A stretch of 64,000 bases of DNA, from NCBI GenBank assembly GCA_016658885.1, contig GCA_016658885.1_4807.1, one strand, 5' to 3'. How positions within the stretch are numbered: the first letter of the stretch is position 1; the number at the start of each line of letters is the position of its first letter. The translations under genes and the position numbers were made by a program. Under the pieces are notes generated by a model. The model was not told where the DNA came from and made no database searches. It worked only from the letters and a program-made list of their open reading frames with translations. Source of the stretch: a phage. Below, in pieces: positions 1 through 64,000 of this stretch.

Positions 1-168
1 ATCTTCCTCTTCGAGTTCCGTAAATTCGCTAAAATCGATAGGACTATGAAGCTCTTCGATAGTTGCATCTACGTTAAAGAGATAAACGTTTTTAAGTTTT
101 TCGCCAAATACGTTAGAGTTTTCGGAAGTTTCGACGCGAGCGGAACGGATAGCGGCTAAAGTAATCAT
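1..168 (-). CDS. hypothetical protein, 5' part only (gene runs off left edge)
   Basis: Open frame to position 1 on minus strand; ATG at 166-168 preceded by AGGAGA SD (ctaggagaatattATG); not in supplied ORF track because truncated. Confidence 0.45.
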   Translation of the reverse strand, partial: MITLAAIRSARVETSENSNVFGEKLKNVYLFNVDATIEELHSPIDFSEFTELEEED

Positions 169-220
169 AATATTCTCCTAGTTAGTCGGGAGGGTAGCGA
201 CCTATTCGCTACCTCATCCC

Positions 221-265
221 CTCTCGATATAAAACATTATAGTCTTAGTGTACGAAGAAGTAAAG
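221..265. repeat. 45-bp imperfect direct repeat, copy 1 (CTCTCGATATAAA...GTGTACGAAGAAGTAAAG)
   Basis: Matches 621-663 over about 38 of 45 positions; lies just upstream of the start of minus-strand gene 276..635. Confidence 0.5.
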
Positions 266-275
266 CACTTTTTCG

Positions 276-635
276 TTATTCTGCGATAAAATATTTATAA
301 GCTTTATCGCCTTCTACGTCGATATACTCGACGATAATTAACGCTTCGCCGCGAGGCGTAACCGTCTCGATAAGGGTAACGGCTTCGTCGTCGGTCTTCG
401 CGAAGCGGATGGCGCTACATTCGGCGTACTTCATATCATCGAAGGAAAGGCCGATGAAGGCGACCGCGCGGACCTTAATGGCGCTAGATTCTAGTTCCGC
501 GTTAACGGCGGCGATAAGAGAGCGAACGGTTAAGCGGTCTTCGTCGTAAGTAAGGATGGAAGAGATTAAAGTAGTCATAATAAAGCTCCCGATGCTAGTA
601 GAAGAAAGGGCCATCGCCCGTCTCGATATAAACAA
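276..635 (-). CDS. hypothetical protein
   Basis: 119-aa ORF; SD GGGAG then TTTATTATG start context shared with neighbouring genes. Confidence 0.5.
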   Translation of the reverse strand: MFISRRAMALSSTSIGSFIMTTLISSILTYDEDRLTVRSLIAAVNAELESSAIKVRAVAFIGLSFDDMKYAECSAIRFAKTDDEAVTLIETVTPRGEALIIVEYIDVEGDKAYKYFIAE

Positions 636-663
636 GTATACGCGAGTGTACGAAGAAGTAAAG
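621..663. repeat. 45-bp imperfect direct repeat, copy 2
   Basis: Second copy of the element at 221-265; followed by inverted copy of GTAAAGCACTTT at about 702-714. Confidence 0.5.
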
Positions 664-706
664 AAAAAAGATAAAATAATTTATCGCATTTTTATCGAAA
701 AAGTGC

Positions 707-734
707 TTTACTTTTTTCTACACTATATTATAAT
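707..734 (+). promoter_or_regulatory. candidate sigma70-like promoter (TTTACT-N16-TATAAT) for rightward genes 803..1824
   Basis: -10 TATAAT at 729-734, -35-like TTTACT at 707-712, about 70 bp upstream of RBS and ATG at 803. Confidence 0.35.
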
Positions 735-802
735 GTACTCATATCGGGACGGGATGAGTTAACGAATAGGTCGTTAACGCCTCTCCCAACTAGGAGTTTA
801 TT

Positions 803-1117
803 ATGGCTATCGTTACCCGCTTTACCCTCGAAAACGCAACCGCCGAAGTCCAGGGCGTTACGCTTACTTACGGCGAAATTCTCGCGAAATTCTCCGGCGT
901 TCGCTTAGGCGAAGAAATTAACGACGCGACGGTAATCGAGCAACTCGCTGCTTCTCGCTTAGAGCGCGACGAAAACGGATTCTTCGAAGTCGATGCGGAA
1001 TTAAATTTATGCGGTAAAACGGCGTTTATTAACGAGTTCGAACTCGCCGTTTTAGTTAATTACGATAGCAAAGCTTACGCCTTCGCCCTCGAATTAATCG
1101 AAGACGACGAAGAGTAA
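803..1117 (+). CDS. hypothetical protein
   Basis: 104-aa ORF; SD TAGGAG and start context TAGGAGTTTATTATGG identical to that of gene 1198; strong GAA/NNC codon bias, TCGA-rich. Confidence 0.6.
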   Translation: MAIVTRFTLENATAEVQGVTLTYGEILAKFSGVRLGEEINDATVIEQLAASRLERDENGFFEVDAELNLCGKTAFINEFELAVLVNYDSKAYAFALELIEDDEE

Positions 1118-1197
1118 GAGAGGATTTTTAGAGCGTCGTGCGCGGCGCTTTAATAAAATTCTTTCGCGCCTAGCGCCCTAACAAATAGGAGTTTATT

Positions 1198-1824
1198 ATG
1201 GTTAGCTTAAATCGCTTTTCTACTAGCGGCGACGTTATCGCAACTAAGACCGCCGACCTCGTTGCATTCTATAATGCAAATTCCGGCTCAAAACCGATTA
1301 AGAAGTTTGCGGACCGCCGGACCGCCGAGACTCGCGTAATCGCGTTAATCGAGTCCTTAAACGCGCTCGATGCGCCGTCCAACGAATCGCCCATCCCCGA
1401 CGCTAAGCCGCGCGAGGAAGTGTCCAGCGATGTAAAAACGCATAAGGCGCGTGCGGTCGTTAAAAAGGCTGAGCCTACCCAGGAAGAACTCGACGCGATG
1501 ACCGACGAAGAATATGAAGCCTTCGTTAAGAGCGGTTTAAACGATAGTGCAAATTGCGTAGTGCAAAATGGAACTCCTTCCCATCGCCGTTCGAATAGCG
1601 AAGGTATTGCAAAAAGCTGGGATAATAAGGAAGTGGCGCAAAAGCGTCTCACCCGTAACGGCGTTATGGTCGAGGGTGTAGGCGAGTTCAAATCGGTCCG
1701 CGTAGCGTTCGGCGCGCTGGGATTACCGGATAGCAAGCACATTCGCTTCCGCATGAAGCTTAAGGAAGCTGGGCGCTTGAACTTCGAGTTCGGCAACAAG
1801 TCCTACACCTTCCAGATTATCTAA
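1198..1824 (+). CDS. hypothetical protein
   Basis: 208-aa ORF; identical RBS/start context to 803; contains two 11-mer motif copies near 1544-1569. Confidence 0.6.
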   Translation: MVSLNRFSTSGDVIATKTADLVAFYNANSGSKPIKKFADRRTAETRVIALIESLNALDAPSNESPIPDAKPREEVSSDVKTHKARAVVKKAEPTQEELDAMTDEEYEAFVKSGLNDSANCVVQNGTPSHRRSNSEGIAKSWDNKEVAQKRLTRNGVMVEGVGEFKSVRVAFGALGLPDSKHIRFRMKLKEAGRLNFEFGNKSYTFQII

Positions 1825-1831
1825 TCGAATG

Positions 1832-1853
1832 GCGGCCCTTCGGGGTCGCTTTT
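1832..1853 (+). terminator. candidate rho-independent terminator (GC stem with UUCG tetraloop, then TTTT)
   Basis: gcggccc-ttcg-gggtcgc hairpin followed by tttt immediately after stop of gene 1198..1824. Confidence 0.45.
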
Positions 1854-1874
1854 CATAGTGCAAATTGGTGGCTT

Positions 1875-2138
1875 ATGAATACTCTCATTCTCATCGCTAC
1901 GTTGTCCATCGGAAGTGGTCGCACCTTATCCCTTTATGATCATAGTGCAAATTGCGCTTACCCAACGCGCGTTGCGGCAATAGTTAATAGTGCAAATCGA
2001 ATGCTATTCGAGACTTGTTGGCGGGTCGATAACGAGAAAGGTCGGGTAGTCTTAGGTTATAGTGCAAATCTGCTGGTGGAGTCGTTCGATTGGACGGTTG
2101 AAGGTCGTAAATTGTTACGGAAAGTGACTAAAAGATGA
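1875..2138 (+). CDS. doubtful ORF (87 aa) spanning three 11-mer copies
   Basis: ORF with GGTGG SD, but its length coincides with 11-mer copies lying in frame (HSAN, NSAN, YSAN); may be non-coding. Confidence 0.2.
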   Translation: MNTLILIATLSIGSGRTLSLYDHSANCAYPTRVAAIVNSANRMLFETCWRVDNEKGRVVLGYSANLLVESFDWTVEGRKLLRKVTKR

Positions 2139-2252
2139 CTTATAATAATACACTTTCTAACGCGTTTATGGTTGTAACCTTCCCCATCGTATTACCGATG
2201 GCCCTAGAAGTGGAGAAAATGTGTTCTAGGGCCGTTTTATAGTGCAAATTGG

Positions 2253-2741
2253 CTAGTGGCGGGAGAATTGCTCACCTTCTTTGGCCGCCTCTCCAAAATC
2301 CTTGTAGAAATCGTCCATAGAACGGCCCATTTTACTATTGCCGTTTTCATCAATCATCGTGATGCCGTAGATGATATTCAGTTCACGAATAGCATTAAGC
2401 TTGGCTGATGCCGCGACTTCTGGATCACGCACAAGCTTGACCAAATTGTGAATTGCACCTTTTACGCTCCATAAATCCTTGAGTGGCATTTCTTCCATAC
2501 GCTTTTTGAAGCGCATTTTGTAGTACGGATTGCGTTGTGCGCAAAGGATTCGCTGGCCAGTGTAGTTATCCGTTGCAACTTCCATTCCAAATACTAGTGC
2601 AAAAGCTGCGCGCATGTCATGGCCCTGAATAACAAGGTCAATGAACTCATCGAATAAAGCCTGATTGTGCTCTGCAAATCGCGGGTCTTCAAAGTCTTCA
2701 GGCATCGCTACATAATCTTGACTCATAGTGCAAAATCCCAT
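2253..2741 (-). CDS. hypothetical protein
   Basis: 162-aa ORF (alternative start at 2726, MSQDYV); no clear SD; overlaps motif copies at its 5' end. Confidence 0.45.
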   Translation of the reverse strand: MGFCTMSQDYVAMPEDFEDPRFAEHNQALFDEFIDLVIQGHDMRAAFALVFGMEVATDNYTGQRILCAQRNPYYKMRFKKRMEEMPLKDLWSVKGAIHNLVKLVRDPEVAASAKLNAIRELNIIYGITMIDENGNSKMGRSMDDFYKDFGEAAKEGEQFSRH

Positions 2742-2949
2742 AGTGCAAATTAATAGTGTGAATTATACAATGGATGGACATTATATTCAAGTGCAGATTG
2801 ATGTTCATTATGGCTATAAACGTACACAAATCATAGTGCTGAATGGATAACGGACCGTGGTGCGTGGTGTACTGTTTGATACGAATAAAAGAAATCCATC
2901 CCTTTCGCCGCTTGCTATGCAAATCAAAGACTTAGCCGCTGCTGGCTGG

Positions 2950-3320
2950 TTGAAGCGTATCATGACGTATCATCCGTATTGCCGCAAGTCTTTGTTTTTA
3001 CTTATATATTACGGATGATACGTTAAATATATAAATTAACATAAGTATGAGGATGTAGAAAAAAATTAATTTAAATTAATTCAAAATGGAGTTAATTAAT
3101 TTTTCAAATTATATATATAACGATGCCCAGTTTTATCCGTATCATCCGTAAGATTAATGTACAAGCCAGGCGCGGCAAGGGCTGTACACTGATACGGATA
3201 AAAAACCATGACGTATCATGACGTAAGGGTGTACCAATTTGGAAAGGATGAATCCAGGAACGGCGCGGCCTGTAGCCATGATACGCTTAATTTTTAACCG
3301 TATTTTAAGCGTATCAAATG
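2950..3320. promoter_or_regulatory. iteron-like hub A: tandem/inverted 9-bp repeats (ACGTATCAT / ATCCGTATC family) flanking an about 100-bp core of over 90 percent AT
   Basis: cgtatcatgacgtatcatccgta (2955-2978), tacggatgatacg (3010-3022), AT core 3025-3125 with AAATTAATTTAAA palindromes, atccgtatcatccgta (3133-3150), catgacgtatcatgacgta (3209-3227). Confidence 0.55.
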
Positions 3321-3557
3321 TGTTCAAACACCACGTTTCACGACACTAAAATTTCAATCCATAGATATAATCTAACAAACATCACGGACCAATAGACACG
3401 ACCTATGAAATATATTTCTAAATATTTCCGCACAATCAATAAATAAAACACAACCTCATAATCATTCCATCGCAAAACACGACCCAAACAACAAAAGGCC
3501 GCATAAAGCGACCAATTGCACACATTCCATTCTTCAAAACACACAAATCAATGTTCT

Positions 3558-4091
3558 TTATCCGCTGACCTTCCAGTCACCATTCCTTTTATCACGCTTC
3601 TTTAACTCCGTTTTAATGACATTATTATCCACAATAACTCCTAAACGGCGCAATTCACACATGACCTTGTGGCGATATTGTCGAAGCTTTTTGACGTCCA
3701 TTGTGCTCCTTGAATAAGATAATACCATAAAAATAATATCATCATTCATCTTGTAGCGCATACAAGTTTTATAATGCCTTTTGAAAATAGCATTAACGGC
3801 ATCTGTTTTCAGCAATTCATCCATTAATTCTTGATTCCCTTCACAGACGTTAATGACCCATTCATCCCTTGATTTTGCCGCTTTCAATCCCCTTAGAGTT
3901 AATAACTCATATAATGCCTTTCTGCACTTAGAGCAATCACCAATTGTCAAACTTGATTCCATTTCTTGAGCATCGGTCAACTCTGTATTGCCTTTGCTGA
4001 ATTTACCGCACAAGCTGATTTGCTCGCCGTCGTCAAAGTAGTGGGCAAGTTTTGAGTATCGCGGCTTGCCCCATCCTGCAACGTTACCCAT
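3558..4091 (-). CDS. hypothetical protein (Cys-rich)
   Basis: ATG at 4089-4091 with AAGGAGG SD; ATGA overlap with upstream gene; ORF track start at 4094 is GTG. Confidence 0.55.
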   Translation of the reverse strand: MGNVAGWGKPRYSKLAHYFDDGEQISLCGKFSKGNTELTDAQEMESSLTIGDCSKCRKALYELLTLRGLKAAKSRDEWVINVCEGNQELMDELLKTDAVNAIFKRHYKTCMRYKMNDDIIFMVLSYSRSTMDVKKLRQYRHKVMCELRRLGVIVDNNVIKTELKKRDKRNGDWKVSG

Positions 4092-4516
4092 CACCCCTCC
4101 TTAACGACCCGATAAGCAACAATCTTTGCACCAGTCGGGCTTGTGACTTTATCCCATGTCAAACTATCCGAAGGAACGGCCTCTTTTGATTTATAACCGT
4201 TGAGTAATTCAAACTCAACCATCTTCCCAGGCACCGGATTCTCTCCACCACGCCACACGGTCCACGCTTCATCCTGCTTTTCGCAAGCATCAACATCCAC
4301 GCCTATAGTGGAAACGACGTCATGTAACTGCTTAACGAGCGCCGACGCATCACGGACCTGTGAGCGTAATGCAACCAACTCGCGTTGCGCTTCGCTATAT
4401 TTCTCTTCCAGCGCGGCGTAGTCCTCATATTCAACGTAGCCGCCTTCATTATCCTTTACAACTTCGCAAGTGCAAGCGTGCTGCGTGCAATAATCAACAT
4501 CGTAACGTTGTATCAT
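4091..4516 (-). CDS. hypothetical protein with C-terminal NPVPGK...AYRVV domain shared with 5665..6171
   Basis: 141-aa ORF, GGAGA SD; C-terminal about 55 aa align with C-terminus of 5665..6171. Confidence 0.55.
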   Translation of the reverse strand: MIQRYDVDYCTQHACTCEVVKDNEGGYVEYEDYAALEEKYSEAQRELVALRSQVRDASALVKQLHDVVSTIGVDVDACEKQDEAWTVWRGGENPVPGKMVEFELLNGYKSKEAVPSDSLTWDKVTSPTGAKIVAYRVVKEG

Positions 4517-5007
4517 TCTAACTTCTCCAAAATTTCAATGGCAATCTGCGTTTGCTTCTCAAGCGCGAGACGCAACATGTCAATTTGCAAGTCACGATGG
4601 GCCAGTTCAGCGGCGATGTCTGACTTGCTGTAAAGTCCTTCATGAGTCATGGCATAGATGTGGCGCGTATAATAGCCGCCCTCGTCGAGTTGCTCGATGT
4701 CACGTTGCCCGACTGCATATTGGTTATCGGTCGATGGCGCTTGGTCCTGAATTTTGATTGCTGCCACTTCCTTTAATGAATCGCGTGATGCGGGTCTGTT
4801 CTTTTCAAGCATCTTCACTTGGTCGATGCGCTCGCACCAAACTGAACCACAGGCTTCATACAACCACTGGCCGCGCCGCTCTTCCCATACAGGTTTTCCC
4901 TCATACAACCAAATGCTGCCATTGGAATCGCGCGCAACGAATCGCGCACGAGCGTCTATTTCGTATTCTTTACCTTCAAAATTGATGCGCTGCGTTTTGT
5001 TAGTCAT
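4513..5007 (-). CDS. hypothetical protein
   Basis: 164-aa ORF, overlapping stop/start with neighbours. Confidence 0.5.
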   Translation of the reverse strand: MTNKTQRINFEGKEYEIDARARFVARDSNGSIWLYEGKPVWEERRGQWLYEACGSVWCERIDQVKMLEKNRPASRDSLKEVAAIKIQDQAPSTDNQYAVGQRDIEQLDEGGYYTRHIYAMTHEGLYSKSDIAAELAHRDLQIDMLRLALEKQTQIAIEILEKLE

Positions 5008-5327
5008 TCAAATTTCTCCGTTTCTTTAATACACTGTAATACTTCTTCGATGCCAACTTCAACTTGCACATCGCTTTGACGCATCTCATCAATGAAATCA
5101 TCTTCACAACGTATCGGGTTATGCATCGTTAATATTTCAAACACCTCAACGTGACTGACCAGCGGCAAAAGGTGCTTCCTTACTAATTTGATTAAAACGT
5201 CGTGCGAGTCCTTGTCTTTTATTTCTGATTCAATATTATTTTCTTCACAGAAAAGTGACACTGTGTCACCATCCATGAATCCGAACTTAGATGCAAGCGA
5301 TTGCGCGTGCAAGTGAAGAGTTTTCAT
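5004..5327 (-). CDS. hypothetical protein
   Basis: 107-aa ORF, overlapping stop/start with neighbours. Confidence 0.5.
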   Translation of the reverse strand: MKTLHLHAQSLASKFGFMDGDTVSLFCEENNIESEIKDKDSHDVLIKLVRKHLLPLVSHVEVFEILTMHNPIRCEDDFIDEMRQSDVQVEVGIEEVLQCIKETEKFE

Positions 5328-5665
5328 TTAACCTTCTCCAATTGGAATCTTGTTTCTGGAAAGCCTGCGACAAACATATCACGGCCCTCGACATCACGCT
5401 TCACGAACCAACGCATTCCGCTGACTACCGTGAAGACAATTTGCCTTCCGTCAATAATAAGTCCTTTTGCCTCATAAAGCAAATAGGTCTGACCGACCTT
5501 GAAGCTTGACAGTTCTTTGCTTGCGCTGGTGCACTTGAGCCGCCACTGGGTGAGATTGGATTCGCTCGCCTCGATGTCAACAATCTTACCGCGCAGCGGC
5601 GATGTGCGCTGAAGCTCTTTCATTTGCTCGTCGAACGTTAGCTCACGGCCTTCTTGCTCTTCCAT
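5324..5665 (-). CDS. hypothetical protein
   Basis: 113-aa ORF, overlapping stop/start with neighbours. Confidence 0.5.
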   Translation of the reverse strand: MEEQEGRELTFDEQMKELQRTSPLRGKIVDIEASESNLTQWRLKCTSASKELSSFKVGQTYLLYEAKGLIIDGRQIVFTVVSGMRWFVKRDVEGRDMFVAGFPETRFQLEKVK

Positions 5666-6171
5666 TATTCCTCCACGACGCGATAAGCGATGATGTCGTC
5701 CCCAAAAGGTCTACCAACAATCTCCCATGTCATACTATCCGAAAGTGCAGGCTTTCTTGATTCATAACCGTCTCGAAGCTTATACATAACCTTCTTGCCT
5801 GGTACTGGATTCGAGTCGCTGCCGTCCCATTCAATCCAACCGTCAACCGTCTTCTTCTCCTTCAAGTGCTCATGCTTCTCACCGATGTGGGCGACAGGTT
5901 GACGGCTTCCGTAATAGAATGCCAGGGCGACATCATAGCTTGGGTGAGTATTCGAAAGACAGATGTCATCACACCAAAGCTCCATGGTGCGCGACTTAAG
6001 GGTCATGATATTGATATACCACTCGATGGTGTAGTGGTCGTTAAGGTTGCCGACGATATAGAAGTTGCGACAAAACACCTTATCGCTATCTGACTTCTCG
6101 CGGCGATAGCTTTTGATTGCGCCAGCCTTTACAGCCATTTCCAGTACTGCTTCGAGTTGTTCTATTTTCAT
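5665..6171 (-). CDS. hypothetical protein with C-terminal NPVPGK...AYRVV domain (paralogous domain to 4091..4516)
   Basis: 168-aa ORF; C-terminal segment WIEWDGSDSNPVPGKKVMYKLRDGYESRKPALSDSMTWEIVGRPFGDDIIAYRVVEE matches 4091..4516. Confidence 0.55.
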   Translation of the reverse strand: MKIEQLEAVLEMAVKAGAIKSYRREKSDSDKVFCRNFYIVGNLNDHYTIEWYINIMTLKSRTMELWCDDICLSNTHPSYDVALAFYYGSRQPVAHIGEKHEHLKEKKTVDGWIEWDGSDSNPVPGKKVMYKLRDGYESRKPALSDSMTWEIVGRPFGDDIIAYRVVEE

Positions 6172-6404
6172 TTCTTTGCTCCGAGTTCAATTTGATAGCC
6201 GATTGACAATTCATTTTCGCCGATGGTGAATGCATCGACTGGCTGCGACATCACCGCTTTTAAATAGACCTTCTTGCGTCGCTTCGCCTTGTACAAGCAA
6301 CGGTCGCCGCTGCGGTTGTAAATATTAAGCCAGGTGCGCTTACTAATCTTATACGGCACATGCGGCTTGATGAATAATAAACGGGCCTTAAGATTTGATG
6401 TCAT
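6168..6404 (-). CDS. hypothetical protein (basic)
   Basis: 78-aa ORF with GGAGGT SD. Confidence 0.45.
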   Translation of the reverse strand: MTSNLKARLLFIKPHVPYKISKRTWLNIYNRSGDRCLYKAKRRKKVYLKAVMSQPVDAFTIGENELSIGYQIELGAKK

Positions 6405-6681
6405 AATATTTACCTCCAGCCATATTCTCTTTAATTTCTTTTAATGCCGCGCGACCTGCTTTTGTCATCACCACGGATGAATAGCGCGTCGGGTCTTTCT
6501 CCCCTGGCACCGCCCAATCAACAAGGCCCAACCGGAATAAGACAGGGATTGACGGCGCATTGATGTCGTGGAACAGTGATGGCCGCTTTTCATAAGCCTT
6601 CTTGCGGTCGCCGCGCAGCATGTATGGCGTTCCATCTTCCATTCGGTACAATGTTTGAATTTGCGCTAGGCTTAGTCTCAT
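6388..6681 (-). CDS. hypothetical protein
   Basis: ATG at 6679-6681 with GGAGA SD; track start at 6696 is TTG. Confidence 0.5.
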   Translation of the reverse strand: MRLSLAQIQTLYRMEDGTPYMLRGDRKKAYEKRPSLFHDINAPSIPVLFRLGLVDWAVPGEKDPTRYSSVVMTKAGRAALKEIKENMAGGKYYDIKS

Positions 6682-6863
6682 TGTTGTCTTCTCCAAACTG
6701 CGTGTAATGTTTTCTGGTCGAACTTGGACAGCGTTTCACGCTCCGATGCTTTCAGGAAGCGTGTGCCAAAGAACAACATTCCTTGCGGCGTTTTAACGAG
6801 CGACACGCCTTTGTTACGGTAAAAGCTTACCAAGGCTGATGCGTTGTGGACTTCGGTACTCAT
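6678..6863 (-). CDS. hypothetical protein
   Basis: 61-aa ORF, ATGA overlaps at both ends. Confidence 0.4.
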   Translation of the reverse strand: MSTEVHNASALVSFYRNKGVSLVKTPQGMLFFGTRFLKASERETLSKFDQKTLHAVWRRQQ

Positions 6864-7165
6864 AACTTCCCTCCAAATGTTGCAACACGGATGCCGCGAC
6901 GCTCGAACGTTAACATCGGGTTAAGGCCGTCAGCGCAAGTGATAAACAAATCATCAACGATAAGCTCATATCCGCCAACGTAAAGGATGAACGGGTCATC
7001 GCTATTCTTTAAAAGCATGATGGCTGCAATTCCATTTTTGTTATTGTTAAATCCGTGCACCGTCACTTCACCGACGTTCCTTTCTGTGAACGTTTTAATG
7101 GCACCACAGTTCACGGCTTCTTGCAAAGCGTTCAAAACCTTTTTCTTCATCGCTTCGGTACTCAT
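6860..7165 (-). CDS. hypothetical protein
   Basis: ATG at 7163-7165 with AAGGAGA SD. Confidence 0.5.
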   Translation of the reverse strand: MSTEAMKKKVLNALQEAVNCGAIKTFTERNVGEVTVHGFNNNKNGIAAIMLLKNSDDPFILYVGGYELIVDDLFITCADGLNPMLTFERRGIRVATFGGKL

Positions 7166-7167
7166 AA

Positions 7168-7464
7168 TCAAATCTCCTTAAAAACAAATCCGCTGATAAT
7201 AGATTGATAGTGTGTCACGCCGCGTATTTCTACGACCTTGCAACGATGCGCCTGGCCCTTGTATTCTATCCACCATACTTCCATATCAGGAAGGTTGTTT
7301 GGTTGCGTAATCCATCCGTGAAACAATTCGTATGTCTCACCGACCTTAAACGGCTTGAGCACGCCGTAAGAATCATTTCTCAATACGCAGACGACATCTT
7401 GGCTGTCTTTGTATACAGCATCATGAAACAGCCCGCTTCTGCCAAACCTTTCGTCGTAACTCAT
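7168..7464 (-). CDS. hypothetical protein
   Basis: ATG at 7462-7464 (MSYDERF) with AAAGGAGAA SD; in-frame upstream extension to 7524 starts inside the repeated promoter module. Confidence 0.5.
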   Translation of the reverse strand: MSYDERFGRSGLFHDAVYKDSQDVVCVLRNDSYGVLKPFKVGETYELFHGWITQPNNLPDMEVWWIEYKGQAHRCKVVEIRGVTHYQSIISGFVFKEI

Positions 7465-7492
7465 AATCAATTCTCCTTTGCTTGATGAACTA

Positions 7493-7540
7493 AGTATAAT
7501 ACAGGCAAATAAAAAGGCAAGCATTTAGCTCACCTTTTTG
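7493..7540 (-). promoter_or_regulatory. repeated promoter module copy 1 (TTGCCT-N16-TATACT with conserved upstream CAAAAAGGTGAGCTAAATGC)
   Basis: About 60 bp near-identical to 8996-9047; sigma70-like hexamers on minus strand upstream of gene 7168..7464. Confidence 0.45.
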
Positions 7541-7542
7541 AA

Positions 7543-7788
7543 TTAAATATTCTTCGCCTCTTCGTGGAGGCCGACCGACCTTAGTTTACGCCGCAAGTAA
7601 GCTTTCTTCTCGCTTTCCCGTCCGGCTGGAGTAACGCGCCAGCGTAATGTGTTCTCCAGATTCTTGCGTCGGTTGTGCTCGTCGAGTAGCTCTACCAGTG
7701 CCTTTGCATCGTCGAGTGTTAACACCACGGGCCGCGACCCATTAACGGCTTGTCGAAGCTTCCGCGCGGCAACGGCCAGCTTAGTCAT
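7543..7788 (-). CDS. hypothetical protein (basic, possible DNA-binding)
   Basis: ATG at 7786-7788 with AAGGG SD; track start at 7803 is GTG. Confidence 0.45.
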   Translation of the reverse strand: MTKLAVAARKLRQAVNGSRPVVLTLDDAKALVELLDEHNRRKNLENTLRWRVTPAGRESEKKAYLRRKLRSVGLHEEAKNI

Positions 7789-7799
7789 CGGACCCTTGT

Positions 7800-8183
7800 T
7801 CACGGCAACTCCTTATTCATCGGCGTTATGGACAGCACCTTCACTTCAGTGATGTCACGGTTGTATTCGCGCTTGATTTGTAGAATCTGGGATTGGATGC
7901 GCGCGATAAAGTGCCACGTGATGCCTTCCTTAACGTTAATCCAATCCGCAAGTTGAATTGAGTCGATTTCACTTCTCAATGTCATCGGTCTGTAAGCAGC
8001 ACTTGGTGCACCATAAGCAGGCTGTGTATCGTAAGCTGAATACTTGAATGACACCAAGAACATTCTTTCTTCAAGCTGACTCTCGCTATTAGGATTCTTA
8101 TCACAATTAGCCATATGCTGCACGAACTCTTCATGCGGAAGATGCATCACATCGTGGCAATACGGACAACGTTTCATTCTCAT
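7800..8183 (-). CDS. hypothetical protein with N-terminal Cys/His cluster (CPYCH...H...C)
   Basis: 127-aa ORF; MKRCPYCHDVMHLPHEEFVQHMANC suggests zinc-binding. Confidence 0.45.
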   Translation of the reverse strand: MRMKRCPYCHDVMHLPHEEFVQHMANCDKNPNSESQLEERMFLVSFKYSAYDTQPAYGAPSAAYRPMTLRSEIDSIQLADWINVKEGITWHFIARIQSQILQIKREYNRDITEVKVLSITPMNKELP

Positions 8184-8398
8184 TTTGCATACTCCATAGC
8201 ATATTGCTGCAGCTTAAATGCAGCCTTTTGTAATTGTTTACGACGCTCATTCAATTCTTTCCATTCTTCTTCAGGGCAATTTAGAGAGTAGGCCTTGTTT
8301 GCAATCTTGATTAGTGATAAATGCGTTTGTTGAAAGCGCGACACCATGCGCAGCTCGTTACGCTTGTTGAATGACAACTTACCCAGCGCGGCATTCAT
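8180..8398 (-). CDS. hypothetical protein
   Basis: ATG at 8396-8398 with GAGGTG SD; track start at 8416 is GTG. Confidence 0.45.
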   Translation of the reverse strand: MNAALGKLSFNKRNELRMVSRFQQTHLSLIKIANKAYSLNCPEEEWKELNERRKQLQKAAFKLQQYAMEYAK

Positions 8399-8712
8399 AA
8401 TTGCACCTCGACACACGATTCACTAGCCTCGAAGCTCCAGCCTTCCAGACCGACTTCGCCGCTGCAGCGCACCTTTGCGCAACCAGTCATCAGCCATTGG
8501 TGATACTTTTCGAAGTATGTCGGCTTTTCTGAGTAACAATGGACAAGGCCATCATTGTCAATGGCAACGTAACGCGTCCAAGGTGCAACGGGTACAACTA
8601 CGTCGGGGTGCGCCTCTGGCCAAGGCTTGATGTGTACAGCTGTGTTTAATTCTACGTTTAACACGCTTCCTAACCGCTCGTCTTGTTCCTGGTCGATGCC
8701 TAAGTAAATCAT
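8395..8712 (-). CDS. hypothetical protein
   Basis: ATG at 8710-8712 with AAGGAG SD; ATGA overlap. Confidence 0.45.
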   Translation of the reverse strand: MIYLGIDQEQDERLGSVLNVELNTAVHIKPWPEAHPDVVVPVAPWTRYVAIDNDGLVHCYSEKPTYFEKYHQWLMTGCAKVRCSGEVGLEGWSFEASESCVEVQL

Positions 8713-8714
8713 AA

Positions 8715-8963
8715 TCACAACTCCTTGAAAATAGCCAATGCGCCTGAATCTGGCTGGCAGTGACGCTTCAAAATGTAGAAAAGACCGCTTGGAGCTTTCC
8801 AAACGTCATAAGTGACGTGGTTCTTACTTCCTTTTGATCCAAATTCAATCCAAAAAGTATCTTTGTATGGATAATCAGATTGACAGATGACATATTTACT
8901 TCCTTCTACAGCCTCATTCAATCCTGCACTGATCAAGCACTCTGCATTTACATAATGTTCCAT
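8715..8963 (-). CDS. hypothetical protein
   Basis: ATG at 8961-8963 (MEHYVNAEC) with GTGAGG SD and TTATTATGG context; downstream of repeated promoter module copy 2. Confidence 0.45.
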   Translation of the reverse strand: MEHYVNAECLISAGLNEAVEGSKYVICQSDYPYKDTFWIEFGSKGSKNHVTYDVWKAPSGLFYILKRHCQPDSGALAIFKEL

Positions 8964-8995
8964 AATAACCTCACTTGTTCGCCTTGATGAAAAGA

Positions 8996-9047
8996 GTATA
9001 AGTATTGATAAAAGAAAAGGCAAGCATTTAGCTCACCTTTTTGATAT
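8996..9047 (-). promoter_or_regulatory. repeated promoter module copy 2 (TTGCCT-N17-TATACT)
   Basis: Near-identical to 7493-7540; here followed by an 18-codon mini-ORF (MLAFSF...) then gene 8715..8963. Confidence 0.45.
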
Positions 9048-9380
9048 TCATTTTACATAGTGGAGTAGGTCAATCTCTATCTCGTGCCTTGTCCTTGTTA
9101 TCTTTGTATCACCCGTCCGGTGAGAGAATTGATAGAAGAAAGAGTCTTTGTGAGCACCTCGTTCAAACATCACACTGGCAATTCTGCAACCGCATATTGC
9201 ATCAAGCTTCGCTCCGTTAGACAAAAGGTTGAATGTCAATACAGTGTTATCCATCTTTGCGTTTTGCTTGATGCACTTCTTTAAGAAGTAATAAGAATCA
9301 GCAAAGGCATTGGCCTTCTTCCATACTTCTTTTATCAATCCACGCTCATGCGCGGCGAGTATCTGATCACGGGTCACCAC
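9048..9380 (-). CDS. hypothetical protein
   Basis: 110-aa ORF, GTG start with AGAGGTG SD. Confidence 0.45.
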   Translation of the reverse strand: MVTRDQILAAHERGLIKEVWKKANAFADSYYFLKKCIKQNAKMDNTVLTFNLLSNGAKLDAICGCRIASVMFERGAHKDSFFYQFSHRTGDTKITRTRHEIEIDLLHYVK

Positions 9381-9613
9381 TGCACCTCTGTTATTCCGGT
9401 TATACGAACGATTACGGTGTCATCCAAATTGAACTGCTGCCGCGCGACGCGCTTGATGTCGTCCTTAAGGTCCGCAATCAACTCCCTTGTTAACACTGTA
9501 CGCTCTGAAACGTCATATTGAACGTCAAAGGTATACTCGCCATAAAATACCGCGCCATTGGGAAGTTGTACGACATAGAATGCCATGTACATCGCATTGA
9601 TATAATCTTCCAT
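9374..9613 (-). CDS. hypothetical protein
   Basis: ATG at 9611-9613 with GGAGA SD; overlaps stop of upstream gene. Confidence 0.45.
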   Translation of the reverse strand: MEDYINAMYMAFYVVQLPNGAVFYGEYTFDVQYDVSERTVLTRELIADLKDDIKRVARQQFNLDDTVIVRITGITEVQW

Positions 9614-9891
9614 CACACATTCTCCGACTCTTGGTGATATTTCACAAGCCATTTTTGATATCGAAATAAGCAATCGCAAGCCTTTTTATTGCTTTTAAAT
9701 CTTTCTAAGAAAAGAGTGTCAACTCCCATTATTAATGCATCGTCAAAGCTCGAACGACCTACCAGCCACAAGCTATAAGTCTGAATGTCCAAACCGTAAT
9801 TTCTATCAACATTCAAACGTACTTTTAACGGCCTTTCACCTTGCTCTTTTTCAAATTTCGCCAATCTTTCGTTGAAGGTATCTTTATTCAT
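9613..9891 (-). CDS. hypothetical protein
   Basis: 92-aa ORF, GGAGA SD. Confidence 0.5.
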   Translation of the reverse strand: MNKDTFNERLAKFEKEQGERPLKVRLNVDRNYGLDIQTYSLWLVGRSSFDDALIMGVDTLFLERFKSNKKACDCLFRYQKWLVKYHQESENV

Positions 9892-10239
9892 TTACACATT
9901 CTCCACGGGTCGACGAATGAGTTTGCGTAATCCTTCGGGCCAGACCTTCTTAATGACGGCCTTTGCTGGGCTGGATGAAAGCTTCTTCAGCTTCAATAGG
10001 ACACATCCTTCATCATCGTTCGGTTGCACCTGGATAACGACTCGCGCTTGTCGGTCGATGACCATGACATCCCCAACGCGAATGTCTTTCACCAACACGC
10101 CCATCTCCTTCGTGCCGGATACGCCAATCACGTGGTCGCAGCGGACTCGCGGCGGTAGCAATGTTCCGCCTTCAGCCATCTCACGCACACGCTTCTTGAT
10201 CTCTGCGCCATACAGCGTTTCATCTTTAACATGAGCCAT
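9892..10239 (-). CDS. hypothetical protein
   Basis: ATG at 10237-10239 (MAHVKDE) with AGAGG SD. Confidence 0.5.
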   Translation of the reverse strand: MAHVKDETLYGAEIKKRVREMAEGGTLLPPRVRCDHVIGVSGTKEMGVLVKDIRVGDVMVIDRQARVVIQVQPNDDEGCVLLKLKKLSSSPAKAVIKKVWPEGLRKLIRRPVENV

Positions 10240-10241
10240 GG

Positions 10242-10397
10242 TCAACCTCTGATTTGTGACACAAAACGTTTATAATGTTCTTTGGCTAAGACGCGTGCAC
10301 GCTCTTTTGTATGGCCGCTGGCTTCAAGTACGCGGCGAAGCTGCTTGATTGCGTCTGCTTTACTGATCTTGTTATCTTTGAACTGAAATTTATTCAT
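10242..10397 (-). CDS. small hypothetical protein (51 aa), not in ORF track
   Basis: Open frame MNKFQFKDNK...SQIRG; ATGA overlap with upstream gene 10394..10615; weak SD. Confidence 0.3.
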   Translation of the reverse strand: MNKFQFKDNKISKADAIKQLRRVLEASGHTKERARVLAKEHYKRFVSQIRG

Positions 10398-10615
10398 GCT
10401 TCGCAAGCTGCCTTAATTTGACGTGGAGTAACGATGACCACTTCACCAACCAGTGACTTGTCATCTTCTTTTACCGTATCGATTCGAACGCGATAGTGAT
10501 TGCGACCACGCGAATCAGTAAGGTATTGATCCAGCTCAAGGATGGTGCCTGCGCGCATATTCTGTCCTGACATCCAACGGATGCGGTCCCCAGCCTTAAG
10601 AGTTTTCTTTCTCAT
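10394..10615 (-). CDS. hypothetical protein
   Basis: ATG at 10613-10615 (MRKKTLKAG); longer track ORF would overlap neighbour by about 160 nt. Confidence 0.4.
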   Translation of the reverse strand: MRKKTLKAGDRIRWMSGQNMRAGTILELDQYLTDSRGRNHYRVRIDTVKEDDKSLVGEVVIVTPRQIKAACEA

Positions 10616-10622
10616 CTTCAAC

Positions 10623-10901
10623 TCACTTATAGTATTTAAACATTGCCGCGCAAAAGTCTTGCATGGCATTCTTAATCTGCTTCTTGAACAACGGGTCATG
10701 CATCGTTTCAATATTCGTCTTAATCCGAACGTGACCGATAACATCAAACGCAGTCGCTGGCATCGGCTCATAGATTTCATGATCGTTCAAGATTATATCT
10801 AGCTTTGACTCAGAAATCACGGGATAATTCTTGCCAGCAGTAAATTGGTCATCAATAGATGATGTGCACTTGACAAAGAATACTTTGTATGTAGTAATCA
10901 T
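10623..10901 (-). CDS. hypothetical protein
   Basis: 92-aa ORF with AAGGA SD. Confidence 0.5.
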   Translation of the reverse strand: MITTYKVFFVKCTSSIDDQFTAGKNYPVISESKLDIILNDHEIYEPMPATAFDVIGHVRIKTNIETMHDPLFKKQIKNAMQDFCAAMFKYYK

Positions 10902-11107
10902 AGAGAATCCTTCGGGCCGCAGTAGCGCCCGTCCAGGTAGCGGTCATATTGGATTAAAGCAAATGTTTTTAGCGAAAGGTTACGGCGCTTAAACAGATGA
11001 CCAGTTGCTGGATTCTGCTCGTGCGCCGTTGGATAAAGGCGTGACAGGTAGTGGATGAGGACTTGTAAAGCCCTACGTTGATTTGTTATTCTCCCCTGTG
11101 TATTCAT
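10898..11107 (-). CDS. hypothetical protein
   Basis: 69-aa ORF; overlaps 11073..11297 by 35 nt; weak SD. Confidence 0.35.
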   Translation of the reverse strand: MNTQGRITNQRRALQVLIHYLSRLYPTAHEQNPATGHLFKRRNLSLKTFALIQYDRYLDGRYCGPKDSL

Positions 11108-11297
11108 GGCTGAATCTACCCTCTGTCAATATCCGGTCATGGATGACTATACCAGTGCAGCGCAAGCGGTTGGCATTGCTTCGCGCCTTTGCTGCTTGAT
11201 GAGGATTGAACAAGCCAAACAAACTAGCCTTAAAAGCAAACTGGTAATATTTGATTAAGGTACTAAGTGCTAACTCAATCCTGTCTAAATTAATCAT
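11073..11297 (-). CDS. hypothetical protein
   Basis: 74-aa ORF with strong GAGGTGA SD. Confidence 0.45.
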   Translation of the reverse strand: MINLDRIELALSTLIKYYQFAFKASLFGLFNPHQAAKARSNANRLRCTGIVIHDRILTEGRFSHEYTGENNKST

Positions 11298-11336
11298 AAT
11301 ATCACCTCGTCAGAAAAGCAAATATTTTGATGATAA

Positions 11337-11984
11337 TTATCCTGTGGCCTGCATATTGCGTACATACTTCTGCTCTAATGAATAGATGAAGTCGGCGACC
11401 GTAAATCCCTTTGTGTGCCATTCATACATGGTGAAGCCTGTATTCAGGAAATAGCCGCGCACCTTGTCCATCGCTTCAGCTTCCTCCATGGAAGCCATCA
11501 GCGCGGCGACGTTGTCATAAGAAGGCACAAATCCCTTCTTGCGTAGCGCATTGCGCAAATCTTTAGTTCTGAATCCAATCTTGCAAGGGTCATCGCGCCC
11601 AGTGGATGATGCAACCTTCGGTAGCGCAAGGAACTCTTTAAGGAACATCGCAATGTTCAAGTCGCCTGCGTCATCAAGCTTCTGGATTCGGTTGCGACCG
11701 CGCCCCTTGAATTCACTTGCACGAGGGTGAGCGCCAAAACAGTGCGCCCCTTCCAGTTTAGGGTCGATGATCATTACATCTTTACCAATGCGCAGCTCTA
11801 CGTAGTAAAGATAAGACTCATCGACAAGCTTTGTGCGCTTGCAAGTGATTGAGTCCTTATCATAACCAAAGCCGCGCAACACGGTTGAAATCATCCGGTT
11901 CATTTCTTCGCCGTGAACATCACTTTCTTTGTTCAGTTCACCAAGATGTTGAAAGAATTTAGCGATGTTGATTGCTTTATTCAT
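11337..11984 (-). CDS. hypothetical protein
   Basis: 215-aa ORF; ATGA overlap with helicase gene stop. Confidence 0.55.
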   Translation of the reverse strand: MNKAINIAKFFQHLGELNKESDVHGEEMNRMISTVLRGFGYDKDSITCKRTKLVDESYLYYVELRIGKDVMIIDPKLEGAHCFGAHPRASEFKGRGRNRIQKLDDAGDLNIAMFLKEFLALPKVASSTGRDDPCKIGFRTKDLRNALRKKGFVPSYDNVAALMASMEEAEAMDKVRGYFLNTGFTMYEWHTKGFTVADFIYSLEQKYVRNMQATG

Positions 11985-13654
11985 CAGAATTCATCCTTAT
12001 CTCTTCCCAAAGAACGTTTACGCTCAATAACCTTCTTCAAGAATTCAATATCTTCAGGGTCAGACTCATCGCGGATAAGATACGCTAAGATGGTCATCAA
12101 GTCAGAAATGTATTCCCCTGCTTCATTCTTAATCAGCGGCGTAAAGTAACCGCGCTGGTTGCGATAGGTCGCAGGCTCAAAGCCAAGCTTTGACATGTGC
12201 GGCGCAAGGGTACGAGAGAAAGGCGACTTGCCGCACTTCGCTCTGAATCCCATAGCGATAGCACCACTGGTGATGTGCCAGCGTCCACTGTGATGTCGGT
12301 CATAAGGCGCGGTGATGACGACTTCAACAAGGTCGTTGTCAACCATCTCATCACGGATAACGCCGCGTGCACGTTCCATTTCGTTCTTGCTGAACTCAGT
12401 AAGCATGCGAGATGTTTCACCAACAAAAGCGTTATAGCCTGCTTCGCCGTGCTTCTCCATCCACGCAGCGCACTCAGCCATAAGCTGCCAAACATCTTCT
12501 TTCAAAGTGGAAAGGTCAGCTTGGAAGTCTTTAGACCAGTTCGGTTGCCCGTCCTTGTCAGCAAGTTGGCCAACAAAGATAGGGTAAACACGACGGTTGC
12601 CCGTATCGTCACGCTGCATGCCTGCGTATTCGTTGCCGTCCATGATCGCAATCCACTGGCGTGGTTTAACCTGCGTGTCTTCAAATTTGAAGTCCAGGTC
12701 ATCTTCCGTCTTAGTCAGGAATGCTTTCATGTTTTCGATGTCGGCCTTTTTAAAGCCTGTCATCTCGCCAACGTTCGCGATAATTGAGCGACCCGTAATA
12801 GCTCGCAAGAACGGGTTGAAGTTTTGCGCGGCCAAGTTCAACGGAATCGGTGTTGCGTGGCGGTCATTCATAATAGCTTCGCAAAGCAGCTTACTAAAAT
12901 AACTCTTCCCTGCGTTCTGGCCGCCGATTAGCGCAATGGAGATTGGCGCTTGACAGCCAGGGTTGGTCAGGCGGTTATAGAGCGATAGCCAAAAATACAC
13001 ACCGATTTGTCGGTTTAACTCTGTATCGAACGGTCGGAATAGCTCGATAAGGTATTTCTCAATGCGCGCAGCACCGTCCCATTCAGGCAGCTTCTTGTAG
13101 AAGAAGTCCATCAGGTCGTCGCGCTGATAACGCATGGCCCATTCCTTATAGGATTGAGCGACCTGCCGTGAGTTTGGGTTGGACAGGCCTGCTGCGTCGA
13201 CAGCGGCAACTATCTCTGTGACTTCCAACGTCCGGTCGGTGAATGTTTCGCCGCGATGGTCGACTAAGCGCCCACGAAAAGTATCTTTGTGAGGGAATGG
13301 AACAACGCCGCTTCCCTTATCAAACAACGCGTCGAAAACCGCATAACGGTTCATGTCACTCGTACGGTCCGCCTGAAGAACAAAATCATCTTTCGTCGGT
13401 TTATAATGAGGGAACTTGATTACCTGAAGTGAGGCGAGCAAACGTGCTCTTTCAACCAAGTCTTCTTCACCGTAGCATTCCATGCGCTCTGAATCTTTTT
13501 CAACGGCTTTATGTTGAAGGCTGATTTTAGCTCTGGTGCCTTGCTGCTCTGCTGCCTGCATTTCTTCCGAAACGCCTGCATCTTGAATTTCGTCAAAGAT
13601 TGCACCAAATTCATCACCTGTATCCTCTGGAAGATTGTCATTATTAATTGACAT
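11984..13654 (-). CDS. P-loop NTPase, putative primase-associated DNA helicase (VirE/D5-like)
   Basis: 556-aa ORF, AGGAGG SD; Walker A IALIGGQNAGKSYF; adjacent to primase gene; family assignment from motif only. Confidence 0.5.
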   Translation of the reverse strand: MSINNDNLPEDTGDEFGAIFDEIQDAGVSEEMQAAEQQGTRAKISLQHKAVEKDSERMECYGEEDLVERARLLASLQVIKFPHYKPTKDDFVLQADRTSDMNRYAVFDALFDKGSGVVPFPHKDTFRGRLVDHRGETFTDRTLEVTEIVAAVDAAGLSNPNSRQVAQSYKEWAMRYQRDDLMDFFYKKLPEWDGAARIEKYLIELFRPFDTELNRQIGVYFWLSLYNRLTNPGCQAPISIALIGGQNAGKSYFSKLLCEAIMNDRHATPIPLNLAAQNFNPFLRAITGRSIIANVGEMTGFKKADIENMKAFLTKTEDDLDFKFEDTQVKPRQWIAIMDGNEYAGMQRDDTGNRRVYPIFVGQLADKDGQPNWSKDFQADLSTLKEDVWQLMAECAAWMEKHGEAGYNAFVGETSRMLTEFSKNEMERARGVIRDEMVDNDLVEVVITAPYDRHHSGRWHITSGAIAMGFRAKCGKSPFSRTLAPHMSKLGFEPATYRNQRGYFTPLIKNEAGEYISDLMTILAYLIRDESDPEDIEFLKKVIERKRSLGRDKDEF

Positions 13655-13790
13655 TTAATCCTCCTGATACGGCTTTGTTATATTGTTGCATGGATATATC
13701 CTTTCAGGGTGCGGTAAATAAACGCCAGAAATCTGGCGTTGTATATTAATATAGTAAAACTCAATTTAAAGCAATATAACTGGTGAACTA

Positions 13791-14081
13791 TCAGCAAGGA
13801 AATTGGTCAGCGTATGCCTTTCTCAATTTGTTTACTGATTGAACAGCATGAAGGTATTGGCAATCGGTGAAGATGCGGCGCAAATGATCCATAGAAGACA
13901 GGTCATCGTTAGTAACCACCAGAATCTCTTCCGAAGGACAGCCAGCTTCTTTGACAATCTCATTGAGATTTGCGCCACTAATTTCTTCAACACGTTTCAC
14001 CTCATCGATACCGTAAACATCAACGGCAACTTCGATGTCGTCATCGCTGATATTTTCACCATAAAGAATTACAATATTCAT
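13791..14081 (-). CDS. hypothetical protein (acidic)
   Basis: 96-aa ORF; ATG overlapping TGA of the small upstream ORF. Confidence 0.45.
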   Translation of the reverse strand: MNIVILYGENISDDDIEVAVDVYGIDEVKRVEEISGANLNEIVKEAGCPSEEILVVTNDDLSSMDHLRRIFTDCQYLHAVQSVNKLRKAYADQFPC

Positions 14082-14182
14082 TTACTCACCCCTGCCAAAT
14101 AATATGCCATATCCAATACATATAATAGACCCAGGATGATAACAAGGGAAATGATTAATGTGTATTTCTTTACGGCTTTCAT
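14078..14182 (-). CDS. small predicted membrane protein (34 aa), not in ORF track
   Basis: MKAVKKYTLIISLVIILGLLYVLDMAYYLAGVSK, one hydrophobic helix; ATGA overlap with downstream gene. Confidence 0.35.
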   Translation of the reverse strand: MKAVKKYTLIISLVIILGLLYVLDMAYYLAGVSK

Positions 14183-14200
14183 AAGTATCTATACCTAAAT

Positions 14201-14464
14201 TTACTGTTGAGGATCACCAATGGAGTCTGTCGCATCCCATTCAACGCGTGCTTTGCGTTCTGCTGGTGGGCAACCTTCGCCAGCGTAAAGCTCCACAACA
14301 CCTTCATGAGAGCAGCACCGGCACTCTACAAGGTCGCCATCTTCCCAGGCACCTTCCTCCGCGTTGCGATGCTGCCGCACCTTGATCACATCGCTCGCAC
14401 AGTTAGGACAAGTCGAGAGATTGCTGGTAACGTTCCAAATGAACTCGTTACGGAAGGCGCCCAT
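14201..14464 (-). CDS. hypothetical Cys-rich protein (possible zinc ribbon)
   Basis: ATG at 14462-14464 with AGAGGTG SD; CPNC...CRCCSHEG...C cluster. Confidence 0.45.
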   Translation of the reverse strand: MGAFRNEFIWNVTSNLSTCPNCASDVIKVRQHRNAEEGAWEDGDLVECRCCSHEGVVELYAGEGCPPAERKARVEWDATDSIGDPQQ

Positions 14465-14465
14465 G

Positions 14466-14756
14466 CTACACCTCTTGATCTCTTTGCTGCTGAATCGCGG
14501 CTGAAGCTTCGTCAAAATTGACTGGCTCAACGGTGAACGTTGCACTGACCGTAAGATTTTTAATAGTCAGCAGCGTGTTGAATCGCTCGGCCTGAAGATT
14601 CATAGCCACGTGCGTGGATACGTTAAGGATTGCACCAACAACTTCCTCAACTGCGTAACCTGCAAACAAGGGAAGAATCTGGTTGACAAGCTTAAGCTCG
14701 TTTTCAACGCGAAGATTTTGCGCTTCTTCAACAGTCATCATTTTTGGTTCGTTCAT
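14466..14756 (-). CDS. hypothetical protein
   Basis: 96-aa ORF. Confidence 0.45.
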   Translation of the reverse strand: MNEPKMMTVEEAQNLRVENELKLVNQILPLFAGYAVEEVVGAILNVSTHVAMNLQAERFNTLLTIKNLTVSATFTVEPVNFDEASAAIQQQRDQEV

Positions 14757-14963
14757 CTTTATTCCTTAACAAATTCAGAGTAGTATTGGGCCGCAGCCGC
14801 TTGATGGTGAGCCATGACGCCTTGAAGGGTCGGAAGCTCTACTGGTTTAGGTTCTAAAAACTTTAACAGACCTTCAACCTCGATGTTCAATTCTTCGCTT
14901 TGCATAAATCACCTCTGCTTCAGTTCATAAAATGATTATAGTTGCTATAAAAATAAAAGCAAA

Positions 14964-16046
14964 CTATTTTATGCCACCTGCACGACGATTTATCATGTCA
15001 AGTTGATTCTCAATATAAGGCATTACGATTGCTTCAACAAAAGCGGTCCAACCTTTCTTGCCTTCCCCTTTCCGGTGACAGTCGTGGGCGCAACCGAACA
15101 CAAACTCATGTTCTGCACCAGGAATAGGGCCGCGAAAGTAAGCGCCATACGGGTCGCCGTTGGTGTGCTCTTCACCCCAAGGACATATTATGCGACACTT
15201 GCCTGACATGTTCTCGATGACGTCGCCATCAGACCCTTCACCCATCTTGTTGCGCGCAAGAATTTGCTGGGCTATTTTATACCAAACAGCATCATACTTG
15301 TATTCATCGACGTCAATTTGAATCTCACGCTTTTGCGGCATTACAACGTGAAAGCCAAATGCCTGGCAGATGTCTTCGATGGTGTAGCGCAAGGAGTAGT
15401 CTGCATGGACAAGTCGGCAGCGGAACGGGTCGCCGTTCTCATCGACATATTTATAGGGGCCGTCGTGAGTCACACGCTTATTGTTGATGCATCCAGGAAC
15501 ACGGCCCACGCGCGTTACGTCTTTAATCGTGTTGTCGCCGCCCTTCTTGAGTACCATGTTAACGAAAGACCCAAGGAACGCTTTGAACTGAATAAGATGG
15601 TCAATCGGTTCTTTAAAGAAGTACCAAAGCTGGTGGTTGTTCGGTGAAGTCTCGACGATGACAGTCGGCTTCAGTCGCTCAAAAAAGAATTCCAAATCTA
15701 AATCGCCTTTGGACCCTTTACCGTGACCGATGTCGTCGACCATCATCGCCATGCCGTGACCAAAGGCCGACTCTGTACGCCAGTATCGCATCTCACCCGT
15801 CTTTGGGTTGGGAGACTTACGCATTGAACTGATGCAAGCATAGCCGTTTTGGTGCTGCATGAGCGGCTTGCCCAACTTCCAAGGCTTAGGCCAGAAGCTG
15901 CTGTTAATCTTCTTGCCGCGCTCGTCAGTCTGCACCGTTGCTTCAGGAGCAAACACCGTCATGACGCGCTCATCTTCTGGGATGCCTCTCTGGAGTTCTG
16001 TTAAAAACTCTTCAATTATTTTTGCTTCTTCTCTTAAACTAGCCAT
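14964..16046 (-). CDS. putative DNA primase (archaeo-eukaryotic primase / PrimPol-like) with C-terminal Cys/His cluster
   Basis: 360 aa, AGGAAA SD; acidic MMVDDIG and SPNNHQLWY segments resemble AEP motifs I and II; CPWGEEH...FGCAHDCH zinc-site-like; first gene of leftward early operon. Confidence 0.45.
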   Translation of the reverse strand: MASLREEAKIIEEFLTELQRGIPEDERVMTVFAPEATVQTDERGKKINSSFWPKPWKLGKPLMQHQNGYACISSMRKSPNPKTGEMRYWRTESAFGHGMAMMVDDIGHGKGSKGDLDLEFFFERLKPTVIVETSPNNHQLWYFFKEPIDHLIQFKAFLGSFVNMVLKKGGDNTIKDVTRVGRVPGCINNKRVTHDGPYKYVDENGDPFRCRLVHADYSLRYTIEDICQAFGFHVVMPQKREIQIDVDEYKYDAVWYKIAQQILARNKMGEGSDGDVIENMSGKCRIICPWGEEHTNGDPYGAYFRGPIPGAEHEFVFGCAHDCHRKGEGKKGWTAFVEAIVMPYIENQLDMINRRAGGIK

Positions 16047-16206
16047 CTTTCTTTCCTTTGGTGATCAATACCTGCAGTATAATATTGAGTGATACAAAGT
16101 CAACAATATTTACCATTTAGTTCACAATTTCGATTTACTTTGCTTTATACTATATCTGCAATTATACTATCAGAAAATATTTCCGCACTAACAAAGGTCG
16201 CCTGAA
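16047..16206. promoter_or_regulatory. AT-rich divergent promoter region between leftward early operon and rightward replication operon
   Basis: Strand switch; several TATAAT/TATACT-like hexamers (ctgcagTATAATatt, ctttATACTat). Confidence 0.4.
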
Positions 16207-16533
16207 ATGAACGAAAAAGAGACGAAGCAACGCGAACGTGCAACGCACGTCGGAATCGTTGAGTCCTTCCTTAATACAAGATTGAATTCAAGCCTAACAA
16301 TCATGCGATTCCTGGGTCAACCAGACAGAATCAAATTTATTTTTGCCGCAAATCCGGTATCACTGTACATCCCTGTTGAATCCATGGCGTACTTAGTGCG
16401 CGACGAGAAAGGATGGAAGATACCAAACACAACTGTTTTCTTCAGCCATGTTGATGGTGAGATGTTTGAACGAAAAGAAGATTGCCATTTTATTCCAGTA
16501 TATCTGGACCTTGAAAGCGTAGTGGAGTTATAA
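16207..16533 (+). CDS. hypothetical protein
   Basis: 108-aa ORF ending where helicase gene starts. Confidence 0.45.
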   Translation: MNEKETKQRERATHVGIVESFLNTRLNSSLTIMRFLGQPDRIKFIFAANPVSLYIPVESMAYLVRDEKGWKIPNTTVFFSHVDGEMFERKEDCHFIPVYLDLESVVEL

Positions 16534-17717
16534 TGAACATTACAGAATTTAATGATGAGCCAGTGATTCAGTTTAACGCGCAACAAATCGACGCCATCGA
16601 GAAAGCCGTTGCATGGTACAAGCGATTGCAGGACGGTAAAACGACGAAGCGCGTGTTTTTCATCGCTGGCTATGCAGGAACAGGTAAAACCTCTATTGCG
16701 CGTGAGATTGTGCGCCGTTGTGTCGGTGAGTACGGTGCCATTTATATTGCGCCGACCGGAAAGGCAGCCAGCCGATTGAAGCAGAAAGGGTGCCGTGGCG
16801 CTAAGACCCTTCACCAGTTCATCTATAACGTGCGCGGCGTTAACGATGACAATGAACCAATATTCGCAAGAAAGTCAACTCTTGATGAAAGGCCGCATCT
16901 TGTCGTCCTTGATGAAGCTTCAATGGTCGGTGAGTGGGACACAGAACGCCTTCTTGATCACCGCATCCCTGTTCTGGCATTAGGCGACATTGGACAAGTC
17001 CCTCCGGTAAAAGCCGCAGCCTACTTTACTGAAGATGCCGTCGACGTACTGTTGACCGAAATCATGCGGCAGGGGAAAGAGTCCAACATAATCCGCGCTT
17101 CCTTCTTCGTGCGACAGGGCAACCGACTTCCTCCGCGTGAATACGATGACGTGAAGGTGTTGGCTGAATCGCCGCGCGTTACCGCTCTGAAGAAATTTAT
17201 GGGCGAAGATGATCAAATTATTTGCTCTTATAATAGCACCAAAGATAAATGGAATTCATTATTGCGGCAAGTGAGCGGACGTATAACGCCAATGCCAGGA
17301 ATCGGCGAGAAAGTTATTTGCACATTCAACCAACACGGGCCAGGATTCTGTAATGGCGAGCAAGGGATTGTTATTAGCTATGAGCCAGTGCCGGACTTTG
17401 AAAGGGATGAAGATGAGTCCAATGAAATAATGTATGTCAATTTGCGCTCGCTTACCGATGGCAAAGATATAAAGGTGAAGATAAATCCTCTTTCCTTTTC
17501 TACTGATCAGGAAGTGCGCAAAGAGGCCCAACGCTCTGTTGGCGGCATGGACTATGGCTATGTCATAACGGTGCACAAATCGCAAGGCAGCGAGTGGGAC
17601 AATGTGTGCGTGCTGGAAGAAATCTTGCGCGGCGTTCCGTATGCCAAGATGATGTACACCGCTATTACCCGCGCTAAGAAGAATCTGACCGTGTACCGTG
17701 ATTTGAAAGCGCGTTAA
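16533..17717 (+). CDS. Dda/RecD-like superfamily 1 DNA helicase
   Basis: 394 aa; Walker A GYAGTGKTS, second motif APTGKAA, C-terminal TVHKSQGSEWD (UvrD_C_2-like). Confidence 0.7.
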   Translation: MNITEFNDEPVIQFNAQQIDAIEKAVAWYKRLQDGKTTKRVFFIAGYAGTGKTSIAREIVRRCVGEYGAIYIAPTGKAASRLKQKGCRGAKTLHQFIYNVRGVNDDNEPIFARKSTLDERPHLVVLDEASMVGEWDTERLLDHRIPVLALGDIGQVPPVKAAAYFTEDAVDVLLTEIMRQGKESNIIRASFFVRQGNRLPPREYDDVKVLAESPRVTALKKFMGEDDQIICSYNSTKDKWNSLLRQVSGRITPMPGIGEKVICTFNQHGPGFCNGEQGIVISYEPVPDFERDEDESNEIMYVNLRSLTDGKDIKVKINPLSFSTDQEVRKEAQRSVGGMDYGYVITVHKSQGSEWDNVCVLEEILRGVPYAKMMYTAITRAKKNLTVYRDLKAR

Positions 17718-17772
17718 TGTTGACGTAAATTTACGAAAAATAAAACTGAAAATCAGTTTAATTAAAGTGGCA

Positions 17773-17807
17773 TCGCCGCCAGAGTTTTTAGTTGCTACTG
17801 GCGGCGA
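17773..17807 (+). other. GC-rich hairpin (10-bp stem, 15-nt loop) between helicase gene and the Lys/Ala/Glu-rich gene
   Basis: tcgccgccag...ctggcggcga; no downstream T-run. Confidence 0.4.
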
Positions 17808-17876
17808 CTGAAGGCATAATTAAGTTATCCCAAACGGGGAATATAAAATAAACTAATTTATTTAAGGACTGTGAAC

Positions 17877-18716
17877 ATGGCCGAAGCAATCAAAGTATTA
17901 TCTAAAGAAGAAAAACAAGCAGCTGCAGCAGAACGTCGTCGCGTGGCTGAAGAAAAACGTCTGGCTAAAAAGAAAGAAGCCGAAGAAAAACGCCAGAAGC
18001 GTGAGCAGGAAAAACAAGCCAAGCGTGAAGAAGCTGCGCTGAAACGCAAGCAGGCTGCTGATGAGAAGGCTCAGAAGCGTGCTGAAGAAGCAGCTAAGAA
18101 AGCTAAAGAGCGTGCAGAAAAGGCTGCTGCTAAGAAAGCAGAGCGTGAAGCTGCTAAAGCAGCGAAAGAAATCGAAAAGGCAAAGGCTAAAGAAGAAGCC
18201 AAGCGCCTGAAAGCTGAACAAGCTGCTGCTAAGAAAGCAGAGCGTGATCAAGCACGTGCTGCAGCGAAGGCCGAAAAAGAGAAGGCCAAAGAAGAAGCTA
18301 AAGCGAAACGCAAGGCAGAGCGTGAAGCTGCTAAGATTGCGGCTAAAGAAGCTGCAGAACAGCAGAAAGAACAGCGTAAGAAAGAAGCTGAAGAACGTCG
18401 CAAAGCCATCGCAGAACGTAAGGCTGCTAAAAAGGCAAACGGTCAGCGTCGTGCAAAAGCAACCCACTTCATCTACACTGGCAATGGCCTGAGCCAGCCG
18501 CAAGAGCATTCCACCCGTGGACGCGTTCTGGCTGCGATCAAAGAAGGCGAAGTTGGCGTGGCGCAGTCTATCGATGAGCTGGGCGAAAAAGTTAAAGATC
18601 AACTGTTTGGCGCTTCCGTTCGCTCCTACCTGAGCAAGCTGGAAGAGATGGGCCACATCGAGTTTGTCGATGTTGAATCCAACGAAGATGCCGAAGACAG
18701 TGATCAAGCGGAATAA
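17877..18716 (+). CDS. Lys/Ala/Glu/Arg-rich low-complexity protein (predicted long single alpha-helix) with C-terminal globular domain
   Basis: About 190 residues composed almost only of K, A, E, R, Q; ATG at 17877 with AAGGA SD; codon choice (GCT/GCA, CGT, GAA, AAA) typical of highly expressed enterobacterial genes; own terminator. Confidence 0.6.
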   Translation: MAEAIKVLSKEEKQAAAAERRRVAEEKRLAKKKEAEEKRQKREQEKQAKREEAALKRKQAADEKAQKRAEEAAKKAKERAEKAAAKKAEREAAKAAKEIEKAKAKEEAKRLKAEQAAAKKAERDQARAAAKAEKEKAKEEAKAKRKAEREAAKIAAKEAAEQQKEQRKKEAEERRKAIAERKAAKKANGQRRAKATHFIYTGNGLSQPQEHSTRGRVLAAIKEGEVGVAQSIDELGEKVKDQLFGASVRSYLSKLEEMGHIEFVDVESNEDAEDSDQAE

Positions 18717-18743
18717 CCTTAGGACGGTTATACAGCGGTAATT

Positions 18744-18770
18744 GACCCACACTTGTTGTGGGTCTTTTTT
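18744..18770 (+). terminator. rho-independent terminator
   Basis: gacccaca-cttgt-tgtgggtc followed by tttttt. Confidence 0.7.
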
Positions 18771-18848
18771 CATCTGTACTAAATAAAATGACTTGTTGCT
18801 GTAAAATAATTTAGCTATTATACTTCTCATATCACCCACAAAGGACAA

Positions 18849-19844
18849 ATGAACATGAAACAACCTGTAATGATTATCGGCGGCGGATTGGCAGGACTTA
18901 TCACAGCGTGTCACTTCCCGAACTCTATTGTGTACGAAGCAGGGGAGCGAGCGCAACAGCACAAGGCGCTGCTACGCTTTCGCGGCGAAGAAGTAAGCCG
19001 TATTACCGGAATCCCTTTTAAGGCCGTGACAGTTGACAAGGCTGTGTATTTTCGCGGCAACTACTACCACGACCATTGCCCAATCAACCTTGCCAATATG
19101 TATTCCATGAAGGTCACCAATCAATTTGGCAGCCGTTCAATCATGAAGCTTAAGACTGCAACGCGTTATATTGCGCCTGACGACTTTTATGATCAGCTTG
19201 TCGACAAACTGGGTGACCGCATATTCTTTAATACTCCGGTCGATACTCTTTGCGGCTATAGCGAGACGCCAATCATCAACACGTCGCCGCTGCCAGTCAT
19301 GATGAAGCTGGCTGGTATTGATCAGAATCTTGACTTTTCATTCGATAAAGCAAACATTCGCGTTTACCGCTTTAAGATTAAACGTAAGTGTGAACTTTAT
19401 CAAACCATTTACTTTCCTGACTACTCCGTCAGAACTTACCGCGCTTCAATCACTGGCGACACATTGATCATTGAAACAATTCCTTTGGTTAGCGTAAGTG
19501 AAGCCGCAGTTGAAGCCGCTGGCGGCATTACTCGTTACCGTGACATTAAGTTGCGTGCAGAAGTTGACGAAGTGTTGACGGCCTTTGGTCTATCATGGAG
19601 TGACATCGCTCTCGAAGAAGTTGAGAAGGTCGACCAGAAGTATGGCAAGATTGTCGACATTCCGAAAGACTTGCGACACGCTCTACTCCTACAACTTACC
19701 ATGGATTTGAACGTGTTTAGTGTCGGTCGCTTTGCTACCTGGCGAAACATTTTGCTTGATGACGTTGCTCATGACCTTGTTGAAGTTGAAAAACTCATCA
19801 AAGCAAATAACTATCAAAAATTTGCTTATATTGCTAATAAATAA
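18849..19844 (+). CDS. putative FAD/NAD(P)-binding oxidoreductase
   Basis: 331 aa; N-terminal Rossmann dinucleotide motif VMIIGGGLAGL; start may be second ATG at 18855. Confidence 0.45.
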   Translation: MNMKQPVMIIGGGLAGLITACHFPNSIVYEAGERAQQHKALLRFRGEEVSRITGIPFKAVTVDKAVYFRGNYYHDHCPINLANMYSMKVTNQFGSRSIMKLKTATRYIAPDDFYDQLVDKLGDRIFFNTPVDTLCGYSETPIINTSPLPVMMKLAGIDQNLDFSFDKANIRVYRFKIKRKCELYQTIYFPDYSVRTYRASITGDTLIIETIPLVSVSEAAVEAAGGITRYRDIKLRAEVDEVLTAFGLSWSDIALEEVEKVDQKYGKIVDIPKDLRHALLLQLTMDLNVFSVGRFATWRNILLDDVAHDLVEVEKLIKANNYQKFAYIANK

Positions 19845-19889
19845 TTTGCTTTCTGCTTCAATGGGCGTATACTTTAATCATTGAAGCAG
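19845..19889 (+). promoter_or_regulatory. candidate promoter (TTTGCT-N16-TATACT) embedded in an 11-bp-arm palindrome
   Basis: ctgcttcaatg (19853-19863) / cattgaagcag (19879-19889) flank the -10 hexamer; upstream of gene 19911. Confidence 0.4.
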
Positions 19890-19910
19890 AACTCATAAGA
19901 GGAAACGAAA

Positions 19911-20357
19911 ATGAAACGCATCACTGGAATCGCTCTTGCCGCAACTGCTATTCTCGGCACCATGTATATGGAAGCGACTGAAGCCGCTGTCCGTACTTCC
20001 GATTCAATCGCCGTGTATGATTGCGAAGCGATGGACGGTAAAACCGCAGCAACCACTGGCGCAACTATCACGGCTTACATCGGCGTGAACGAGCAAGAAG
20101 GTCTGAATATTCAGATTCAAGGATTCACAGGGAAAGGTGCCAACCGTACTCCGTGGATGCAGCGTTTCACTTTCGTTCAGCCTCGTTCAACTGGCGGCTT
20201 TATCAACTTGATTGGTGAAAACCGTTCTGGTGCAGAAATCTTTACATCAATGAGTTCTAATAATGAACCAAAGAAAAGTTTTCAGTTGCTTTATAACGCA
20301 CAATTCGTTTATCATTGCACCTTCTCTGGTGATCAGCAACTAGTGAATTACCGTTAA
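19911..20357 (+). CDS. predicted secreted protein
   Basis: 148 aa; AAGAGGAAA SD; N-terminal signal-peptide-like MKRITGIALAATAILGTMYMEA. Confidence 0.5.
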   Translation: MKRITGIALAATAILGTMYMEATEAAVRTSDSIAVYDCEAMDGKTAATTGATITAYIGVNEQEGLNIQIQGFTGKGANRTPWMQRFTFVQPRSTGGFINLIGENRSGAEIFTSMSSNNEPKKSFQLLYNAQFVYHCTFSGDQQLVNYR

Positions 20358-20370
20358 TAGGATAATTAAA

Positions 20371-21174
20371 ATGAAAGTTGAATTAATTCGATACACCCAA
20401 GATGCACTTGACCTTTTGCTGGAAACAAAGAACACGCGCATGACTGGTAAGCCCGTCTCTGAGATGACAGAATCAGAGAAGCAAGAGCACTGGCGCTATA
20501 TGCTTGACACCATCAAGTCACCTTTTGACTTTGTGGACTATATCTTTGATATCACTGATGTATCAAAGAACATGACCCATCAGATGGTACGCACACGCAC
20601 AGGCGCATATCAAGAACGCACCAGCCGCGCGCAGGAGTCATCTGCTTTTGATGCGATTCGTCCGAAAGCGTTTGAGTATGACGACCCTGACAGGGTTATC
20701 GGCGAGCGAATCGACGAGCAGCGTTTGAAGTTGGCTAACACATGGGACGACGCCATGGCGACCATTGACGCCCTATACCAAGAACTTCGCGCGGCTGGCG
20801 CAGAGATTCAAGATGCACGTGCCGTTTTGCCTTCTAATATGCAAACTCATATCATGGCAAAGTTCAACTTGCGCACGCTGCAACAGATGGCGTCAAACCG
20901 CTTGTGCACGCGCACACAAGGCGAGTATCAAGAAGTATTTCGCGCAATGGTTGCGGAAGTCCTCAAGGTGCACCCGTGGGCTAATCCTTTACTACAGCCG
21001 CAATGCATCGGTATGGGTAAATGCGCGTTTCCTCGTCACGGCAAAGCCCATTGCCCTTGGTATCGTGATTGGATGGATACTACGGCACAGCAAGAAGAGT
21101 TGCGCATCCAGTTTTGGAATGCGATGCCAATCACCAACAATCCAGTTGCTAAAGATGGAGTATCAAAAGGATGA
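20371..21174 (+). CDS. ThyX-family (flavin-dependent thymidylate synthase-like) protein with variant motif
   Basis: 267 aa; C-terminal DARAVLPSN...NLRTL...NRLCTRTQGEYQEVF resembles ThyX; expected RHR(x7)S signature reads RTRTGAYQERTS. Confidence 0.5.
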   Translation: MKVELIRYTQDALDLLLETKNTRMTGKPVSEMTESEKQEHWRYMLDTIKSPFDFVDYIFDITDVSKNMTHQMVRTRTGAYQERTSRAQESSAFDAIRPKAFEYDDPDRVIGERIDEQRLKLANTWDDAMATIDALYQELRAAGAEIQDARAVLPSNMQTHIMAKFNLRTLQQMASNRLCTRTQGEYQEVFRAMVAEVLKVHPWANPLLQPQCIGMGKCAFPRHGKAHCPWYRDWMDTTAQQEELRIQFWNAMPITNNPVAKDGVSKG

Positions 21175-22043
21175 GCATTAAAAACAGCGAAATCTTAAAC
21201 GTATTCGACCTTGACGGAACGCTGTTTGATGATCGTTGGCGCTTAGACCGCATTAAGGTGGCAGGTCCGTTGTCAGACTATGATGATTATCACAGCGGTA
21301 TTGGTTATGATCAGTTCTATCCTCACATTGCATCAGCAGTAGAGTCGGCATCTCTTCGCGGTGAGGCGGTTGAATATTGGACTGCAAGGCCAGAAAAATA
21401 CAGACAAGTGACTTTTGAACGTCTGGACAATGTTTTTCCTTTTGATGAATTTACAATCAAGATGAGAGACTATGGCGACAAACGTACATCAACTATTATG
21501 AAATCTGCATGGCTATCGCACGCTTTGCGGCACGGCGATTATCGAATCATCAATGTATTCGACGACCGACAAGACGTACTCGCGCGGATGCAAGATGAAG
21601 CATTGTATTATAATTCCGTTGCTCAAAATAAAATCGCTTTTACATTTAATCTTTGCAAGGCAGGTGAAGTGGTGCAACAATTAGCAATTGATCCAAGCGC
21701 AACAGGGCAAGAAGAGACTAAGGCTGTGGAAGTTGAACAATCTCCGGCAACTGCCGCCGATATTCTTGATGCAATGGCAGCAACCTTCCGTGAGCGCAAC
21801 GCTGTCTATGGCGATAACGCTGTGATGGTAGGTCAGGTTATGCAAGTGCTTTTCCCTAATGGCGTGACGTTGAAAACGCCGGAAGACTACCACATGTGGC
21901 ATCTGTTCGAGCTTAAGATTGTCAAGCTTACACGCTTCGCAATCAGCGGCCTGAAGCACGAAGACTCTATACACGATGATGGTGTTTACAGCGCCATGTG
22001 TGAACGTCTTGTTAACACCCATAATATTAATTTCAATAAATAG
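21171..22043 (+). CDS. HAD-superfamily phosphatase-like N-domain fused to unknown C-terminal domain
   Basis: 290 aa; motif I VFDLDGTLFDD, later FDDRQD; ATGA overlap with upstream gene. Confidence 0.45.
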   Translation: MSIKNSEILNVFDLDGTLFDDRWRLDRIKVAGPLSDYDDYHSGIGYDQFYPHIASAVESASLRGEAVEYWTARPEKYRQVTFERLDNVFPFDEFTIKMRDYGDKRTSTIMKSAWLSHALRHGDYRIINVFDDRQDVLARMQDEALYYNSVAQNKIAFTFNLCKAGEVVQQLAIDPSATGQEETKAVEVEQSPATAADILDAMAATFRERNAVYGDNAVMVGQVMQVLFPNGVTLKTPEDYHMWHLFELKIVKLTRFAISGLKHEDSIHDDGVYSAMCERLVNTHNINFNK

Positions 22044-22087
22044 TTTACTTGTGCGTTTCGATGAGTTATATTTATCTCATCGAAACG
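22044..22087 (+). promoter_or_regulatory. candidate promoter (TTTACT-N17-TATATT) embedded in a perfect 12-bp-arm palindrome
   Basis: cgtttcgatgag (22054-22065) / ctcatcgaaacg (22076-22087); related element at 29343-29385. Confidence 0.45.
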
Positions 22088-22108
22088 AAGTCCAAAAAGG
22101 ATAAATAA

Positions 22109-22792
22109 ATGAAAAAAGTAATTGTTGTAACTGGCTGCAATTCCGGTCTTGGTAAATCCATTTTTGACACCCTTGGCGCTTACGGTCATGAAGTTGTCGG
22201 TATTGATTTGGAGAACGGCTATGACATCCGTAACGCGAAACAGATGAAAGAGCTTCTCTCTCAATACGACGTAGAAGGCTTGATCAACTGCGCTGGCGTC
22301 AACTCCAACAACTGGTTCGAAGATGTTAACTACGAAGAGTTCAATCGCGTTATGCACACCAACGCCTTCTCTTTCGTCAACACGACTCAGGCCGCGCTGA
22401 AAAGTCTTATTGACAACAAAGGTTTTGTGATCAACATCGTTTCCAACGCTGCGCATATTCCTATGACGTCCAGCTTGTGTTATAATGCTTCCAAGGCTGC
22501 TGCGCTCATGATTAGCAAGCAGATGGCTCACGAGCTTACGCCTAAATACGGGATCACGGTATTCTCTATTAGTCCTAACAAGCTACGTGGTACTGGCATG
22601 TCCAAACAGATTGAAGATGCTGTTTGCGCGACTCGCGGCTGGACTCCTGAATACGCTGCTGAATACCAGAAAAAGGCACTGATGAATGGATTGGAGACTG
22701 AGCCGCAAGTAATTGCTGACTTCATTCGCCATATCTTAATTACGGGCGCATGGCGCTTTATGTCTGGTACTGATATTCCATTCGGTAAATAA
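22109..22792 (+). CDS. short-chain dehydrogenase/reductase (SDR) family oxidoreductase
   Basis: 227 aa; TGCNSGLG (TGxxxGxG) and YNASK (YxxxK) motifs. Confidence 0.65.
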   Translation: MKKVIVVTGCNSGLGKSIFDTLGAYGHEVVGIDLENGYDIRNAKQMKELLSQYDVEGLINCAGVNSNNWFEDVNYEEFNRVMHTNAFSFVNTTQAALKSLIDNKGFVINIVSNAAHIPMTSSLCYNASKAAALMISKQMAHELTPKYGITVFSISPNKLRGTGMSKQIEDAVCATRGWTPEYAAEYQKKALMNGLETEPQVIADFIRHILITGAWRFMSGTDIPFGK

Positions 22793-22888
22793 ATCACGAA
22801 AATTTGAGGTTGTCACACCCGCTCCTGAAAAGAAACAGGACGAAGACGACACAGTAATTAATCAATAATATTTAATTAAGGAAACAAA

Positions 22889-23440
22889 ATGCCACATTTT
22901 AAAATTGAACAAATCGCCCTGTCAATTCCAGGTGCTCAGCGCGCACAGAATTTCCTGGCTAAAATCGGCCTGACAGAATGGTTCCATGATCACGTTGTTG
23001 CTACTGGTCGCGTATTTGAAGCTGATGTCTTTAAGGGTCAGCGCGGCGATTGCACCAACGAAGCTGACTTGCGCTTCAACTATCAGGCTGGCAACGGCAC
23101 CGATGGCGGCGCTGGTAAGCCTCTTGAGCTTGAAATTCTTGACTATACAAAAGGTTGCAACTGGATTCACGAAAACATCGAATACATCGATGCGCACGAC
23201 AATCAGGTTAGCCATCTTGGTATGCACGTGACTGCCGCTGAACTTGCTGAATGGCGCAAGTTCTTTAAAGAAGAAGGCATTCAGGTTGCGCAGGAAGTTG
23301 TGACCGACTCTCACACCAACCCAAACATTGCTGGTCAGCGTCGTTACAACTATGTAATCTTTGATACTCGTGAAATCATCGGTGTCGACCTTAAATTCAT
23401 CGTACGGTTGAATCAAGACGGTACTCCGTACACTGTATAA
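22889..23440 (+). CDS. hypothetical protein, possible VOC (glyoxalase-like) fold
   Basis: 183 aa; two-half pattern (KIEQIALSIPG..., HLGMHVTAAE..., YVIFDTREIIGVDLKFI) loosely resembling VOC modules. Confidence 0.3.
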   Translation: MPHFKIEQIALSIPGAQRAQNFLAKIGLTEWFHDHVVATGRVFEADVFKGQRGDCTNEADLRFNYQAGNGTDGGAGKPLELEILDYTKGCNWIHENIEYIDAHDNQVSHLGMHVTAAELAEWRKFFKEEGIQVAQEVVTDSHTNPNIAGQRRYNYVIFDTREIIGVDLKFIVRLNQDGTPYTV

Positions 23441-23456
23441 CGAATCGTGAATCTGT

Positions 23457-23481
23457 GGCCGTCCTAATGGGCGGCCTTTTT
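23457..23481 (+). terminator. rho-independent terminator
   Basis: ggccgtcc-taat-gggcggcc followed by ttttt, just before RBS of exonuclease gene. Confidence 0.55.
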
Positions 23482-23494
23482 GTAGGAGGCCAAT

Positions 23495-24037
23495 GTGTTA
23501 TTTCTCCCTTATGACTTCGAAACAACCGGATTAACCGTGCACCCGAAAGCGCCGCTTGGGATGCAGCCGCGCCCTATTGAATTTGCAGGTCTGTTGACAG
23601 ACGGCAAAGAGATTCTTGAAACTTTTGAGTTCATAATTAATCCTGAAATTGTGATTGAAGAAATCATCACAAAGATTACCGGATTAACAAATGAAGACCT
23701 TGAGTGCAATCCACCATTCATCAATTTCGTTCCGCAGCTAAAAGAAATATTCAAGAAGACGGATGCAACTATCGCGCACAACCATGCATTTGATAAAAAC
23801 ATTCTTGATTATGCACTACAGCGCGAAGGACTTACACTTGATGATGTTAATTTCCCAGAAATAAACATCTGTACAGTTGAGCAAACCTTGCCTATTTTTG
23901 GTCGAAGAGTTAAGCTTCAAGAGCTGTATGAATTATATTTCGGAAAATATGAACAGAAGCACCGTGCATTAGACGACGTAATATTACTGCACAAAGTCTG
24001 CCAACAAATTGGCGTATATGACATCTGGAGTAAATAA
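23495..24037 (+). CDS. DnaQ-like (DEDDh) 3'-5' exonuclease, likely proofreading subunit
   Basis: 180 aa, GTG start after TAGGAGG SD; Exo I DFETTGL, Exo II HNHAFD, Exo III HRALDD. Confidence 0.7.
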   Translation: MLFLPYDFETTGLTVHPKAPLGMQPRPIEFAGLLTDGKEILETFEFIINPEIVIEEIITKITGLTNEDLECNPPFINFVPQLKEIFKKTDATIAHNHAFDKNILDYALQREGLTLDDVNFPEINICTVEQTLPIFGRRVKLQELYELYFGKYEQKHRALDDVILLHKVCQQIGVYDIWSK

Positions 24038-24498
24038 TGCTTGACATAGACTATTTGCACGAGCATTTCGATTATTTTGATGGCCAGCTTATAGTCAAAA
24101 AGAAGCCCTATAAATATAGAACTCAGGTTGGTGAACCAATAGGCTATCTTCATGGAGATAGATTGAGATGTAATCTTCACGGAAGGAAATGGTTTGTTCA
24201 CCAGTTGATATTCTTCTATCATCATGGCTATTTGCCAGCTTATGGAATCGACCATTGGGATAGGAATCCACTAAATAACAGAATCGAAAACTTAAGACCT
24301 TGTGACGCATCATCAAATGCTCAGAATATCGAAAGGTCTGATGAAGTAGGAATAATCTTGACAATCAGCGGCACTTGGGAAGCGTCCATATCAATTAAAG
24401 GCAAAAAGAAGTACCTTGGAACTTTCAAGGAAAAGCACGAAGCCATTGAAGCGAGAATACGTGCAGAAAAAGACCACTACACCCACTACTGGAGGTAA
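24037..24498 (+). mobile_element. free-standing HNH endonuclease with AP2-like DNA-binding domain (homing endonuclease type)
   Basis: 153 aa; HHGYLPAYGIDHWDRNPLNNRIENLRPCDASSNAQN; inserted between exonuclease and polymerase genes. Confidence 0.65.
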
Positions 24499-24499
24499 C

Positions 24500-27400
24500 A
24501 TGTCATTTCCACAACTAAGAGTTAGAAGCGGATATTCATTTAAAGAAGTTTACGGAAGGATGCCTGAAATTTGCTCGCGTCTAATTCAACTTAATTGTCA
24601 CGCGGCAGCGATAGTTGATAACAATACTTGGTGTCACGTTCGCTGGGAAAAGGAATGCCAGAAAAATGATATTAAGCCTATGTTTGGAATGGAGATTCCA
24701 ATCATCGACCCTGATGCGGACCCGAAAAAGGGATTCAAACCGAAGGCTTGGATATTGGCCCTTGACCTGAAATCCTTTTACAATGCGACCACGCTTGCAA
24801 CACAGCGCGGCGGATTGACCCGTGCAGAGTTCGGGGCGCTCGATGGCGTCGTTAAATTCTGTGGCGGGGCCGTGGAGTTGCTGCGGCCAGAGGACTACGA
24901 TTATATAGACGTCAACCCATCATCGTTCCTTTTGGCCAAGCGCCAGGTATTGGCTCACCGCAGCAACGGAAGGCCGCTGGTTTTAACCGGATACAATCAC
25001 ATGCCTTCACCTGAGCACGTTGACTTTGCTTATGCGTGGGAAGTTCGCGACACGGTTAAGCCGCACTGCATCGTTGACGCGGAAGACTTGCGCAAACAGC
25101 TTAAAGGAATCTTAACCGAAGATGAGTTGAATCAAGCAACTGCCAATGCGGTTGACATTGCAAATGGAATCGTTGGGCTTGACCTGAAGCTGCGCAAGGC
25201 GCCGATTATCCACCTTGCTGGTGACATGGTAAAACTTGCTCGTGAGGGTATGGAGTACCGCCTTAAGGCAGGTCACATCAAAGAATGGACTCAGGAATAT
25301 GAGGACCGATTCAACGAAGAGATTCATCAGATTCAGCTAAAAGATTTCGACTCATACTTTCTTGTTGTAGCGGACCTTGTACGATTTGCAAAAACAAAAA
25401 TGCTCGTCGGACCTGCTCGCGGCTCATCGGCTGGTTCACTGGTTTGTTATTGCCTCGGCATCACGGAAGTTGACCCAATCCCGTATAAGCTGCTATTTGC
25501 CCGATTCATCGACGTAAGCCGCGCCGACCTCCCTGATATTGATATTGACTTTGAGGACACCAAACGCTATATGGTGTTTGATTACCTTAAAGAAAAATAC
25601 GGCGAAATGAACGTTGCAAAGCTTGGCAACATCAACACGCTTAAGGCCAACTCAGTAATGGCTCAGGTTGGTAAGAAGTTCAACATTGGATATCACGAAA
25701 CGGCCAACATTAAAAACGCATTGCTTGAATACTCATCTGGTGACGCCCGTTATGGTCACGGTCTGGAGGATACCTTTGCAACAACGACCACGGGCCAAGA
25801 GTTTGTGGCTAAATATCCCGATGCCGCGCGTTGCATGGGTGACCTTGAGATTCACCCGTCCCACACAGGTGTTCACGCAGCGGGAATTATTGTGTGTAAT
25901 GACCCAATCTCTGATTACTGTACGGTAACAGCGGAAGGGATTGCACAAATTGATAAGCCTGACAGCGAATACCTTAACCTTTTGAAGCTTGATGCGCTGG
26001 GCCTTCGTACCCTCGGCATCATTTCTGATACTGGCGTGATAGATGCTGAAACGCTGTACGGCATAAAGCTTGATGATCAAAGCGTCCTTGACATCCTTAA
26101 CGAAAACAAGATGTCAGGCATCTTCCAGTTTGAAGGCGATGCTGTACGCTCAGTGACCAACTTTGTGCACGTTGATAACTTTAACAAAATCGATAACCTG
26201 ACAGCACTTGGTCGACCTGGCCCGTTGTCATCCGGTATGGCCCAGAAATACATTGAACGCGCGGCAGGGCGTGCGCCGATTGAATACGACGTGCCGCAGC
26301 TTGAGCCGTACTTAAAAGAGACTTACGGCGTGTTTCTTTACCAAGAGCAAATCATGGCCGTGGTTAAAGAGATTGGTTCATTCGACTGGGCGAAAACATC
26401 CGCTGTACGCAAAGCGATGTCAGGCCGTAAGGGTGAAGAATACTTTAACAAGCTTGGCGAGGACTTTGTTGCAGGCGCAATCAATAACGGCGTACCGGAA
26501 GCGGACGCAAGAAAACTTTGGCAAGCGATGGCAACGTTCGGGTCATGGGGCTTTAACAAGTCACACTCCGTGTCATACGCGGTCGTGACCTACTGGACCT
26601 TGTGGCTTAAGCGACACTACCCGTTGGAATTTGCCGCAGCCTGCTTACGCGCTGCTAAGGACGAAGACCAGACGATTGCGATACTACGTGAACTTGCGAA
26701 GGAAGGCGTGGATTATGTGCCAATCGACCCTGATCACTCTTCAATGAACTGGACCATCGCGAACGGAAAGCTAATCGGCGGCATCATGAACGCGAAAGGA
26801 TACGGAATGGTGAAGGCAATGAAGTATATCGAAGCGCGTGAAGCCGGAACCTTAACGCAAAAGCAAAAGGACGCATTGGCCAATGCTGAAGTCAAATACG
26901 GCGACCTTACAGAGATGCACACAAAGTTCGGCTGGGCGTATAATGACCCGTATCTGATTGGCGTGACTTCCGGCGCTTCAATACGCCAGATGAAGGAAGT
27001 CGGTGATGACGAGCGTGCAATAGTAATCGGCAAGTTGACAAAGAAAGTGCTTGCAGACGAGAACGAAGCGACACGCATCCGTAAACGACTTGAGCGCGGC
27101 ATCTATACAAAGCACGGCAAGCTTAAAAAAGGTCTTCAAGCTGATGGCCGCTACGCCGAGTTTGACCAGTACGGGAACAAGCTTGAGACTCAGTTCATCG
27201 ACCTTATGTGCAAAGACGACTCGACAGACTCGCCAATGCGCTTCAGGATTCGTCCAGAAAAGTTCCAGAAGTACGGGAAATACATTGCTGAAAACGTCGG
27301 TAACGGCGCATTCTTCCTGATGAAAGGTCGTAAGCTTGAAGGCATTGACATGTTCATCGTCGACGTTATCAAACAGGTGTATCCAGATGGCAACAAATAA
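24500..27400 (+). CDS. DNA polymerase III alpha-like (DnaE family) replicative polymerase
   Basis: 966 aa from ATG at 24500 (GGAGG SD); PHP-like N-terminus; ARGSSAGSLVCYCLGITEVDPIPYKLLFARFID matches conserved DnaE segment. Confidence 0.7.
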   Translation: MSFPQLRVRSGYSFKEVYGRMPEICSRLIQLNCHAAAIVDNNTWCHVRWEKECQKNDIKPMFGMEIPIIDPDADPKKGFKPKAWILALDLKSFYNATTLATQRGGLTRAEFGALDGVVKFCGGAVELLRPEDYDYIDVNPSSFLLAKRQVLAHRSNGRPLVLTGYNHMPSPEHVDFAYAWEVRDTVKPHCIVDAEDLRKQLKGILTEDELNQATANAVDIANGIVGLDLKLRKAPIIHLAGDMVKLAREGMEYRLKAGHIKEWTQEYEDRFNEEIHQIQLKDFDSYFLVVADLVRFAKTKMLVGPARGSSAGSLVCYCLGITEVDPIPYKLLFARFIDVSRADLPDIDIDFEDTKRYMVFDYLKEKYGEMNVAKLGNINTLKANSVMAQVGKKFNIGYHETANIKNALLEYSSGDARYGHGLEDTFATTTTGQEFVAKYPDAARCMGDLEIHPSHTGVHAAGIIVCNDPISDYCTVTAEGIAQIDKPDSEYLNLLKLDALGLRTLGIISDTGVIDAETLYGIKLDDQSVLDILNENKMSGIFQFEGDAVRSVTNFVHVDNFNKIDNLTALGRPGPLSSGMAQKYIERAAGRAPIEYDVPQLEPYLKETYGVFLYQEQIMAVVKEIGSFDWAKTSAVRKAMSGRKGEEYFNKLGEDFVAGAINNGVPEADARKLWQAMATFGSWGFNKSHSVSYAVVTYWTLWLKRHYPLEFAAACLRAAKDEDQTIAILRELAKEGVDYVPIDPDHSSMNWTIANGKLIGGIMNAKGYGMVKAMKYIEAREAGTLTQKQKDALANAEVKYGDLTEMHTKFGWAYNDPYLIGVTSGASIRQMKEVGDDERAIVIGKLTKKVLADENEATRIRKRLERGIYTKHGKLKKGLQADGRYAEFDQYGNKLETQFIDLMCKDDSTDSPMRFRIRPEKFQKYGKYIAENVGNGAFFLMKGRKLEGIDMFIVDVIKQVYPDGNK

Positions 27401-27809
27401 CCGTGAGCAGAAATACATATTCGTGCCTTTGAAGAAGCATTCAGAATCGGTATTGAAGCTTCAACGAATCGAGTCGATGACTGGTGATGGCGTGCCGGAC
27501 GTAATCGGCACCAACCGGAAAGGGCGCGGCTTTTGGCTTGAAATGAAGTTCTTTGAATCGTGGCCTGCAAGGGCCACCACTGCACCTTTCAGAAATGCAT
27601 TTGAGAAAGGCCAATGTAGCTTCCTTTCGTCTTGGAATGATTGGCGATACCCATCATTCGTTTTACTCAAAGTTGATGCTGAGAAGATGTTTTATTTAGT
27701 CCACCCTTCTATTGAATTAAAGCGTTATAATACTGCAGACGTTCAACGTGAGATAATCGTGAAGGGAACTATTCATCACATCATCAAGTATTTAGAGGAA
27801 TTGTCATGA
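27387..27809 (+). CDS. VRR-NUC-like PD-(D/E)xK nuclease
   Basis: 140 aa; GDGVPDVIG...GFWLEMKF; start overlaps polymerase 3' end. Confidence 0.5.
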   Translation: MATNNREQKYIFVPLKKHSESVLKLQRIESMTGDGVPDVIGTNRKGRGFWLEMKFFESWPARATTAPFRNAFEKGQCSFLSSWNDWRYPSFVLLKVDAEKMFYLVHPSIELKRYNTADVQREIIVKGTIHHIIKYLEELS

Positions 27810-29329
27810 AAACACAAGGAATGCGCCACCAATTATTGGCGCTTGATAAAGCAGGCCGCAGAAAATACTTTGCTTATTTTATGGAACAGGGTCTTGGCAA
27901 AACATGGACCGCTTTGGCAGAGTTTGAAAAGCATTTTACCGCTGGCGCATTTGATGCCATGGTTGTCATCGCTCCTAACGGTGTCCACTCGAACTGGATT
28001 CGTCGTGAAGCACCAGAACACCTTTCCATTAAATGGATTGGTCACTACTGGCGCGGCAATGACAAGATGAAGACTAAAAAGGGTAAAGCGCTTTGGGAGA
28101 AGATGTTTGCTGATCACTATCCTGAAGGTGAAGTGCCTGCGCGCATTTTCTCATTTAACATTGATACGGTGAATACGCCAGTCGGTTATCAACACATTGA
28201 GTCTGTCTTGAAGAAGTACCGCTGTTTGATGATCATTGACGAATCGACGCGTATCAAAAATAACACAGCCAAACGCTCCATAAAGGTTGTAGAATTGGGA
28301 CGGCTGGCAAAGGCCCGTCGAATCCTTTCTGGCACTCCGCTGCCGCGCTCGCCTGCTGATATTTACATGCAGTATCATTTCCTTGAAGCTGGCTTGCTCG
28401 GCACCAAATCATTCCGTGCATTCAACTCTGAATTTACAGTGCTTCTTGAAGCGCACGACCCAGAGATGCAGGCCATTCTCAAGAAAATTGGCGGCAATGG
28501 TCATGGTATTCCGCAAGTGCCGCGCAAGGACCAGTTTGGCCGACCGATGTACAAAAACCTTGACAAACTTATCCGGTTGATGGAACCGCACTATTTCCGC
28601 GCCACAAAAGCGGAATACTTGCCGGACCTTCCAGAGAAGGTGTACAAGTTTATCGACTTCGAGTTGTCGCCTAAGCAGCGCGATGTCTACGATGAACTCA
28701 AGAATGAGTACAACTATCTTATGGAGTACAAAGGCGAAGAAGAAAACGTTAAGTTTGAGATGATCGCATCTCGCACTAAGATGAAGCAGGTGACATCAGG
28801 CTTTGTTAAGGTGTATGATGAGATGGTCTACATGGAAGACAACCCACGATTCACGGCCTTTAAGGACTATGTGGAAGGGGTGCTGGAAGACGACCCAGAG
28901 CGCAAATTCATTGTTTGGGCCATCTTTAAGGAAGAGATGAACCAGATTAAGGACTGGCTTGAGTCTGAAGGCGTGGTCACTGGTGTATACAACGGTGAAA
29001 CATCAAAAGAGCAGCGCGAGTTCTTGATTGATGACTTCCAAAAGAACACAGTTGAGAACGGTGGAACGCAAGTCTTAGTTTGTCACGCTGCAGCGGCAGG
29101 CATCGGAATCACGCTTACCGCCGCCGACTTGGCAATCTATTATTCTTGCAACTATGACAACGAGTTGCGCAAGCAATCCGAAGACCGAAATCACCGCATC
29201 GGCACCAAATCAAGCGTGTTGTATGTTGATTTTATTGGTGTTGATACCATCGACGAAGAAATTCAGCGTTCACTAAGTATGAAGTCTATGCTTGCTGATC
29301 ACATCCTCGATGGCAAAAAGATGAATTAA
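27806..29329 (+). CDS. SNF2-family (superfamily 2) helicase
   Basis: 507 aa; GLGKT, DESTRIKN, C-terminal QSEDRNHRIG. Confidence 0.65.
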   Translation: MKTQGMRHQLLALDKAGRRKYFAYFMEQGLGKTWTALAEFEKHFTAGAFDAMVVIAPNGVHSNWIRREAPEHLSIKWIGHYWRGNDKMKTKKGKALWEKMFADHYPEGEVPARIFSFNIDTVNTPVGYQHIESVLKKYRCLMIIDESTRIKNNTAKRSIKVVELGRLAKARRILSGTPLPRSPADIYMQYHFLEAGLLGTKSFRAFNSEFTVLLEAHDPEMQAILKKIGGNGHGIPQVPRKDQFGRPMYKNLDKLIRLMEPHYFRATKAEYLPDLPEKVYKFIDFELSPKQRDVYDELKNEYNYLMEYKGEEENVKFEMIASRTKMKQVTSGFVKVYDEMVYMEDNPRFTAFKDYVEGVLEDDPERKFIVWAIFKEEMNQIKDWLESEGVVTGVYNGETSKEQREFLIDDFQKNTVENGGTQVLVCHAAAAGIGITLTAADLAIYYSCNYDNELRKQSEDRNHRIGTKSSVLYVDFIGVDTIDEEIQRSLSMKSMLADHILDGKKMN

Positions 29330-29342
29330 TATCAAAAATAAT

Positions 29343-29385
29343 TTGACTTGTCACGGAAGATGAGTCATAATTACTTCATCGAAAC
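29343..29385 (+). promoter_or_regulatory. candidate promoter (TTGACT-N17-CATAAT) with conserved downstream TCATCGAAACGAA box
   Basis: Shares TTGACTTGT...gatgagt...tcatcgaaacgaa with the 22044 element. Confidence 0.4.
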
Positions 29386-29403
29386 GAAATAGAGTAATAC
29401 AAA

Positions 29404-29667
29404 ATGGTACGCATCCTTGAACGTTACAAAAATGAAGCTACTGGCGCAATCGCGTTCAAACGTCTTTTGGTCAAAGAAATTGACGGTCTGTTCCGCGTTG
29501 TAAAAGAGTTTGATTATGGCAACGTTGCTGGGGTGAATACCGTCATTATGCCTGGCATCAAGGCATATAAAACCTTAAAAGGCGCTGAGAAGGCTTTGGC
29601 GGCTTGGAAACCTGAACGTTATCAAATGACCCGTGTTGAAGGTCTAATGCAAGAAGGTAAAATATGA
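29404..29667 (+). CDS. hypothetical protein
   Basis: 87-aa ORF. Confidence 0.45.
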   Translation: MVRILERYKNEATGAIAFKRLLVKEIDGLFRVVKEFDYGNVAGVNTVIMPGIKAYKTLKGAEKALAAWKPERYQMTRVEGLMQEGKI

Positions 29668-30221
29668 GTAATATTAATTGGGAAGATGATTTGCCGCAGG
29701 TCGCTCCTGAGAGCATTCAAGAGCGCCTTGCGCGCTTAGTGTCTGAACTGGCAGAACGCCAAGAAGCTTTGACAAAGCTTGAAGATGAAGCTGATGTGCA
29801 AAAGCAGCGCATCAGTGAAATCAAAACTGTTCTGCTTCCTGGCGTTATGGATGAGCTTGGCGTGTCTGAAATCAAGCTTGAGGACAAGACCAACATCAAA
29901 GTCGAGTCAAAAGTTAATGCTTCAATTAAGAAAGAAAATGAATTGAAGGTATTCGATTGGCTTGTCAACAACGGTTACGGCGGCTTGATCAAGTCCAGCG
30001 TCACAGCTGAGTTTGGTCGCGAAGAAATCGAGCAAGCGCAAGAGATTGTTGCCGCGCTGCGTGAAGACGGTGTTGAAGCCACGTTGAAACAAGGCGTTCA
30101 TTCTGCTACACTGAAGTCATTTGTAAAAGAACAGCTGGAAGCGGGTAATCCAGTTAGTGAATATATTAGCGTTTTTGAGTATAAAGAAGCTAAAATAACC
30201 TTGCCTAAAAGCAAAAAGTAA
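29664..30221 (+). CDS. hypothetical protein with N-terminal coiled coil
   Basis: 185 aa; ATGA overlap with upstream gene. Confidence 0.45.
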   Translation: MSNINWEDDLPQVAPESIQERLARLVSELAERQEALTKLEDEADVQKQRISEIKTVLLPGVMDELGVSEIKLEDKTNIKVESKVNASIKKENELKVFDWLVNNGYGGLIKSSVTAEFGREEIEQAQEIVAALREDGVEATLKQGVHSATLKSFVKEQLEAGNPVSEYISVFEYKEAKITLPKSKK

Positions 30222-30280
30222 TTTAACCTTTATCTTGAAATCAGGTTGCCACGAAACTTGATACTATAGGAAAACATCAA

Positions 30281-31141
30281 ATGTCTAAGAAAGAAACTAC
30301 CGAAGTTGCAGTGAAAAACACCCAGATGTCCGCTATGGCTGATTTTGTCGATATGACCGATTTTGGCGCTGGTTTTGAAGGTGCCGATGCCGACGCTTAT
30401 GCCATTCCTTTTATCGTCGTACTGCAAAAGATGTCTCCGATGGTCGACGAAGATGATCCAAAACACGTGCCTGGCGCAAAAGCTGGTATGTTGTACAACA
30501 CCGTTACTGGTGAATTGTATGACGGCAAGAAAGGTGTGCAGATCATCCCTTGCGCATTCAAACGCACCTTCATTCTTTGGGGCGGTCGCGAGTCCGACGA
30601 TAAAGGCTTTAAAGGTGAATTCACCAAAGAGCACGTTGATGCAGAAGTCGCGGCAGGCCGCGCTGTTGAGATCAACGGTAAGGTATTCGTGCCGGACGAA
30701 AACGGCAAGGTGCACGAGAAGAAATCTCCTTACTACGCAGATACACGTAACCACTTCGTGATTCTGTTGAACGAAGAAACTGGTGAATTTGGTAGTGCAA
30801 TGCTGTCTCTGACTTCTTCCATGATCAAGCCGTCTCGCATGCTGATGACCGCTCTGCAGCAGAAGAAAGTTCAGACTCCGCAGGGTCTGAAAACTCCGCC
30901 GACCTTTATGAACATCGTTCGCATGGGTACTGCGTCTCAGTCCAAAGACGGCAACACCTGGTCCGTCCTGAAGTTTGAGCTGGAAGGTCTGGTGCAGGAC
31001 AAAGGTCTGTATGAAGTCGCCAAGGCATTCCACAACGACGTAGTTGGCGGTAACGTTAACATTGACCGCAGCAAGCAGGAAGAAGCAAGCGGTGCCGCTG
31101 GTCCTGTCAATGAAACTCCGACCGACGCAGAAGAGTTTTAA
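30281..31141 (+). CDS. hypothetical protein (possibly DNA-binding/recombination-associated by context only)
   Basis: 286 aa; no motif recognised. Confidence 0.45.
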   Translation: MSKKETTEVAVKNTQMSAMADFVDMTDFGAGFEGADADAYAIPFIVVLQKMSPMVDEDDPKHVPGAKAGMLYNTVTGELYDGKKGVQIIPCAFKRTFILWGGRESDDKGFKGEFTKEHVDAEVAAGRAVEINGKVFVPDENGKVHEKKSPYYADTRNHFVILLNEETGEFGSAMLSLTSSMIKPSRMLMTALQQKKVQTPQGLKTPPTFMNIVRMGTASQSKDGNTWSVLKFELEGLVQDKGLYEVAKAFHNDVVGGNVNIDRSKQEEASGAAGPVNETPTDAEEF

Positions 31142-31158
31142 TCGACAATCAAATCAAC

Positions 31159-31188
31159 AAGGCTGCCGTTTGGCGGCCTTTTATTTAT
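31159..31188 (+). terminator. rho-independent terminator
   Basis: aaggctgcc-gttt-ggcggcctt then ttatttat after gene 30281..31141. Confidence 0.5.
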
Positions 31189-31198
31189 CTGGTGCATC

Positions 31199-31714
31199 AT
31201 GATAGAAAGAATTGTACCGCTACTGAAGATTCTGGCCCTTGTTGGCGCGTTCGCCGCTGGATCATACGTTGAAGACCTTCAGCAAACCAACGCATCACTG
31301 GTCAAGGATAATCAATATCTGACAACGCTTAATGAGCGTAAGGACAAGATAAATGCACTCGAAGAGCAAATTGCATCTTTACAGGTTGAATCGGCATCGG
31401 CATATGAGAAGGGTCGCCAGGAAGCGCAACTGGTTGCTGATGACACTATTGCTCGTTACAAGTCTGGGAATATCAAGCTGCGCGAGCAACTCAGCTGCTC
31501 CCGTGAATTACTCAGGAGTATGCCCGACTCTGCGACCACTGGACGCCTCTCTATCCCAGAAGGAAACTGTGGACTATCAGAAGAGGATGTCAGATTTCTT
31601 GTTCAGTTCGCCGCAGAAACAAATCGATTAAAAGAGAAAGTTAATAGCTTGATTGATACTTATAATCAGGCTAAAATAAAAATCGATCAATTCAATGCAT
31701 CAAAGGAAAAATAA
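31199..31714 (+). CDS. putative i-spanin (Rz-like)
   Basis: 171 aa; N-terminal signal-anchor LLKILALVGAFAAG, coiled-coil body, C-terminal Cys residues; contains embedded lipoprotein ORF in +1 frame. Confidence 0.5.
   Translation: MIERIVPLLKILALVGAFAAGSYVEDLQQTNASLVKDNQYLTTLNERKDKINALEEQIASLQVESASAYEKGRQEAQLVADDTIARYKSGNIKLREQLSCSRELLRSMPDSATTGRLSIPEGNCGLSEEDVRFLVQFAAETNRLKEKVNSLIDTYNQAKIKIDQFNASKEK
31404..31631 (+). CDS. putative o-spanin (Rz1-like lipoprotein) embedded in +1 frame of the i-spanin gene
   Basis: 75 aa; MRRVARKRNWLLMTLLLVTSLGISSC with lipobox-like ISSC, short Pro-containing mature part; start could be 31440. Confidence 0.45.
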   Translation: MRRVARKRNWLLMTLLLVTSLGISSCASNSAAPVNYSGVCPTLRPLDASLSQKETVDYQKRMSDFLFSSPQKQID

Positions 31715-32338
31715 ATGAACCAGATTTATGCAAACATTCGCCAGTGGGCTTCTGACCGTAACATCATCCAAGGTTGCGACCTTAAGGACCAATACCCGAA
31801 GCTTATCAGCGAGTTTGGGGAGTTAACCGATCACGTTGATCAACTCCATGACCTTGTGTTCTTCGACCCTGAAATTGGATATACAGAGCAGGCCATCTGT
31901 GACTTGCAAGCTGCAATCAAGGACGACATTGGCGATTGTCTTGTTGTGTTGACCATCCTGGCGGCGCAAAACGGTACTGAAATCGAAAACATTAATGGCG
32001 GCGGTTGTGCTGATAAAGGCGCTCACCCTCATTCATTCATCCTTCGCCTGGCAAAGACTCTCGGACGGCTTGGTGATGCTATTGCTAAGAATCAGACCAT
32101 GGATATTGACGTCACCATCATGGCCGCAGTCGATTACCTTTCCGGCGTAGCTCATGATTATGGCCTTCGCTTATCCGACTGTGCGCAAGCGGCCTACGAA
32201 GACATCAAGGACCGCAAAGGTGTCATGTACAACGGAACGTTCATCAAATCTACTGATCCAGCTTATGAGCACTCCTGCAAAATGGTAAAGAAGCTGGAAC
32301 TTGAAGACCGTGTGATCAGAGAAGTTACAGGACAATAA
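31715..32338 (+). CDS. putative MazG-like nucleoside triphosphate pyrophosphohydrolase
   Basis: 207 aa; EFGELTDHV and DDIGDCLVVLTILA resemble MazG EExxE/D motifs; tentative. Confidence 0.4.
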   Translation: MNQIYANIRQWASDRNIIQGCDLKDQYPKLISEFGELTDHVDQLHDLVFFDPEIGYTEQAICDLQAAIKDDIGDCLVVLTILAAQNGTEIENINGGGCADKGAHPHSFILRLAKTLGRLGDAIAKNQTMDIDVTIMAAVDYLSGVAHDYGLRLSDCAQAAYEDIKDRKGVMYNGTFIKSTDPAYEHSCKMVKKLELEDRVIREVTGQ

Positions 32339-32340
32339 TT

Positions 32341-33303
32341 ATGACAGCATTAAAACCAATGAAGGGTTGCCAACGTAAGCAGATTATCGAGCGCGGCGAG
32401 GACGTGCCGCTGCCTTGCGGACTGTCATTCAAGGTTGATGGCATACGTGCAATGGCGTATGACAACTTGCCAATGGGCACTTCCGGCATGCCGTTGCGCA
32501 ACGTTCAAATCAAAAAAGAGTTCCTCTTTTTGGGTGAACTAATTCACGGACTTGATGGAGAGCTAATCGACGGCAATCCAAATGATAAGAACGTCATGCA
32601 ACAGGCCTATACTGCATGCATGAATACTGATGCAATCACTAACTTTACATGGTGGGTGTTTGATGACTTCAGCGACCCTGATTTGCCTTTTGAAAAGCGT
32701 TATGCAAACTATCGCGCTAGAGTTGCTGAAGTCAATCAGCACCTCATCAACCATGGTCGACGCCCATTCCTTCGCGCTCTCGAATATCGAAACATCGAAA
32801 ATATGGAACAGTACGCGGCGATGCAAATCGAAGCAGACCAACTTGGCTATGAAGGCTTGTATGGCAAGTCTTGGACGGGCAAATACAAGCATGGCCGCGC
32901 GACGCCAAAGTCACGTGATGTGTGGAAGGACAAGCCGTGGACCGATGAAGAAGGACTGATCATAGACTTCGTTGAGATGATGGAGAACAACAACGAAGCA
33001 TTCATTGATGAGTTGGGTCGCACTAAGCGTTCGAAAGAGGCTGAAGGCTTAGTTGCAAAAGGATACCTTGGATCATTTGTGGTTGTCAATCCAAAATATG
33101 TTGATGAGAAAGGTGAAATGATTCCTTTCCGCGTCTCCGCTGGTTCAATGCCTATGGCAGAGAGAAAAATGCTTTGGGAGAATCGCGAGAATTATCGCAA
33201 CAAGTATCTGACATATAAATTCTTCAACTTTGGCATCGTTGACGTGCCGCGCTCTGCCTTGTATAAATGCTTCCGTGATATTACCGATATGGAGTATTTT
33301 TAA
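32341..33303 (+). CDS. ATP-dependent DNA ligase
   Basis: 320 aa; adenylation motif I SFKVDGIR (KxDG), downstream FTWWVFDDF and EGLYGKS segments. Confidence 0.6.
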   Translation: MTALKPMKGCQRKQIIERGEDVPLPCGLSFKVDGIRAMAYDNLPMGTSGMPLRNVQIKKEFLFLGELIHGLDGELIDGNPNDKNVMQQAYTACMNTDAITNFTWWVFDDFSDPDLPFEKRYANYRARVAEVNQHLINHGRRPFLRALEYRNIENMEQYAAMQIEADQLGYEGLYGKSWTGKYKHGRATPKSRDVWKDKPWTDEEGLIIDFVEMMENNNEAFIDELGRTKRSKEAEGLVAKGYLGSFVVVNPKYVDEKGEMIPFRVSAGSMPMAERKMLWENRENYRNKYLTYKFFNFGIVDVPRSALYKCFRDITDMEYF

Positions 33304-33479
33304 CACACTGGATAAATAATTGGTGCGTATAATCTATCGCGCCGTTTTCTAGAATTTAATATACAGTGTATACATAAAGCCGGAAATTTCCGGCTTTTCT
33401 TTTATTTACCTTTCGCCTTATTTACTTTCAAAACCTTCGGCCTATACTATTAATATTCGTAATCAAAAGGTGAATTATA

Positions 33480-34022
33480 ATGAAATCGAAAACTTTAAAG
33501 ATTGTTTTGATCACCATCATGGCTATGCTGACAGTCTTGTTCTTCACCAAAAGTGCAGCGGCTGAAAGTATGTTTACGCCGCCAAATAGTAATGCCAAAG
33601 TGTTAACGAGATATTTTAACAACGGCCAATCGTTCGAATTTTGCTGGAATAAATATGATGTGATAAAGGAAAGGTTTGACAAGGAAAAGATGTGTGTAAT
33701 GAATGATCGCGGTCGCCAAGTCGTGTCGTTTGTGTTCGGAATGTCAATGGTAAAAGTTGATGCCCCTGAAATCGTTGTCAGGTATAATACATTGGACAGC
33801 GGCCTTGTCGACAAGACATACCCTGTTGCAGTAGACAGCAGGACAGGCGGCGCACTAATACTCACTCCAGAAGATAAATCAGATGTCGTTAACATGCTCA
33901 TCAACAGCAAAGACGTAATCGTGTTTTATCACATTGAAGGCGTATCAGACTACCAAATGGCCTACTATCCACTGCCCTTGAGAGATGCTTCAGGTAATGT
34001 TAAGACACAGGAAGTGCGTTGA
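33480..34022 (+). CDS. predicted secreted/periplasmic protein
   Basis: 180 aa; AAAAGGTGA SD; signal-peptide-like MKSKTLKIVLITIMAMLTVLFFTKSAAA. Confidence 0.5.
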   Translation: MKSKTLKIVLITIMAMLTVLFFTKSAAAESMFTPPNSNAKVLTRYFNNGQSFEFCWNKYDVIKERFDKEKMCVMNDRGRQVVSFVFGMSMVKVDAPEIVVRYNTLDSGLVDKTYPVAVDSRTGGALILTPEDKSDVVNMLINSKDVIVFYHIEGVSDYQMAYYPLPLRDASGNVKTQEVR

Positions 34023-34036
34023 CATGGGTGGTAGTT

Positions 34037-34249
34037 ATGCAGAAAGATTTGGAAGAAAACAAAAGGCTGAAAAAGGCTTTGACGTCTCAAATCTTATCCC
34101 TGTTAGTAAAGCTTATTGGGGAGTCAATTAGCAACAAGGTGGCACGGGCCGCGATTGTGGGTGCAATTGGTATGGCGGGGTATTATTTCGACTTACCAGA
34201 CATTGATACAAGTTCCGCTCCGCCCGTCCAAGTTGAAGCCGTAAAATAA
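34037..34249 (+). CDS. small membrane protein (holin candidate by position)
   Basis: 70 aa from ATG at 34037 (GGTGG SD); hydrophobic helix VARAAIVGAIGMAGYYF; convergent with endolysin gene. Confidence 0.35.
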   Translation: MQKDLEENKRLKKALTSQILSLLVKLIGESISNKVARAAIVGAIGMAGYYFDLPDIDTSSAPPVQVEAVK

Positions 34250-34251
34250 AC

Positions 34252-34275
34252 AAAGGCCCATATGGGCCTTTTTCT
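34252..34275. terminator. bidirectional rho-independent terminator between convergent operons
   Basis: ggccc-atat-gggcc flanked by A-run upstream and T-run downstream. Confidence 0.6.
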
Positions 34276-34919
34276 TACATAACTGCTAGTGCATCTTTGT
34301 AACGCTTTCTTCGCAACTCACCGTGGTTTGCTGCGTTCGGCGCGGCCCCGTTAATGCGCTTAACGGTTGAATCAAAATTTCCTGCATCCGCAAGAGGAAT
34401 ACAGCCGCTATTCTTAAAGAACCATGCCGCGCTGTCAGCAATGTATTTTGGTTCAGTCAGAATATCAGGATTGTTCAATGCATCATAACCTGATTGACGC
34501 GTATATTCCGCATAGTTCGCCTTACCAGTCAGCTGAATGGCACCACGGCCACGGTACTTCCAACCGTCGCCAGATGCTACTGAACCGTTGCCCATGCGGT
34601 TTGCATATGTATTATTGGCGATTTCCACAGGTTTACGGGCAATCGACAGTGCCAATGAGTTCGGGGCACTTCCAGAGCGACCGTTGACGCTGTAACGACT
34701 AGGCCATGTATTGGCAAGACCTTGAGCGGAATAATTCAGATTTTCCACAAAGGTCTTCAGACTGCCTGTTTCCACTCCTACGTTTGCAAGCAGCGCCGCG
34801 ACGGCATTCTTGCTTTTGATTCCGTAGTGCTCACAAGCCTTCTTGAAGGGGTCGACCCATTTTTCAGCAACATCCATGCTGCATCCGGTCCCTTTAGATA
34901 TTACGTTTGCATTAATCAT
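34275..34919 (-). CDS. endolysin, glycoside hydrolase family 19 (chitinase-like)
   Basis: 214 aa; WKYRGRGAIQLTGKANY matches the GH19 catalytic region; last gene of late operon. Confidence 0.65.
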   Translation of the reverse strand: MINANVISKGTGCSMDVAEKWVDPFKKACEHYGIKSKNAVAALLANVGVETGSLKTFVENLNYSAQGLANTWPSRYSVNGRSGSAPNSLALSIARKPVEIANNTYANRMGNGSVASGDGWKYRGRGAIQLTGKANYAEYTRQSGYDALNNPDILTEPKYIADSAAWFFKNSGCIPLADAGNFDSTVKRINGAAPNAANHGELRRKRYKDALAVM

Positions 34920-34927
34920 AAATCACC

Positions 34928-36711
34928 TTATGCGCTTCTGTACCAGCCGTTCAAGACGACATATCGCGGCAGAGTTGAAACAGCCGTCGGCACGGACTGT
35001 CCTGCATCGCCAGTGTTACCGACCACATCGTGAGTGTGAGCGGGAAGTGTATAGCTGTGGCTGTGATTGCCGGAAAATTGAATATTCAAGCCATGGGTGT
35101 GTGAACCAGAAGATTGAATATTGTGGACATGGTTGCCGTTAGTTGAAGTGTTGAATTTGTAGTTATCATAATCCGTCTTTCTGCTTCCAATGTTGTTGTT
35201 TGTTCCATCATAAACTCCGTATCGAGCTTGGTCGGCAAACGCCTCGCCCCATCCGCTGTCGTGATGGTGGTTACCAGCTGCATCCATACCGTGAGAGTGA
35301 GCACCGTTTTGGCTTGTATCACCTATGTGGTTATGGTTGCCTGCGTCTCCAGTGGTATTTGACCATGGACCACTTTGTCGCGTGGTAATGTTCACGCTGT
35401 GATTGTGGAGTGGAAGCATTGCAGCGGTAAGGGTAACAGAGTCTGCACCGCCAGTATCAAGACCGTTTCGCGCCGTGCCAGACGTGCGAATCACCATGTT
35501 ATCAGGCAACCTTGTCCATACCTGACCGTAAGCGCCCAGTTTAGTATTTGGGTTAGTCCCGTTGGTAAGGAATCGAGTCTCACCAACTTCGAATACGTCG
35601 CCCATGGTAATCAACTTCGCGGCAAGCGCGTCAAGTTGCCTTTTGGTAACAAACTGCTGCGGCTCCGTAGCATCAACGCCGATTTGCGCCGCGCCGAATG
35701 CCTGAAGAAGACGCCAAACAGTGCCGTCATAGATGATGGTGAATGGCAACAGGCCTACGATAGCGCCAGCTGGCAACTCGCCGCCGTCGAATCCAAGGAC
35801 GGCAACTTTGTTTACACCAATGGTCACGGTGACAGGTCCGGTAGTCGTTACATCATTGACGATTGTCAGGCGACTACCTGCTGACGGAGGCCATGAATAA
35901 CCTGCTGGGACGGTAAGGATTATGTCTTGCGCTCCTTTGCCTGATGCAAGATTCGGCGTTCCAATTTGCACGTCTTGAACAGTGGCATTTTGAATCCAAG
36001 CACTCCAAGCACCAGAAGTATAAGAGCGAGTAAACAAATAGCCATTCATTGATGTATATTGCTGCAAGGCAAAGGTCTGCGCATCGACCTGCCAAGCGCA
36101 GACCTGCAGCCGACCTGCAACCTTCGTTGCGCCAACCGCATTCGGGATGTTAGAGCACAGAGCGGCGACGGAATCGGATTGAATCACGATAGTTGTGGAA
36201 GTCGTGATATTATCGAAGTCCACAAAGCTTGAAATCAATCCGCGAACGAAGTACGGGTTTTGCGCATCGCCGCCAGCAGGCATCGGAATGTATTTTCGCG
36301 CTTCGCTGGGCAGTGTTAATTCCTGCCAAGATTCCGTTTCTCCGTTGGCTGGGACGGCGCTGGTGTTGCCGTCAACCACGCTCTGGAAAATGCGCCACTC
36401 AGGCGCTGAAGGAGTTCCAGAGTTGCTTACTACGATGGCGTTTTTTGGGTATCCATCCGGCTTCAAGTCAGACGAGAAATACTGTTGAGCGCCGTGGTCC
36501 TGGATGAACATCAGGTTGTCGGTGATCAGATTCAACAACCAGTTCATCGACTCACGTTCAACCGCTTTCGCGGCGACGTTTCCAGCTTCCAGAGCAAGTG
36601 CATAGTCAGGGGTGTAGCCGCGCTGGAAGTTCACATAACCGCTTGGGCTTGCATCCGGCACCACGGATACATCACCGCTTTGCGCGAAAGGTCTGTTAAT
36701 AAGTGTTGGCA
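34928..36711 (-). CDS. tail fibre protein with C-terminal His-rich HxH repeat domain
   Basis: 594 aa from ATG at 36709-36711 (GAGGAA SD); C-terminus has repeated HNH/HSH/HTH/HHH triplets. Confidence 0.6.
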
Positions 36712-36722
36712 TTGCCGTTCCT

Positions 36723-39461
36723 CTACACGATGTATTTAATTTTTGATAAAAGGGTCGACGCCCAATCACCAGTTAAGTCAGTTATGTTCATGCTTGAAAC
36801 ATAACCGCCAGCAGCACTTCTTGGAAAGTTTACTGTTGCTACAACGTCACCATTCGAAGCAATCAATTGAACTCCAGTGGCAAGTGATCCTGGGTTTTTG
36901 ATGTATATAGAAGTTGCAGTTTTCTTTGCAAAGTCTTCGCTTGTTGAAATCGCAAGCGCATTCATCGTATCTCCAGACACAAGCATCAAGCTTAAAATAT
37001 CAAGTTCAAGAGTCGTGCCAACTTCGGTCGGCAAGTCTTTTCCTGATATCAATCCGATGCTGATGCCGCCTGTTGATCCATCCCAGTTAGCTCCTGCCAC
37101 AATCTCAGCGGCAAGGTCAATCTCAATGCGCTGTAAATCACCAACACCGATGTTATAGAATTTAGGGATATAGCCGCCCATTCCATCCGGTACAGTTACA
37201 AAAAGCTTCTGCCCGTTAACCGTGTTGTTTTTGACTATCGCAATGAATGATAAAGGACCAGTAAGCGTTCCAGTATATTTTGTTGCGAGAACGGCGCGTG
37301 CATAACCGGACGTTGGCACAGTCCCTATTGTAGCGGAAAGCTTGAATGATGGGAACTGGTTGGGCGCTCCGCTTATTGGCGTTGCCGTCACTGTGTTTGC
37401 ACCATCCTTGACGATGTTACCAAATGAAGTTCCATCATTCGGCTGAGTATAGCGCCAATAGTTTGTGATGGCTGCACGCGGAATTTCACGACCAAAGTCA
37501 TCGCGAGAAGCTTTTGAGATTGAATAGTCGTTGACAAGAGCGCCATCTACGACTTGGTTCACACCTTTCAAAGATTCAAGCTGGCGTATGACGCCGTTGA
37601 AGTTGTTAAGCGGCCATTCGTTAATGCCGCCAACTCTGATGACGCCATCAGTGTTAATCCACGCAACGCCTTCCGTTTCAAATCCTACTCGCGTGTCCGT
37701 TATGTCGCTGACAGTCAAATCAATATCAGATAAGTCTGCGACTTCTTGGTAAAGCTGCCAACGTATTCCGGCATTTGCTGGCAAGAATCCTTCATTCCTG
37801 TCGCCAACTAGCGTCTTAAAGTTGTCTGACAGGTTGTTGGCGAAATAAGGTCCGATGACGTATTCCATGTAATAGTCGGCGGTCGGCGGCGGCGGTACTC
37901 CATCCAGCCTGCTAACGTTCCATGAGCGTCTGATTCCATCAGTCTCTGCAATCAATGTGGCGTTCCCTGGGTACGGGTAGCCGCCGATTGAGCCAGAGTA
38001 TGCAAGTGATGAGCCAGGTTGCATGAATGACTCTCCAACCACGCCGTTTCTTGTCGTCAGCGGCCCGTTCGCACAGGAGATGTTATTGAGCGTTCCCGCC
38101 GTTACAGACAGGATTGCTGTTCCGTCAGAAGGAGGGTTTTGCGTTCCATAAAAATAAGGCTCAGGCCCATTAGGGTTTTGAACAGGGTCGCAGACGCAAA
38201 TCGAGTATCCAAATAAAAGAGCATCAGACCCTTCAGGCAATTCACGAGTTTGAGTTGATCCAGCGGCAGTGGCCTTCAACTCTATTGAAAAGCTGGTACT
38301 TACTCCAGAAGCAGCGGTTGCCGTCTGCTCTACAATCCAGATTCGATACCAATCGCCGCCGATTGCTTTTATGCCACCACGGCTTGATTCCCTTCTTACT
38401 CCATCAAATTTTCCTGTAATGAAGTAGCTCAAAGACGGGTCCAAGTTGAACTGTCCAGTGACGGGATCAAACAGCTTTCCATTACTCGATGCATCACTAT
38501 TCTCTGTAACAGAAACAGAAGCGACGTTTTCAGAAAGCACCTTTATGTAGAAGCTATAGCAAACGTTGACGCCAGCCTGCGAAGGAAGCGAAATTGATTT
38601 GGCACTTGGATTATTGGCCAAAGAATACACAGGCTCACCGCTTGAAGCCGTCTTGACTACCCTTACTGCGTTCGCAAAATTCTCTATGGCCTCGCCTGGG
38701 TAATCACCACACAACTGTCCATAGTAATCAGGACCACCATACTGTCTAGTGTCGCCGCCGACAAGGCCTGTGCCGGAACCATTCCCCCATGAGTACCAAT
38801 CTGGGTGCGCCATACGTGACACGGTGCCTGACACTCCGCTGATGGTAAGTCCTGCGTTGTTGCCATGGCTTAAAAGTATCTGCTTATAATCGTGCTGAAT
38901 CTCAGTTGACCCTTGCCAGTCGTACAGAAGGAATGAGCCATTGGTTGATTCAGACGAAGACACCGCGCCTTGAGTATTGTCGGTCACATATGCGTAGCGT
39001 GATGAAGAATAATCCCAAGCCTCTCCACGGTTGAAAATCCACTTAAGCATGCGGTTGATGCTTTCGATGCGGCCATCACTTGTAAGCGTCAGATAACGAA
39101 GCTTAAGAAGTATGCGCGCTTCTTCGATATTCTTTACAACCTTCCCGCCAGCACCAAAGAAGTTGCCGCCGATGTTGTCAGCACCTTCAAAGTTGTCGCG
39201 CGTCGGTCCGAACGCCCAGTTGTGCTCATAATTGCTTAAGTCCACAAAGTCTCTTGGTATGCAAAGAATGTCGCACCAAATATAAATGCCCATTGCATCA
39301 CAAGTGTCAATGTTGAAAATGTTGTTGTACCAGTCAGTCCAAAACTGATCTTGGTATCTTTCATACCAGTCACTTTTCTTTTGCACCAAAGACGTGATGT
39401 TTGGCGCATTGTTCTGCATCCACTTAAGGTTTTGCAACAGGTTTGTGTCAAACTTTTGCAT
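36723..39461 (-). CDS. large baseplate-attached tail fibre / baseplate wedge protein
   Basis: 912 aa, GAGGAA SD; Gly/Ser/Thr-rich fibre-like body; position between baseplate J-like and distal fibre genes. Confidence 0.45.
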   Translation of the reverse strand: MQKFDTNLLQNLKWMQNNAPNITSLVQKKSDWYERYQDQFWTDWYNNIFNIDTCDAMGIYIWCDILCIPRDFVDLSNYEHNWAFGPTRDNFEGADNIGGNFFGAGGKVVKNIEEARILLKLRYLTLTSDGRIESINRMLKWIFNRGEAWDYSSSRYAYVTDNTQGAVSSSESTNGSFLLYDWQGSTEIQHDYKQILLSHGNNAGLTISGVSGTVSRMAHPDWYSWGNGSGTGLVGGDTRQYGGPDYYGQLCGDYPGEAIENFANAVRVVKTASSGEPVYSLANNPSAKSISLPSQAGVNVCYSFYIKVLSENVASVSVTENSDASSNGKLFDPVTGQFNLDPSLSYFITGKFDGVRRESSRGGIKAIGGDWYRIWIVEQTATAASGVSTSFSIELKATAAGSTQTRELPEGSDALLFGYSICVCDPVQNPNGPEPYFYGTQNPPSDGTAILSVTAGTLNNISCANGPLTTRNGVVGESFMQPGSSLAYSGSIGGYPYPGNATLIAETDGIRRSWNVSRLDGVPPPPTADYYMEYVIGPYFANNLSDNFKTLVGDRNEGFLPANAGIRWQLYQEVADLSDIDLTVSDITDTRVGFETEGVAWINTDGVIRVGGINEWPLNNFNGVIRQLESLKGVNQVVDGALVNDYSISKASRDDFGREIPRAAITNYWRYTQPNDGTSFGNIVKDGANTVTATPISGAPNQFPSFKLSATIGTVPTSGYARAVLATKYTGTLTGPLSFIAIVKNNTVNGQKLFVTVPDGMGGYIPKFYNIGVGDLQRIEIDLAAEIVAGANWDGSTGGISIGLISGKDLPTEVGTTLELDILSLMLVSGDTMNALAISTSEDFAKKTATSIYIKNPGSLATGVQLIASNGDVVATVNFPRSAAGGYVSSMNITDLTGDWASTLLSKIKYIV

Positions 39462-39467
39462 AGTTCC

Positions 39468-40739
39468 TCACACAAATTTAACGTTGATGAAGCCGCGCAT
39501 AGTATTAGCCTTATCCCAAGGATTGGCAATCCACTCGCTGCCGTAATCGGATGGATAATTTGGCGCTGCCTGTCCGCTTTTTACTGCTGCAATTTTGCAA
39601 TCTTTAATATACAAGCCTGGATACTCGCAAGACACTGCTGAAGCAATTTCAAAAGAAGATTGAGATTGACCTACTGTATATCCTTGCTCACCGTTAAAAT
39701 TTCCATTACCGTAATTCAACACAGCGGCAATAATAGATTCGGCATCGGCGGTTGCGGTGCCTCTTACAACAGTAATGTCGACATACAAGTCATATATGAC
39801 AGCAGTGTTGAACTTTACGAAATAAGACAGTTGCGATTCTTCGTCGACAACTTCTATTCCATCAGGCGAGTTGACTGGATCACCCTGGTTGGTGGCACCA
39901 AAGTCCCACGGCTGGCCACCCATCTTTGCCTTGAAAATAGTCTCAGCAAAAACTTGCTTATCGAACGTTCCGCTTGCGCACACCCAGACACCGTTAGGCG
40001 TTGAAAAGGTGATGCCGCGCACCGTTCCAGGCAATCCAGTGTCATTCTCCACGACCATCACCGATTCCACGCCGTCGACCGACATGGCGCGAGCGCGAAT
40101 AGCACCAAGCGATGCAACGCCCTGCTGGTAAAGGCGCTTAACGCGAGCGGCCTTTAACGCTCCGTCGCCCATGTATTGCGTACCTGGTACGGTCGTCGTT
40201 GCTGATGTTGAATACGTTCTTGACCATCCGATGACGTCATATCCTTGCACCACGGTGAACTCTTCATCAGGTGCAACAGTAAATGAGCCATACTCTTTTG
40301 ATGCAAGAGTCATGTTGCTTGTCTTGCCAGTCGAAGTGATTTGAACGTCTTCAAGAACATACCAGTATGTACCGTTTGAATCCGTTAGCAAACTTCCAGC
40401 AGGAATTTCCAACAGCGGCGTTCCTTCTGCGGTAATTCCTTTCAACATCGTGCTGATGTTTTTCGTTCGCTCAATACCAAGCAACGCCGCGATGGCATCA
40501 AGGTATACGCCATATGAATAATTAGGGTTGATGAGACTTCCCAGCTCGGCGTTGTTCTTCATGACTGAAGTTCTTGCCAAAGTCTCTGTCGCGATTAGGG
40601 TGCCTTGCGGTGTCGAGGCATCAACGTCAAGCCCGACCCCTAATGACTCAATCCATTCACTTTGAACATCAGCCAGCAAATCGGCTGTGTCGATGGTTAT
40701 TACACCAGTGCTTACTATGTAAGAATATTGTGCACTCAT
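39468..40739 (-). CDS. baseplate J-like protein
   Basis: 423 aa; size, composition and position after spike gene; family assignment by resemblance only. Confidence 0.45.
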   Translation of the reverse strand: MSAQYSYIVSTGVITIDTADLLADVQSEWIESLGVGLDVDASTPQGTLIATETLARTSVMKNNAELGSLINPNYSYGVYLDAIAALLGIERTKNISTMLKGITAEGTPLLEIPAGSLLTDSNGTYWYVLEDVQITSTGKTSNMTLASKEYGSFTVAPDEEFTVVQGYDVIGWSRTYSTSATTTVPGTQYMGDGALKAARVKRLYQQGVASLGAIRARAMSVDGVESVMVVENDTGLPGTVRGITFSTPNGVWVCASGTFDKQVFAETIFKAKMGGQPWDFGATNQGDPVNSPDGIEVVDEESQLSYFVKFNTAVIYDLYVDITVVRGTATADAESIIAAVLNYGNGNFNGEQGYTVGQSQSSFEIASAVSCEYPGLYIKDCKIAAVKSGQAAPNYPSDYGSEWIANPWDKANTMRGFINVKFV

Positions 40740-41464
40740 TCTATCATATCCCCAGTTCTGTTTCCAGGTCCGTTACCTATGTGACCGTGAGTGGATACAT
40801 TTGTGCCGCCGATTGTTGTGCCAGTCGGAAGCGTTGCCGTCGTTCCTTCTTTCCCTTCTATACCACCATTGAATGTCGCCTTTCCATTCACTATCAATTG
40901 TTGTTCGATAGTGGTAATTGGTGTTTTTACGTTTACCCCAGCTGATGCGGTTATGTTTATCGAGTCATCACTTAATGCGATTCGGACAGCGCCGCTGAGT
41001 GACTGGATTACCATTGAGTCTGCATCTTCTCCGCTTATAGTGTATTTTCGGAATACATCCGGTATGAACAGTCCATCAGCGAAAGTTTTCACGCGGCCAT
41101 TGGTAGGCGCGGTCGGCTTCAATTCTTCAAGGAATGTCGACAACTCGCGGTCGCCAGCGAATATCCAGCCCAAATCACCTTCTTTCAAAGGGAAGTTGAT
41201 TACGAAGCCGCCGCCGCCGATTGCCAATACAGGAATTGACACCAATGGTTGACGCTCCACTGGTTTATCATCAAGACTTACGAAATGAATAACAGGCTTT
41301 ATGACTGCTAAATTCTGTTTGCGGTCATAAGATATTACTTGTGCAGGAATCATGCCGTCAGTGGTATACTTTCCACGGTCCAGCATTCCCTGCAGCGCGG
41401 CAAACATACTTGATTTGTCAGTTTGGTTGGGGCTTGTAAGTTGGGTTAACTTTTCTGCCATCAT
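40736..41464 (-). CDS. baseplate spike/hub protein (gpV-like)
   Basis: About 243 aa from ATG at 41464 (AAGGAG SD); Gly-rich C-terminus THGHIGNGPGN. Confidence 0.4.
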   Translation of the reverse strand: MMAEKLTQLTSPNQTDKSSMFAALQGMLDRGKYTTDGMIPAQVISYDRKQNLAVIKPVIHFVSLDDKPVERQPLVSIPVLAIGGGGFVINFPLKEGDLGWIFAGDRELSTFLEELKPTAPTNGRVKTFADGLFIPDVFRKYTISGEDADSMVIQSLSGAVRIALSDDSINITASAGVNVKTPITTIEQQLIVNGKATFNGGIEGKEGTTATLPTGTTIGGTNVSTHGHIGNGPGNRTGDMIE

Positions 41465-41521
41465 AGACTCCTTATATCTGATCAACAAATTATAATCTAT
41501 AAGGAGTCTATAAGCAATATT

Positions 41522-42043
41522 TTAGCGATTTGACTTTGATTCTTTAATGGCAGCTTCGTTTGAGTAGGCTTCATTAAGTGATTTTGCTATTAGTCCATCA
41601 AACATAGCGAATGCATCACGCAATGAATAATATTCTTCCAACTCCTTTAAAGAGGCAAGGCCGTTATTTATTAGACTTGCAACCATTGGCTCAAGATAAT
41701 TAGGCTCTACTGTCGGTGCATCCGCCAAGAATCTATTTGGAATCTTGGTGCCTTTCCAATCGCTAAGGAATCCAAAGTTGTGCTTTTTAACGGCTTCCAT
41801 TAATACTTTCAACACAAGATTAGGCGGCAAGTGATTAGGTATGCTTTTCACTTCCTCACTAATTACTTTTTCAGAATTAAGCCTTACTTTGGACCCGTCA
41901 TATTTGATGACATAACATTCACTCAATAATTCAAGTGGAGTTAATATGCTTATGTCGTCCACCATTTCGAATGCATCTATTGCGCTGAATTGATGAATTT
42001 CATAAGTAACGCCAAACAAGTCAATTACTTTATTCTTTCTCAT
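41522..42043 (-). CDS. hypothetical baseplate-region protein
   Basis: 173-aa ORF. Confidence 0.45.
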   Translation of the reverse strand: MRKNKVIDLFGVTYEIHQFSAIDAFEMVDDISILTPLELLSECYVIKYDGSKVRLNSEKVISEEVKSIPNHLPPNLVLKVLMEAVKKHNFGFLSDWKGTKIPNRFLADAPTVEPNYLEPMVASLINNGLASLKELEEYYSLRDAFAMFDGLIAKSLNEAYSNEAAIKESKSNR

Positions 42044-42045
42044 AT

Positions 42046-42918
42046 TTATGCCGATGGTGCAACGCCGCCCGTCACCGTAAATATATCATCACGACTTGCT
42101 AAATCATATTCAAGTTGCATGATGACAAATGTGGTGTCGTTCAAGCTTGGGTTTAAGACTGATTTGAATTTAACACCTTGTGCAAGCTTCAAATCTGCGT
42201 TATACATACAAGTGAAGTCTGCACCCCACTCGTTCCACATCGGTATTCCGACAAATTCCTCAATGACCGTAATCTGGTCTGGATTTAGAATTTTGTCTTT
42301 ATCCTTGACAATTAACGTATCGTCATCAATGTATGCCGCGATGGAGTTGCGTTGATAGTTCTGGATCTCAAGCAGCAGCGCAGCAGCAACATATGTCGTT
42401 CTTCCTGGATTCACAAGTCGCTGATTGTTAATCGACGTATCACAAATAACAGTATCGATGTCCATTTGTTTTGCAGACCATTCCACAAACTCTTTGAAAG
42501 TCGGGTTGGATGGCGCAGCTTGAGTGATGAACTTAGTTCTGTTTATTTGGTTGGTGTAGCAAGTGATTCTGATGACAATATTCGGCGGCGGCGCTGTTAT
42601 CTCAACTGTCGTCACCTGTCCCTTGTATACCAAGTTGCTGCTGATGACATTCCCTTCTCTGTATCCAGCTTCAATAGTCACGTTGACGTAGTTCGCCGCC
42701 AGCTGGCCTTGATCACGCAGACGTTTGTTGAATGCCGTGAAGTTGGAAAGCAGGTACTCTCTCAAGTACCCTGTTAATCCTGCGACTTCAATCGTGGCCT
42801 TATTCTGAACGGAAAGTGCTGCCTTTTTGATTCGGCATCTAAGCATCAATCCTTCGTCAAGCACTTGGCTTGTGCCATCCGGCATGGATAAGGTGACTTT
42901 AAGGATTCTCTTTTTCAA
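42046..42918 (-). CDS. putative baseplate hub / late-control-D-like protein
   Basis: 290 aa, TTG start with GTGGTGA SD; position directly after tape measure. Confidence 0.35.
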   Translation of the reverse strand: MKKRILKVTLSMPDGTSQVLDEGLMLRCRIKKAALSVQNKATIEVAGLTGYLREYLLSNFTAFNKRLRDQGQLAANYVNVTIEAGYREGNVISSNLVYKGQVTTVEITAPPPNIVIRITCYTNQINRTKFITQAAPSNPTFKEFVEWSAKQMDIDTVICDTSINNQRLVNPGRTTYVAAALLLEIQNYQRNSIAAYIDDDTLIVKDKDKILNPDQITVIEEFVGIPMWNEWGADFTCMYNADLKLAQGVKFKSVLNPSLNDTTFVIMQLEYDLASRDDIFTVTGGVAPSA

Positions 42919-42922
42919 ATGA

Positions 42923-45103
42923 TCACCACTTCAAAGGTGTAGCAGTAAGGTTGTTTATGTCGTTGATATCATCTTGTTCAAGCACGCGCTTAGTCTCAAT
43001 AGCCGTGCTTCGTGGGTCTTGAGCGCCGTTGACGTTGATGACAACGTTTTTCTGACCCATAGTAATATCACGCCCACCAGGTCGACTATTCGCGGAGAGG
43101 TCGCCGCCGTATTTCTGGAACGCCTCAAGCTGGAATGCGGCAAGACGAGCATTCTTCATCGCTTCGGCCTGAATGTTCGGCCTTACACCTGGAGTTGAAG
43201 CCAGCTGCATATTTTTAATATAATCCCTTTGCGTTCCAAGCTTAAGGTAAGTTTGAGCAAAGTCAATATCACCTTTGTTGACTTGTCCCTGCATCAACTG
43301 CTCAACTGGTACGTTCAGGTATCCTGCAATGGCTTCTTGCAACTGCCTGTATTGCACCGTTTGGCGCGATTGACCTTGTACTGGTGCATAACGGCCCTTT
43401 GGTGCTTCCGCTCCGCTACCGCTAAGTACTGGAGTAACTGGTGCACCTTGCGGCGCTGCCGTGGCATACTCACCATTGGATTGTCGGTCGAGAGCGGCCA
43501 TGACCTTTCCAGGATAAGCGCGTGTATTCTTGCCCCAGCCGCTGCGGTCGTAGCCACCGTGATACATCGTCAGCGCAAGATTCCAATCGCCGTTGGCAGC
43601 GTTTAAATACTCTTTCAACAGTTGAGCGCCGCCCATAATGTTTTGTCTAGGGTCGTTGCCGTCTGTGATACCAAGACCCTTGAAGTTGGAAGGCATGATT
43701 TGCATCAGTCCGGTCGCACCTGCTCCGCTTACGGCATTGGGGTTGAATCCAGATTCGACTTCTGTTACGGCCTTCATCATCGCAACAGGGATTCCATAAC
43801 GCTTGGATGCTTCCTCATAGATTGAGTCGTAAGCGGTCGGATTGCCTGATCCCAAGTTGTTGCCTACGGTCGCGCCAGTACTTAGTGCTGGTGTTCCAGG
43901 CATGGCAGATTGACCTGCGCTTCGTCCTATTTCACCAGCCCATGCAGCCCATGCTTGTCGCTCATCAATGACGCCAGCAAATGTTGAAACGGCGCTTGAA
44001 AACAGGTTTATATCGCGAGTGAAAAGTGCTTGCGCAGAACGTTGTTCAGCTGCGTTTTGCTCCTGGTTCCTCTGGCGTTTCACATCGCCTTCGGCCATCT
44101 GCGTGATCCATCTATCAACGGCACGCTCGTGACGCTCGTTAACAGCTGCCTGTTTATCAAACGGGTGTTTCAAGTCAGCAATGAAATTGTCGACAAATTC
44201 GCTCCATCCGTCAGACATTCTTTGGAACATCATCTGGAATCCTTCGACTGTATCGGCGGTTTTGCTGACAAGCGTCGAGAATGCAGGCATAACGTTTTCA
44301 CCGATGACCAATTCAATACGTCGCCAATCTTCTTGAATTTGCCCCATACTATTTCGTATAGTCTCAAGAGCAGCTTGTTGACGCTGCAGCTTTGCCGTTT
44401 CCTCATCGCTTATGCGTGTGCTTTCTTTCACAGACTGGTTGCGCTCGCGAAGGGCGCGGACTTCATCGGCGGTAAAACCTGCCAGAGCACCAATGGCACG
44501 AGCTGTTTGCTCATTAACACTTCTCAGCTTTGTTCCAATTTCATCAAGCAGCTGATTCGTGTCTTTGATGCCGCCGTTACTGTTGAAAGGACTTGTCCCC
44601 ATCTTGTTCAACAACAAGTTGTCCTTGTTCATCACATCGGGGTTGGTGTATGCATTGAATGCCAGATTAGAAGCTTTGCTGATTAAGTCTCGCGACCCCT
44701 GTGCGCCAAGGATGCCACCTGAACTTTCATTCAACTGTCGTTGTAGTTGTTCGACACCCATTGGAGAGAGTCCGGCTTCAAAACCAAGCTTTCTTTGCGC
44801 TTCGTATTCTTTTCGAACATCAACGATGGATTTGACGACGACTGCCAATCCTGCGACAACAGGGACGAGCGCGGCAAAACGATATGTCAGCCGCGCAAGT
44901 ATTCCGTCAATTGACCCTAGCTCACCAGTAAGCGGCTTTAGCTCGCCAAAAACATCTTTGAATGCTCCAGAGAAATCTTTGCCAGCGGATGTTGCCTTTT
45001 TGTTTGTCTGATCAACCTTATCTTGCAATTGCTCAAGACGATTGATGGACTCTTTCAAGTCCACCGTATATTGAAGCACAAATTTTTCTAATGAGTCAGA
45101 CAC
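42923..45103 (-). CDS. tail tape measure protein with lytic transglycosylase (SLT) domain
   Basis: 726 aa, GTG start with AAGGGG SD; coiled-coil N-region, hydrophobic segment, SLT signature EVESGFNPNAVSGAGATGLMQIMPS. Confidence 0.65.
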   Translation of the reverse strand: MSDSLEKFVLQYTVDLKESINRLEQLQDKVDQTNKKATSAGKDFSGAFKDVFGELKPLTGELGSIDGILARLTYRFAALVPVVAGLAVVVKSIVDVRKEYEAQRKLGFEAGLSPMGVEQLQRQLNESSGGILGAQGSRDLISKASNLAFNAYTNPDVMNKDNLLLNKMGTSPFNSNGGIKDTNQLLDEIGTKLRSVNEQTARAIGALAGFTADEVRALRERNQSVKESTRISDEETAKLQRQQAALETIRNSMGQIQEDWRRIELVIGENVMPAFSTLVSKTADTVEGFQMMFQRMSDGWSEFVDNFIADLKHPFDKQAAVNERHERAVDRWITQMAEGDVKRQRNQEQNAAEQRSAQALFTRDINLFSSAVSTFAGVIDERQAWAAWAGEIGRSAGQSAMPGTPALSTGATVGNNLGSGNPTAYDSIYEEASKRYGIPVAMMKAVTEVESGFNPNAVSGAGATGLMQIMPSNFKGLGITDGNDPRQNIMGGAQLLKEYLNAANGDWNLALTMYHGGYDRSGWGKNTRAYPGKVMAALDRQSNGEYATAAPQGAPVTPVLSGSGAEAPKGRYAPVQGQSRQTVQYRQLQEAIAGYLNVPVEQLMQGQVNKGDIDFAQTYLKLGTQRDYIKNMQLASTPGVRPNIQAEAMKNARLAAFQLEAFQKYGGDLSANSRPGGRDITMGQKNVVINVNGAQDPRSTAIETKRVLEQDDINDINNLTATPLKW

Positions 45104-45106
45104 AGT

Positions 45107-45523
45107 TTACCCCTTGTTTGGAGTCTCGCCGCTGAGGAATGGCGCGATTAATCGCATCGATTCGCCGATGAATGCTGCAGCCATTTCGCCGCCAGCTTGT
45201 TCCCAGTAGCCTTCACGCTCGGCGTGAGTATCTGGGTTTATACCGTTCTCCATGAGGACTGCTTCGAAGACTTCTTTAAGGTTTTCCCAGTCACCAAGAT
45301 GGTTGTCAATTAGTGCACCAGTACTTAATGGGATTTCTTGGCCCACATCAAGCTCGACTTTTGCGAAGCTCAACACTTCCATCGTATACTCTGAACGAAA
45401 AGCAGGGTCTTTCGACATTGCAAATTCGACAAAGCGACGCTGAATATTCCAGCCTTCCATCGCAGTCATTTTGCTGATTTTAATTTCTACTGTACGACCA
45501 GTTTGTTTGTTGGTGATCTTCAT
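45107..45523 (-). CDS. putative tail assembly chaperone
   Basis: 138 aa; immediately upstream of tape measure gene. Confidence 0.35.
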   Translation of the reverse strand: MKITNKQTGRTVEIKISKMTAMEGWNIQRRFVEFAMSKDPAFRSEYTMEVLSFAKVELDVGQEIPLSTGALIDNHLGDWENLKEVFEAVLMENGINPDTHAEREGYWEQAGGEMAAAFIGESMRLIAPFLSGETPNKG

Positions 45524-45524
45524 T

Positions 45525-46085
45525 TTATATTCCTACTGTTGATTTTATTTTATTATATAACGAACTCACAGTTGTAGTCAAACTGACTGGTTCTTTAATA
45601 GCAACACCATTTGATGATTCGTCTGCAGATTGTTTAGGGTCGAAGCTTCCTTGAATGCTAAATGACGTTTGCTCGAAGGTTATTACTATTGAAACTCCAT
45701 TCAAGTTTTCTTCTGACTGGGTTATTTCAACGTCGGACATCGACATTTTACTGGCAATGATGCTTCGTGAAGTTATTGAAAATGTGACTTCGTCATCATC
45801 AAATGAATTTATGATATTTTCAATTGTAGACTGGTCATTGCAAATTACGTTTAACGCCATATGGGCTGGCATTACAACCTTTGCCGCCTGTAGATTGCTT
45901 ACTGAGGATGTGCTTGATACTTCCACCACCTGCATTGCCGTTCCAGCAAGTGGAAATTGAGTGGTTTCTGCTGGTGATGTTATTTCTGCAGATACTGGAG
46001 AAAGCTTTGTCCATACAGGAATCCCTGTTGACTCATTCGTTATGGTCAAAGATTGACCAGAGAGCAGAATCGAAACAAAGTCCAT
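45525..46085 (-). CDS. hypothetical tail protein
   Basis: 186-aa ORF. Confidence 0.4.
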   Translation of the reverse strand: MDFVSILLSGQSLTITNESTGIPVWTKLSPVSAEITSPAETTQFPLAGTAMQVVEVSSTSSVSNLQAAKVVMPAHMALNVICNDQSTIENIINSFDDDEVTFSITSRSIIASKMSMSDVEITQSEENLNGVSIVITFEQTSFSIQGSFDPKQSADESSNGVAIKEPVSLTTTVSSLYNKIKSTVGI

Positions 46086-46618
46086 CAGAACATCCCCTTG
46101 ATGCCATTCATCACCTTTGTTGCAACGCCAGTGACGCTGGCAGTGGTTTCTTTTATATAAGCTATGCCGCGCTCGATGACAGTTGAGTCGGCTGCTTGCG
46201 CTGTTTGAATAGACACATCCTGCTGTGTTAATATTTCGTGGAATACCAGTTGTATGGGTTGTGAAGTTATATTGTCAGCATCTTGGCTGAAATTGTTATT
46301 TTGCAGCACCATACGTTCAAATATTAGCCCACGAGAATTTATTGTGTATATCGTGGACCTGTTTTGCAACATCTTTGCGATTGCGTCGGACGCGCTTTTT
46401 GTCTGTGCTATTACAGTCACAGTCAATATTCTAGGCATTTTGACTCTGCCATCGACGATATAGCTTCCGTCTTCCCTTTGGTTTTTGAATATCTTTGCTT
46501 GGAGTCTTATTTTAACGTTAACAATCGCCCAACCAAGCGTTGACACTTCCCCAAGGTTGAAGCTTCTTATTGTGAAGCTTCTGTTGGAAAGACTATATGA
46601 CAATAAATCGATAGCCAT
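46085..46618 (-). CDS. hypothetical tail protein
   Basis: 177-aa ORF. Confidence 0.4.
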   Translation of the reverse strand: MAIDLLSYSLSNRSFTIRSFNLGEVSTLGWAIVNVKIRLQAKIFKNQREDGSYIVDGRVKMPRILTVTVIAQTKSASDAIAKMLQNRSTIYTINSRGLIFERMVLQNNNFSQDADNITSQPIQLVFHEILTQQDVSIQTAQAADSTVIERGIAYIKETTASVTGVATKVMNGIKGMF

Positions 46619-47115
46619 TAAATTGACCCCAATATGCTCTGCACCACGCCTTTTGCAATTTGCGATGTGCTCTGTGCGCCGCCGTAGCTGGCAAACACGA
46701 ATGTGTATCTGTTTGTCTTACGACGACCGGACTGCTCAATGGAGTCGCCAAGCGGACCGCTGATGATGGTCCCGTTCGAAAACGCCACTCTGCCGCCATC
46801 AGGATATGTAATAAGCATTGATGTGACATCCTGGATAGGAAGCCACTTGAATCCGCCTTTACGAGCGGAAAGCAAAAGCTTTAGGTTTATGTCGTCTTCA
46901 GTGTTTGGGATCACTGCAATGGATACGCGAACGACGGCGGCCTTGTCATAAATACAAATGCCGCCGTCATAAGTAAGTTGATAGCCTACTGATTCAACTT
47001 CCTCAATAATTAGCGAATCCTGGTCATCAGACAAAGAACTGATATTCAGCCCAACAGGGAAAGATTGGAGAGCGACAATTCTAATGCTTGTGCCAAATCC
47101 ACTAATATTGACCAT
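46618..47115 (-). CDS. tail tube-like protein, paralog B
   Basis: 165 aa; N-terminus MVNISGFGTSIRIVA nearly identical to MINVSGFGASIRLVA of 48066..48533. Confidence 0.45.
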   Translation of the reverse strand: MVNISGFGTSIRIVALQSFPVGLNISSLSDDQDSLIIEEVESVGYQLTYDGGICIYDKAAVVRVSIAVIPNTEDDINLKLLLSARKGGFKWLPIQDVTSMLITYPDGGRVAFSNGTIISGPLGDSIEQSGRRKTNRYTFVFASYGGAQSTSQIAKGVVQSILGSI

Positions 47116-47117
47116 GT

Positions 47118-47384
47118 TTACTCCGCAGATGCAGATTTAACTGCCGCAAGAATTTCATCCTTATAAGAAAGACCTTTGATGTCAATCTCATGTTCCTTTG
47201 CATAAGCCTTCAATTCAGAGACGCTCATTGAATCAAAATCAACTTTCGACTCTACTGGCTTCTCTTCTACCTGTTCTTTCTTTTCCGCAACAGGCTTTGA
47301 AGTCTTGTTAAATAATTCCGATGCGTCTTCAAATTTTTCGCCAAATTTCATGACGCCATTAGCAAAATGAATTACTTGTGCCAT
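47118..47384 (-). CDS. hypothetical protein with C-terminal SAP/Rho_N-like helix motif
   Basis: 88 aa; SELKAYAKEHEIDIKGLSYKDEILAAVK. Confidence 0.4.
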   Translation of the reverse strand: MAQVIHFANGVMKFGEKFEDASELFNKTSKPVAEKKEQVEEKPVESKVDFDSMSVSELKAYAKEHEIDIKGLSYKDEILAAVKSASAE

Positions 47385-47740
47385 TATTGATTACTCACCT
47401 TTATACGTTCGCCATAAATAGTCACCACTTCAGCGGTAAATCCAAGAATACCGTTTTGGATGGTGACAGTCAATGAGTCGATTCCGGCAACGTCTGCTTT
47501 CTTCAGAATAGCATCTGCAATCGACTTTCTCGCACCGTCTTCATCAACGGGCGATTTGAAAACAGTGCCTAAATAATCGACTCCGTTTTCAACATCGTAC
47601 AAGTCTTCACCAAGTCGCATTTGATGCGCCGCCTTGATAACTTGTACCATGGCCTTTTCTCCTGACAGAATATTCAAATTTCTTCCATCAGGCAGAAACA
47701 GGTCATTGTTATCATTAACTTCAATCGTTAGAGTTGTCAA
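47384..47740 (-). CDS. hypothetical structural protein
   Basis: 118-aa ORF; apparent TTG start with GGAG SD. Confidence 0.35.
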   Translation of the reverse strand: MTTLTIEVNDNNDLFLPDGRNLNILSGEKAMVQVIKAAHQMRLGEDLYDVENGVDYLGTVFKSPVDEDGARKSIADAILKKADVAGIDSLTVTIQNGILGFTAEVVTIYGERIKVSNQ

Positions 47741-48066
47741 ATTGCAAACTCCGCTTCAGCAGTTTTCTGGAATTCAGCCAACTCAGATTCTGACATGTAA
47801 TATAAATTACAGCCGCCAGAGTTAAAATGCTCATAATCGGGTACGCTGTCAAAAATAAAGTTGCCGTACCCAATCATGAGATATTTATAAGGCACCATTG
47901 GTATACCACCAAAACAACGTACCCCCTGAATCAACAATTCGCCATTGCGGTAAACATCTGCGCACATGTGCTCAATTGCGGCGAATATGTGCAGCTGCCA
48001 ATAAGCACCGTCAACGTTAAAGCTGATATTCTGGTTAGGTACGCTGTCAAGTGGTATTTGATACAT
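47737..48066 (-). CDS. hypothetical structural protein
   Basis: 109-aa ORF. Confidence 0.4.
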   Translation of the reverse strand: MYQIPLDSVPNQNISFNVDGAYWQLHIFAAIEHMCADVYRNGELLIQGVRCFGGIPMVPYKYLMIGYGNFIFDSVPDYEHFNSGGCNLYYMSESELAEFQKTAEAEFAI

Positions 48067-48533
48067 TATAAAATCTCTTGGTTGCTCACGCCAGTTTTGA
48101 CTACGTTCTCAAACTTAAAGCGATATTGACGTGTTTTTACACGACCCTGAGACTGGATGCCAGGAATCACTGAACCAGTCGTCAAAGTTCCCTTGTTCAG
48201 TGTGATGACCATGCCAGAAGGGTAGGTCAGAATAAGGGTGATCACGTCTTTCGCAGAGTTCTTGCGCTTGCCTACACGGTTAGCCGCTGCCAGAACATCT
48301 AAGTTTACATCGCTTTCAGAAGTAGGGATGATGTTGACGCCTACTTCAAGAGGGTTGGCACGGTTCCAGACTACCAAGTCACCGTTCAATCCCATTGCCG
48401 CTTCAGAGATTTGAAGATCAGGCGCGTCAATCGGATCAGCATCATCTGCGAAATCAGAAAGAGTTACACCATTTGGAAAAGTGTTTGATGCCACTAAACG
48501 AATCGAAGCGCCAAAACCGGAAACGTTAATCAT
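48066..48533 (-). CDS. tail tube-like protein, paralog A
   Basis: 155 aa; directly downstream of sheath-like gene; paralogous to 46618..47115. Confidence 0.45.
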   Translation of the reverse strand: MINVSGFGASIRLVASNTFPNGVTLSDFADDADPIDAPDLQISEAAMGLNGDLVVWNRANPLEVGVNIIPTSESDVNLDVLAAANRVGKRKNSAKDVITLILTYPSGMVITLNKGTLTTGSVIPGIQSQGRVKTRQYRFKFENVVKTGVSNQEIL

Positions 48534-48580
48534 TACAGATTCCTCTCAGAGAGATGGCCGCCAGTTACGGCGGCAATTAT

Positions 48581-50119
48581 TTAGATAAGGACGTCACGAC
48601 CTTCAACGCGACGCACAGCATCATCTTTAGAGTAGATTAGCGTGTATGTTGCATAGTATTCGGTGCGCCCATCGGAAGTGGTTTCAGTATCAAAATCTAC
48701 AGTCAGCCAGTAACCGATAGTTTCAACCTGCCGCCAAGCAGTGTTGTCACCGGAAGTTTGCGTGATGTATTGTTTCTGAATCTCAGTCAGCGCCTTGCCA
48801 ACAGAGATGGTGCCGTTAACCTTCGCATTGTCAACAGCAACTTGAATCATGGCTTGTACAGTAGCTTTACCTTCTTCGTTTGCAGGCACGCGACCAAGAT
48901 TCAAGAACATGCTGAACAGCTGAGAAGTGATAGCAGATTTAAGCCACATCTCGTTGGCATAAGTATTCATGTCAACTGCTGCGGTAGACCCGCCCATCAG
49001 AACGCCACGCTGGAAGAATGCGAGCGTTTGACCAGCTTGCTGAGTAGCGCCGATATAGTTTGCACGGTTTTGATCAGCAGTATCTGCGCGTGAATCAGTC
49101 GATACAGTCACATTTCGCGTTTCAAACTGATAATACATGTAGTTTTGAGTTGCGTTTACAGTATTATAGTTTGTCGCCGCGAGAATTTCAGCAGGTGCCT
49201 GGTCGATGTAATCATTCGCGAGGTTGGTTGCACGGATCATCATGCCAACGCCTGAGTAACCTTTCAGCGCGGTATAGTATGAGCCGATGTTGGCGAATGC
49301 AGTCGAGAACAGATACATGTACATATTGTTCTGCGAGTGAGTCCAAGCTGCAACAGCTGTGATTTCTTCCAGCGTTCGGTCTGCTCCAGCGAAAAGGAAT
49401 GAGCCAAAGTTGTTGGAAATCTCTACAGATGCCGCGATGGCTTCTACCGGACTTGCTACACCCTGACCAGCGACCGTAACGGTGCCAGTAGTCGTCCAAC
49501 CAAGCGCCTGAGATGGGTCTGTCGGTTGACCTGTTACGTTAATCGAAAGGTTTCCAGCACCAGCGGTGGACGGTGCGGCTTCTAAAGTGAACTGCTGGGT
49601 GTTGGCGTTCCAATACACTTCTGCATCAGCAAGTGCAGGCACAGACGTGCCACCTTCTGCTGCAAACTTGGTATTAATTGCCGTTTCCAAAAGTTCCGCT
49701 ACGTTGGCAAGGCTTGTTGCCGCTGAAAGGTTGATGGCGTCAGTCAGGTAGTCTGTGCCGTCATAAGTGATGCTTAGGATAGCGCCAGTGAATGCCTGAA
49801 AAGTAGCAAGCGTTTTAGGCTCAGTATCGCCGATAACCATTGCAGGAATCGCCGTGGATACAACGCGAGAAAAGCTGATTGAATCAGGCGAGTTGATTTG
49901 CTTGCTGATGAATCCAAAATACAGTGCTGCGCGCTTGTATTCTTCGGAAGAAAAACCGAAATATGATCCAACGGCATCAGCAGTTGAAAATTCTGCTACA
50001 ATGCCTGGCGGCAGAACTGTATTGGAAGTCATGATGCGAAGCGACAGTTTGCGAACTGCAACAGCCGCGCCTGCTCCGACCCCTGATACAATTTTAATAT
50101 AACGAGATTGACTGATCAC
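48581..50119 (-). CDS. putative tail sheath protein
   Basis: 512 aa, GTG start with AAGAGGA SD; size and position before tube-like gene. Confidence 0.4.
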   Translation of the reverse strand: MISQSRYIKIVSGVGAGAAVAVRKLSLRIMTSNTVLPPGIVAEFSTADAVGSYFGFSSEEYKRAALYFGFISKQINSPDSISFSRVVSTAIPAMVIGDTEPKTLATFQAFTGAILSITYDGTDYLTDAINLSAATSLANVAELLETAINTKFAAEGGTSVPALADAEVYWNANTQQFTLEAAPSTAGAGNLSINVTGQPTDPSQALGWTTTGTVTVAGQGVASPVEAIAASVEISNNFGSFLFAGADRTLEEITAVAAWTHSQNNMYMYLFSTAFANIGSYYTALKGYSGVGMMIRATNLANDYIDQAPAEILAATNYNTVNATQNYMYYQFETRNVTVSTDSRADTADQNRANYIGATQQAGQTLAFFQRGVLMGGSTAAVDMNTYANEMWLKSAITSQLFSMFLNLGRVPANEEGKATVQAMIQVAVDNAKVNGTISVGKALTEIQKQYITQTSGDNTAWRQVETIGYWLTVDFDTETTSDGRTEYYATYTLIYSKDDAVRRVEGRDVLI

Positions 50120-50131
50120 GTCGGTGTCCTC

Positions 50132-50617
50132 TTATTTAATGACTTGGCTGCTGACAGATTGCCACATAAGGCTGGTGTGAATCAAAGGCTTGTCGAATCC
50201 CTTCACACGTACAGTATATCTGGCGTTTGGCTGCCACGGTCCGTTTTTAATTGATTCGACAATCTTTGCTTCCATCGCAAGCCCAATTTGACCCAATGCC
50301 TGTCTAGCGTCTATTTTACCGGAAAAAATTTTTTTAGCAATTTTATTCTCTATTTCACTGCGCTCACTAACGAATAATTCATAGGCGTATCTCATGAATG
50401 GTCTGGGTGGCACTTCTACCCTGACTGGTCCTTGTCCAAAGTTCAAAACGGCTATGTGACCAAATTCATTAAGCCGCGCAACTTCTGACACCAGAATACC
50501 TTCTCCACCAGTTTCTGAAGGGTATCTGGTAGAGTCAAACCATCCTGCCTCAACAGTAAGACCCTTCATTGATTGAAGCGCCTTTATCTGTTTTTCTATC
50601 ATTTTTGATTTTGTCAT
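50132..50617 (-). CDS. hypothetical head-tail joining/completion protein
   Basis: About 161 aa from ATG at 50617. Confidence 0.35.
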   Translation of the reverse strand: MTKSKMIEKQIKALQSMKGLTVEAGWFDSTRYPSETGGEGILVSEVARLNEFGHIAVLNFGQGPVRVEVPPRPFMRYAYELFVSERSEIENKIAKKIFSGKIDARQALGQIGLAMEAKIVESIKNGPWQPNARYTVRVKGFDKPLIHTSLMWQSVSSQVIK

Positions 50618-50618
50618 A

Positions 50619-51194
50619 TCACACCGGAATATCGCCCAAATCGTTATTAACAGCTCTTGCAACAGCAGGCGTGTCAATTGAAATTGCGTTTCTGTGAAGG
50701 ATTACCAAATCAAAAGAAGGGAATGATTCAAACTGCGACATGTCGTCATAGAACTTTTCATTGTTGTTCATGTCGACTCTATATACTGAAGCCTGATGCT
50801 TTTTAAACCAATCCCTTAAATTAGCCTTGTGGGTTATGAATCTTGCCAAATAAGTCAAAACGTCATTAGCCGTAGGCTTTTCTGGATTGCCAGGGACTTC
50901 TGGGAATAAGCCACTAATTTGAAAACGTGTTGCGTATATCTGATCTTCAATATCTTTAAATTTGCCATTAACGAATTGAGATTCATCATTGACAAATTCA
51001 TTCTTTCTCATCGACCAACCGAATGGAACTGAGAATAAAAGGTTAAACCAAATTTGGTCACCAGTCGGAATACCCTGTTGAGTCGGTTGATACTTTTTCT
51101 GGACCGGAACAGCAGAAAGGTCTGCACGACTATACGCCGCCAGACCTTCTTCAATTCGCGTTGCCAGCATGTCAATCAGGTCGACATCTGTCAT
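50619..51194 (-). CDS. hypothetical structural protein
   Basis: About 191 aa from ATG at 51194. Confidence 0.4.
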   Translation of the reverse strand: MTDVDLIDMLATRIEEGLAAYSRADLSAVPVQKKYQPTQQGIPTGDQIWFNLLFSVPFGWSMRKNEFVNDESQFVNGKFKDIEDQIYATRFQISGLFPEVPGNPEKPTANDVLTYLARFITHKANLRDWFKKHQASVYRVDMNNNEKFYDDMSQFESFPSFDLVILHRNAISIDTPAVARAVNNDLGDIPV

Positions 51195-51201
51195 ATACAC
51201 C

Positions 51202-51588
51202 TCAAGTAGACACTGGAAAGCTTTGTTTTATTTCCACGGCAAGGCAAGTCGTCCAACCATCTTGTTCAAACCATGTCGTTTCATCTTCCATTTTATACGT
51301 TTTCCCACCAAACACAAAATAGTCGCCGGAAGCGTCGCGGTCAAGGTCAACGATGTCTTTGTCCACCCAGATTTTGACATAGTTCTTTTGAAGCTCTAAT
51401 CCAAGCTCGACGTATTGGTTTCGAAGTACAGCCTGCACCGAAGCAAGTAGAGTGATTGGTTTTTCATAAGTGGTAACATAGTTGCGCATCTTATCAAGGG
51501 CGCGCCCCTTGTACATGTAATATTGAATCGGTTGGCGACCGATGACCTTTGTCGCAACTCGATATAAGTTTACGCCAGGAATCCTCAC
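51202..51588 (-). CDS. hypothetical structural protein
   Basis: 128 aa, GTG start with GGTGGGG SD. Confidence 0.4.
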   Translation of the reverse strand: MRIPGVNLYRVATKVIGRQPIQYYMYKGRALDKMRNYVTTYEKPITLLASVQAVLRNQYVELGLELQKNYVKIWVDKDIVDLDRDASGDYFVFGGKTYKMEDETTWFEQDGWTTCLAVEIKQSFPVST

Positions 51589-52040
51589 CAGAATACCCCA
51601 CCAATTTTACGAAATCCTTCGCGCTCTGGAAGACCGCCAAACGACAAGCCGCCGACAGCCAGTGCTTGCAGAAGCGCCCAAAGCGCCATGCCATAAGGAG
51701 TGCTTGAAAGCCAGTATTCCCAGCCATCACTCGCAGGCGGCGCGACTTTATTCACTGTGATGTCACCAATTGTTGCGCCAGTCACGAAGCCGCCTTGTTC
51801 AACTCCGTCACCAGAAGACACGGACACCTGTTGGTCTGTGGCTATGCATAAAAGATGAGCCGTCATATATTCCAATGCCAGCTCCAATTTACTGCCATTT
51901 AAAACACGACAAGGACTGTCTTGTGATTCAATAAATTCACATGCCATGTCATAGAATACTTGAAGCGTTGTGTCAGGGAATTTTACCTGATCAGCAAACT
52001 GTGGAAATTTTATTCTGAACTTTTCGTAATCTAATGACAT
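51585..52040 (-). CDS. putative head-tail connector/adaptor protein
   Basis: About 151 aa from ATG at 52040 (AGGTGA SD); C-terminal GWEYWLSSTPYG-type motif. Confidence 0.35.
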   Translation of the reverse strand: MSLDYEKFRIKFPQFADQVKFPDTTLQVFYDMACEFIESQDSPCRVLNGSKLELALEYMTAHLLCIATDQQVSVSSGDGVEQGGFVTGATIGDITVNKVAPPASDGWEYWLSSTPYGMALWALLQALAVGGLSFGGLPEREGFRKIGGVFW

Positions 52041-52054
52041 GGCATTCACCTTAT

Positions 52055-52519
52055 TTAAACGCGGAACAAATCATCTTCTTGTTCGCCGCTCAATTTAACC
52101 TTGATGCGCTTGTCAGCCGTCTCACGCGTCATAGGTGCGAACGGGTCATCTGACATGCCGCGCACTTCTTTAGCGACAGCTTTATGATTGCCAACGATGT
52201 CGTGGTTAACCACTTTAACCAGACCTTTTTCAAGGTGCTGCTTGAATACGTGATGATCTTTTAAATGTTCAAAATCAGCATCGCTTACAACGGTGACGAT
52301 TCCTTCAGGAGTCCACAAAGGTGCACCATCAGCGCCTTTTGCCATTTCACCAAAGCCGGAAGTTGCCGAAGTAAGACCAGCACCGCCCTTGATCAGAATC
52401 TGTTTGCGAATATTTGGAAGAGCGCCTGAACCAGCTTTTGCATTCGGGTTTTCTTTCACTTCCGTATAGAAAGTGTAGTTGACTGACATAGACATAGTTG
52501 AAACGATGTATTTTGGCAT
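52055..52519 (-). CDS. hypothetical structural protein
   Basis: 154-aa ORF downstream of major capsid gene. Confidence 0.4.
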   Translation of the reverse strand: MPKYIVSTMSMSVNYTFYTEVKENPNAKAGSGALPNIRKQILIKGGAGLTSATSGFGEMAKGADGAPLWTPEGIVTVVSDADFEHLKDHHVFKQHLEKGLVKVVNHDIVGNHKAVAKEVRGMSDDPFAPMTRETADKRIKVKLSGEQEDDLFRV

Positions 52520-52581
52520 TTTGTAGTCCTATTTATATAAGCCTCAGATAAGCCCCTACAGCCCTTGAGGTCTATTGATAT

Positions 52582-52607
52582 GGGGCGAAGCCTTTCGACC
52601 ACGCCCC
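52582..52607 (-). other. GC stem-loop immediately downstream of major capsid gene
   Basis: ggggcg-(14 nt)-cgcccc; no clean T-run on the transcribed strand. Confidence 0.35.
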
Positions 52608-52634
52608 ATGTGTTTTACTGTGTAATCACAGCAA

Positions 52635-53774
52635 TTAAATACCAGTCATACGGACGACTGCGAACGGACGCTTGAGCAGAACGCCTGCTGTTGCGTTTGC
52701 GTAGTCTTCAACGTAGCTCTTAGCACGCTTTTCAACGCCCAGAGTCATGAACTTGGTTTGAACCAGCTGACTGAATACGGAACCATCATCGCTTGAACCA
52801 TCGATTGAGGAATCGATGTGATCAGCGTACAGGTATGCCACGTTCAAGAAAGTCGGGTCGCTGCCAAGTGCGCCGTTGAGTTCCGGTGCAGACTTGATCT
52901 TCATCTTCGGATAAGTCTGGGTGATCCAGTCACGTACAGAAATACCGAAGTCAGTGGTGTTTGACAGCCAATCGATAGAGTTGGTCGGCAGCGCCAGAGT
53001 CATGTCAACCTTCTCTGGATCAATCTGGTCCTGAGAGTTCACACGAATTTGACGAACCATCAAACGGATGTCTGCAGTCACCTGTTGGAAGGTCGCAGTA
53101 GCCCAGCCGGAAGTGGTGTTGGAAGTCATCGCCGCTGGCAGGTTTGGATCATTCAGGAAGCCGAACGTGCGGTTGTTCCCGTTGTACCAACCATAGAAGC
53201 CGATTGCGTTACGCATGATTTCCAGAGATACAGCAGCCTGCTGGCGCTTGGTTTCTGCGGAGTTCAGACGCATCGCAGACGCGCGGCCTTCTTCCAGCAT
53301 ACCAACTGCCATACCCATTTCGCCACGAACGATAGAGCGACGTTCAAAGTTTACGTTCCAGCTTGCAAGAGGAATAGCGGTGAAATCACCATATTCAACT
53401 GCGGTGCCAGCTGGTTCAACGATGCCCTGAACGATTTCTGCATCTTCCCACTGGCCAACGGTATCAATACCAACCAGCTCGTCGATTTTACGAGCGGCGG
53501 TCATGATTTTGACGAAGCCAGGCAACCACTGCTGCAGGAACTGCAACGGGGTCGGGATTGACGGAGTGGTCTGCGGCGCAGTAAACGCGGCATCACCTAC
53601 GCGGAAAGCGCCTGCACGGTTTAAGTGCTCAATCTGATCACGCACAATCGCGGAATCAAACACAATACCGATACGAGCAAGCTGGGAAACAGCCGCGTCG
53701 GTTACGGATTGCATATCAAAAGGACGCACCTTGCTCGCTGGGAGGCGAGAGTGTGTTTGGCTAATGCGAGTCAT
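52635..53774 (-). CDS. putative major capsid protein
   Basis: 379 aa, AGGTGA SD; position after scaffold gene and small structural gene; family assignment by size and position. Confidence 0.5.
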
Positions 53775-53788
53775 TATTCACCTGCCTA

Positions 53789-54406
53789 TTAACGAGTCAA
53801 TTGTGCAATGGTATAAGTGGAAGACTGGACGCTTGGGCCGGAAAGGGCAATAGCAGTCGGGTCAATCACGATACCGCCTGGAATGGCAACCATGCCAGCT
53901 GGCAGTGAGCCAGTATAGGCGATAATTGCACCAATAGGCAAGTTGTTCGGGTTGTCCGTGCTGGAGATGCCTTTAGGTACATAAGCGAGCAAATCGCCGT
54001 AGTTCAACGTCTGCGGGCTGGTGCTTGGGTTGAATACTTCAACTACGAGGCCCGTGCACATATCGTAGAACTCGCCTTCGCTATATTGAGGCAGGACCAT
54101 GCTGGCACCCAAAGGACCAGTAGAGTTGCCATACAGCGCGTAACGCTTGCTATTGCCGAGGATGCCGTAGTAGTTGGTGCCGCCAAGCTCAACTTCAAAG
54201 TCCTGCGCGCCCAAAGTTTTGGTTTGACCAGTACCCATTAAGGATACGTCAGCCTTAAAACCGAACACACGGCTGATGGCGTTTACGTTTGCGCCTTCGT
54301 TGGCGTTGGCAATTCGGCCTGGCTTCCCACGCTGTGGGCCGTCGCGAACGATGTCGCCAGGAAAGCCAGTTGTATATTGACGGCCTACACTAGTTTGGAA
54401 AGTCAT
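53789..54406 (-). CDS. putative capsid-associated structural protein
   Basis: About 205 aa from ATG at 54406 (AAAGGGGA SD); Gly/Thr/Ser-rich. Confidence 0.4.
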   Translation of the reverse strand: MTFQTSVGRQYTTGFPGDIVRDGPQRGKPGRIANANEGANVNAISRVFGFKADVSLMGTGQTKTLGAQDFEVELGGTNYYGILGNSKRYALYGNSTGPLGASMVLPQYSEGEFYDMCTGLVVEVFNPSTSPQTLNYGDLLAYVPKGISSTDNPNNLPIGAIIAYTGSLPAGMVAIPGGIVIDPTAIALSGPSVQSSTYTIAQLTR

Positions 54407-54408
54407 GT

Positions 54409-55821
54409 TTATTCCCCTTTCAACCAAGCTTCAAATGCTTCGTCAGTTGCTGCAGAATCCGCAGCGGCCTTTTGTTTTGCGACTACACGCTGTTTTTGAC
54501 CGTGTTCAACGCCGCGTAGATAATTATCCACCACGTCAAACTCAGCACCATCAACGCACTTCAAGCCTAACTTTTTAGCGCCATATTTCGCTACGGACTT
54601 GGAGTCCATAGTTGCATGATCAAAGGCACCAACAACTTTAGACAGGCGCTGGTAGAGGCTATTCTTACGAGCAGAATCAGCGTAGAAAGCAGCAACTGCT
54701 GAATCAGATGCCATTGAGTGTTCCCCTTTTGCTGGACCTGGCGACGCTTTCGCCGCTTTTGTCGGTTTGTCATCTTTTTCGACCGAAGCCCCCTTTACGT
54801 TGCTGTTTTGCAGGCCGCTAACCACATCTTCAGCTTTGTCGCAAGGTGATACATCTTCAGCCTTGACTTCAACTTCTTCGTCTTTGACTTCGGCTTCAAC
54901 TTCTTCTTCATCACCTACCGCGCCACCTTTCAGTTTTGCAATAAGTGCTTCGATTTGGCTGATCAGTTGCGGAAGCTCGCCGCCAGCGTGAGATTCAGTT
55001 TCAACTTCAAACTTCTCTTCACCTTCTGGAGTCTCTTCAGCTTCTGCTTTGACTTCTGGATCAACCATCACTTCTTCACGTTCTTCGGTTGAATCCTTCT
55101 CTTCTGCTTTCACTTCAACTTCGTCCTGATGAGCAGCTTCGGTGCTCTCTTCATTCAGAAATTGTTCGAGCGCAGGGATCAGTGATTTCAGCTGTTCAAC
55201 AGCATTATCACGCGCTTTACCTTTTAACGGTTTTGGCATGTCTAAATCCTCGTTGGATGGTGTTACAGTCGTCAAACAAAGATGGTCAAAGCAACGACCA
55301 TCCAGCACCCGTGCACCTGGTACTCGACCAACGTCCACGAGAGCAATGTGGTTGCCGCGAAGAGTTGTTTGTACCACTTCATACGGCTGCCCGTCAAACT
55401 CTCCAGACTGTATGATGAATTCACAGTCATAGCCCAAAGACAAGTCAACCTTTCCAGAATCGATGGCCTTCTTCAGACGACGGCTAAAAACTTTAAGGTC
55501 GCCGCGCATCCATGGCTTGTCATAATAAACATTGCCAGTTAGAACGCCATCAACGCCATACTCTTCGGGTGCTGTGTTATCCTCATCACCTTCGAATCCA
55601 GAAAGCATTTCGTGATTGTCGATGAAAGGGATATTTTTGAATGAATCTATCGCTTCGGGGTCTTTCACCGCTGACTCTGGGCGATAAACTTTTACGATGC
55701 GATTCGGATCACCATCAAGTCCAACCTGACCTGCAGAATAATCAAAAATGCCAAATGACGAAATGGGACAACCCACAATCGTCAAGAATCCATTTTTGTC
55801 AATTTCGCGTGCCGTTTGCAT
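54409..55821 (-). CDS. putative scaffolding protein (possible prohead protease-scaffold fusion)
   Basis: About 470 aa; globular N-domain then highly acidic Glu/Lys-rich coiled-coil C-region; first gene of late capsid operon. Confidence 0.45.
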   Translation of the reverse strand: MQTAREIDKNGFLTIVGCPISSFGIFDYSAGQVGLDGDPNRIVKVYRPESAVKDPEAIDSFKNIPFIDNHEMLSGFEGDEDNTAPEEYGVDGVLTGNVYYDKPWMRGDLKVFSRRLKKAIDSGKVDLSLGYDCEFIIQSGEFDGQPYEVVQTTLRGNHIALVDVGRVPGARVLDGRCFDHLCLTTVTPSNEDLDMPKPLKGKARDNAVEQLKSLIPALEQFLNEESTEAAHQDEVEVKAEEKDSTEEREEVMVDPEVKAEAEETPEGEEKFEVETESHAGGELPQLISQIEALIAKLKGGAVGDEEEVEAEVKDEEVEVKAEDVSPCDKAEDVVSGLQNSNVKGASVEKDDKPTKAAKASPGPAKGEHSMASDSAVAAFYADSARKNSLYQRLSKVVGAFDHATMDSKSVAKYGAKKLGLKCVDGAEFDVVDNYLRGVEHGQKQRVVAKQKAAADSAATDEAFEAWLKGE

Positions 55822-55929
55822 TCGCATCCACCCTCAAATAAGTATTGTGTATTATATCTAATGAAAAAAACTTAGGCAAACAATAATTATGGTTTGAATA
55901 TGTATAACAACCGATATAGCCGCGCCTTA

Positions 55930-56215
55930 ATTAGTGTGATACGGATGATACGGATAAAATGAGGCGTATTTTTATCCGTATCGGTGTATAAGCCGCGCTA
56001 TCACTGGTGTGCTACGGATGATACGGATGATACGGATACTTTTCATATATAAGAGTTTATAAAAAAAATAAAATTAAATTAGATATATAATTTTAAATTA
56101 ATTTATTTGAATTCCTATAAAGTATCGCGGCAACGCGTATCATCCGTATCATCCGTAAGATTCTTTTGAAAACAACTACTTACTTGATACGGATGATACG
56201 TCATTATACGCGTGA
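55930..56215. promoter_or_regulatory. iteron-like hub B: tandem/inverted 9-bp ACGGATGAT repeats flanking an about 85-bp AT-rich core
   Basis: gatacggatgatacggat (55937-55954), tacggatgatacggatgatacggatac (56013-56040), AT core 56041-56125, cgtatcatccgtatcatccgta (56136-56157), gatacggatgatacg (56187-56201). Confidence 0.55.
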
Positions 56216-56244
56216 AATCCTGCGGCAATCCATTGCCAGGCGAT

Positions 56245-56382
56245 TCAGTGAATATTAAATAGCACTCCTGCAACTAAAACGCCAATCAGCATTGAGTCAT
56301 AAACAGCCCATTTCCAAGAAAGCAAAGAGTTGCAATTAATATTTCGCACTTTAACATAACGTGACTGAATAATCTTTTGCAT
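56245..56382 (-). CDS. small predicted membrane protein (about 45 aa), not in ORF track
   Basis: AAAGAGGAAG SD then ATG at 56380-56382; C-terminal hydrophobic MLIGVLVAGVLF. Confidence 0.35.
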   Translation of the reverse strand: MQKIIQSRYVKVRNINCNSLLSWKWAVYDSMLIGVLVAGVLFNIH

Positions 56383-56454
56383 AACTTCCTCTTTAGTTCA
56401 TATCAAATTAATAATTGCACAGTTTAAATTGCGCTTATTTACAACTATCTTAAT

Positions 56455-57306
56455 TCAGATAATTGGTATTTTCCTGCACTTGCAGTGTATTGCCCATCCA
56501 GGAGGACCGATGTCACCCTTTTTGAACTTCAATTCGCCGCCAACTTCCCATAGGCGCTTGTCATCAAGTTTGAATCTCATTCCGTCGACGTGTTCATGAG
56601 AGATTCGCGGCTCCTTTCCTGCTCCTGAGTGCGCCCACTCAAATTCTTCGACTCCATTCTGGCGCATCCTTTCATCGCTTAGAACGCAATACAATTTGCT
56701 TGTCTGGTCTTTAGCGATTAAGTCGACTCTCTTTGCAGAGAAGTGCTTTACGTTTCGCAACGCCGCCTGAATGCCTGACGTGCCTTGCTGGGCTGGGTCA
56801 GGCGAAGTCAGCGAAAGCATGACTGCTTCGTACACTCTGTTGTGAATATCCTCGCCGACCTTAGTAACTAGAGTCGTGTTAAACGTCTCGCTTGTTCTAA
56901 GAGTGTTCTCAACGAATTTGTTATATGTGGCCTTTGGCGCTTCTATGCCTGCGGACTTAAGGCTTGCGAATGTAGCAGAAGTGGCACCCTTTTCGACCGA
57001 TTTGATAAAATCAGCGGCAATCTTCGACCCAACACGTGCAAATGCCTTTGCCCATTTCAGTTGCAGCCGTTTCATAAGGGTCTGGAATGTCGAATCAGCA
57101 GAGTCTTGCGCAAAGAACTTCTGCACCTGCTTCTTTTCAAGCCACTCTGAAATTCCTGCCTGATAGTCATCAATCATCGCATAGCAAAGACCTTTCATCT
57201 CACGACGGTAGGCCATCGCAATAGCGTTTGATGGGATTATCGGACTGCCGCGCCCGATTCTATCGGGTGAGCGGCGTTCACGTTTTTTCGAAGCTTTAAA
57301 AGCCAT
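56455..57306 (-). CDS. putative head morphogenesis protein (minor capsid, Mu F / SPP1 gp7-like)
   Basis: About 283 aa from ATG at 57306; directly downstream of portal. Confidence 0.4.
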   Translation of the reverse strand: MAFKASKKRERRSPDRIGRGSPIIPSNAIAMAYRREMKGLCYAMIDDYQAGISEWLEKKQVQKFFAQDSADSTFQTLMKRLQLKWAKAFARVGSKIAADFIKSVEKGATSATFASLKSAGIEAPKATYNKFVENTLRTSETFNTTLVTKVGEDIHNRVYEAVMLSLTSPDPAQQGTSGIQAALRNVKHFSAKRVDLIAKDQTSKLYCVLSDERMRQNGVEEFEWAHSGAGKEPRISHEHVDGMRFKLDDKRLWEVGGELKFKKGDIGPPGWAIHCKCRKIPII

Positions 57307-57307
57307 A

Positions 57308-59683
57308 TCAACCTTGCTTCGGTGAATTAGTAGGATTATTGAGCGCTCCGTATGCTTGAGAGCAATCACCCTTCAACCACTCCTTGAATGAGTCTACATC
57401 TAATTCGTGGATTGAATCGAATCCATTCCAACCGTTACCAAATGACGCCTGATAAGCTTCTTTAGCTTCTTCTGCTGAATCGAATCCAAGCATGCATTTG
57501 TGTTCATCAAATTCGCCAGAATAATTATCATTTTGGTTAACGATGAATACTTTAGGCGACTTCATATTTGGTCCAACAAAGCAGTCGACTTCATCACCAT
57601 CAGCACCCTTGGTGCCTTTGATGAATCCGTAGTGGTGCGCCATTTTGACTGCCCATTCACCATCAAGACTGTTACCCCTGCGAATGCTGTTGCGAGGATT
57701 CTCGATGCCAAGAATCATCCCGTGCAACTTCATCTTAGGCAGCGACGCTGCATCCATCTTCCCTACGTTGTGTCGCAAGTTGACGACATTTCCTTTTACG
57801 CTTGGAATCGTGGACGGTTGCACCGACCTTGCATCTTTTTGAGGGTCAAAATCCACATCCTGACCTTCTTTAAGGTAATAGTCAGCAATACCCTCCAGAC
57901 CTTCTTTCAGTTGCGTTAGGACATCAACGTGATGGCTTGATTCGTCATCGGTATCATCCATGTTAATCTCAACTGGTGCCCTGTCAGGGTTTTCTGCCAA
58001 CTCACCACGCGCGGCACCTTCCGGCATTATACCAGTCTCGCTATAGAACTGGCCGCTCATCTTGACAACATCAGCCTTGGCCTGTTCAATATCGGCCTTA
58101 CCTTGCAGAACTTCACCAGCAGACTTGCCAAGCAATGCCATATTCTCTGGAGACATCCCTGGGGTTTCTTCTGCTGCTTCTTCCGGCAAACGGTTGTAGC
58201 CGCTGTTTTTGTCGTCCTTGATGCGGTCGCGCTCTTCATCAGGGGAGATTACGCCAGCATCGATGAGAGTCTTACCAGTATTCGCTCGTTTGTCGTTAAT
58301 CTCTGCAAGCTGAGTAGCAGTAAGTGAACCAACTGGCTCCCATGCCACTTTAACGTCGACTTCCACGCCTTCAGATTTCAAAAGGATTTTATAGTGACGG
58401 TCCAGAATCTTCGTCAAATCGTGCTGCTGACAAGTTTCCAATTCTTCGTGATAGCTGACCATCTCGAACTCACCAGTGGCGTTAAAGCCTTTAGGTGACG
58501 TCCCTAACAGTTTTGTCGACGGCACTTTTGCGATTGCGGCCACCAGCTGGTACTGGTTCATGATGATGCTGTCGAAGTCTGACAAGTTGATGTCGAACTG
58601 GTCCATTTCTTCTTTCTGACCAAGCACTTTGACTGCATAGTTGTCGCGGTACTTGATCCACATCATCAGACGTTCTGCAAAAGACCGCTCATTGGCAATA
58701 GCCTTGTCAACGTCGGTCCGCAGCGTCGTTGTACGCTTGGACATCGCCAGCAATGGCGCTTCGTTAGCGGTACGTTCAGCGGCATAGATGCGTTCATAAA
58801 TCTGCTGAGTCAGAGGAATGCCGCCGTAAATATAAGTCGGCTTGAGAATATCAGCTGGCTCATCGTTGCGCAAGATTATGAGGTGGCTGCGATGATAACG
58901 TTGTCCGCTGATTACCCAATATTCTGGGTCATAGAAGTGCTGTGATGCAGGGTCTGCTGTGTTTTCAGACGTCAGAAACGGCATCATCCAATAAGGGTCA
59001 ACCTGAATGATTCCCTTATAAGACCCCTTTGTCACACCATCAATGTTAAAAGGCTTGCTGTAATATTCTGGGTCATCGCTACGCACATCAAATATGATGA
59101 CGCGGATACCAAAAATATTTTTGAATCGTTCGGCTTCAACTAAGTGCTCTTTGATATTAAATTCTTTATCAATTTGCTTTAGGCGTTCGCTTGCCTGTAC
59201 TGACAATTCTGACTCAGAACTGGATTTAACTTCCCAACCTTTACGGACCGCATCGCGGCCTACCATGGAACACGCCTTGTTCACCAGCCAATGCTGTGCG
59301 ATGATGGCACAAGCTTGATAGCCGATGAATGACTGTGACAAATACCAGTTTTGAAGTTGAATAGGTACTGTGTATGGGTTGACTTGCCCTTCTGAACTGA
59401 TGTTCTTTAAGGCATTATCCATAACCTTTTTGGATACTGTTGCGGAATCGACTGAACGACCTTTTATGATTGCAACACCATCGCCATTAATATCAGGCTC
59501 ATATAAAGGGAAGTCATCAACCGTTTTAAAGGTCGGTCGATTGCTTTCAGTCTTTTCCCAGCGTTGACCGCTGCCGCGCCTTGCAAGGCGTTCAAACGGT
59601 GCCAATGGGTCGCCTGGCGGCATCTCCGCTGGTTCGGCTTCTGGTTGCGTCTTCTCCCAGAGTTTTATGCCAAGAATTTTCAT
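57308..59683 (-). CDS. portal protein with C-terminal extension carrying an inorganic-pyrophosphatase-like signature
   Basis: 791 aa from ATG at 59681-59683 (AGGTGG SD); between terminase and morphogenesis genes; C-terminus HHYGFIKGTKGADGDEVDCFV matches PPase D-[SGDN]-D-[PE]-[LIVMF]-D-[LIVMGAC]. Confidence 0.55.
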   Translation of the reverse strand: MKILGIKLWEKTQPEAEPAEMPPGDPLAPFERLARRGSGQRWEKTESNRPTFKTVDDFPLYEPDINGDGVAIIKGRSVDSATVSKKVMDNALKNISSEGQVNPYTVPIQLQNWYLSQSFIGYQACAIIAQHWLVNKACSMVGRDAVRKGWEVKSSSESELSVQASERLKQIDKEFNIKEHLVEAERFKNIFGIRVIIFDVRSDDPEYYSKPFNIDGVTKGSYKGIIQVDPYWMMPFLTSENTADPASQHFYDPEYWVISGQRYHRSHLIILRNDEPADILKPTYIYGGIPLTQQIYERIYAAERTANEAPLLAMSKRTTTLRTDVDKAIANERSFAERLMMWIKYRDNYAVKVLGQKEEMDQFDINLSDFDSIIMNQYQLVAAIAKVPSTKLLGTSPKGFNATGEFEMVSYHEELETCQQHDLTKILDRHYKILLKSEGVEVDVKVAWEPVGSLTATQLAEINDKRANTGKTLIDAGVISPDEERDRIKDDKNSGYNRLPEEAAEETPGMSPENMALLGKSAGEVLQGKADIEQAKADVVKMSGQFYSETGIMPEGAARGELAENPDRAPVEINMDDTDDESSHHVDVLTQLKEGLEGIADYYLKEGQDVDFDPQKDARSVQPSTIPSVKGNVVNLRHNVGKMDAASLPKMKLHGMILGIENPRNSIRRGNSLDGEWAVKMAHHYGFIKGTKGADGDEVDCFVGPNMKSPKVFIVNQNDNYSGEFDEHKCMLGFDSAEEAKEAYQASFGNGWNGFDSIHELDVDSFKEWLKGDCSQAYGALNNPTNSPKQG

Positions 59684-59845
59684 TGTTAACGCCACCTGAC
59701 AGTGAAAGGGAATCAATCTATATTATAAATATTCATGTGTTTGTAAGCAAATGATATGTATGGTGATCATAAATAGTTCATAAAATATTTTGCTTTTGTA
59801 TCATTTTGAGTTATATTTTAGTTAACCAAACGAAAGGAGATTGAA

Positions 59846-60262
59846 ATGAGCACAACAATTGTATTTGTCGTCTTGCACAACGGCGAAGTCGTTAACGTAT
59901 GCGAATATGAAGAACTGGCAAAGGCCACTGCTGCGCGATATGAAGGTGCTACTATTGACCCGTGGATTTTAGATGCGCGCAACGTCTTGCAGGCGACTTT
60001 GGATGAGTGGCTATTGGGTCGCAAGGTCTATCCAGTAGACGACATCGACTCCATTCAAGGTGAAACAGTATACTTTGAAGATGAATGCGTTCGCGGCATC
60101 GGCAAATTTATGGGATTGTGCCCATCTTCATCCAAAAATAAATTTTATCGTATTCAAGTTGAAGAAAACGATATGTTTGACAAGGTCACGCGCTCGATTG
60201 TTCCTGGCGGCGGCACTCCAATCTTTATGGCAGAATCAGACATCAAGGGGATTATCAAATGA
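59846..60262 (+). CDS. hypothetical protein (opposite-strand gene inside packaging module)
   Basis: 138 aa; strong AAAGGAGA SD; preceded by AT-rich promoter-like region 59720-59840. Confidence 0.55.
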   Translation: MSTTIVFVVLHNGEVVNVCEYEELAKATAARYEGATIDPWILDARNVLQATLDEWLLGRKVYPVDDIDSIQGETVYFEDECVRGIGKFMGLCPSSSKNKFYRIQVEENDMFDKVTRSIVPGGGTPIFMAESDIKGIIK

Positions 60263-60498
60263 GAACTTTAACCGAACTCGATGTTTTGAAAGATGTTGCA
60301 GCCGCGCTGGGCGTTGAAGTCTCCGAAAAGTCGACACTAGGTGCGTTGCGTCGCGATTTACTCGAAGCCGTCGACCGCAACGATTTTGACCGTAAGTGTA
60401 TGCAAAAGAAGATTCGGCAGGCAGTAAGAGCGGGTAAGCGATTCCGTGCCAGGTCATTTGCTGCAAGAAAACTAGACCTTCAGCACGGAATGCTTTAA
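60259..60498 (+). CDS. hypothetical basic protein
   Basis: 79 aa; ATGA overlap with upstream gene; convergent with terminase 3' end. Confidence 0.45.
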   Translation: MRTLTELDVLKDVAAALGVEVSEKSTLGALRRDLLEAVDRNDFDRKCMQKKIRQAVRAGKRFRARSFAARKLDLQHGML

Positions 60499-60501
60499 TT
60501 G

Positions 60502-61929
60502 TTAAAGGTTAGAGAAGAAGCCGGATGCTGCAACAATTGGTTTCATCAACGCCATGATTGCTGCGTCCGCTTTGTTAGGCGATTTTACTCCACGCTTTGC
60601 CATATCCTTTTTGGATTCAACTTTGAACTTACCAAGCACAGACGTGTCTTTGCGCGGCGCTGACATCTCAAAAAGAAATGTCTCAATTTCTTCCGCAGAC
60701 CAAGCAGGAATCCCAAGTTCTGGAATGCCGTCTGTGTCGATGGAAATCAGCTCATCAGTCGGGTATACGGCCTGCCCTGTTGCATACTCATATGTCTTCC
60801 TGAATCGTTCGGCAATCTCAGTCCATTTTTGCGCTTTTATGTTTGCGAAATGGTCTTTATTGAGTATTTCAACGTGTGGTAACTCAAGGAAGACGTCATC
60901 AGGATCATCAACAGCACCTTGCGCGTTGAACGCATTAAATTCGATTCTTGGGAATGTTGGATTTTCATGGATTGCATACTCATTAAGCTCATCAAATTTT
61001 GAACCAGCAAATGCACCAACACCGATGGCGTCATAGGTAATTGATGCGCCGAATGTTAATGCATCTTTCCAAACTCCGCTTGCGGACTTAAGCAATTCAT
61101 CTTCCAGACCTTCCCATGTCTTGATGCCGCGCAATACGTTGCCCGTGACAAATGCTGTGGCGTTTAAGTCGTCGCCGTCGTCTGCCACGTCAAAGCCTAT
61201 ACGGTTAGACCCTGACAAACTCCATCCCAGCGTAGGGTGTTTGTGGAGGTTAAGCGCGGCCTTGACGAATGCACGGTTGATTACCGACTTGTCGCCGCCT
61301 GTCTTCGGTACTCCGCCATAAACGTGTTCTGCCTTTTTCGGGTCGCGCTCATACATGCCAGCGATAACGTCCAGCATTGTTTGCGACAAGAATGGATTGT
61401 CCTGCCAGTTAATCTTCTTAACGATGGCATTTTTAGGCGGTCGCATAACAAAGTTCTGGTAGACGAAATCAGCCTCTTCATCAGGGTTAAATATGATCCA
61501 TATTTCTGACCCTTCCTTACGAATTGTCGGCTCAATAATGTCCCACTGCTCTTCAGTCAGCGCGTGCGCTTCTTCAAGCCAAAGAACGTCAACACCTTCT
61601 GTTGATTTGATTTCGTCAACGTTGCGTGCGATACCGTAAAATAAGAATTCAGATTTTGTTCTTTTATGTTCAATAGAGTTCTTTAATAAATTGAACTCAT
61701 CTTTAAAATCAGAAATCTCTATTTTGTCTTTTAATAGCGTATATACTGATTCAGAAATCTTGTTCTGGAATTGTCGAACGCAAAGGAATTTTAATTTGAA
61801 GTTTGCCGCCAAATAAATAGCAAAACCAGCGGCATCGTGCGATTTGGAAGATGCACGACCGCCGTATATGACTTTGTATCGCGCTTTCGTCTTCCAGACT
61901 TCTCTTAAAGCAGGATTCAACTGGTACAT
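60502..61929 (-). CDS. terL: terminase large subunit (PBSX/Terminase_3-like)
   Basis: 475 aa; N-terminal ATPase motif YKVIYGGRASSKSHD; nuclease-domain-sized C-terminus. Confidence 0.7.
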   Translation of the reverse strand: MYQLNPALREVWKTKARYKVIYGGRASSKSHDAAGFAIYLAANFKLKFLCVRQFQNKISESVYTLLKDKIEISDFKDEFNLLKNSIEHKRTKSEFLFYGIARNVDEIKSTEGVDVLWLEEAHALTEEQWDIIEPTIRKEGSEIWIIFNPDEEADFVYQNFVMRPPKNAIVKKINWQDNPFLSQTMLDVIAGMYERDPKKAEHVYGGVPKTGGDKSVINRAFVKAALNLHKHPTLGWSLSGSNRIGFDVADDGDDLNATAFVTGNVLRGIKTWEGLEDELLKSASGVWKDALTFGASITYDAIGVGAFAGSKFDELNEYAIHENPTFPRIEFNAFNAQGAVDDPDDVFLELPHVEILNKDHFANIKAQKWTEIAERFRKTYEYATGQAVYPTDELISIDTDGIPELGIPAWSAEEIETFLFEMSAPRKDTSVLGKFKVESKKDMAKRGVKSPNKADAAIMALMKPIVAASGFFSNL

Positions 61930-62037
61930 GACTTTCCAATTATGTGTTAATATTTATTCATATTATAGTTTGCTTGAGACAGCTATATCAAGTAAAATTG
62001 TGATTCCAGCTTAGTAGTGGATAAAGGGTGATCTTTT

Positions 62038-62066
62038 TGGCCAGATTATTTCTGGCCATTTTTTAT
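62038..62066 (+). other. perfect 8-bp-arm hairpin followed by T-run in the divergent region between terminase operon and rightward small genes
   Basis: tggccaga-ttatt-tctggcca then tttttt, 12 bp before SD of gene 62079. Confidence 0.4.
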
Positions 62067-62078
62067 CAGGAGTAAACC

Positions 62079-62309
62079 ATGGCCCTAGTCAACATTCAAC
62101 TCACTCCCTCTTATACTTCCGTTCTTTCTGTTGTCGAAAACGTATCAGGCGCACTTATTCAAGTTCGCGGCGGTGCCGCTGAGATTTGTTTTGAGGAAAA
62201 GGCTGATGATAAGCTTATCGGCATTGCTGTTAACGGCACAGTCGAAATCCCGCCAGGCGTTGAAATTTTCGCAAAGGGAAGTGGCACATTAATCGTGTCT
62301 TCCCACTGA
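62079..62309 (+). CDS. hypothetical protein
   Basis: 76 aa; CAGGAG SD. Confidence 0.5.
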   Translation: MALVNIQLTPSYTSVLSVVENVSGALIQVRGGAAEICFEEKADDKLIGIAVNGTVEIPPGVEIFAKGSGTLIVSSH

Positions 62310-62397
62310 TGCGATGCCATGGACGGCATAATTCACAAAAAGTTTGCCTTTCTGAAATTCTGCATTATAATCATATTAACTCAAAACCGGAGGTAAT

Positions 62398-62613
62398 ATG
62401 AAACTCATCGACCGCGCCATCAAAGCCATTGATAATCACTCCACAGCGATTGCTTTCGTAATGGGATTTTGTTTCACTGCTGCGTTTGGCGACGTTCACA
62501 CATTCAAGTCTGTCATCTTGTGTTGGTCTATCTGGTCCCTCATTTCTCTGGTTTTGATTCTTCCGATGACTTGGCTTGTCCTTACTTGTCTGGAATCTCA
62601 AGGTGAAGACTGA
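62398..62613 (+). CDS. small predicted membrane protein
   Basis: 71 aa; GGAGG SD; two hydrophobic segments. Confidence 0.5.
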   Translation: MKLIDRAIKAIDNHSTAIAFVMGFCFTAAFGDVHTFKSVILCWSIWSLISLVLILPMTWLVLTCLESQGED

Positions 62614-62834
62614 TGAGACTATCAATCAAAGAGCGGCCAAAACGGCCCAAAAGGAGTGAGCCAAAGGCCAAATACACATGCGTTGGCGGACCGTTCGACG
62701 GTCAAGTGATGTGGCTTTCAAAATCTAATCCATCGACGGTTGAGTTCAGCCTTCGTGGAATGCGCGGCAGATACCTGCTAAATAGAGAAACAAGTGGCAG
62801 CACATTTGTGGAGTGGAAAGAAAATGGCAAATGA
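62613..62834 (+). CDS. hypothetical basic protein
   Basis: 73 aa; ATGA overlap. Confidence 0.45.
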   Translation: MRLSIKERPKRPKRSEPKAKYTCVGGPFDGQVMWLSKSNPSTVEFSLRGMRGRYLLNRETSGSTFVEWKENGK

Positions 62835-63057
62835 ATTAACCTTAACGGTGCCAAAAGAAGTGCTAGACAAGGCATATGCAGATTCTGTAAAAGAATTAGC
62901 CGGAGTGCTTGGAATTGAAAATGAATTCAACGTTCAGCTTCAATTCCTAAAAGATACTCTTCAAATCAAAGAGAATAGAGAGGCTGGCGGCGGTGCGCCT
63001 TTAGCTTTGGCAATAATCTATGCGGGATTAATTTTGAAGTCTGGAGATGAACTGTGA
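62824..63057 (+). CDS. hypothetical protein
   Basis: About 77 aa from ATG at 62824 (MANELTLTV). Confidence 0.4.
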   Translation: MANELTLTVPKEVLDKAYADSVKELAGVLGIENEFNVQLQFLKDTLQIKENREAGGGAPLALAIIYAGLILKSGDEL

Positions 63058-63253
63058 ATCGTTGGTGCAGTTGGAAGCTGAAACGACTCGCCTGGGCCAA
63101 TGCCGCCAATTCTGCTGGTGTCATCACCGCTGGCATTGGGTCGGTATGGGATGGCGAAGGCCGTTGGGACTCGCTGTGTGGCACGCGCCTATTCTTTCGC
63201 GTAAAATAATTATCACCCTTCCCGAAATGGGAAGGGAATTTAAAGAGGTTATC

Positions 63254-63595
63254 ATGAACAACACTTTATCACAACTGTTAATCTGGACTATCGCCGCTAT
63301 CATCGGCACCGTTATTATGATGTCGAGCGCAAAGGCTGAAACGGATATTTGCGGCAGACTTATTTCTGAGAATGGCGAGATTTATTATGGCAACTCAAAA
63401 GGTGATTACATATCACCTGAAGTTTGCGCTCAGAAGAAAGCAGAAATGCAAAAGCAGTATCACGAAGATCAATCCATATCTCAAGCCGCGCTGATTGAAT
63501 TAAGTATATCAGCCATCATCTTTTTAATCGTTTTTATGCTCATTATTAAACCAAATAATGGCAGCCATCGTCATATTCCTCTCAAAAGAAATTAA
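63254..63595 (+). CDS. predicted secreted/membrane protein
   Basis: 113 aa; AAAGAGG SD; N-terminal signal-like LLIWTIAAIIGTVIMMSSAKA and C-terminal hydrophobic segment. Confidence 0.5.
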   Translation: MNNTLSQLLIWTIAAIIGTVIMMSSAKAETDICGRLISENGEIYYGNSKGDYISPEVCAQKKAEMQKQYHEDQSISQAALIELSISAIIFLIVFMLIIKPNNGSHRHIPLKRN

Positions 63596-63633
63596 GGTTA
63601 TAATACGGTTGTCGACAAAACGAGGACCGTAAA

Positions 63634-64000
63634 ATGCCAAGGCTAATATTCAAAAACAACTTTGAGGTCGCGCTCGCTCGGCCAACGACGACTTCAGACA
63701 CCACAATCACAATTCGCTCAGGGTCGGGCTTTCCGACTTTGGGCGCAAACGAGCGTGTAGTGGCGACAATCGTCGACGCTGCAACAGGCCTCCAATTCGA
63801 AATCGTCACAGTAACAGCCGTGGTTGGAAACGTTCTGACCGTGCAGCGTGCACAGGAAGGGACTGCAGCACGCGCATGGGCGGCTGGAGACATGCTTTCC
63901 ATTAGAACTACTGCAGCATCCTTGACCAATACTGTGCGAAATTTTGGAGAGATTCCTTCAGGTATCAACCTTGATGCCTTGACTGGTTCATGGTTTGGTC
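63634..64000 (+). CDS. tail fibre/tailspike-like protein, N-terminal part (gene runs off right edge)
   Basis: GAGGA SD; N-terminus ...FEIVTVTAVVGNVLTVQRAQEGTAARAWAAGDM resembles the conserved anchor domain at the N-termini of many phage tail fibres and tailspikes. Confidence 0.45.
   Translation, partial: MPRLIFKNNFEVALARPTTTSDTTITIRSGSGFPTLGANERVVATIVDAATGLQFEIVTVTAVVGNVLTVQRAQEGTAARAWAAGDMLSIRTTAASLTNTVRNFGEIPSGINLDALTGSWFG

What the first reader, a model, noticed from the sequence alone, without database searches (positions are those of the whole stretch)
17877..18716. Stand-alone gene for a Lys/Ala/Glu/Arg-rich single-helix protein with host-like codon usage
About 190 residues are built almost only from K, A, E, R and Q (predicted long single alpha-helix or coiled coil), followed by an about 80-residue globular tail. 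The gene has its own upstream hairpin and a strong terminator. Its codon choice looks like highly expressed enterobacterial genes and differs from neighbouring phage genes. It could be a very abundant nucleoid or envelope-associated protein, or a host-derived acquisition.
Basis: seen in the sequence. Interest (0 to 1): 0.55.

Follow-up and report, generated by a model that had tools for sequence, protein, structure and literature searches.

The report
Abundant phage rod-plus-winged-helix protein
This is a real, heavily expressed gene of a PB1-like E. coli phage, wrongly labelled "TolA", that encodes a predicted 26-nm single helix with a continuous stripe of positive charge attached to a small winged-helix domain, most likely a DNA-coating protein whose function has never been tested.

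Summary
ORF 17877-18716 (+) encodes 279 aa. Residues 1-195 are 92% A/K/E/R/Q. The gene has an upstream hairpin, a sigma70-like promoter, an RBS and an intrinsic terminator. Its E. coli codon adaptation is the highest of 81 ORFs in the window (CAI 0.61, median 0.28), and amino-acid composition does not explain it (z = +10).

The window is a Wifcevirus (99% identical to phage FEC19). The gene is a conserved, syntenic gene of PB1-like phages (Lindbergviridae), not a host acquisition and not TolA.
- It has no membrane anchor and no TolA domain III. BLASTP against E. coli TolA gives E = 0.21. No DNA match exists in 5,426 E. coli genomes.
- The Pseudomonas phage 14-1 ortholog is equally codon-optimised towards that phage's own structural genes. 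The bias therefore reflects abundance. Published mass spectrometry confirms expression.

New here: AlphaFold predicts one helix (aa 10-185) followed by a winged-helix-like domain and an acidic tail. In every genus tested, Lys/Arg follow an 11/3 periodicity, giving a basic stripe (net +40) opposite an acidic face. E. coli TolA lacks this pattern. The closest functional analogue is the DNA-binding single alpha-helix plus winged-helix domain of eukaryotic CAF-1. DNA binding is inferred, not shown.

The parts
17773..17807 (+). Upstream inverted repeat or RNA hairpin (arms TCGCCGCCAG / CTGGCGGCGA, 15-nt loop). It lies between the helicase stop codon (17717) and the gene, and its 3' arm overlaps the predicted promoter spacer.
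   Evidence: -24.1 kcal/mol, z = -4.4. No T-run follows it, so its role is unresolved: attenuator or terminator for helicase read-through, RNA stability element, or operator. Other copies of the arm motif in the window lie inside coding regions.
17792..17820 (+). Sigma70-like promoter candidate, TTGCTA-17 nt-CATAAT.
   Evidence: Consensus scan, 9 of 12 matches. Similar TTGCCT-N17-(G/T)ATAAT-type sites lie upstream of the orthologs in Serratia phage MTx and Aeromonas phage Gekk3-15. This is inferred and not mapped experimentally.
17864..17868 (+). Ribosome-binding site AAGGA, 8 nt before the ATG.
   Evidence: Read directly from the sequence.
17877..18716 (+). Coding sequence, 279 aa plus stop. 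It corresponds to FEC19 gp32, vB_Eco4M-7_83 and ECML-117 gp81 (all labelled 'TolA protein'), to Bas99_0053 (labelled hypothetical protein), and to PHROG 4765.
   Evidence: Expression shown by mass spectrometry in PMC7048862.
17904..18431 (+). Residues 10-185: one predicted uninterrupted alpha-helix of about 26 nm with no hydrophobic seam. K/R occupy hendecad positions 0, 3, 7 and 10, forming a basic stripe.
   Evidence: AF2 pLDDT 83-97 over this span. K/R periodicity of 3.7 residues is reached by 0 of 1000 shuffles. The 120-degree stripe sector holds 42 K/R and 2 D/E, net +40, while the rest of the helix nets -16. No heptad register has more than 3 hydrophobic residues at a/d positions.
18441..18461 (+). 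Residues 189-195, GQRRAKA: a conserved basic arm (family consensus G-x-R-R-P/A-K/R-A-T-H) directly before the globular domain.
   Evidence: R191, R192 and A195 are at least 90% conserved. The RRP(K/R) form appears in most homologs.
18462..18674 (+). Residues 196-266: winged-helix-like domain (strand 197-200, helix 213-222, strand 229-231, helices 232-238 and 248-257, strand 261-264). The third helix carries the invariant motif R-S-x-L-S-K-L-E-E-x-G-H.
18675..18713 (+). Residues 267-279: a disordered acidic tail (SNEDAEDSDQAE in ...VESNEDAEDSDQAE).
   Evidence: pLDDT below 50. An acidic tail of net charge 0 to -18 is present in nearly all homologs (one is +1), and many end in -AE.
18744..18770 (+). 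Intrinsic terminator: 8-bp G+C-rich stem, 5-nt loop, then T6.
   Evidence: Equivalent terminators follow the orthologs in LBL3, MTx, Gekk3-15 and tabernarius.

Best explanation
The gene encodes an abundant cytoplasmic protein specific to PB1-like phages (Lindbergviridae). Its most likely function is to bind nucleic acid, probably double-stranded DNA, with little or no sequence specificity.

Shown: the gene is real, monocistronic in layout, strongly codon-optimised and expressed. It is conserved in position inside the replication and nucleotide-metabolism module.

Predicted from sequence and AlphaFold: residues 10-185 form one rigid helix of about 26 nm. Its Lys/Arg residues follow an 11/3 (hendecad) spacing, so they line up as a continuous basic stripe facing away from an acidic/alanine face. 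A conserved Arg-Arg arm and a winged-helix-like domain follow, and then a short acidic tail.

Inferred mechanism: the winged-helix domain and RR arm anchor the protein on DNA, and the basic stripe lies along the duplex and neutralises it. This is what has been demonstrated for the single-alpha-helix DNA-binding KER domain of CAF-1, which works together with a C-terminal winged-helix domain. The acidic face and tail would keep bound molecules from aggregating, or would recruit partner proteins. Many copies would coat replicating phage DNA, and some may be carried into CsCl-purified particles with the genome.
For: Gene and expression:
- Real, expressed gene.
- Highest CAI in the window, not explained by composition.
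- The same signature in the 14-1 ortholog relative to its own capsid and tail genes.

Structure:
- AF2 gives a single helix plus a winged-helix-like domain.

Basic stripe:
- K/R periodicity of 3.65-3.7 residues with 0 of 1000 shuffles reaching it, in window, LBL3, 14-1, MTx, tabernarius and Gekk3-15 proteins and in about 20 of 28 metagenomic relatives.
- The stripe sector holds 42 K/R against 2 D/E.
- The pattern is absent from E. coli TolA domain II, which has similar composition (p = 0.85).
- The helix is net positive in all homologs but one (+2 to +26).

Other features:
- Conserved RR(P/A)K arm, and invariant exposed residues on the third helix.
- Position immediately after the Dda-like helicase and before ThyX, PNKP and the polymerase genes in five genera. 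A distant relative lacking the helix also sits before ThyX, PNKP and the polymerase.

Precedent: the CAF-1 KER is a single alpha-helix with a basic stripe on one face that binds DNA at nM affinity and cooperates with a winged-helix domain (PMC10335832).
Against: - No DNA-binding experiment exists for any family member.
- Foldseek finds no significant PDB match (best E = 0.55). No Pfam, NCBIfam or PDB sequence match exists.
- Whole-protein net charge ranges from -23 to +17 across homologs. Bulk positive charge is therefore not conserved; only the stripe is.
- The classical single-alpha-helix signature of E(i)-K(i+4) pairs is not enriched (z = -0.5), although K(i)-E(i+4) is (z = +3.2).
- AlphaFold draws any such sequence as a single helix when it is modelled as a monomer.
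Confidence: 0.42

Rival explanations
1. Protein-protein adaptor or spacer of the phage replication machinery. The winged-helix domain and the acidic tail dock onto a conserved phage protein such as the adjacent Dda-like helicase, a primase or the polymerase. The rigid helix acts as a spacer or as an electrostatic tether.
Against: Adaptors are rarely the most codon-optimised gene of a genome. A distant member keeps the winged-helix domain and the position before ThyX but has no adjacent Dda helicase. A basic stripe of net +40 calls for a polyanionic ligand.
Confidence: 0.2
2. Virion component: an internal protein packaged with the DNA and possibly ejected into the host.
For: The protein was detected in CsCl-purified vB_Eco4M-7 with a score of 1198, which is 6th of 33 and above the portal, the major capsid protein and the sheath. 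It was also detected in ECML-117. The LBL3 ortholog ORF66 is annotated 'putative structural protein' in the record of the group that did the PB1-like structural proteome.
Against: The same preparations contained clear non-structural proteins, such as helicase, a glyoxalase-like protein and a reductase, and the ECML-117 signal is weak (2 peptides, score 3.2). The gene sits in the replication module behind a sigma70-like promoter. Its helix length varies more than two-fold (about 50-230 aa) among phages with the same virion plan. In Pbunavirus Pa193 the scaffold role is assigned to gp24 in the head module. I could not read the Pa193 LC-MS tables.
Confidence: 0.15
3. RNA- or ribosome-associated factor. 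The basic stripe and the winged-helix-like domain bind rRNA or mRNA in order to favour phage translation.
Against: The Foldseek E-values are not significant (0.55 or worse). The genomic context is DNA replication and nucleotide metabolism throughout the family.
Confidence: 0.08
4. Sequence-specific transcription regulator, possibly autoregulating through the inverted repeat that overlaps its own promoter.
For: It has a winged-helix domain. A perfect 10-bp inverted repeat overlaps the predicted promoter. Strong hairpins or inverted repeats also precede the orthologs.
Against: Regulators are not normally the most highly expressed genes. The repeat sequences differ between genera although the third helix is invariant. 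No other intergenic copy of the half-site exists in the window. The 176-residue helix would be left unexplained.
Confidence: 0.06
5. TolA-like envelope protein, or a gene recently captured from the host (the existing database annotation and the first reader's alternative).
For: Only the K/A/E-rich composition, which resembles TolA domain II, and the E. coli-like codon usage.
Against: There is no membrane anchor. There are no TolA domains. BLASTP gives E = 0.21. No E. coli DNA match exists. The gene is conserved and syntenic in phages of other hosts. The family has only 38 clusters among 1.84 billion representatives. Those members I could place (named phages, 70-kb-class metagenomic contigs and contig L012) are all phage-like.
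Confidence: 0.02

Closest known systems
KER single-alpha-helix DNA-binding domain plus C-terminal winged-helix domain of chromatin assembly factor 1 (yeast Cac1 / human CHAF1A)
   Same: A Lys/Glu/Arg-rich single helix whose basic residues are biased to one face, combined in one polypeptide with a winged-helix domain and an acidic region. In CAF-1 the helix binds DNA non-specifically at nM affinity and acts as a spacer (PMC10335832).
   Different: There is no detectable homology: the Pfam CAF1A hits in homologs have E = 2.6-5.5. The phage helix is about twice as long (176 aa against 90 aa) and is 30% alanine. The domain order differs, with the helix directly fused to the winged-helix domain. 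There is no histone-binding context. DNA binding is untested.
E. coli TolA (the current database label)
   Same: A long K/A/E-rich predicted helical region.
   Different: TolA has an N-terminal membrane anchor and a C-terminal domain III, and the phage protein has neither. There is no significant similarity. TolA domain II has no K/R helical periodicity.
Linker histone H1 and bacterial H1-like proteins (Hc1, AlgP, the PhaF C-terminal domain)
   Same: A winged-helix-type globular domain combined with a long Lys/Ala-rich segment, and high abundance.
   Different: H1 tails are disordered, Pro-containing and almost free of acidic residues (my own knowledge), whereas here the segment is 20% Glu and predicted helical. 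The Foldseek match to the yeast H1 globular domain is not significant (E = 3.4).
Phage-encoded histone-like proteins such as phi29 p6 and SPO1 TF1
   Same: The concept is the same: a very abundant early or middle phage protein that coats phage DNA.
   Different: These are unrelated folds and sizes (my own knowledge). No similarity was tested or seen here.
Classical single alpha-helix (ER/K) domains of myosins, caldesmon and drebrin
   Same: A charged helix without a hydrophobic seam, predicted to be monomeric and rigid.
   Different: In the CAF-1 study the myosin 7a single alpha-helix neither binds DNA nor has a basic stripe. The phage helix has a stripe of net +40 and is net positive.

Membership tests
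TolA (Tol-Pal system) | N-terminal transmembrane anchor (domain I) | tested here: not met
   The maximum Kyte-Doolittle 19-residue window is 0.61, against 2.45 for the E. coli TolA anchor.
TolA (Tol-Pal system) | C-terminal domain III, or any TolA profile match | tested here: not met
   No Pfam hit at E <= 1. No NCBIfam TolA hit at E <= 1. BLASTP against E. coli TolA gives E = 0.21, and only within low-complexity stretches.
TolA (Tol-Pal system) | Long Ala/Lys/Glu-rich helical domain II | tested here: met
   The composition is similar, but this is composition only, and TolA lacks the K/R periodicity.
Winged-helix fold | Three-helix bundle packed against a small beta-sheet | tested here: met
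Winged-helix fold | Sequence membership of a curated winged-helix family | tested here: not met
   No Pfam, NCBIfam or PDB-sequence match, even with a family profile. The best Foldseek PDB hit has E = 0.55.
Winged-helix fold | DNA binding through helix 3 and the wing | not testable with these tools
   Only indirect evidence: invariant R249, S250, S253, K254, G259 and H260, and the RR arm.
Single alpha-helix (SAH / ER-K) domain | Long charged helix without a hydrophobic heptad seam | tested here: met
   AF2 predicts a continuous helix over residues 10-185. At most 3 hydrophobic residues occupy a/d positions in any register, and only 5% of residues are L/I/V.
Single alpha-helix (SAH / ER-K) domain | Enrichment of stabilising i/i+4 and i/i+3 opposite-charge pairs | tested here: inconclusive
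   K to E at i+4 has z = +3.2 and E to K at i+3 has z = +1.7, but E to K at i+4 has z = -0.5.
Single alpha-helix (SAH / ER-K) domain | Monomeric state and non-cooperative unfolding in solution | not testable with these tools
   This needs CD melting, AUC or SAXS.
SAH DNA-binding domain (CAF-1 KER type) | Basic residues biased to one face along the helix | tested here: met
   K/R period 3.65-3.7 with 0 of 1000 shuffles reaching it. The stripe sector holds 42 K/R and 2 D/E. The pattern is conserved in five genera and in most metagenomic relatives.
SAH DNA-binding domain (CAF-1 KER type) | Homology to CAF-1 p150/Cac1 | tested here: not met
   Only non-significant compositional Pfam hits to CAF1A_acidic in two homologs (E = 2.6-5.5). 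This is an analogue, not a family member.
SAH DNA-binding domain (CAF-1 KER type) | Demonstrated DNA binding | not testable with these tools
   An EMSA is needed.
Coiled coil (heptad or hendecad) | Hydrophobic core stripe at a/d or a/d/e/h positions | tested here: not met
   The geometrically equivalent hendecad positions (0, 3, 7, 10) are filled with K/R, not hydrophobic residues.
Phage scaffolding protein | Encoded in the head module next to the protease and major capsid genes | tested here: not met
   The gene lies in the replication module. The Pbunavirus scaffold was assigned to Pa193 gp24 in the head module.
PHROG 4765 (unknown function) | Profile match over the full length | tested here: met
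   E = 3.5e-84, residues 1-279.

The most novel reading that the evidence does not exclude
This is the first prokaryotic-virus example of a single-alpha-helix DNA-binding domain. It is twice the length of the CAF-1 KER and is fused to a winged-helix anchor. It acts as a phage 'linker histone' that coats the phage genome during replication and is partly carried in the virion. [quoted passage not shown]
Probability: 0.1. Interest if true: 0.8.

Novelty: new variant of a known kind. Interest (0 to 1): 0.5.

Why it matters
- Therapeutic relevance. PB1-like phages (Pbunavirus) are among the Pseudomonas phages most often used in therapy. Wifceviruses are unusually fast and resist restriction for unknown reasons. 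This gene is one of their two most codon-optimised non-structural genes, yet it has no known function and carries a misleading 'TolA' or 'structural protein' label in dozens of GenBank records.
- Structural interest. Experimental confirmation of the predicted architecture would extend the recently defined single-alpha-helix DNA-binding class from one eukaryotic chaperone to bacterial viruses. It would also give a very simple, tunable rod-shaped DNA binder.
- Immediate use. The TolA annotation should be dropped, and the host-like codon usage should be read as an abundance signal, not as evidence of horizontal transfer.

Tried and rejected
- Host acquisition. blastn (word size 11) of the gene against all complete E. 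coli genomes found no match.
- TolA membership. Rejected.
- Sequence-level family assignment of the C-terminal domain. Pfam, NCBIfam, and PDB searches with a single sequence and with a profile all gave nothing significant. The weak hits (Augmin, YEATS) are chance.
- Fold searches. Foldseek against PDB found nothing significant. BFVD returned only the family itself. The afdb50 library was unavailable.
- Word-index homolog search with the C-domain alone returned only 5 proteins. The full-length query and the exhaustive profile search were needed.
- Repeated operator hypothesis. CTGGCGGCGAC is enriched (11 hits against 0.8 expected), but every other copy lies inside a coding region, in various frames, without a hairpin. 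This is a coding artefact.
- Internal DNA tandem repeats as the origin of the helix. Only one 15-bp, two-copy array was found, so the region is not a recent repeat expansion.
- Rfam scan of the locus. Nothing was found.
- Scaffolding or ruler role. The gene position, the variable helix length and the published Pa193 scaffold assignment argue against it.
- Literature. No functional study of any ortholog was found. Ceyssens et al. 2009 (the PB1-like structural proteome) and the supplementary tables of the Pa193 LC-MS study and the 14-1 ONT-cappable-seq study are not held. Virion stoichiometry and the exact transcription start and stop sites could therefore not be checked.
- phmmer of the helix region against PDB returned nothing, so I could not run the periodicity test on the CAF-1 KER sequence itself.
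Full report
**What is there**

The window is a Wifcevirus. The locus is 99% identical to Escherichia phage FEC19 and 97-99% identical to 28 other Escherichia and Shigella phage records. The ORF 17877-18716 (+) is FEC19 gp32, annotated 'TolA protein'. It is listed as hypothetical in the curated BASEL genomes.

The ORF encodes 279 aa (31.2 kDa, pI 9.6).
- Residues 1-195 are 92% A/K/E/R/Q with net charge +28.
- The last 84 residues have normal composition and net charge -11.
- ATG 17877 is preceded by AAGGA at the correct distance.

- a -24 kcal/mol hairpin at 17773-17807;
- a sigma70-like TTGCTA-17-CATAAT site at 17792-17820;
- a canonical intrinsic terminator at 18744-18770.

The longer antisense ORF (17898-18962) is only the stop-free complement of a GAA/GCT/AAA-rich gene.

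**Codon usage**

With the Sharp and Li E. coli weights (entered from memory), the gene has CAI 0.61. This is the highest of 81 ORFs of at least 80 codons in the window, where the median is 0.28.

I re-drew codons for the same amino-acid sequence from the phage-wide synonymous frequencies. This gives 0.37 +/- 0.02, so z = +10. Both the low-complexity part and the globular part are biased.

The next most biased genes are a Pam3_Gp34-like gene (30281-31141) and the major capsid gene (52635-53774). High CAI in this phage therefore marks abundant proteins.

A reference-free test was also run, with weights taken from the phage's own capsid, decoration, sheath and tube genes.
- The gene ranks 2 of 77 in the window.
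- Its ortholog gp67 ranks 2 of 67 in Pseudomonas phage 14-1 (z = +7.1).
- The Pam3_Gp34-like ortholog ranks first in both phages.

Two phages on hosts with different codon preferences show the same ranking. That points to translational selection, not recent capture from E. coli. Consistent with this, blastn against 5,426 complete E. coli genomes finds nothing.

**Expression**

Necel et al. (PMC7048862) analysed CsCl-purified vB_Eco4M-7 and ECML-117 by LC-MS/MS.
- In vB_Eco4M-7 the 31.1-kDa 'TolA protein' gave 7 peptides, 25.8% coverage and a score of 1198. That is the 6th highest of 33 proteins, above the portal, major capsid and sheath proteins.
- In ECML-117 it gave 2 peptides.
- Only seven fully tryptic peptides of at least 7 residues can be produced from this protein, so detection was close to saturating.

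The same preparations also contained helicase, a glyoxalase-like protein, a reductase and the Pam3_Gp34-like protein. The data prove expression and abundance, but they do not prove that the protein is a virion component.

**Family and context**

tblastn with the C-terminal 89 residues finds 357 phage records, mostly Pseudomonas Pbunavirus. It also finds Serratia, Burkholderia, Xanthomonas, Pantoea and Aeromonas phages. This matches the new family Lindbergviridae of PB1-like phages.

Gene order is conserved in Wifcevirus, Pbunavirus (LBL3, 14-1), Myosmarvirus, Tabernariusvirus and Aeromonas phage Gekk3-15. The gene follows the Dda-like helicase directly. Except in tabernarius, a gene of about 330 aa, ThyX, a polynucleotide kinase/phosphatase and a FabG-like reductase lie downstream. 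In all five, a promoter-like site lies upstream and a strong intrinsic terminator lies downstream.

An exhaustive profile search of 1.84 billion cluster representatives finds only 38 clusters. Almost all have the same plan: a charged segment of 50-230 residues, then a conserved G-x-RR-(P/A)-(K/R)-A-T-H arm, a conserved domain of about 70 residues, and an acidic tail.

A distant member without the charged helix (P0040) still sits just before a 282-aa gene, ThyX, PNKP, SDR, glyoxalase, exonuclease and Pol III alpha, in a 35-kb metagenomic contig. The C-terminal domain is therefore the ancient core, and the helix is an elaboration.

**Structure**

AlphaFold2 with a 12-sequence alignment predicts the following:
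- one unbroken helix over residues 10-185 (pLDDT 83-97);
- strand 197-200, helix 213-222, strand 229-231, helices 232-238 and 248-257, and strand 261-264;
- a disordered tail.

Foldseek finds nothing significant in the PDB and finds only the family itself in BFVD. No sequence profile (Pfam, NCBIfam, PDB) matches. The domain is therefore winged-helix-like but belongs to no described family.

Its third helix carries the invariant R249, S250, L252, S253, K254, L255, E256, E257, G259 and H260.

**The helix has an ordered charge pattern**

The helix has no hydrophobic seam in any heptad register, so a canonical coiled coil is unlikely.

Lys/Arg are strongly periodic at 3.65-3.7 residues (11/3).
- None of 1000 composition-preserving shuffles reaches the observed power in the window protein, LBL3 ORF66, 14-1 gp67, MTx, tabernarius, Gekk3-15, or about 20 of 28 metagenomic relatives with long helices.
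- Across homologs, K/R-K/R pairs are about two-fold enriched at lags 4, 7, 11, 15, 18, 22 and on to 33.
- Asp/Glu, and Ala in most homologs, sit about 180 degrees away.

In the window protein, hendecad positions 0, 3, 7 and 10 hold 42 of the 64 K/R and only 2 of the 40 D/E. That 120-degree sector has net charge +40, and the rest of the helix has net -16. Geometrically these are the a/d/e/h 'core' positions of a hendecad coiled coil, but here they are filled with cations. Such a stripe cannot pair with itself and calls for a polyanionic partner.

E. coli TolA domain II has very similar composition and shows no such periodicity (p = 0.85). The stripe is therefore not a by-product of composition. 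The helix sequence itself is poorly conserved while the stripe is conserved, so the stripe appears to be the selected feature.

**Mechanism**

The only experimentally characterised helix of this type I could find is the KER domain of CAF-1.
- It binds DNA non-specifically at nM affinity, whereas the myosin 7a single alpha-helix does not.
- It cooperates with CAF-1's C-terminal winged-helix domain (PMC10335832).

By analogy, I propose that the phage protein is an abundant DNA-coating or architectural protein. It would be anchored by the RR arm and the winged-helix domain, with the 26-nm basic stripe lying along the duplex. The acidic face and tail would limit aggregation or recruit partners. 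The position of the gene in the replication module, its extreme expression signature and its co-purification with DNA-filled particles all fit this.

The steps 'binds DNA', 'is monomeric' and 'coats phage DNA' are inferences. Arguments against:
- the winged-helix core is slightly acidic;
- its invariant helix contains two glutamates;
- whole-protein charge varies from -23 to +17 in the family;

I put the DNA-binding model at about 0.4. The rivals are a replisome adaptor or spacer (0.2), a packaged internal protein (0.15, not exclusive of the main model), an RNA- or ribosome-binding factor (0.08), a specific regulator (0.06), and TolA-like or host-derived (0.02).

**Comparison with known systems and novelty**

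The protein is not TolA. It lacks the anchor, it lacks domain III, and it has no significant similarity. It is not a scaffolding protein, since Pa193 gp24 in the head module has that role. It is an analogue of CAF-1 KER plus winged-helix domain, not a homolog. It resembles linker histones only in the broad sense of a winged-helix domain plus a basic extension.

No paper in the searchable library describes a function for any ortholog, or a single-alpha-helix DNA-binding domain in a phage. The family is already catalogued (PHROG 4765), so the gene is not new. The charge-stripe architecture and the functional proposal are new.

I rate it a new variant of a known kind (phage DNA-associated architectural proteins; SAH-type DNA binders) and of moderate interest. 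The most novel reading not excluded is that the protein provides the so-far unexplained restriction resistance of Wifceviruses. I give that about 10%.

Noticed in passing
window 30281-31141 (+): A 286-aa protein matching Pfam PF23977 (Pam3_Gp34-like) and PHROG 2402, of unknown function. It is the second most codon-adapted gene in the window, and its ortholog gp52 ranks first in Pseudomonas phage 14-1. A 31.2-kDa 'unknown protein' that probably corresponds to it was detected by mass spectrometry in both Wifceviruses. It appears to be another very abundant protein of unknown role.
   Followed up: partly
window 18849-23440 (+), and locus L012 6666-11149: A conserved cassette lies downstream of the target: a 331-aa ORF with an N-terminal GGGLAG dinucleotide-binding motif (no Pfam hit), a 148-aa ORF, ThyX, a polynucleotide kinase/phosphatase, a FabG-like reductase, a glyoxalase-like protein, then the exonuclease and DNA polymerase. 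The same order occurs in a distant metagenomic phage contig. It could be a nucleotide or DNA modification pathway. The BASEL study notes that Wifceviruses resist restriction-modification systems without any known protection mechanism.
   Followed up: no
window 22889-23440 (+): A 183-aa protein, apparently the one called 'glyoxalase family' in the mass-spectrometry paper (20.8 kDa; matched by size). It has no PHROG or Pfam hit here, ranks 4th in CAI (0.50), and was detected with 8 peptides in a CsCl-purified phage preparation.
   Followed up: partly
window 17898-18962 (-): A 354-aa antisense ORF that is longer than the real gene. It is rich in F/L/S/C and exists only because the complement of GAA/GCT/AAA-rich sequence has no stop codons. 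It would mislead longest-ORF gene callers.
   Followed up: yes
window-wide (for example 1223, 36266, 42692, 45185, 54976): The hairpin arm motif CTGGCGGCGAC occurs 11 times with at most 1 mismatch, against 0.8 expected. All copies outside the hairpin lie inside coding regions in different frames and lack a hairpin, so this is most likely a codon-usage artefact.
   Followed up: yes
homologs P0009-P0013, P0020, P0027; locus L005 3179-4321 (phage tabernarius): Several relatives start with His-rich segments (MSHGHHHH...GHTHG, NHDHQHNHQHNH) that the window protein lacks. These might bind metal ions.
   Followed up: no
whole genome (Bas99 annotation, loci L007 and L008): No single-stranded-DNA-binding protein and no small terminase subunit is annotated in the curated Wifcevirus genome, although it has a full set of helicases, primases, polymerase and ligase.
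   Followed up: no

Follow-up and report, generated by a model that had tools for sequence, protein, structure and literature searches.

A candidate pyrimidine hypermodification gene cluster in the replication module of Wifcevirus

Introduction

In Pbunavirus phages F8 and 14-1, about a quarter of the T in the DNA is replaced, and the replacement occurs in a TG context (PMC12191111). The modified nucleosides, of 362 and 390 Da, have been described as derivatives of a tetrose sugar alcohol and of a cyclised pentose, and this polyol- or sugar-type hypermodified thymidine was described in a 2025 preprint by Yee et al. in which no genes were assigned (PMC12191111). Bacillus phage SP-15 carries 5-(4',5'-dihydroxypentyl)uracil, a polyol-type five-carbon chain on uracil C5, for which label from ribose and synthesis at the nucleotide level have been reported (PMC5977210, PMC12686479). 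The Wifcevirus phages Bas98-101 of the BASEL study resist every RM system tested except EcoP1_I, with no mechanism known (PMC11990801). Here, we analysed a 64,000-nucleotide stretch of phage DNA (the window) in which an earlier note had read a cluster of enzyme genes as a possible pathway for a non-canonical nucleotide.

Results

The window belongs to Wifcevirus, a group of E. coli myoviruses akin to the Pseudomonas PB1-like phages, and is 92-96% identical to Wifcevirus WFH, ECML-117, FEC19 and Bas98-101. The six plus-strand ORFs of the earlier note (here genes A to F) were all recovered at their positions. Upstream of gene A, a strong hairpin resembling an intrinsic terminator lies with its T run at 18744..18772 on the plus strand; the hairpin itself spans 18744-18764, its 8-bp stem has five GC pairs, and a TTTTTT tail follows. 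Phage Mansfield and Pbunavirus LMA2 have an annotated terminator at this position, and the hairpin closes the upstream gene and sets the 5' boundary of the six-gene unit. The 3' boundary is set by a similarly strong plus-strand hairpin with a T run at 23457..23486, directly 3' of gene F; the hairpin itself spans 23457-23476, its 8-bp stem has seven GC pairs, and Mansfield has an annotated terminator there. The two hairpins enclose exactly genes A-F, and we read the six genes as a terminator-bounded operon within the Wifcevirus replication module.

As the earlier note had placed them, the DnaQ-like 3'-5' exonuclease gene (23495..24037, plus strand; RNase_T, 1e-21) and the gene for a DnaE-type DNA polymerase III alpha (24416..27400, plus strand; so named in the Mansfield annotation) directly follow the cluster, with an HNH endonuclease ORF separating the two. 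The position of the cluster is constant, with a helicase gene on one side and the polymerase genes on the other. In the Bas99 genome annotation, the metabolic enzymes are those of the six-gene cluster and a MazG-like protein and nothing else, and the annotation lists neither a glycosyltransferase nor a kinase nor any known modification gene. EcoRI has 12 sites in the window, EcoRV 5 and EcoKI 4, and 26% of the T in the window is followed by G.

Gene A (18849..19844, plus strand; 331 aa; phrog_4828), which had been noted as an FAD/NAD-binding protein, encodes an FAD-binding flavoprotein whose nearest fold is that of UDP-galactopyranose mutase (UGM), with protoporphyrinogen oxidase nearly as close. 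It has no GLF Pfam match and differs from the solved UGMs in being about 40-140 residues shorter, with only 11-17% identity. Many Arg and Lys positions are invariant in the family, and its 1915 members all lie on phage-like contigs; gene A is a phage-specific, core member of the conserved gene set. Next to it, gene B (19911..20357, plus strand) encodes a protein of 148 aa with a hydrophobic, signal-peptide-like N-terminus. Family searches with gene B gave no match, and tblastn found its homologues confined to Wifcevirus loci. Gene B is a lineage-specific insertion outside the conserved set and is probably not a pathway member.

Gene C (20371..21174, plus strand; 267 aa) encodes a divergent member of the ThyX family of flavin-dependent dUMP C5 enzymes, with a Pfam Thy1 match of 6e-30 and a score of 81.4 bits against the TIGR02170 equivalog, under its cut-off of 87.9. 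As in canonical ThyX (T. maritima TM0449 and M. tuberculosis Rv2754c), the fold is Thy1 and the Arg, Gln and Glu residues that bind dUMP are in place; Gln75, Arg78, Arg80, Glu86, Arg90, Arg147 and Arg174 all have retained counterparts, and gene C may be an ordinary thymidylate synthase. The altered motif that had caught the attention of the earlier note is real: alignment to T. maritima ThyX shows RTR...T.R in place of RHR...S.R (His79 to Thr and Ser88 to Thr), and Tyr91 has become Ala or Val in the clade. The motif His is missing in 74 of the 75 distinct ThyX sequences linked to such clusters, with Thr in its place in gene C and Ser, Asn or Gln in relatives, whereas RHR is present in all three readable references outside the gene set (T. 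maritima, M. tuberculosis and Clostridium phage CP26F). The C-terminus of gene C is also extended and carries conserved cysteines, a feature of half of the clade.

Gene D (21171-22043, plus strand; 290 aa) is the HAD-phosphatase fusion expected from the earlier note. Its N-terminal domain (21171..21695, plus strand) is a HAD phosphatase of the polynucleotide-kinase/phosphatase (PNKP) type with the motifs DLDGT (the DxDxT motif), TARP, K111 and DDRxD; residues 11-142 match HAD_PNKP with 33 bits (cut-off 27.6), and a kinase domain is absent. The C-terminal domain (21750..22043, plus strand) is conserved in homologue alignments and forms four helices at residues 195-284 in the AF2 model, with Y213, F228-P229, K252, R255, H263, D265, S266, D269 and Y273 invariant in the alignments. 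It has no Pfam match, one relative shows a weak match to DUF6378, and in some phages the domain forms a protein of its own, as in Ralstonia PY059YO380 and in TinyMiny gp59.

Gene E (22109..22792, plus strand; 227 aa; phrog_3142) is, as had been read, an SDR oxidoreductase: it is a classical, FabG-like short-chain dehydrogenase/reductase (adh_short, 1e-31) with the motifs TGCNSGLG and YNASK. An Asp after strand beta-2 suggests that it prefers NAD; its best PDB matches are generic FabG proteins and its best matches overall are generic reductases and dehydrogenases. Gene F (22889..23440, plus strand; 183 aa) is phage-specific and probably has a VOC (glyoxalase/dioxygenase) fold. Its resemblance to VOC proteins, which the earlier note had given as possible, is weak: the match to Glyoxalase_4 (13.5 bits) falls below the cut-off of 27. 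Among 690 homologues a few carry a precomputed PF13669, and InterPro IPR029068 is given in the Mansfield record. Q8, E82, H109, H142 and N144 are invariant in the gene F alignment.

The gene set keeps its order in hundreds of related phages. For co-occurrence, the comparison covered 42 IMG/VR loci in which the sequence downstream of gene A extends for 7 kb or more. ThyX was present in all 42, and the D C-domain, like DnaQ plus DnaE, in 41; all 42 were collinear in the order A, ThyX, D, optional E and F, then DnaQ and DnaE, which excludes chance as the source of the arrangement. E and F are a coupled optional module: both occur in 30 of the 42 loci, neither in 11 and F without E in one, and an F homologue adjoins an SDR gene in Microbacterium phage TinyMiny too. 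A lack of co-occurrence across relatives, which would have counted against the earlier note, is clearly not what is seen: A, ThyX and D are together and collinear in every related phage examined, and E and F vary jointly. In Pbunavirus, A, ThyX and D are present and E, F and B are absent, so E and F are not required for the modifications known so far. The same gene set also occurs in 40-kb Ralstonia and Cronobacter phages, and unrelated Rhizobium Kleczkowskaviridae phages, which use a different polymerase, carry A, ThyX and D within 7 kb of one another. The actinophages TinyMiny, Visconti and Lambo have an FAD oxidoreductase, an NT5C-type HAD, an SDR and a ThyX-like protein with RQR around DnaE, and TinyMiny additionally has the F homologue and the D C-domain there.

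Discussion

There is about an even chance that the cluster is a new pyrimidine hypermodification pathway, and its genes are the best available candidates for the synthesis of the sugar-like modified thymidine known from its Pseudomonas relatives. We propose that a flavin-based pathway would attach a sugar- or polyol-derived substituent to C5 of deoxyuridine, giving a hypermodified thymidine that would correspond to the 362-Da and 390-Da derivatives of F8 and 14-1. The ThyX-like gene C would bind dUMP and activate C5, and A would supply or process the sugar-derived carbon unit; the chemistry of UGM, its nearest fold, runs through an iminium between flavin N5 and a carbon of the sugar. The phosphatase domain of D may strip phosphate from the side chain or nucleotide, with the helical domain as a putative obligatory partner. 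Where present, E, as an oxidising or reducing enzyme, and F, by isomerase, lyase or dioxygenase-type chemistry, would tailor the side chain, and the final base of Wifcevirus would then differ from that of Pbunavirus. DnaE would be the polymerase that has to accept or tolerate the modified base. Such a base would guard the DNA against restriction, which would account for the resistance of Wifcevirus to EcoRI, EcoRV and EcoKI despite the genomic sites. The non-canonical nucleotide reading of the earlier note gains from the conserved co-occurrence and from the hypermodified thymidine of Pbunavirus, and loses in that B lies outside the set and C is possibly an ordinary synthase. Further points weigh against it. 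C may just make dTMP, with three quarters of Pbunavirus T canonical, and E and F are missing from the only relatives with a known modification. The TG-specificity in F8 points to a sequence-reading enzyme that works on DNA, and the cluster proteins have no recognisable DNA-binding or base-flipping domain. There is no glycosyltransferase or nucleotidyltransferase, the fold of A is nearly as near to protoporphyrinogen oxidase as to UGM, and the co-occurrence could in large part stem from descent of a single replication module and not from functional coupling.

The main rival, possible though less probable, is ordinary nucleotide supply, in which C is a normal thymidylate synthase, D a nucleotidase or 3'-phosphatase salvaging host-DNA breakdown products, and A, E and F unrelated redox enzymes that ride with the replication module by descent, the resistance coming from another anti-restriction protein. 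The Thy1 match and kept dUMP-binding residues of C agree with this, as does D, whose phosphatase is nearest to PNKP 3'-phosphatases and whose actinophage counterparts are NT5C-type deoxynucleotidases; public records likewise say thymidylate synthase, polynucleotide kinase/phosphatase and FabG-like reductase. The set is inherited along with DnaE and DnaQ, so the synteny may be vertical. However, A, ThyX and D come together again in the Rhizobium phages with their different polymerase, and the strictly joint presence or absence of E and F points to function rather than drift. The loss of the His in the linked ThyX proteins and the sub-cut-off equivalog score suggest a changed enzyme, dTMP synthesis by ThyX requires no flavoprotein partner, reductase or VOC enzyme, and ordinary supply would leave no candidate genes for the Pbunavirus modification or the Wifcevirus resistance.

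In F8, the TG context and the replacement of roughly 25% of T, beside the similar share of TG in the window, suggest a DNA-level step. It is nevertheless improbable that the cluster acts after replication, with A as a DNA-base flavoenzyme like the FAD-dependent lyase gp47 of PaMx11, D dephosphorylating a base-linked group in the DNA chain and the ThyX-like protein only giving a precursor. Polynucleotides are substrates of PNKP phosphatases, flavoenzymes acting on hypermodified DNA bases are known (PMC8989533), and A is rich in invariant Arg and Lys. Against this, searches of A, C, D, E and F found no DNA-binding domain, a 5-hmdU precursor is not reported for F8 or 14-1, the 5-HMUDK kinase and aGPT-Pplase transferase are absent, and linking the methyl group of canonical T through a C-C or ether bond is beyond these enzyme classes as currently understood. 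A small-molecule pathway apart from DNA bases, making a ThyX cofactor (pterin or flavin) or removing a host nucleotide signal or chain terminator as anti-defence, is more improbable still. The combination of SDR, VOC, HAD and flavoprotein is typical of small-molecule catabolism and cofactor routes, the matches of E are generic, and A, F and the D C-domain have no assignable family in family searches; yet the helicase-polymerase position is fixed, the linkage to a dUMP-binding enzyme is constant, the HAD domains fall in nucleotide or polynucleotide phosphatase families, and the families are phage-only, without bacterial pathway homologues.

Compared with known systems, the hypermodification pathway proposed here has partial precedents. 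In M6, ViI, SP10, PhiW-14 and PaMx11, it is the carbon bonded to uracil C5 that bears the modification, T is only partly replaced, the genes cluster near replication genes, and the PaMx11 pathway has an FAD enzyme (Lee et al., PMC8989533). These pathways begin with a dUMP hydroxymethylase of the ThyA family and depend on a 5-hmdU DNA kinase and an aGPT-Pplase transferase, none of which is present here; the C5 enzyme here is of the ThyX family, unrelated to ThyA, and its partner is a UGM-fold flavoprotein. The DNA glycosylation clusters of RB69, DLP3 and Pootjesviridae include a flavin NDP-sugar mutase and a HAD sugar phosphatase (PMC13326640), a precedent for genes of the fold types of A and D, but the Wifcevirus genome encodes no glycosyltransferase, sugar kinase or nucleotidyltransferase.

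The link to SP-15 is one of analogy. There, a very divergent Thy1-family protein (gp130) adjoins a FabG-like SDR (gp129), and gp135 is a PNKP-type HAD; by arithmetic, the mass of the F8 nucleoside (362) is the same as that of tetrahydroxypentyl-dU, which is the SP-15 deoxynucleoside plus two oxygens. In 46 kb of SP-15 sequence, profiles of A, E, F and ThyX found no homologue, and its polymerase is of family A, unlike the DnaE here. The Pbunavirus phages F8 and 14-1 have homologues of A (about 40% identity), of the ThyX with RTR (about 50%) and of D, arranged ahead of DnaQ-DnaE as in Wifcevirus, and their virion DNA is shielded from restriction. F8 is cut by EcoRI whereas Wifcevirus is EcoRI-resistant, so if Wifcevirus DNA is modified, its pattern must differ from that of F8.

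A terminator-enclosed region of six genes in Wifcevirus

The earlier note described six plus-strand ORFs at 18849-23440 beside replication genes. All six were found, and a DnaQ-like exonuclease, an HNH endonuclease ORF and a DnaE-type polymerase come after them. Here, the genes are called A (FAD protein), B (small protein), C (ThyX-like), D (HAD phosphatase with a second domain), E (SDR) and F (weakly VOC-like). Two strong, terminator-like hairpins (18744-18764 and 23457-23476) enclose exactly these six genes, and the record of phage Mansfield has terminators annotated at both matching places. The 4.6-kb region shows 92-96% DNA identity to about 29 Escherichia/Shigella phages of the genus Wifcevirus, including WFH, WFC, ECML-117, FEC19, Mansfield and Bas98-101. 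Wifcevirus phages are myoviruses of roughly 68 kb and are distant kin of the Pseudomonas PB1-like phages (Pbunavirus) (PMC11990801).

Gene B (19911-20357, plus strand) has a hydrophobic N-terminus and no family match in Pfam, NCBIfam or PHROGs. Since B was seen in Wifcevirus only, it was dropped from the pathway. The observation made in the earlier note is confirmed and its pathway interpretation stands in part, as the genes co-occur across relatives and B is rejected as a member.

Upstream of A, 17871-18716 encodes a 281-aa Lys/Ala/Glu-rich protein (phrog_4765), labelled 'TolA-like' or 'cell wall associated' in relatives; in PB1-like phages it is always directly upstream of A, with a terminator between the two. 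An HNH homing-endonuclease ORF (24037-24498; HNH_3, phrog_99) lies between DnaQ and DnaE and is absent in Mansfield. The mechanical start of the DnaE ORF (TTG, 24416) overlaps this HNH ORF, and the true start is probably the ATG near 24497 (MSFPQLRV). The gap between E and F is only 96 nt in the window, and the extra small ORF (56-71 aa) found between them in some Wifcevirus genomes, such as Mansfield (L001, 9948-10163) and Bas99 (L007, 581-751), is missing here.

A, ThyX and D are collinear across distant phages

Searching GenBank phages with A by tblastn gave 362 records, among them all Pbunavirus, Wifcevirus, and PB1-like phages of Serratia, Pantoea, Xanthomonas and Burkholderia; eight further records, of about 205 kb, are from Rhizobium phages. 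The Pbunavirus phages LMA2, F8 and 14-1 have gp65 (A) first, then five small ORFs, gp59 (ThyX), gp58, gp57 (D), exonuclease and polymerase, and they lack E and F. The A alignment, run against IMG/VR, picked up 80 loci, and counts were made on the 42 that extend 7 kb or more downstream of A. ThyX was present in all 42, the D C-terminal domain (C-domain) in 41, and DnaQ and DnaE in 41; the gene order was collinear in 42/42, which bears out the co-occurrence check across relatives. E and F were both present in 30 of these loci and both absent in 11, while F alone was found in one. The lineages without E and F do not form one group, and the two genes have therefore come or gone together on more than one occasion.

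The Rhizobium phages RHph_TM30 and TM3_3_6, which are without this DnaE module, carry A, ThyX and a HAD-plus-C-domain protein within 7 kb, beside a dUTPase and a ribonucleotide reductase. In RHph_TM30 (L010), the RefSeq labels of the A and D homologues, 'polysaccharide deacetylase' and 'phosphoheptose isomerase', look wrong. RHph_TM30 is among the phages with a family A polymerase resembling those of the T-hypermodified phages YerA41 and SP-15 (PMC12686479). In 40-kb Ralstonia and Cronobacter phages, A adjoins a His-less ThyX upstream of DnaQ-DnaE. Overall, well over a thousand sequences of phages carry the gene set, and their range extends from Proteobacteria to Actinobacteria.

Some actinophages have a similar arrangement. 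TinyMiny (Microbacterium) has, in a row, a FAD-Rossmann oxidoreductase, an NT5C-like HAD, the SDR, an F homologue, a D C-domain protein and DnaE; downstream are a GT2 glycosyltransferase gene adjoining DnaE and a long ThyX-like protein with RQR. Visconti (Mycobacterium) and Lambo (Gordonia) share this oxidoreductase family and also have an NT5C-type HAD (which exceeds the Pfam cut-off in Visconti), a methyltransferase, the SDR, DnaE and an RQR-type ThyX. The oxidoreductases TinyMiny gp55, Visconti gp63 and Lambo gp67 were tested as A homologues and gave an hhalign probability of 13-46%. Their resemblance to A is confined to the Rossmann start and a similar C-terminal motif, GRYGxWxKG, and they are best regarded as analogous to A, with homology unproven.

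Gene C encodes a ThyX that lacks the motif histidine

Gene C (20371-21174, plus strand) scores 104.9 bits for Pfam Thy1 (6e-30; cut-off 24.8), as expected from its earlier assignment to the ThyX family, and falls just under the cut-off of the NCBIfam equivalog TIGR02170 (81.4 vs 87.9 bits). An altered ThyX motif had also been reported, and sequence comparison to the T. maritima and M. tuberculosis enzymes shows RTR...T.R in C instead of RHR...S.R. The canonical pattern RHR-x7-S-x-R is thus replaced by RTRTGAYQERTSR, in which His is changed to Thr and Ser to Thr. In the same alignment, the counterpart of Tyr91 is Ala, and the dUMP-binding set Gln75, Arg78, Arg80, Glu86, Arg90, Arg147 and Arg174 (T. 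maritima numbering) is kept.

This change is general among the linked ThyX proteins, as the motif His is absent in 74/75 distinct ThyX from phages with the gene set. Between the two arginines, 56 of these proteins have Thr, 12 Ser, 3 Asn, 2 Gln, 1 Pro and 1 His. Four ThyX from outside the gene set were compared: RHR is present in three (T. maritima, M. tuberculosis and Clostridium phage CP26F), and in a fourth, from Bacillus phage Mgbh1, the motif pattern is unmatched altogether. In half of the ThyX clade, with Wifcevirus, Pbunavirus and actinophages among them, the protein is extended at its C-terminus and carries conserved cysteines there (RLC ... C-x5-C-AFPR ... C in 37/75 linked ThyX), which in C lie in the C-terminal 60 residues. 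These cysteines may form a metal or iron-sulfur site foreign to canonical ThyX.

In one relative (L038, IMGVR_UViG_3300045988_142235), ThyX is 86% identical to that of the window and the other products are less so (A 45%, D C-domain 37%, DnaQ 60%), which indicates that the ThyX gene was exchanged between lineages, giving a mosaic. E and F are both absent from this locus.

Gene A encodes a predicted flavoenzyme with a UGM-like fold

Gene A (18849-19844, plus strand) has an IIGGGLAGL motif and matches PHROG 4828 (function unknown) end to end, an uninformative assignment. It has no family in Pfam or NCBIfam, and sequence and profile searches against the PDB gave no useful match. The A family has 1915 detectable members, none with a Pfam domain and all from phage-sized contigs. 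In an alignment of 36 members, GxGxxG, Glu30, HKALLRFR, many Arg/Lys and the C-terminal GRFATWRNxLLDD are invariant. The AlphaFold model of A is confident (pLDDT 86, pTM 0.83), and its top Foldseek matches in the PDB are UDP-galactopyranose mutases (UGMs; E 1e-10, TM 0.67), followed by amine oxidases. The annotators of Mansfield likewise found UGM nearest to A by HHpred. Taken together, the model and the Foldseek ranking place A in the predicted UGM/PPO/amine-oxidase class of FAD enzymes, with UGM as the nearest solved relative. The FAD Rossmann motif and the overall three-domain fold of the GLF family are present, and A lies outside that family at the sequence level, as it has no Pfam match, including GLF (PF03275), even at E 10.

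Gene D combines a HAD phosphatase with a conserved four-helix domain

Gene D (21171-22043, plus strand) had been read as a HAD-phosphatase fusion, and it does have a HAD_PNKP domain carrying DxDxT (residues 11-142) plus a second domain, in an unassigned C-terminal third. The 'polynucleotide kinase' name of D in databases is misleading because a P-loop kinase domain was not found in D, the remainder of which is a four-helix domain. This C-domain follows a variable linker and has invariant Tyr213, Phe228-Pro229, Lys252, Arg255, His263, Asp265, Ser266, Asp269 and Tyr273. In Ralstonia phage PY059YO380 and in TinyMiny (gp59), it stands as a small protein of its own; the C-domain is therefore the conserved element and the HAD fusion secondary.

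The C-domain has no informative family in Pfam, NCBIfam or PHROGs, and PDB sequence and profile searches gave nothing useful. Its identification as a MazG-like pyrophosphatase was dropped, as hhalign against the MazG-like proteins of the window and of actinophages was negative, and assignment to DUF1599, DUF3310 or DUF6378 was rejected, the sole support being a weak DUF6378 match of one relative. At the D position of Cronobacter phage vB_CsaP_Ss1 (L097, 6710-7390), a HAD domain is fused to a true DUF3310 (4e-9), for which the literature gives no function. Comparing DUF3310 with the D C-domain by hhalign showed no link, and the Ss1 protein is an analogous architecture of a phosphatase plus a small helical domain.

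Genes E and F form an optional pair

Gene E (22109-22792, plus strand) has the TGxxxGxG (TGCNSGLG) and YxxxK (YNASK) motifs and matches adh_short (110 bits, 1e-31), in line with its earlier description as an SDR, and is a generic FabG-like classical SDR. Gene F (22889-23440, plus strand) matches Pfam Glyoxalase_4 weakly, below threshold (13.5 bits, cut-off 27), and has no informative family in NCBIfam or PHROGs; its profile found nothing among PDB sequences. The F family is phage-only, with about 690 proteins, a few of which carry PF13669. Gln8, Glu82, His109, His142 and Asn144 are invariant in its alignment, and only Q8, E82 and H109 hold ligand-like positions. The fold of F is likely VOC.

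Other modification genes and restriction sites

The complete annotation of Bas99, a Wifcevirus 96% identical to the window, includes no glycosyltransferase, kinase, dioxygenase or known modification gene. A ThyA-family dUMP hydroxymethylase, a P-loop 5-hmdU DNA kinase and an aGPT-Pplase are not annotated in Bas99, nor were they found in a scan of mid-sized window ORFs and of part of the small hypothetical ones. Bas99 also has no annotated DNA glycosyltransferase of the kind in the T4 glucosyl-hmC, base J and arabinosyl-5hoC systems. The sole metabolic enzyme besides the cluster in this annotation is a MazG-like pyrophosphatase, which may belong functionally with the cluster; in the window its gene (31715-32338; phrog_1992) adjoins an ATP-dependent DNA ligase.

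The Wifcevirus phages Bas98-101 are reported to withstand every RM system tried on them but EcoP1_I (PMC11990801). The window has 12 EcoRI, 5 EcoRV, 4 EcoKI and 86 EcoP1 sites. Since EcoRI, EcoRV and EcoKI sites are present, absent sites were ruled out as the cause of Wifcevirus restriction resistance. T followed by G makes up 26% of all T. GATC is strongly depleted (99 vs 261 expected), there are no BsaI, BamHI or KpnI sites and one XbaI site, and HindIII (57 vs 26) and SalI (33 vs 12) sites are enriched.

Discussion

PB1-like phages are among those most used in therapy against Pseudomonas aeruginosa, and their DNA modification was found only in 2025. F8 DNA resists enzymes with TG in their site, as reported in a preprint on END nucleases; by LC-MS, about a quarter of T had given way to new nucleosides derived from thymidine, with masses of 362 Da in F8 and 390 Da in 14-1 (PMC12191111). 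The authors interpret these as a tetrose sugar-alcohol derivative (F8) and a cyclised aldopentose derivative (14-1), and stress that the known modification genes are all absent from these phages (PMC12191111).

Folds and families, conserved residues, synteny and coupled presence of the genes were observed here. Their simplest reading is that A, the His-less ThyX and D are the core of a pathway putting a sugar-derived group on C5 of deoxyuridine, with E and F as an optional tailoring pair. The cluster is outside every characterised modification system and is probably a new form of phage pyrimidine hypermodification. For Wifcevirus, we infer every catalytic step, every substrate and the presence of any modification at all. 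Established mechanisms make the proposed chemistry plausible: ThyX passes a carbon from a flavin-N5 iminium to dUMP C5 and then reduces it, and UGM forms a flavin-N5 iminium on sugar C1. A specific form of the proposal, which we regard as unlikely, is that the His-less ThyX and A jointly catalyse an undescribed C-C joining of sugar to dUMP C5. A flavin-N5 iminium would form on C1 of a pentose or hexose (phosphate), dUMP C5 would attack, and reduction would give a C-C-linked 5-(polyhydroxyalkyl)-dUMP. The HAD domain of D would strip the terminal sugar phosphate, E and F would deoxygenate or rearrange the chain towards an SP-15-like ribose-derived dihydroxypentyluracil, and the DnaE/DnaQ polymerase would build the product into DNA. 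The masses fit, as 5-(2,3,4,5-tetrahydroxypentyl)-dU (C14H22N2O9, 362 Da) equals the F8 nucleoside and C-hexosyl-dU (C15H22N2O10, 390 Da) that of 14-1; the first also equals an erythritol ether and the second a pentosyl ether of 5-hmdU, and therefore the published masses cannot separate C-C from ether linkage.

The core-pathway proposal leaves unaccounted the TG specificity of F8, the missing glycosyltransferase and the EcoRI difference, Wifcevirus being resistant and F8 not. The TG specificity suggests a DNA-level enzyme and would suit a post-replicative variant in which the cluster enzymes act on DNA; this variant seems distinctly unlikely. The main rival is ordinary nucleotide supply, which the Thy1 match and the dUMP-binding residues kept in C would suit: C would be a plain thymidylate synthase and D a phosphatase for salvage, with the other genes carried along by vertical descent of the replication module. 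The nearly general loss of the motif His and the Rhizobium phages that carry A, ThyX and D without this DnaE module have to be set beside that explanation, which is possible if on balance doubtful. A small-molecule function unrelated to DNA would suit the enzyme classes encoded, and with the set in a fixed position beside a polymerase we consider it highly improbable.

The analysis yields a short candidate list, with three genes as the core and two more for optional tailoring. Should this assignment hold, the restriction resistance of Wifcevirus would be accounted for, and a hypermodification route would be defined that rests on ThyX and a UGM-fold flavoprotein in place of ThyA-type hydroxymethylases, kinases and transferases. 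The assignment would also foretell which uncultivated phages have modified DNA and are thus targets of modification-dependent nucleases such as END nucleases. The C-C sugar-joining, if true, would mean that ThyX-type chemistry has a second use, one independent of folate, and that a very large phage lineage makes hypermodified DNA by an entirely new route. The proposal can be tested directly in therapeutic Pbunavirus phages and in tractable BASEL isolates of Wifcevirus, the E. coli kin of PB1-like phages, now grown on the BASEL isolation host, a K-12 derivative without cryptic prophages and with restored O-antigen.

None of the three enzymes that serve the known thymidine hypermodification pathways (ThyA-type hydroxymethylase, 5-hmdU DNA kinase and aGPT-Pplase transferase; PMC8989533) is present in the cluster. 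DNA glycosylation clusters of phages include NDP-sugar mutases and HAD sugar phosphatases (PMC13326640). We found no papers beyond Lee et al. tying ThyX to phage hypermodification. The SP-15 base is 5-(4',5'-dihydroxypentyl)uracil, ribose-labelled and made as a nucleoside triphosphate according to papers cited in PMC5977210, and in SP-15 a very divergent Thy1-family gene comes directly after a FabG-like SDR gene. Profiles of A, E, F and the ThyX clade had no matches in the SP-15 regions examined, and the D profile matched the HAD phosphatase gp135 weakly (E 1e-6); SP-15 is therefore a chemical analogy only. F8 (L008) and 14-1 (L009), with their unlike nucleosides, are 97% identical in A, 94% in ThyX and 98% in DnaQ, but only 81% in D, and their small ORFs gp58, gp60, gp61 and gp63 are 78-83% identical. 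The choice of side chain in these two phages may be set by D or by a small ORF.

Follow-up and report, generated by a model that had tools for sequence, protein, structure and literature searches.

The canonical flavin-dependent thymidylate synthases (ThyX; family models PF02511 and TIGR02170) with which the locus described here can be compared are those of T. maritima (TM0449) and M. tuberculosis (Rv2754c). For the latter enzyme, Ulmer et al. in 2008 are said to have defined an 'extended ThyX motif' consisting of Y44, H69, R95-H-R, S105, R107, Y108 and R199. In solved ThyX structures the RHR motif forms hydrogen bonds with the AMP phosphate and with the ribityl and phosphate groups of FAD, and not with the pyrimidine, while its first arginine also touches the isoalloxazine ring (PMC6514825). 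Residues R78, R147, R174, Q75, R80 and R90 of the T. maritima enzyme bind dUMP and flavin (PMC3498832, PMC11940539). In the same enzyme H53 stacks on either the reduced isoalloxazine or the pterin of folate, with Y91 and N85 holding it in place; Y91 and S88 have been called strictly conserved and critical, and mutation of Y91 slows flavin oxidation approximately 1000-fold (PMC11940539).

Among phages, orthologues of the gene studied here are found in other Wifcevirus genomes (90-99% identity) and in PB1-like phages (Pbunavirus), where the 'thymidylate synthase complementing protein' PB1 ORF59 (49-51% identity) is annotated as ThyX in GenBank. A precedent for a non-standard role within the ThyX family is provided by PolB (4P5A/4P5B), the known functionally shifted ThyX homologue, which comes from a Streptomyces antibiotic cluster and is the UMP/dUMP C5-methylase of polyoxin biosynthesis. 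Unexpected flavin chemistry is also displayed by thymidylate synthase homologues of the unrelated ThyA fold, the 5-hydroxy-dCMP synthases of phages RB69, DLP3 and RL38J1, which are encoded close to HAD phosphatases and, in RL38J1, in a cluster that also holds a UDP-galactopyranose mutase (UGM) (PMC13326640).

We analysed a stretch of 64,000 nucleotides (hereafter, the window) from a Wifcevirus, an E. coli/Shigella myophage with 96% nucleotide identity to phage WFH over 4.7 kb. The open reading frame of interest and the motifs discussed below are as follows, with residues numbered according to the phage protein.

20371..21174, plus strand: ThyX-fold flavin-dependent thymidylate synthase homologue of 267 amino acids, ATG start, from the list of open reading frames
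20512..20532, plus strand: I48...F54 (TIKSPFDF), where T. maritima has H53 (M. tuberculosis H69) and H59 (M. tuberculosis H75); neither residue is a histidine in the phage protein
20590..20598, plus strand: R74-T75-R76, equivalent of the ThyX RHR motif (codons cgc aca cgc), placed by HMMER alignments to solved structures
20614..20631, plus strand: E82-R83-T84-S85-R86-A87, equivalent to T. maritima E86, L87, S88, G89, R90 and Y91, with R90 kept, S88 replaced by Thr and Y91 by Ala
20905..21054, plus strand: four-cysteine module, C179 (in R177-L-C179) together with C212-x5-C218-x9-C228, the last three in a C-terminal extension beyond the Pfam domain

The gene is of a known kind and already carries the annotation (FAD-dependent) thymidylate synthase in the GenBank records of Wifcevirus relatives, its product being 99.3% identical to the ECML-117 counterpart. 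The original prediction of a ThyX-like protein matches this reading frame exactly: residues 5-203 align to Pfam PF02511 (Thy1; 104.9 bits, E=6e-30, with the gathering cutoff at 24.8), and the PHROG family phrog_85 'thymidylate synthase' is matched with E=1.6e-38. The C-terminal blocks on which that prediction drew (DARAVLPSN, NLRTL and NRLCTRTQGEYQEVF) are all present and contain the conserved R150 and R177. An AlphaFold2 model built with 119 homologues as input has a mean pLDDT of 95.2 and a pTM of 0.90, and its best Foldseek matches in the PDB are structures of T. maritima ThyX (probability 1.00, TM-score 0.62 on the query and 0.75 on the target, approximately 20% identity). The phage protein therefore has the canonical fold. 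However, it scores 81.4 bits against the NCBI equivalog model for thyX (TIGR02170), which is just under the curated cutoff of 87.9 and consistent with the missing equivalents of M. tuberculosis H69, H96 and Y108.

Alignment with HMMER sets R74-T75-R76 opposite T. maritima R78-H79-R80 and M. tuberculosis R95-H96-R97, such that T75 (aca, 20593-20595) occupies the position of H79/H96 and the predicted His to Thr replacement is confirmed. Threonine (ACA) differs from histidine (CAY) by at least two bases, which makes a lone sequencing error unlikely. In the same register T. maritima H53 (M. tuberculosis H69) corresponds to I48, H59 to F54, Q75 to Q71, H79 to T75, E86 to E82, S88 to T84 (followed by Ser85), R90 to R86, Y91 to A87, R147 to R150, R174 to R177 and H178 to R181. 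The framework R-x-R...(S/T)-x-R...R...R is thus common to the canonical and the phage enzymes and the dUMP/flavin arginines, Q75 and E86 are retained, whereas H79, H53, H59, Y91, S88 and H178 are replaced by Thr, Ile, Phe, Ala, Thr and Arg, respectively. The arginine pair of the RHR(x7)S signature is kept. In strict register the X7 residue is Thr84, which preserves a hydroxyl group, and a serine (Ser85) stands at X8 and is followed by R86, so that RTRTGAYQERTS reads RTR-X8-S. Across an alignment of 119 sequences the X7 column holds S in 65, T in 41 and A in 12.

The threonine is far from private to this phage. It is found in all 120 of the closest database homologues (down to approximately 53% identity), in the context Q-[LMF]-V-R-T-R, and their hosts include Serratia, Erwinia, Pantoea, Burkholderia and Xylella, together with about 290 Pseudomonas PB1-like phages. 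An exhaustive HMMER search of 1.84 billion cluster representatives recovered 1666 relatives, and eight residues occur between the two arginines among the best 150 of these (T, H, S, N, Q, A, Y and K). In the 119-sequence alignment position 75 is T in 76 sequences, H in 28, S in 6 and N in 6, with Q, Y and K also occurring. On a neighbour-joining tree of these sequences it requires at least 23 parsimony changes, compared with none for R74, R150 and R177 and three for R76. Close relatives with otherwise identical active sites and the same gene context read RHR, RNR or RSR. The surrounding residues behave quite differently: R74, R150 and R177 are invariant, R76 and Q71 are each present in 116/119 sequences, Q71, R76 and R86 are all conserved at 95% or above, and E82 is present in the phage protein. 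Judged from these alignments, RTR is a lineage trait of low diagnostic value.

These observations bear directly on the proposal that RTR betrays an altered substrate or chemistry. The middle histidine is thus an anchor for the cofactor, which a hydroxyl side chain could plausibly replace, and not a residue that reads the substrate or takes part in the chemistry. Because the middle residue is labile, makes its contact with FAD and not with substrate, and is surrounded by dUMP-binding residues that are kept, RTR alone is no argument for new chemistry and the inference drawn from the threonine is weak. Moreover, the retention of Q71, E82, R86, R150 and R177, which read the uracil and phosphate of dUMP, leaves an altered substrate such as dCMP unsupported. 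PolB does provide an example of a substrate shift within the ThyX fold, and it is among the structural matches to our model (4p5b, TM-score 0.64/0.73). However, the sequence relation is very weak (phmmer E=0.14 to 4p5a) and the phage gene lies in a DNA-replication module, not in an antibiotic cluster. The uracil-carbonyl arginines (R86, T. maritima R90; R177, T. maritima R174), which a cytosine-specific enzyme would be expected to replace, are 96-100% conserved. We therefore regard the methylation of dCMP or of a ribonucleotide in place of dUMP, in the manner of PolB, as very improbable.

There is support for the wider suspicion of a non-textbook ThyX, although it comes from other features: the loss of H53, H59 and Y91, the sub-cutoff TIGR02170 score and a flavoprotein partner described below. 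Besides RTR, the protein differs from the canonical enzyme at further positions, and these differences are shared. In the 119 sequences, position 48 is I in 87 and H in 13, position 54 is F in 101 and H in 11, and position 87 is typically A, V, T or I, with Tyr in only 14. The majority active-site type accordingly combines I/L/V at 48, F at 54, T/H/S/N/Q at 75 and A/V/T/I at 87, and the canonical combination of H48, H54, H75 and Y87 is a minority type found in 9/119. When 185,579 species, each represented by one genome, were scanned with a pattern based on a 19-sequence alignment, only 10 loci were returned; all were phage-like contigs in metagenome-assembled genomes (MAGs) from scattered phyla, and they bear the same phage replication genes for an epsilon exonuclease and a PolIIIα-type polymerase. 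On this sequence evidence the I48/F54/non-Tyr87 subfamily appears to be restricted, or nearly restricted, to viruses. A set of long R-Q-R proteins (approximately 520 amino acids) was considered as possible chlamydial ThyX and rejected, since the sequences resemble actinophage 'ThyX-like' proteins; the extra domains of long ThyX homologues gave no informative Pfam matches. Among the relatives and the literature searched we identified no assayed ThyX that lacks the motif histidine, and the same literature yielded no experimental report on any member of the subfamily, Wifcevirus and Pbunavirus ThyX included.

The absence of three residues of the extended motif and a score below the equivalog cutoff could also be expected of a ThyX-fold protein that is no longer an enzyme and is kept for its structure only, for example as a dUMP- or FAD-binding regulator. 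The conservation pattern makes this a most improbable explanation. The substrate-binding arginines are invariant across sequences that are just 26-40% identical, and members of the subfamily are encoded by hundreds in lytic phages whose genomes are compact, a pattern typical of an enzyme under purifying selection.

A further departure from the canonical enzymes is the C-terminal extension, in which three cysteines pair with C179. All four cysteines are present or all four are missing in 118/119 sequences, the same spacing recurs in P0231 and P0252, and the C-terminal tail has no match in a Pfam scan at E<=10. The four-cysteine module adjoins the active site.

The gene lies within a unit bounded by strong hairpin-T-run terminators, and the same terminator-bounded unit appears in the curated annotation of phage Mansfield. 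The unit and the replication genes beyond it are as follows.

18744..18764, plus strand: intrinsic terminator upstream of the cassette, 8-bp stem and T6, annotated at the same place in Mansfield
18849..19844, plus strand: partner flavoprotein of 331 amino acids, UGM/amine-oxidase fold, GxGxxG N-terminus (phrog_4828)
19911..20357, plus strand: 148-amino-acid open reading frame with a signal-peptide-like N-terminus between the partner and ThyX, an insert found only in Wifcevirus (homologues only in loci L001 and L013)
21171..22043, plus strand: HAD (PNKP-phosphatase-like) domain (Pfam HAD_PNKP, E=7.7e-8) with a conserved C-terminal helical domain of approximately 85 amino acids (phrog_4889)
22109..22792, plus strand: FabG-like short-chain dehydrogenase/reductase (SDR), accessory (Pfam adh_short, E=1e-31), in L003, L005 and L011 and absent in PB1
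22889..23440, plus strand: glyoxalase/VOC-fold protein of 183 amino acids, accessory, a weak assignment (Pfam Glyoxalase_4 at E=0.09 only, and the Mansfield annotation), homologues in L003 and L005
23457..23476, plus strand: intrinsic terminator downstream of the cassette, 8-bp stem with 7 GC pairs and T5, annotated in Mansfield
23561..24034, plus strand: epsilon-type 3'-5' exonuclease (Pfam RNase_T)
24500..27397, plus strand: PolIII-alpha-type DNA polymerase, from the annotations of relatives, approximately 3 kb downstream of ThyX

The order within the unit is flavoprotein, 148-amino-acid frame, ThyX, HAD, SDR, a small open reading frame and the glyoxalase-fold protein. The start of the HAD gene overlaps the ThyX stop by 4 nt and its position downstream of ThyX is conserved in relatives. 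Neither the C-terminal domain of the HAD protein nor the 148-amino-acid frame gave any match in the Pfam scan at E<=10. In all related loci the exonuclease and polymerase genes (23561..27397) are syntenic with the cassette (tblastn), a placement among replication and nucleotide genes like that of canonical ThyX, and the same genome encodes a MazG-like pyrophosphatase. PB1 shares the RTR motif, the four cysteines and the neighbours with the Wifcevirus phages, and differs in nothing essential: several small open reading frames lie between the partner and ThyX, and PB1 has neither an SDR nor a VOC gene.

The partner flavoprotein has no match in Pfam even at E<=10 (neither GLF nor NAD_binding_8) and none in a sequence search of the PDB. 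Its GxGxxG...E N-terminus is invariant among homologues, and Foldseek comparison of an AlphaFold2 model (pLDDT 86) returns UDP-galactopyranose mutases as the best matches followed by monoamine oxidases, with TM-scores of approximately 0.6 on the query at 10-13% identity. It belongs to a family (phrog_4828) of about 1900 phage-associated proteins of no characterised function. In PB1 the homologue (41% identity) is encoded upstream of ThyX. It is present in 9/9 informative MAG loci, where it usually ends within 50 nt of the ThyX start, and in podophage Ss1 the two genes overlap by 4 nt. The Rhizobium jumbo phage TM30 encodes the partner 2.4 kb upstream of ThyX and a HAD protein with the same C-terminal domain 2 kb downstream, the trio adjoining genes for dUTPase and ribonucleotide reductase (RNR). 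A Rosetta-stone search found no fusion of ThyX with the partner, HAD, SDR or VOC proteins.

Of the 50,697 records in a phage collection, 362 encode the partner (Pseudomonas 292, Escherichia 27, Serratia 9, Rhizobium 8, and others), and these groups and counts are those of the phages bearing the I48/F54/non-Tyr ThyX subtype. Phage groups with other types of ThyX (Gordonia 38, Mycobacterium 32, Bacillus, Clostridium, Streptomyces, Sulfolobus) are essentially missing from the list, and the partner was not found at three control loci, one from Moorella phage MTATph1 (RHR, with H/H/Y at the other positions) and two from phages whose ThyX reads R-Q-R, Mycobacterium phage Gumball and Gordonia phage Lila22. 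Position 75 is T, H, N or S in the partnered ThyX genes and so, taken together with the control loci, the partner tracks the I48/F54/non-Tyr signature and not RTR. The weight of gene adjacency itself should not be overstated. The whole block through PolIIIα is syntenic in the MAG loci (tblastn), which by themselves are thus weak evidence for conservation of the cassette, and since a single broad lineage, with a syntenic PolIIIα module, accounts for the majority of partnered loci, the genes may to a large extent be neighbours through common descent. TM30 is the sole partnered locus we found with a clearly different architecture. As far as we have searched the literature, three features are undescribed: the signature of the virus-only subfamily (loss of H53, H79 and Y91), its conserved UGM-fold flavoprotein and HAD partners, and the all-or-none four-cysteine module.

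We consider the most likely explanation, with a probability of roughly 0.6, to be that the gene encodes a functional flavin-dependent thymidylate synthase, dTMP still being the product. The ThyX-fold enzyme, with FAD, would bind dUMP and methylate it at C5, and the resulting dTMP would feed the phage's own PolIIIα-type replicase. The R-T-R motif would be the lineage's version of the FAD-phosphate-binding RHR, with the two arginines doing the conserved work and the threonine still able to hydrogen-bond a phosphate. The H53/Y91 'gate' of the T. maritima enzyme is replaced by Ile and Ala, and the loss of this pair together with a co-inherited flavoprotein suggests a different arrangement for flavin reduction, for gating or for one-carbon delivery. 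We infer that one or more of flavin reduction, gating, folate/C1 delivery and substrate supply may be organised in a manner that departs from the textbook, possibly helped by the partner. A working dTMP synthase is favoured by the invariance of the dUMP/flavin arginines across sequences 26-40% identical, the position of ThyX beside the replicase, the dUTPase/RNR context in TM30 and the MazG-like pyrophosphatase. A very fast replication cycle has been reported for these phages (PMC11990801), and we count the demand for dTTP that this implies in favour of the same role. Against it, H53, S88 (here Thr) and Y91 are missing despite their reported importance, the score falls below the equivalog cutoff, and a plain thymidylate synthase has no obvious need of a dedicated second flavoprotein.

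The same losses of H53 and Y91 might instead mark a neofunctionalised enzyme, which would bind dUMP and transfer a methylene via flavin but release a different C5 product, such as 5-hydroxymethyl-dUMP formed by hydrating the exocyclic methylene. Equally, it might act in a short pathway with the UGM-fold flavoprotein and HAD protein (and, in Wifcevirus, the SDR and VOC proteins) to yield a modified pyrimidine that protects the DNA. The conserved terminator-bounded cassette would fit such a pathway, as would the persistence of the linkage in a different phage family (TM30) and the occurrence of the UGM-like protein in the same phage groups as this subtype of ThyX (Pseudomonas, 292 records; Escherichia, 27; Serratia, 9). 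The ThyA-family 5-hydroxy-dCMP synthases, flavin-using and accompanied by HAD phosphatases and a UGM, provide a precedent (PMC13326640). The parallel is imperfect, however, as their clusters include glycosyltransferases and kinases, none of which are seen in the phage ThyX cassette, and the RL38J1 UGM is canonical, whereas the partner has no Pfam match and 10-13% identity to UGMs. The evidence from restriction is similarly divided. The Wifcevirus phages Bas98-101 of the BASEL collection resist all tested restriction systems except EcoP1_I by a protection mechanism that is unexplained (PMC11990801). However, several sites are strongly depleted in the window (observed/expected: GATC 99/247, CCGG 71/179, GTAC 123/247, BamHI 0/13). 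This avoidance suggests that the DNA is exposed to restriction and not globally hypermodified and, with the EcoP1_I sensitivity, argues against global base replacement. The annotations of relatives contain no glycosyltransferase, 5-hmdU kinase or other DNA-level modification enzyme, PB1 manages without the SDR and VOC proteins, the TM30 context is one of dUTPase and RNR, and for most loci the vertical inheritance of a single syntenic replication module can account for the genes being neighbours. A changed product or a short modification pathway is the one serious rival to dTMP synthesis, but on balance we think it doubtful.

The nature of the partner's contribution invites a more speculative proposal: that ThyX of the I48/F54/non-Tyr type, the UGM/amine-oxidase-fold flavoprotein and the HAD protein form a virus-specific two-flavoprotein system. 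The partner might supply reducing equivalents or the one-carbon unit (for example, by an amine-oxidase-type release of formaldehyde or an iminium), or it might process the ThyX product further. We hold this only tentatively and think it unlikely as it stands. If true, it would mean either a folate- and NADPH-independent route to dTMP or a new C5-modified deoxyuridylate, the latter of which could underlie the unexplained restriction resistance of Wifcevirus, and the four-cysteine module might be a metal or redox site in the relay.

If, on the other hand, everything about the enzyme proves ordinary, the lesson for annotation is that RHR should not serve as a diagnostic for viral ThyX. ThyX is of interest both as a drug target and as a model for the mechanism by which flavin mediates methylene transfer, and present mechanistic schemes lean on H53, S88 and Y91. 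A large natural subfamily, distributed among hundreds of phages including the therapeutically used PB1-like phages, does without H53, H79 and Y91. Either these residues are dispensable for dTMP synthesis, or their loss marks a different reaction.

Four cysteines of the ThyX ORF form a module that straddles the end of the recognisable ThyX domain.

20905-20907 (+): C179 of the ThyX ORF
21004-21054 (+): C212, C218 and C228 of the ThyX ORF

These residues are present on an all-or-none basis in 118 of the 119 related ThyX sequences. C179 is found two residues after the uracil-binding arginine, and the remaining three are arranged as C-x5-C-x9-C within the C-terminal extension, which lies beyond the Pfam domain and is modelled with confidence. 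The pattern suggests a Zn, Fe-S or disulfide site flanking the ThyX active site. The same cysteines also occur in ThyX members with the canonical H/H/H/Y active site. No account of a metal site or an Fe-S cluster in a ThyX enzyme turned up when the literature was searched.

A second region of the protein, the loop at residues ~101-125 (window 20671-20745), reads EYDDPDRVIGERIDEQRLKLANT in the window and EHPSDCNDENAFDDVHIRHHSLAEK in phage Bas99; these two versions are wholly unlike each other, whereas the two enzymes are near-identical outside the loop. The loop is a hypervariable or mosaic segment in an otherwise conserved enzyme. Two ThyX homologue representatives, P0171 (637 aa) and P0158 (428 aa), have the ThyX domain in two parts, an N-terminal piece of ~70 aa and a distal C-terminal piece, as would be expected of intein-containing thyX genes.

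The genes beside thyX encode a flavoprotein, a short ORF and a HAD phosphatase.

18849-19844 (+): partner flavoprotein, 331 aa, phrog_4828, without a Pfam family
19911-20357: 148-aa ORF with a signal-peptide-like N-terminus (MKRITGIALAATAILGT...)
21171-22043 (+): HAD phosphatase, C-terminal domain at about 21780-22040

The flavoprotein is a strict companion of the I48/F54/non-Tyr87 ThyX subtype. Its ~1900 homologues are essentially all from phages or metagenomes and labelled 'hypothetical protein'. Two motifs mark the flavoprotein, HKALLRFR, which is invariant, and GRFATWRNxLLDD. In its AF2 model it is similar to UGM and to monoamine oxidase, with identities of 10-13%. Between this gene and thyX, the 148-aa ORF is an insert confined to Wifcevirus that matches no family and is probably a moron. 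The C-terminal domain of the HAD phosphatase (~85 aa, helical) has no Pfam matches. Its conservation exceeds that of the HAD portion, with 68% identity to its counterpart in MAG locus L005 and 48% to the one in Rhizobium phage TM30; the HAD protein of podophage Ss1 carries a C-terminal domain of another kind.

Homologues of further window genes lie close to ThyX-type genes in actinophages and in MAG loci.

29664-30218: Pam3 gp33-like (DUF7307) protein
30281-31138: Pam3 gp34-like protein
L016 3162-3872 (Mycobacterium phage Gumball): homologue of the window SDR
L017 2256-2948 (Gordonia phage Lila22): homologue of the window SDR

The actinophage SDR homologues (28-30% identity) adjoin genes for a PolIIIα polymerase, a nucleotidase, a MazG protein and an R-Q-R type 'ThyX-like' protein, and SDR, ThyX-like and PolIIIα genes are therefore a recurrent set across very distant phages. 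In MAG loci L004, L006 and L011, the gp33-like and gp34-like homologues lie immediately upstream of the flavoprotein-ThyX pair rather than after the helicase.

Across the whole window, GATC (99 observed, 247 expected), CCGG (71/179) and GTAC (123/247) are strongly depleted, as are the sites for BamHI (0/13) and EcoRV (5/18). The HindIII site AAGCTT is in threefold excess (57/18). Restriction resistance of Wifcevirus phages has been published without explanation (PMC11990801), and the oligonucleotide bias of the window bears on this property.
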